DNA of 9,801 nt from the NCBI GenBank assembly GCA_036478295.1, contig JAZGDW010000264.1, forward strand, positions 1 through 9,801, in the 5' to 3' direction. Source of the DNA: Candidatus Krumholzibacteriia bacterium (GTDB lineage: Bacteria; Krumholzibacteriota; Krumholzibacteriia; WVZY01). Positions within the stretch are counted from its first letter, which is position 1, and every line of letters starts with the position of its first letter. Below, piece by piece: positions 1 to 9,801 of the stretch. The notes beneath the pieces were generated by a model. That model was given only the letters and a program-made list of their open reading frames with translations. It was not told the DNA's origin and did not search any database. The position numbers and the translations under genes were made by a program.

Positions 1-233
1 TGATAAAAATACCCGCGCCGTGAAGGGTTCGGTGTGGTCTGGAGTATCCCCGCATCCTCGAGTTGTTTGAGGCGCGTGGAGAGAAGCGCCTTCGGGATCC
101 CGGGCAGGCCGGTGGCGAGTGCCGAGAAGGTTTCGCAACCCATCAACAAATTCCGAATGATGATCGGCGTCCAGCGCTCCGCCAGGATTTCGGAGGCCCG
201 GGCGATGGGACAGTATTGACCATAAGTACGCAC
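1..233 (-). CDS. HxlR-family winged-helix transcriptional regulator (runs off the left edge of the window)
   Basis: Manual translation from GTG at 233 gives MRTYGQYCPIARASEILAERWTPIIIRNLLMGCETFSALATGLPGIPKALLSTRLKQLEDAGILQTTPNPSRRGYFY, with no stop before base 1. It matches the HxlR pattern YGQxCPxAxAxExLxxRWTxxIxRxL...F..L...LPGI....L..RLK.LE..G. Not in the ORF track because it has no stop codon in the window. Confidence 0.92.
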   Translation of the reverse strand, partial: MRTYGQYCPIARASEILAERWTPIIIRNLLMGCETFSALATGLPGIPKALLSTRLKQLEDAGILQTTPNPSRRGYFY

Positions 234-268
234 ATCCTGAAGGTAGTCTCAGGAGTCGGAACTGTCGA

Positions 269-283
269 GTTCAATTTTTGAAC
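269..283. promoter_or_regulatory. Palindromic operator candidate GTTCAA-TTT-TTGAAC, probably bound by the HxlR regulator
   Basis: Perfect 6-bp inverted repeat with a 3-bp spacer, about 35 bp upstream of the HxlR start codon. Assigning it to HxlR is inference from the usual autoregulation of this family. Confidence 0.5.
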
Positions 284-859
284 CTAATGATCGCCGTCAT
301 GAGATTGCGTTTCGGCATGACTGCTTGAGAATCGGTGGAAGACCGCAGGTAGGTGCCGGAGACGACGGGCAGCATCCTTAAACCGCCTGTGGCGAGTGAA
401 ACGAGCGGGTATTGGTGTTATCGTTACCGTCAAACGAGGAGGCGAAGTTGCCGGTTCTAGAGGACCGTGTGCCCCCGCTAGTTCTAGCGGCTCTCCGCGA
501 AAGGGACAGACTACCCGAGCATATTCGGATTACACTCATAACACTGCTTGAGGGCTATGAGCGAGGGACGAGGTCATGGCTTCGTGAACAAGGAGCGTGT
601 GCGCGGGCCCGGTTCGATCGTCCAAAGATCTATTTTTTTCGGATTTCCCTAACGGCTAATCATTGCACCAGTTCGAGTGACAGCTTTGGTCAGTATCGTC
701 CTCCGGAGCTTGCCCCGCGAATCCATATCACGTATCCTTCCGCCGGGCCTGAAAAACGGCCTTTGCACCGCACTTCCCTTGTCGTCCCCTGGCATCGTTT
801 GGCTGCCGAGCAGCGAATGAGACACTGCCATTCTTGACAACGGCTATCAACCGGGAGGG

Positions 860-1438
860 ATGACCATGCAACGCCTCACTCCTACACACGGCCTACTTGT
901 CCTTTTGACCGCTGCGCTTGCGGTTGGCTGGACCGTCGAGCAACGCCCCACGGGCGACACCGTAACCGTCACACGGGGTGACGTTATCTATGCGGACCGA
1001 GGCAGCTCGATTCACGTCTACCGGCAAAACGACCAGTCGTATGACCTGGTCACGTCAATTGAAACCGAGCCGCGAGCGACTCACGACGACCACCATCACG
1101 ACGGAAGGCACGAGCACGGCGGCACTTTCAGTTGCTCGTACAACCACGTGCATGACCACCGTGACCATCACCACTATGATGACGACCCGTACCACGGTTC
1201 GGCAGCGCAGTTCGTCGTGACCGGGTCAACACTGATATACGTGTACGACGGCACCACCGTGGTGACGCTCGACATCTCCAGGCCCGACCAGCCGAGCGAA
1301 GTGGCGCGAATGGATGTCGGATGGAAGATCGAATCGATCACGGCCGTGGACAACGCAGTGATCATCTCCGGGGACCGCGGCGGTTATACCTATGACCCCG
1401 GCAACACAAACCTAGAGCTTCGTGACCTGGAATATTAG
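860..1438 (+). CDS. Exported His/Asp-rich protein with LVIVD-like beta repeats
   Basis: GGAGG RBS just upstream. Hydrophobic N-terminal signal (LLVLLTAALAVGW). His-rich insert. The C-terminal part QFVVTGSTLIYVYDGTTVVTLDISRPDQPSEVARMDVGWKIESI resembles LVIVD repeats (DISxPxxP). Confidence 0.8.
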   Translation: MTMQRLTPTHGLLVLLTAALAVGWTVEQRPTGDTVTVTRGDVIYADRGSSIHVYRQNDQSYDLVTSIETEPRATHDDHHHDGRHEHGGTFSCSYNHVHDHRDHHHYDDDPYHGSAAQFVVTGSTLIYVYDGTTVVTLDISRPDQPSEVARMDVGWKIESITAVDNAVIISGDRGGYTYDPGNTNLELRDLEY

Positions 1439-1444
1439 AATGGT

Positions 1445-1475
1445 GCGGGCGGGTGGCTGTAACATCCCCCGCCGC
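1445..1475 (+). terminator. Imperfect GC-rich hairpin after the His-rich gene
   Basis: GCGGGCGGG...CCCCGCCGC directly after the stop codon. No clear U-tract. Confidence 0.3.
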
Positions 1476-1498
1476 TATCACGTGGCTATACCGACAAA

Positions 1499-1673
1499 TG
1501 GTGGAGGCGGCGGGAATCGAACCCTTTTCACCCACGAACCCTAACCCGATGATGGTGCATGACTTCGGCTTTTACTGTGTGAAAATGCTTAGGTTGCCGC
1601 GCCGTTTCTATTCCCCTAGAGTCCCCTCCAGTCCCCTGGAGTCCTCCCCAGTCTTGGAGATATTTTGGAGACG
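1499..1673 (-). repeat. att-like repeat copy 1: tmRNA 3'-end core (1499-1524) plus conserved arm
   Basis: Plus strand TGGTGGAGGCGGCGGGAATCGAACCC is the reverse complement of GGGTTCGATTCCCGCCGCCTCCACCA. It is followed by a 149-bp arm ending TTGGAGATATTTTGGAGACG that aligns with copies 2-4. Confidence 0.95.
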
Positions 1674-1767
1674 GCGTGCACGAACCGAAGCGCGTTCTGC
1701 GTCTTCTCCGAGTACCCATCTTTCGGGCATCGAAATCGTCAATGACGCGAGACGGCTTCTAAAAAAG

Positions 1768-1796
1768 TTGCGACAGGGGTCGTGAGGATGTATACT
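1768..1796 (+). promoter_or_regulatory. Sigma70-type promoter for the YCF48-like gene
   Basis: TTGCGA-N17-TATACT preceded by an A-tract (AAAAAA), about 130 bp upstream of the ATG at 1924. Confidence 0.65.
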
Positions 1797-1798
1797 TG

Positions 1799-1818
1799 GG
1801 CTACCCTTGGGGGTAGCC
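1799..1818. promoter_or_regulatory. Perfect 8-bp inverted repeat over the predicted transcription start
   Basis: GGCTACCC-TTGG-GGGTAGCC, 2 bp after the -10 box. Confidence 0.45.
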
Positions 1819-1923
1819 ATGACGTCCGTTCATTTGCCTATCTGATTGAGACCGCCAGTCGACACATCCGGGATGACCCCTGAGCGCACCGCTGGGTTGA
1901 GCTAGGCATGCGATGGGGTTCCC

Positions 1924-4062
1924 ATGTTTCACGCTCGTTCTTTCCGAAGTCAACACCCAACATTCGCTATTCTGATTTCTGTTGTCGTCCTCGCGTCGAG
2001 CGTGTTTGCACACGCGAACGGCCGGGCGACAACGTCGGGCTGGTTCTTGCAGAATCCATTACCGCAGGCTAATGAGCTGCTCGACGTATCCTTCTCGGAC
2101 GCGAACTCGGGCACGGCCGTGGGAGAGGTTGGCACGATTGTCCGCACCACCGACGGCGGCGCGACCTGGGTTGTACAGACTAGCGGTACCGCCGAGCATC
2201 TCGAGGGCGTTTGTTTCGTGGATGCGAATACCGGTACTGTAGTCGGTTATAACGGTACAGTTCTGCGAACATCGGACGGGGGTACGACCTGGGTCAGCCA
2301 AACCAGCGGGACCACCGAGCGGCTTCTTGGAGTGTCTTTCAGCGGCCCCAATGTGGGCACGGCAGTGGGAGATGCTGGCACGATTGTTCGCACGACTGAC
2401 GGGGGTATCACCTGGGTCGCTCAGACGACCGGGACCAACAACCGCCTTCACGACGTTTCGTTTGTCGATGACAGCATCGGGACGGCGGTGGCGCAGTTGG
2501 GGGGAATCTATCGCACAACAGACGGCGGCGCGACATGGGTTAGCCAGACCAGCGGGACCAGCGAATGGCTCTTCGGTGTGTGTTTTACGGATGCGAATAC
2601 CGGTACAGTAGTCGGTGCTAGAGGCACGATCCTCCACACGACCGACGGAGGTACGACCTGGGTCAGCCAAACCAGCGGGACCACCTTTCTGCATCTTTAC
2701 GGCGTCTCCTTTGCCAACGCGAGCATCGGTACTGTCGTGGGATTGGGCGGCGCGATTCTACGAACAACCGATGGGGGTGCCACCTGGATAGCTCAGACAA
2801 GCGGCGCACTCACTCTCAGAGCTGTTGCTTTTGCCGGTGCAATGACCGGCACACTGGTGGGTGGTAGTGGCAGCATCATGCGCACCACCAATAGGGGGGC
2901 GACATGGGTCGACCAGACCAATGTGATCAAGCAATTCCTTACTGATGTTTCTTTCACAGATGCGAATAGCGGCACCGCCGTGGGAACGGGCGGTGCAATC
3001 GTTCGAACAACAAATGGTGGCGAGACCTGGGTCCCACAGACCAGCGGTACCACAGAGATTCTGTGGGGTGTTTCCCACGCAGACGCGAGCACCGGCACCG
3101 TCGTGGGAGAGAGCGGCACGATCCTCCGTACGACGAATGGCGGGGGTACTTGGGTGAACCAGACCAGCGGTACCACCGAGGATCTTTTCGGCGTTTCCGT
3201 CGTTGACGCGAATACCGGCACGGCGGTGGGTGGTCGTGGGACCGTGCTTCGGACAACTGACGGAGGTGCAACCTGGCTCCCCCAGACCAGCGGGACCAAC
3301 CAATGGCTCTACGATGTGTGTTTTACGGATGCGAATACTGGCACGGCGGTAGGGTTAGACAACACGATTCTTCGCACGACGGATGGCGGGGCGAGTTGGG
3401 CGAGCCAGACGCTATTCGGTGCCGGCTACATTCTTAGGGGCGTCTCGTTCACCGACGCCAATATCGGGACGGTCGTGGGCGACGGCGGCATGATCTTCCG
3501 CACAACCGATGGTGCGACCTCCTGGGTCGATCAGACATGGGGGGGCGGAGCGTTTCTTCGTGACGTTTCGTTTACAGATGCGAATGCCGGGACCGCAGTA
3601 GGTGCAGGCACGATCCTTTGCACGACCGACGGAGGCACGACGTGGGTCAGCCAGACCAGCGGGATTTCCGCAGACCTTTATGGTGTCTCGTTCACCAGCG
3701 CCGACCTCGGTTCGGCTGTGGGATCCGGCGGGATAATCCTTCGCACGGAGCCGCTGGCAACTGGTGTTCCAGGGTCCACGCCGCCAACGACGCGGCTCTT
3801 TCAAAACTATCCAAACCCGTTCAATCCAGTTACATCAATTCCCTATGCCGTGTATCGTGCATCCCATGTGACTTTACGGGTTTATACGCCGAGCGGTCGA
3901 TTGGTTCGCACACTCGTCGACGGGACGGTGCCGCCCGGCAGCTGGGAAGTGTCGTGGGATGGGACCAACCATGCGGGCACGCCTTTAGCATCCGGCGTCT
4001 ATTTCCTTCAGTTGCGCGTGGGTAACGTCGTACAATCGAAAAAAATGACGTTACTGAAGTAG
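1924..4062 (+). CDS. Secreted YCF48/BNR (Asp-box) double beta-propeller protein with C-terminal FlgD-Ig/T9SS-type-A-like sorting domain
   Basis: Signal peptide ending SSVFAHA. About 14 repeats of about 41 aa (W-x-QTSGT..L.GVSF.DANTGTAVG..GTILRTTDGG). C-terminal LFQNYPNPFNP...GRLVRTLVD...WDG...ASGVYFLQL...KKMTLLK. Confidence 0.93.
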   Translation: MFHARSFRSQHPTFAILISVVVLASSVFAHANGRATTSGWFLQNPLPQANELLDVSFSDANSGTAVGEVGTIVRTTDGGATWVVQTSGTAEHLEGVCFVDANTGTVVGYNGTVLRTSDGGTTWVSQTSGTTERLLGVSFSGPNVGTAVGDAGTIVRTTDGGITWVAQTTGTNNRLHDVSFVDDSIGTAVAQLGGIYRTTDGGATWVSQTSGTSEWLFGVCFTDANTGTVVGARGTILHTTDGGTTWVSQTSGTTFLHLYGVSFANASIGTVVGLGGAILRTTDGGATWIAQTSGALTLRAVAFAGAMTGTLVGGSGSIMRTTNRGATWVDQTNVIKQFLTDVSFTDANSGTAVGTGGAIVRTTNGGETWVPQTSGTTEILWGVSHADASTGTVVGESGTILRTTNGGGTWVNQTSGTTEDLFGVSVVDANTGTAVGGRGTVLRTTDGGATWLPQTSGTNQWLYDVCFTDANTGTAVGLDNTILRTTDGGASWASQTLFGAGYILRGVSFTDANIGTVVGDGGMIFRTTDGATSWVDQTWGGGAFLRDVSFTDANAGTAVGAGTILCTTDGGTTWVSQTSGISADLYGVSFTSADLGSAVGSGGIILRTEPLATGVPGSTPPTTRLFQNYPNPFNPVTSIPYAVYRASHVTLRVYTPSGRLVRTLVDGTVPPGSWEVSWDGTNHAGTPLASGVYFLQLRVGNVVQSKKMTLLK
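2041..3750 (+). repeat. Intragenic tandem ~123-bp repeats encoding 14 propeller blades
   Basis: Recurrent ACCGACGG...ACCTGGGT...CAGACCAGCGG motif. 13 T(T/S)(D/N)xG-type Asp-box motifs plus a final ILRT blade. Confidence 0.9.
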
Positions 4063-4075
4063 GTAATTGCTTGGC

Positions 4076-4097
4076 GAGTGCTATTCTTCGAGCACTC
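4076..4097 (+). terminator. Stem-loop after the YCF48-like gene
   Basis: GAGTGCT-ATTCTTCG-AGCACTC, a 7-bp perfect stem 13 bp after the stop codon, with only a short T run after it. Confidence 0.45.
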
Positions 4098-4122
4098 TTA
4101 GCGACAACGATCAGAAAAGAAC

Positions 4123-4297
4123 TGGTGGAGGCGGCGGGAATCGAACCCGTTCTACCCGTGAACCCTAACCCGATGATGGCGAACGATTTCGGTTGCTACG
4201 ACATGAAAACTATTGAGTTACCGCGCCGTTACTTGTCCTCTCGAGTCCCCTCCAGTCCTCTGGAGTCCTCCCCAGTCATGGAGATATTTTGGAGACG
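4123..4297 (-). repeat. att-like repeat copy 2: tmRNA 3'-end core (4123-4148) plus conserved arm
   Basis: Identical 26-bp core and same 175-bp length as copy 1. About 29 mismatches to copy 1 by manual ungapped count (~83% identity). Confidence 0.95.
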
Positions 4298-4347
4298 ACA
4301 CGATGTTCCTCGCGACGGCACGCGCGGCCCGTGCGCCGAGGCCTAGC

Positions 4348-4899
4348 CTATTCAAACTCGGCGCCACAGTTCGGGCATTTCTCCGCGTCCACCGGCACAT
4401 CGGCCTCGCAGGCTGGGCACTCGGCGGTCTCGGTTGCCCCAACCGTGAGGCCGCACTCCGGGCATTCGGCGACACCCTCGGGCAGCGCCGTCTCGCACGC
4501 CGGGCATGCTCCCTTCAACTCTTGCGCGGTGTAGCGATACGAGGATGCGTGTTCGGGAGCGCCCTTTAGCCAATGCGCCCGATCGATTTCCTTGGCAGCA
4601 TCGAGGTCATCCGGCAACACATAGAGGCCATACCGCGCCGTTCCTGCCTTGGGGCTTTCGCGGTGGAGCTGAACGACATTGCGGATGTGCTTCTTGGCCA
4701 AAAGCCCGCTCAACTCGGAGAGATCATCGATCCGCCCTTCTCGAAGACAGACCCCTTCGTCTTGCTCTCGAAGCGGTGGCGGTAACGCGCCGCTTTCGCT
4801 CTTGAACACGAGCGGCTTTCCGCAGTCGGCGCAAACCTCGCCGTGCAACGCGTACTCACCCGCACAATCGGGGCATGTTTTGGTTTGATCCTGGGACAC
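4348..4899 (-). CDS. Zinc-ribbon protein with three CxxC-CxxC ribbons flanking a small central domain (DUF2007-like, tentative)
   Basis: N-terminal CPDC..CADC and C-terminal CPAC..CPEC and CPAC..CPNC. Start set to GTG at 4899 (AGGA upstream), because the longer ORF extension to 5145 looks non-coding and overlaps promoter motifs. Confidence 0.8.
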   Translation of the reverse strand: MSQDQTKTCPDCAGEYALHGEVCADCGKPLVFKSESGALPPPLREQDEGVCLREGRIDDLSELSGLLAKKHIRNVVQLHRESPKAGTARYGLYVLPDDLDAAKEIDRAHWLKGAPEHASSYRYTAQELKGACPACETALPEGVAECPECGLTVGATETAECPACEADVPVDAEKCPNCGAEFE

Positions 4900-5116
4900 G
4901 GGAGATCCTATTTGTGAACGCGCGGCGTGAGGCTCGTAGACGATCGTGACTACCGGATAATGGCCAGTTTGCTTTTGGCCTTCAGCCCACTGCTCGTGAC
5001 CAGACGCATATAATAGACACCCGACGAAAGCGAAGTCCCGGCAAGCTCGGTGGTTGATCCGGGACCCCCGTGATCGTCGGCGCGGCGTGTCAGCCGGCTC
5101 CGCGGGTGACATTTGG

Positions 5117-5145
5117 AGAATATAATAGAAGCGGGCGAATCGCAA
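5117..5145 (-). promoter_or_regulatory. Sigma70-type promoter candidate upstream of the zinc-ribbon gene
   Basis: Minus strand TTGCGA-N17-TATTCT. The -35 hexamer is the same as at 1768. Confidence 0.5.
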
Positions 5146-5176
5146 GAACGACGCGATTACGGTAGAACAAGCTAAA

Positions 5177-5331
5177 TGGTGGAGGCGGCGGGAATCGAAC
5201 CCTTGTTACCTGTAAACCTTAACCCGATGATGGCGAATGATTTCGGTTTCTATAACATGAAAACGTTTGAGTTACCGCGCCGTTTCGAGTCCCCTGGAGT
5301 CCTCCCCAGTCTTGGAGATATTTTGGAGACG
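5177..5331 (-). repeat. att-like repeat copy 3: tmRNA 3'-end core (5177-5202) plus arm with a 20-bp deletion
   Basis: Identical core. The arm aligns with copy 2 but lacks two of the 10-bp GTCC units, giving 155 bp. Confidence 0.95.
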
Positions 5332-5418
5332 GTGATACCAACCGGTTCTTTGTTACTCCAGACAGCGGCCAGACGATGCGAGGCAGAACTAACAATTTGA
5401 CCTCCAGCCGCTTCCGTA

Positions 5419-7086
5419 CTATTTCAAGAGCACCATTTTACGCGTCTTGATGAAGTTCTTCGCGGTGAGTTTGTAGAAGTACACACCGCTTGCGACAAGG
5501 TCACCGCTGTTGCTCGCGCCGTCCCAAAGTACGCGATACCCGGGAGCGGCCGTCTGCGTTTCATCGACCAGTGTCCTCACCAGTTGTCCGGCGACGTTAT
5601 AGATCCGAAGCGTTACGTGAGACCGTTCTTTGATGCCGTAGCGAATCGTGGTCGTTGGATTGAACGGGTTGGGGTAGTTGGCAACGAGATAATTCGTTAA
5701 TACGAGCTCCGGGTCAACGCCGGTTGGCGTCCCGCCTGCGTACTTGGCCAGAAAGATGTCGAAGTCTCCCGCGCTCACGAGATTGCCGCCGCCGAAGTCC
5801 GCGGTGCCCCCGAAGAATCCCGTCACGATCACGTTGCCCGAAGCGTCAGTCGCGACCCCACGGCCGTTGTCAGTGCTCGTTCCCCCGAAGCGTTGGCTCC
5901 ACTGATGCGCACCGCTCGCATCGTACTTCGCCACAAAGACATCATCGGAACCCGCGCTCACGACATTGCCGCCCCCGAAGTCCGCGGTGCCCCCGAAAAA
6001 TCCCGTCACGATCACGTTGCCCGAAGCGTCAGCCGCGACCCCACGGCTGTGCTCATTGCTCGTTCCCCCGAAGCGCTGGCTCCACTGATGTGCACCGCTC
6101 GCATCGTACTTCGCCACAAAGACATCATCGGAACCCGCGCTCACGACATTGCCACCCCCGAAGTCCACCGTGCCATGGAAGGATCCCGTCACGATCACGT
6201 TGCCCGAAGCGTCCACCGCGATTGCCCAGCCGAAGTCACTGCTCGTTCCCCCGAAGCGCTGGCTCCACTGATGCGCACCGCTCGCGTCGTATTTCGCCAC
6301 AAAAACATCGTAGTCTCCCGCGCTCACGAGATTGCCGCCCCCGAAGTCCGCCGTGCCCACGAAGAATCCCGCCACGATCACATTGCCCGAAGCGTCCACC
6401 GCGATCGCCGCGCTTTCGTCACTGTTCGCTCCCCCGAAACGCTGGCTCCACTCGTGCGCACCGCTCGCGTCGTATTTCGCCACAAAAACATCGGCAGAAC
6501 CCGCGCTCACGAGATTGCCGCCCCCGAAGTCTACCGTGCCCACGAAGAATCCCGTCACGACCACGTTGCCCAAAGCGTCCACCGCGATCGTGCAGCCGAC
6601 GTCGTTGCTCGTCCCTCCGAAACGATGGCTCCACTCGTGCGCACCGCTCGCGTCGTATTTCGCCACAAAAACATCGTAGGCGCCCGCGCTCACGAGATTG
6701 CCGCCCCCGAAGTCCACCGTGCCATGGAAGTACCCCGTCACGATCACGTTGCCCGAAGCGTCCACTGCGATCGCCAAGCCTTCGTCCCAGCCCGTCCCCC
6801 CGAAACGCTGGCTCCACTCGTGCGCACCGCTCGCGTCGTATTTCGCTACAAAAACATCCTGAAGACCCGCGCTCACGAGATTGCCGCCGCCGAAGTCCGT
6901 CGTGCCCCACATTCTTCCCGTTAGGATCACGTTGTCCGAAGCGTCCACCGCGACCACCCGGCCGTAGTCACTGCCCGTCCCGCCGAAGCGCTGGCTCCAC
7001 AGGTGGACGGGAGCCGCGGCTCCCGCCGATACCGACAAAAGCAGGATTCCCAGGCCCAGACAAAAAGCCCGTTCATTGCGCCTCAT
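5419..7086 (-). CDS. Secreted SBBP-repeat seven-bladed beta-propeller protein with C-terminal FlgD-Ig/T9SS-type-A-like domain (555 aa)
   Basis: A strong RBS GGAGGTGA (plus strand TCACCTCC, 7091-7098) sets the start at MRRNERAF. Signal peptide ending SVSAGA. Seven 61-aa repeats WSQRFGG..D...IAVDASGNVIVTGFF.GT.DFGGGNLVSAG..DVFVAKYDASGAH. C-terminal NYPNPFNPTTTIRY...SGVYFYKL...TRKMVLLK. Confidence 0.93.
   Translation of the reverse strand: MRRNERAFCLGLGILLLSVSAGAAAPVHLWSQRFGGTGSDYGRVVAVDASDNVILTGRMWGTTDFGGGNLVSAGLQDVFVAKYDASGAHEWSQRFGGTGWDEGLAIAVDASGNVIVTGYFHGTVDFGGGNLVSAGAYDVFVAKYDASGAHEWSHRFGGTSNDVGCTIAVDALGNVVVTGFFVGTVDFGGGNLVSAGSADVFVAKYDASGAHEWSQRFGGANSDESAAIAVDASGNVIVAGFFVGTADFGGGNLVSAGDYDVFVAKYDASGAHQWSQRFGGTSSDFGWAIAVDASGNVIVTGSFHGTVDFGGGNVVSAGSDDVFVAKYDASGAHQWSQRFGGTSNEHSRGVAADASGNVIVTGFFGGTADFGGGNVVSAGSDDVFVAKYDASGAHQWSQRFGGTSTDNGRGVATDASGNVIVTGFFGGTADFGGGNLVSAGDFDIFLAKYAGGTPTGVDPELVLTNYLVANYPNPFNPTTTIRYGIKERSHVTLRIYNVAGQLVRTLVDETQTAAPGYRVLWDGASNSGDLVASGVYFYKLTAKNFIKTRKMVLLK
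5740..6999 (-). repeat. Intragenic tandem 183-bp repeats (7 units, the last partial)
   Basis: Near-identical DNA blocks, such as CCCGCGCTCACGAGATTGCCGCCCCCGAAGTC, recur every 183 bp. Confidence 0.93.
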
Positions 7087-7177
7087 GCTGTCACCTCCGT
7101 GCGACGGGACAACCGTCTGTGACTTGACCATGAAACAACGAACATTACTGTGCGTCCTCGTGGCGCAGGTATTGCAT

Positions 7178-7186
7178 AGTATAACA
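7178..7186 (-). promoter_or_regulatory. Extended -10 promoter candidate for the SBBP gene
   Basis: Minus strand TG-T-TATACT in an AT-rich patch about 90 bp upstream of the start codon. No recognisable -35 box. Confidence 0.5.
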
Positions 7187-7258
7187 CAACGTGAATGGGC
7201 GTTGGTGGCGGCGGCGGGCGAAGTCCGTGCCGACCTGGTGAGCGCAGCGAACAGAGAT

Positions 7259-7433
7259 TGGTGGAGGCGGCGGGAATCGAACCCTGTCGCGGTGCAAACC
7301 TTAACCTAATGGTGGCGTGCGATTTCGGTCACTACCGCTTCAGGAAACTGGAGTTACTCCGCCGCCACTTGTCCTCCACAGTCCCCCCGAATCCACTGCC
7401 GTCCACCCCAGTCATGGAGATATATTGGAGACG
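7259..7433 (-). repeat. att-like repeat copy 4: tmRNA 3'-end core (7259-7284) plus the most divergent arm
   Basis: Identical core and 175-bp length. Keeps AACCTTAACC, GATTTCGG, GAGTTAC, the 10-bp-spaced (G/A)TCC boxes and TGGAGATATATTGGAGACG. Confidence 0.93.
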
Positions 7434-7507
7434 CTGCCGGAGTAGCCGATCCGTGGCGAAGTGTTCGTCATCGGTCACATAACTTCCTTGCGCTCAGCCG
7501 CGCTCTA

Positions 7508-9801
7508 TCACTTCGCCTCGCCACCGCCCAGTGCGTTCAACCGCTGCTGTGCATCCGCCACTTGCGGCAGTCCCTCGTCTGCCTCAGACCACATCTCGAG
7601 AAACTTTGTGAACGCGGACACCGCATCCGCCGGACGCCCCATCTCCTCATAGATTTTGCCCAGCTCGTAATGCGACAGCGCGTGGCCGCCGTAGATTCGG
7701 AGCAGCTCCTTGTGGACTCGGGCAGCTTCATCCGACCGACCGGCTAACTGGTGGGCTCGTGCCATGGCCTCCCGCCACTCGATATCGTGCAAGCCTCCAG
7801 TAGGGACTCCTTGCCGTCGCATCTCATTTAAAGACGCCAGAGCCTTTTTGGGATTTCCCTCCGCGAGCGCAATGTCTGCAGTGACCTTGCGCACCAGGAA
7901 TCTTACTAGACCGCCATATTGTTTCTCCAGAGGCAAGAGCTCTGTCACAGCAGACCGAGCTGCTTCGAGGGATTCCAGGGCGACCAACGCCCTTGCGCGG
8001 GCCCGTATCACTTCGCGCCGCGTAAAGCGCGTCTTGGAACGCTTCGCCAGTGCTTCGGCCCAGCCTAGCACCTCTTGGGCCCGCCCCATCCGCAGTAGAA
8101 GGCGATTGCGGCTGGTGTCAAGGCTGATCTCACTATCTAGACCGGATACGTCTTGCCGGGCCTCTTCAAAGAGTTCGAGCGCTTTGCTGAAGCGGCCCGT
8201 CTCGGCATGAAGCTGGGCAAGGCCCGGCCAACCCCCGGTGGGAATAATGAGCCTAATCCGTTCTTCAGGTGAGAGATCACTCTCTCTCAGGATTCGCTCA
8301 AATATTTCGATGGCCCGGTCCAGATTGCCCCGGCAATATGCAGAGTAGCCCATGCTTTCCGGAAAACCTGGACCGATCTTGAGAGCCTGGCGAAAAGCTG
8401 TCTCGGCACTGTCGGGTAAGCCCAGGCTCAAGAATCGAAGCCCCCGCTCATCCCAGGCGTTCGCTGTTCCCGGATGTCGCTTGATATAGACCTGACTCCA
8501 TTCGAGCGCCTCCTCCAGGCGACCCATGGACGCGAGTGCCTGACCATATCTGCTACCGAAGCCCAGATCGTCCGGGTAAAGGGCAAGCCCCCTTTCGGCG
8601 ACCTGGATTGCCTCGTTGGAATACCAGTACCAAGACAATAGCGCAGAGAGATCGCCGAGAACCTCTCGGTCATCCGGCCAGCGCGAGAGCATTTCCCGGT
8701 ACGTACTCAAAGCATCTTGGATGCGCCAGTCCAACCGCTGCCGGTACGCGTCGAGCCGCAGGCGATCCTTGAGCCCTAAACGCGTCCGCAGTTCCCATGC
8801 CCTCTCGGCAAAGGAGCGAGCGCGATCGCTCGCTACCTTAAACGGGGTTGCCCTGGCCAGCTCAAAAAGGGCCAGGGCGAATGTGGAGTCGAGCCTCACT
8901 GCATGCTCTAGTTCACGTATTGCTTCCTCCTCTCGAACTTCCTCACGTGCCAGAACGCCGGCCACGTAGTGTCGATAAGCCTGCGGCGAAGCCGTGGTCA
9001 GCGTGCTGACCGACGGCGGCAAGGTCGGCTCTTCCACTCCACATTCACTCGCGAGCAACGGCAGGACGCCGGCGATAATCTGATCCGCCAGCATGGCCAG
9101 GTTCTCACCCTCCACGCGCCGTGCGCCGAGGCTCTTCCCATTCCGTGTATCCACCAACTGCCAGGTGATGTACGGGTTGACGCTCAATGTCACCATTTGT
9201 CCCGAGAGGAGCATCGTCGCCCCAGACTTTCGCGCCACCTCGAGGGCCTGGTCCTCCTCGATCGGGCCGCGACCGGCACCAAAAAGGCGGCGGCGCAGGT
9301 CATAAAGATACTGAGGGCTCACGACCCGGCAGGGACTGCTCTCCACAAGGCCCACCTGCACCAAGCCTGTAATCCCCGCAGACGCCGTCGCGTCATCGGG
9401 TGTTCCCAGGTCCCGGAAATCCACCACCGCTACGGCCAAGTCCTCGGTGGGAGACACCGCTCCGTGTTGCCACAGTGATTTCCACATGGTCACGCCAACG
9501 ATCACAACAACCAAGGCAACGACTGCGTATTTGATCAGATTCTTCTTAGGCTTCGGCGTGGGTGCTCTCTTCAGCTTGCGCAAGTCCACGACCAGCTCGT
9601 CCACGTGTTGGTATCGATCGGAGGGCTTCTTCTCGAAGCATTTGCTGACAATCCGCTCCAGTTCCATTGGAACCCCGGTGCGCAATGCCGTTATCGGCTC
9701 TGGACGCTCATGAACGATCTGGAAGGTCACCGCTTGCTCAGGTTCGCCGCTGAACGGCAAGCGCCCGGTGAGCATCTCGTAGAGAACCACGCCCAGCGAC
9801 C
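7508..9801 (-). CDS. Hanks-type Ser/Thr protein kinase with TM helix, TolB-N/CsgG-like domain and TPR repeats (5' end outside the window)
   Basis: The frame is open to the right edge and reads SLGVVLYEMLTGRLPF (kinase subdomain IX), then LERIVSKCFEKKPSDRYQ (XI). TM segment YAVVALVVVIVGVTMW, then LAVAVVDFRDL, then many TPR-like helices (AETAFRQALKIGPGF; SHYELGKIYEEMGRPADAVSAFTKFL). Confidence 0.93.
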   Translation of the reverse strand, partial: SLGVVLYEMLTGRLPFSGEPEQAVTFQIVHERPEPITALRTGVPMELERIVSKCFEKKPSDRYQHVDELVVDLRKLKRAPTPKPKKNLIKYAVVALVVVIVGVTMWKSLWQHGAVSPTEDLAVAVVDFRDLGTPDDATASAGITGLVQVGLVESSPCRVVSPQYLYDLRRRLFGAGRGPIEEDQALEVARKSGATMLLSGQMVTLSVNPYITWQLVDTRNGKSLGARRVEGENLAMLADQIIAGVLPLLASECGVEEPTLPPSVSTLTTASPQAYRHYVAGVLAREEVREEEAIRELEHAVRLDSTFALALFELARATPFKVASDRARSFAERAWELRTRLGLKDRLRLDAYRQRLDWRIQDALSTYREMLSRWPDDREVLGDLSALLSWYWYSNEAIQVAERGLALYPDDLGFGSRYGQALASMGRLEEALEWSQVYIKRHPGTANAWDERGLRFLSLGLPDSAETAFRQALKIGPGFPESMGYSAYCRGNLDRAIEIFERILRESDLSPEERIRLIIPTGGWPGLAQLHAETGRFSKALELFEEARQDVSGLDSEISLDTSRNRLLLRMGRAQEVLGWAEALAKRSKTRFTRREVIRARARALVALESLEAARSAVTELLPLEKQYGGLVRFLVRKVTADIALAEGNPKKALASLNEMRRQGVPTGGLHDIEWREAMARAHQLAGRSDEAARVHKELLRIYGGHALSHYELGKIYEEMGRPADAVSAFTKFLEMWSEADEGLPQVADAQQRLNALGGGEAK

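Follow-up and report, generated by a model that had tools for sequence, protein, structure and literature searches.

Repeats ending in a tmRNA-derived core in a Krumholzibacteriia contig probably mark stacked integrative elements that have lost their integrase

A contig (C184) from Candidatus Krumholzibacteriia bacterium carries four copies of one repeat, separated by single genes. The contig is 9801 bp long, forms the whole stretch analyzed here (the window) and contains no ssrA. What are these repeats, and how did the genes come to stand between them? An earlier note on this DNA had proposed a new, integron-like cassette system stacked at the tmRNA gene. The features of the window are as follows.

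3..1438, no strand assigned: DNA distal to the last core, with 192-aa and 141-aa ORFs and an HxlR-type HTH fragment
1499..1524, minus: core 1, identical to the 26 nt at the tmRNA 3' end (T-loop, 3' acceptor strand, ACCA)
1525..1673, minus: arm 1 (P arm), with motif, GGAC repeats and conserved block
1673-1646, minus: 23/28-nt motif of arm 1, at the far arm end
~1650-1608, minus: 10-bp-spaced GGAC repeats of arm 1
~1566-1534, minus: conserved block GAAGTC..CGCCATCA..GGTTAG of arm 1
1924..4062, plus: cargo 1, a 712-aa YCF48/BNR beta-propeller with 14 repeats of 41 aa and a FlgD_ig/Por_Secre_tail C-terminal sorting domain
4123..4297, minus: core 2 (4123-4148) and arm 2 (4149-4297)
4348..5145, minus: cargo 2, a 265-aa double zinc-ribbon protein
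5177..5331, minus: core 3 (5177-5202) and arm 3 (5203-5331), 20 bp shorter
5419..7131, minus: cargo 3, a 570-aa SBBP beta-propeller with 7 repeats of 61 aa and a type IX secretion C-terminal domain
7202..7218, minus: a second, incomplete core (minus-strand sequence CCCGCCGCCGCCACCA), ~41 nt downstream of core 4
7259..7433, minus: core 4 (7259-7284) and arm 4 (7285-7433)
7508..9799, minus: cargo of the fourth unit, a Ser/Thr kinase fragment and TPR protein, cut by the contig end

The four same-orientation repeats are real. A repeat search of the window found four direct copies of one family starting at 1496, 4120, 5174 and 7256, and alignment of these copies revealed an invariant TGGTGGAGGCGGCGGGAATCGAACCC at 1499, 4123, 5177 and 7259. 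The far end of the arm is a second invariant block in all four. All four cores (26 of 26 positions) and all four 28-nt motifs are intact. The earlier note described an invariant core followed by a diverged arm of conserved length. The core is as described, but the arm length is not constant: copy 3 measures 155 bp, 20 bp below the others, and has two 10-bp repeats fewer. The gap from core to next gene is only 31-127 nt in the window units.

Read on the opposite strand, the core gives the final 26 nt of the tmRNA, and core 1 is the crossover or identity block of the predicted att site. In the 3.52-Mb assembly, the exact 26-mer is found only at the four window sites and at the tmRNA 3' end (G000:C256:23854-23879). 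A profile HMM built from 76 elements detected five copies of the element in the same 3.52 Mb, four of them in the window in one orientation and the fifth on another contig (C224), where a whole-assembly search found the core with 3 mismatches. With five copies genome-wide, and cores only there and in the tmRNA, the repeats are explained neither by chance nor by a genome-wide repeat. The profile search, which the earlier note had called for, thus shows that the copies are not scattered across the genome. A dispersed repeat of the MITE or REP type was ruled out on the same grounds, 5 copies in 3.52 Mb with four same-oriented in the window.

The tmRNA gene of this genome is located on a different contig, C256, and no arm is found in the 6 kb downstream of it up to the contig end. 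Because the window contig has no ssrA and the ssrA on C256 has no arm, the link between array and ssrA in this genome is drawn from its relatives. Joining C184 to C256 or C224 was considered and rejected, as kinase paralogs and repeats block the inference. Similarity to the tmRNA is confined to the 26-bp core; the arm shows none to the tmRNA body. The repeats had been taken as tmRNA-derived att sites, which holds for the core and fails for the arm. A feature like the partial core at 7202..7218 is also present after the real tmRNA and several other copies, and is probably part of a GC hairpin that ends the tmRNA transcript.

The arm itself is a portable DNA module. GGAC recurs in it at a 10-bp period, and long sequence blocks are conserved across 76 copies. 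This periodicity has the look of a protein-binding DNA site, and the motif and GGAC repeats are putative integrase or excisionase binding sites. No consensus secondary structure was found on either strand of the 76 aligned elements. A few compensatory pairs among 5 local copies (RNAalifold) disappeared with 76 copies, and an RNA gene was rejected. A tmRNA gene, paralog or pseudogene was also rejected: the window copies score 14.3-19.6 bits against model RF00023, whose gathering score is 47, ARAGORN reports 0 genes in the window, and the arm lacks the tmRNA body. Plus-strand ORFs span each copy, but a coding arm was rejected in view of the 20-bp deletion in copy 3, the 10-bp repeat period and the lack of a Pfam family in 4 such ORFs.

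Searching the genome contig collection with the 23-nt motif pattern returned 109 stretches from at least six phyla, against about 3 chance matches expected by our estimate. The titles of the hosts name Latescibacterota/Krumholzibacteriia, Acidobacteriota, Myxococcota, Eisenbacteria, Gemmatimonadaceae and Planctomycetota. There are 106 unique motif instances: 74 belong to a full arm and core and 16 to truncated arms, another 5 are at integrase gene 3' ends, and the rest comprise 5 of other kinds and 6 too short to judge. A T-loop scan flagged 71 of the 106. In most of these 71, the core starts +147 to +150 from the motif, and a few cores are found at +129 or +139/140, equivalent to one or two 10-bp repeats fewer. 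The cores are the 3' ends of tmRNA or of various tRNAs and match the local target. At locus L143, for example, the core equals the 3' end of a tRNA-Gly 3.9 kb upstream.

The motif also leads directly to the integrase. Its reverse complement encodes ..HGDILETA.. at the C-terminus of a tyrosine integrase, whose gene ends 17-45 nt from a core. In complete elements, the motif-bearing integrase adjoins an intact tRNA or tmRNA gene. Since the motif is the integrase tail and the integrase lies beside the intact target, the distal arm and core correspond to attR (P arm plus core). The cognate integrase beside the target with the arm at the far end is seen in L139, L130, L125, G069, G092 and, as a remnant, L143. 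L139 contains a tmRNA core, a full integrase, 4.8 kb, the arm and core, and then integrase remnants. The element of L130 encodes the integrase, HTH_17 and AAA_25, and that of L125 the integrase and a TraG-like protein. G069 and G092 belong to the phylum of the window. In both, the tmRNA is followed after 45 nt by the motif and integrase, 61-62% identical to P0001. L130 additionally contains a single-gene unit (PQQ propeller) without integrase between two arm and core sites, adjoining the complete element, which looks like a helper next to its passenger.

This anatomy resembles attP of phage lambda. In lambda-type attP, the core is flanked on one side by a P arm that carries the arm-type Int sites together with Xis/IHF sites, and on the other by the P' arm, which adjoins int. 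The shared features are a P arm of ~150 bp away from int, helically spaced short repeats, and a motif present in direct orientation on both arms. The P' copy of the motif here differs in lying inside the last codons of the integrase gene, and protein binding is predicted from sequence. A literature search for GDILET, islands, CIMEs and tycheposons, too narrow to prove the arm and motif unpublished, did not find them described.

None of the window units contains the integrase, as the earlier note had stated. Pfam analysis detected no recombinase among the 11 window ORFs, and tblastn with 4 integrase queries found no integrase trace in the window at E<1. The P' motif is likewise absent from every window unit. 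The note also described one unrelated gene per interval. Each interval does hold a single gene, but the genes are not all unrelated: a C-terminal domain for type IX secretion sorting is common to two of the three cargo proteins (Pfam; inverted repeat I1). A 779-aa paralog of the fourth-unit cargo is located directly downstream of the real tmRNA on C256. The 192-aa and 141-aa ORFs at 3..1438 have no Pfam family, and this region is presumed to be chromosomal flank or older decayed material.

The 36 genomes of the window's order, many of them incomplete MAGs, contain no cognate integrase; the best full-length match is 32% identical. An active helper in this lineage is therefore putative. The window's genome (G000) has 8 PF00589 matches, all outside the window, and none of the six PF00589 gene ends inspected there carries the motif. 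Several of the inspected genes belong to other tRNA-targeting elements.

Arrays adjoining ssrA were observed directly in relatives. They lie immediately downstream of the gene in G015 (three units), G023 (one) and G018 (one). The proposed position at ssrA is thus borne out in these three genomes, whereas the window contig itself has no ssrA. The distal unit is common to G015 and G023, and the proximal units differ among G015, G018 and G023. In G001, of the same genus as the window, an ortholog of the cargo 3 SBBP protein lies beside a truncated arm and an exact core. Its distal flank is 88.7% identical to the G000 tmRNA flank over 62 bp, the 26-bp core included. Close relatives, represented by G001, G015, G018 and G023, therefore differ by whole units exactly at the cores, and neither random scatter of the copies nor a fixed gene order was found. 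In G015, mismatches (2 each) are confined to the two distal cores, with the first array core and that of the tmRNA exact; this may reflect an age gradient along the array. More generally, arms in the relatives are partly truncated and distal cores degenerate.

No integrase was found among 20 proteins scanned from the relatives' loci. Remnants were sought by tblastn at E<1; the arrays of G015, G007 and G011 gave no match, nor did the window, C224 or C256, and only G023 matched. At 110 nt from ssrA, the ssrA-proximal unit of G023 contains what is left of an integrase C-terminus (49-51 aa), which shares 65-67% identity with P0001 and has the catalytic Tyr replaced. Parts of the window occur in 20 public runs, none of which has half its words. 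Contigs of 4 public runs stop at the repeats, and the listed joints have sides below 31 letters at 90% likeness. Loose contig ends at 4122, 5172/5173, 7250/7258 and 1675 show only that the arm and core have other flanks in those communities, and these contigs, broken at the repeats, revealed no core-to-core circle or deletion junction.

The array is probably best described as small integrative elements that accreted in tandem at ssrA and whose integrase module was lost, with units either fixed or mobilizable only by a helper. Each repeat would be an attR-type site, a P arm of ~149 bp and a 26-bp core identical to the ssrA 3' end. The site would belong to a widespread family of small integrative elements that depend on a single family of tyrosine integrases, with '..GDILET..' as its C-terminal tail. 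Read in the direction of the tmRNA, a complete element would begin with the tRNA or tmRNA gene and its core, followed after 17-45 nt by the integrase on the opposite strand, ending in the 23-nt motif. Excisionase, replication, transfer or defence genes would come next, followed by cargo. At the far end would lie the P arm, with the 23-nt motif first and then the 10-bp-spaced GGAC repeats, and finally the core. The window would accordingly be a tandem stack of four units, three complete and one cut, each retaining cargo, P arm and core and missing the integrase module and the P' motif.

Units would enter by integrase-mediated recombination at a core, so that new units would push older ones away from ssrA. 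The integrase module may have been lost by decay, or a helper may have excised precisely and alone, leaving passenger units behind. Slow decay should leave integrase fragments and damaged att sites. Since the window has neither, it may be better explained by units that arrived as passengers, or by a helper whose excision removed the module cleanly. The units would now be fixed, or could move only after another member of the family had integrated next to them as a helper. Such a helper would use a downstream arm and core as its attR, which corresponds to CIME-type accretion and cis-mobilization. The note's weaker alternative, a stack of attR scars from one island family, comes nearer to this than its main proposal did, but the cargo is kept here and only the integrase module is missing.

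Other explanations were weighed against this accretion. The one originally favored is an active cassette platform, in which single-gene units are excised core-to-core as circles by an integrase acting in trans and reinserted at ssrA, making the array a device for gene capture and reshuffling. The perfect state of all four cores and distal motifs in the window, with no integrase trace, is consistent with it. So are units that are consistently small and mostly single-gene in several genomes, unit content that differs between close relatives exactly at the cores, and a cognate integrase present at ssrA in the phylum. However, both sites flanking a unit are of the attR type, and the units do not have the P' motif that accompanies the integrase of complete elements, so that no attL would be available for excising one unit by the canonical attL x attR reaction. 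All 36 genomes of the order also lack the cognate integrase, and truncated arms, degenerate distal cores and an integrase pseudogene point to descent from integrase-bearing elements. We consider this explanation unlikely. As a tentative idea, which we hold possible though doubtful, the integrase-less units may instead be living passengers in an accretion platform anchored at ssrA. A transient helper with the GDILET integrase would land at any core and leave together with any number of downstream units by using a more distal arm and core as attR. It would drop units when excising alone, and hitch-hiking selection would preserve the arm and core. If true, this would be a shuffling store of secreted-protein genes across a little-known phylum, an integron-like outcome built from tRNA and tmRNA att sites.

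The remaining two explanations invoke duplication. Homologous recombination or segmental duplication between arm and core copies could have enlarged the array after a single island insertion, with no further role for site-specific recombination. A recent event of this kind is evident in G000, where 7266-7563, comprising arm 4 and the adjacent gene end, is 96.6% identical over 298 bp to G000:C224:15144-15441, with a degenerate core in the latter; arms 2 and 3 are also 90% identical. The other window arms share only 67-85% identity, against exact cores and motifs, as would be expected if diverged elements had entered independently. The cargo is not the same from unit to unit, several genera have this architecture at ssrA with different cargo, and arm identities suggest that the arms of an array have closer relatives elsewhere. 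Growth of the whole array by duplication is quite improbable. It is highly improbable that the arm and core multiplied as a small RNA gene, a tmRNA/tRNA-like decoy or a 3'-UTR element. This would agree with the weak covariance-model matches (14-19.6 bits), with 3 of the 4 window copies directly following a co-oriented gene on the minus strand, and with the few compensatory-looking pairs among the 5 local copies. Those scores are far under the gathering score of 47, ARAGORN finds nothing, and the T stem is unformed upstream of GGG. The 76 diverse copies have no secondary structure in common on either strand, their 3' ends change with the local target tRNA or tmRNA, and the motif doubles as integrase coding sequence.

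Accretion of integrase-less elements explains a striking repeat pattern without a new mechanism. The ~175-nt arm and core profile, with its near-invariant 23-nt motif, marks the attR end of the islands of one integrase family in at least six phyla. It works in fragmented MAGs where the integrase is missing and could therefore help to delimit islands. The arrays also reveal that genes for type IX-secreted beta-propellers, together with other accessory genes, are stockpiled next to ssrA in an uncultured lineage. If the units are mobilized by a helper, they would be a clear natural case of cis-mobilization outside Firmicutes.

How does the array compare with known systems? Integrons comprise an IntI integrase, attI and attC cassettes, and attC sites are conserved as imperfect hairpins rather than in sequence. 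The window shares with them mostly single genes between recombination sites and units without a recombinase. Unlike integrons, it has no IntI or attI, its sites are conserved by sequence and derived from tRNA or tmRNA genes, and its genes lie in both orientations. The array is not integron-like in anatomy. The integron-like reading is contradicted by the missing attC-like fold, the integrase pseudogene in a relative, the truncated arms and the degenerate distal cores. The term 'new cassette system' does not apply either, since the arm belongs, as the P arm, to an ordinary family of tyrosine-integrase elements whose integrase is identified.

Precedents exist in the ssrA islands of Dehalococcoides, streptococcal CIMEs and tycheposon islands. 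According to the available portion of McMurdie et al. (2011, PMC3146451), Dehalococcoides ssrA islands have strain-specific content and a short conserved motif just upstream of each repeat, and some units without an integration module are discussed as possible cis-mobilizable elements or fixed relics. The present array resembles them in all three respects. The islands in that portion use a serine recombinase (DsiB, CcrB-like), a 20-bp repeat and a 15-bp conserved neighbor, in contrast to the tyrosine integrase, 26-bp core and 149-bp arm here. Units here span 1-3.5 kb and mostly comprise one gene, far less than the islands covered there, and within the window's order no unit keeps an intact integrase.

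CIMEs, as outlined in the accessible part of PMC5704250 (citing Pavlovic 2004; Bellanger 2011), are decayed elements that lost integration and transfer genes and kept their att sites. They stack in tandem at the 3' end of the target gene and are mobilized in cis by an adjoining intact relative. Non-autonomous units dependent on the integrase of another element, presented earlier as a novelty, are thus already described there. The window shares the loss of integration and transfer genes and the tandem stacking, which in relatives adjoins ssrA; mobilization of its units is putative. CIMEs, by the definition in that part, keep both attL and attR, whereas the units here keep only the P-arm side, without the P' motif.

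Tycheposons of Prochlorococcus are small integrase-carrying cargo elements that target tRNA and tmRNA genes, and in their islands successive integrations push older elements inward, leaving fragmented integrases and partial tRNAs (Hackl et al., bioRxiv 10.1101/2020.12.28.424599, in the sections available). Small cargo elements targeting tRNA and tmRNA genes and leaving remnants are common to both systems. Tycheposons belong to another phylum and element family, and those sections describe no conserved long arm or regular single-gene arrays. The array of the window is a known kind of island pile-up rather than a new gene-capture system.

The window is a complete contig of 9801 bp (C184) in the 3.52 Mb, 316-contig assembly G000. 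A repeat search of the window found one direct-repeat family with four copies, starting at 1496, 4120, 5174 and 7256. Their alignment revealed an invariant 26-mer, TGGTGGAGGCGGCGGGAATCGAACCC, at 1499, 4123, 5177 and 7259 in all four copies, and another block, likewise invariant, where the arm ends away from the core. Overall divergence is 10-33%, and copy 3 is 20 bp shorter than the others. With small corrections, this agrees with the earlier description of four direct copies with an invariant core and single genes between them. No recombinase domain was found in the 11 window ORFs scanned, consistent with the proposal that the units lack an integrase.

Cargo genes of the window
Between copies, plus strand: YCF48/BNR propeller with type IX secretion sorting domain, 712 aa
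Between copies, minus strand: double zinc-ribbon protein, 265 aa
Between copies, minus strand: SBBP propeller with a sorting domain of the type IX secretion kind, 570 aa
Beyond copy 4: kinase/TPR gene, broken off by the contig end

The cargo G+C content (0.594-0.619) is typical of the genome (0.598), and each window core is separated from the next gene by only 31-127 nt. Two cargo genes contain long internal tandem repeats. One has a 123-bp unit (41 aa; blades of BNR/YCF48 type) present 14 times at 2076-3746, and the other a 183-bp unit (61 aa; blades of SBBP type) present seven times at 5739-7005. The sorting domain is located at the end of both propeller proteins, and has many paralogs in G000.

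In reverse complement, the 26-mer is identical to the 3'-terminal 26 nt of the only tmRNA gene in G000, which is on a different contig (C256:23525-23879, 179.5 bits). In the whole assembly it occurs exactly at five sites, the four window cores and the tmRNA 3' end. The earlier note regarded the repeats as tmRNA-derived. This is exact for the core, but not for the arm, which showed no similarity to the tmRNA body in sequence comparison. Rfam tmRNA matches to the copies were all sub-threshold (14.3-19.6 bits, gathering score 47), and ARAGORN called no gene in the window. A profile HMM of the whole element detected five copies in G000, four of them in the window. The fifth (C224:15137-15441) has a degenerate core, a sixth 26-mer site with three mismatches at C224:15137. 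This copy and the adjoining ~56 nt from the end of the kinase/TPR gene match window 7266-7563 at 96.6% identity over 298 bp, and are a recent duplication of the arm and gene end onto another contig.

In the tmRNA orientation (window minus strand), each copy starts with the motif CGTCTCCAAWATATCTCCAWGACTGGGG, followed by two to four ~10-bp repeats with GGAC, a variable stretch, a conserved block (GAAGTC..CGCCATCA..GGTTAG) and finally the core. A T-loop scan flagged 71 of 106 motif instances, in most of which the T-loop part of the core begins 147-150 nt past the motif. In a few it begins at 129 or 139/140 nt, equivalent to one or two repeats fewer. The core itself varies. Many copies carry the tmRNA 3' end and others several different tRNA 3' ends; at the motif locus L143, it is the 3' end of a tRNA-Gly gene 3.9 kb upstream. 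Because this fixed-length, structure-free module always ends in a copy of the local target gene, the arm looks like an attP arm, with a fixed length, conserved sequence and helically phased repeats. It would be bound by protein. The arrangement of arm and core is reminiscent of the lambda-type attP layout. An RNA gene was also considered, and is opposed by the fixed length, the target-copying end and the lack of a consensus structure on either strand in 76 aligned elements (RNAalifold).

The motif is widespread. Its 28-nt version (up to 3 mismatches) was found in 14 of 41 related genomes, and a 23-nt version in 16 of the 36 genomes of the order, G000 counted in both; a reversed control of the former gave no matches. 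Scanned as an exact IUPAC pattern against one genome for each species, it was located in 109 stretches, with ~3 chance matches expected by our own estimate. Record titles of these stretches include Latescibacterota/Krumholzibacteriia, Acidobacteriota (many Vicinamibacterales), Myxococcota (including cultured Myxococcus, Corallococcus, Hyalangium and Archangium), Eisenbacteria, Gemmatimonadaceae and Planctomycetota.

Classes of the 106 unique motif instances
Full arm and core: 74
Truncated arm: 16
Motif at an integrase gene 3' end: 5
Motif only or other: 5
Too near a contig end to judge: 6

Public read data yielded only contigs, which break at the repeats of the window. Contigs from four runs labelled marine sediment metagenome (X1, X2, X3 and X20) show 0-3 differences from the window over the parts that they match. 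Since their depth is concentrated on the arm and core bins, the module is common to many members of those communities.

Five of the motif instances precede a gene for a tyrosine recombinase, which is on the opposite strand. The reverse complement of the motif provides the codons of the integrase C-terminal tail (...RYMHLSPAEMERAIRLLDAPPPGQSHGDILETAQS in L130, for example), and the gene ends 17-45 nt from a core. Because the motif both starts the arm and forms the last integrase codons near the core, the circular attP is predicted to be ordered motif, 149-nt P arm, core, ~45 nt and motif/int, with the motif in the same orientation on both arms. The Mx8 attP, which overlaps the int coding region, is reminiscent of this arrangement. 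The arm and core together form the attR site of this family of elements, whose integrases have a GDILET tail.

Of the 72 loci that span 3 kb or more, three (L125, L130 and L139) have a full-length cognate integrase and about ten more have fragments, mostly the last ~50-70 residues beside a core. On the closed chromosome of L139, the order is tmRNA core, full int, 4.8 kb, arm and core, int remnant and more int fragments. The L130 element encodes int, HTH_17 (excisionase-like) and AAA_25, that of L125 a TraG-like coupling protein, and that of L143 PIN_12 and UvrD. These are ordinary small integrative elements, possibly mobilisable. IS elements (rve/IS3-like, IS66 and IstB; 8652-9899, 4012-5625 and 953-2197) are found inside and beside the intact ssrA-linked element of L139, an Eiseniibacteriota chromosome.

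Four of 208 genomes in the window's phylum gave an integrase match at E<=1e-35. The integrases of two, G069 and G092, show 61-62% full-length identity to the cognate sequence P0001 and, oriented as expected, are separated from the tmRNA gene by 45 nt. The same 45-nt spacing to a motif at 6001 is observed after intact tRNA genes in L102 (tRNA-Ser, 5862-5955), where nothing recognisable follows, and L157 (tRNA-Gly, 5883-5956), where an integrase remnant follows. The L157 arm and core are 1.4 kb past this remnant, so that the unit is only ~1.6 kb long. In G000 itself, the contigs C85 (1-320) and C183 (1-330) open within the near-identical C-termini of a further tyrosine integrase. GTGTAA-type repeats come next and then, by eye, an apparent tRNA 3' end in reverse complement. 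They probably represent a different tRNA-targeting element family that breaks the assembly.

The G000 array and ssrA are on separate contigs, and ssrA-linked arrays were read in relatives. In G015 (one contig), three units come after the tmRNA gene.

Units of the G015 array, from ssrA outward
Unit 1: M36 peptidase gene, arm and core
Unit 2: PD40 propeller gene, arm and core
Unit 3: about 10 genes, arm and core

In G015, the cores of tmRNA and of unit 1 are both exact, and each of the two distal cores has two mismatches. G018 has a single unit after tmRNA. Since a homolog of the second G015 unit is directly 3' of ssrA in G018, G015 has an extra unit on the ssrA side. In G023, tmRNA is followed by an integrase C-terminal remnant (49-51 aa, 65-67% identical to P0001, QRRMH in place of the expected QRYMH), a glycosyltransferase-like gene, and arm and core. 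No integrase was found among 20 proteins scanned from the loci of these relatives, and the best full-length match to a 371-aa query in the order's 36 genomes, many of them incomplete MAGs, was only 32% identical. The distal G015 unit is shared with G023, where its arm is reduced to 55 nt; the ssrA-proximal units differ between the compared arrays. In G001, from the window's genus, an SBBP ortholog lies beside a truncated arm and an exact core, and window units 1 and 2 are absent at this locus. This G001 core and its flank match the tmRNA end and flank of G000 at 88.7% identity over 62 bp, core included. Breakpoints at the core, which the earlier note had proposed to look for, are found as whole-unit differences. 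Arrays are thus located at ssrA and vary by entire units. In the single-contig relative G011, arms with degenerate or truncated cores occur at three loci far from ssrA (3.36 Mb), near 0.77, 2.05 and 3.87 Mb of C1 (L075-L077), so an array can be old or have moved. The G011 loci may be old arrays that were displaced, or may stem from insertion at secondary sites. Two adjacent arm copies are present at one of the loci.

A 779-aa ORF directly 3' of the G000 tmRNA (C256:24239-26578) appears paralogous to the truncated kinase/TPR gene by DNA and translated similarity. Because C256 stops 6 kb past ssrA with no arm in that stretch, the ssrA-proximal unit may be split across contigs. A GC-rich hairpin is located ~40-56 nt 3' of the real tmRNA and several cores (C256:23880-23935; window 7202-7258 and 4063-4122), and its 3' strand resembles a partial second core (CCGCCGCCTCCAC...). 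A flank of ~56 nt is similar behind tmRNA and core 4 and in G001, and partly so behind core 2. It may be the tmRNA terminator, which the units would either carry or have copied along with them.

We infer that each unit entered through integrase-mediated recombination at a core, and that newer arrivals displaced older units away from ssrA. Loss of the integrase module through simple decay is supported by the G023 pseudogene, the truncated arms (16/106) and the degenerate distal cores. However, all four cores and motifs in the window are perfect, it has no integrase trace, and its core-to-gene gaps are short. Involvement of a helper element may fit this pattern better. A helper at a core may excise with any downstream arm and core as attR, taking passengers. 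It may also excise alone, removing exactly P'-int-...-arm and leaving passengers with no P' remnant, which would account for units keeping only the P-arm side. In L130, a single-gene unit without integrase directly adjoins a complete element. The window units may be either still mobilisable or fixed.

The integron-like logic suggested earlier is not borne out. There is no IntI/attI and no attC-type structure (RNAalifold, 76 elements), and gene orientation differs from that of an integron; all three argue against membership. A limited literature search, which cannot demonstrate absence, found no paper with 'GDILET'. Three details may be new: a P arm of fixed length that is conserved across phyla and joined to interchangeable tRNA/tmRNA cores, the motif doubling as the last integrase codons, and the regular single-gene integrase-less arrays in this lineage. 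The closest precedent is the Dehalococcoides ssrA islands, which are tandem and delimited by a 20-bp ssrA repeat, next to which 15 bp are conserved (PMC3146451). Sixteen have an integration module, and others are discussed there as possible CIMEs or fixed relics. Unlike the tyrosine integrase here, their recombinase is of the serine type. Prochlorococcus islands, as described in a preprint, also show successive tRNA/tmRNA integrations, with fragmented integrases and extra partial tRNAs (bioRxiv 10.1101/2020.12.28.424599). The CIME/accretion concept originates from streptococcal ICEs, and the helper scheme proposed here is the accretion and cis-mobilisation scheme given for CIMEs in a review (PMC5704250).
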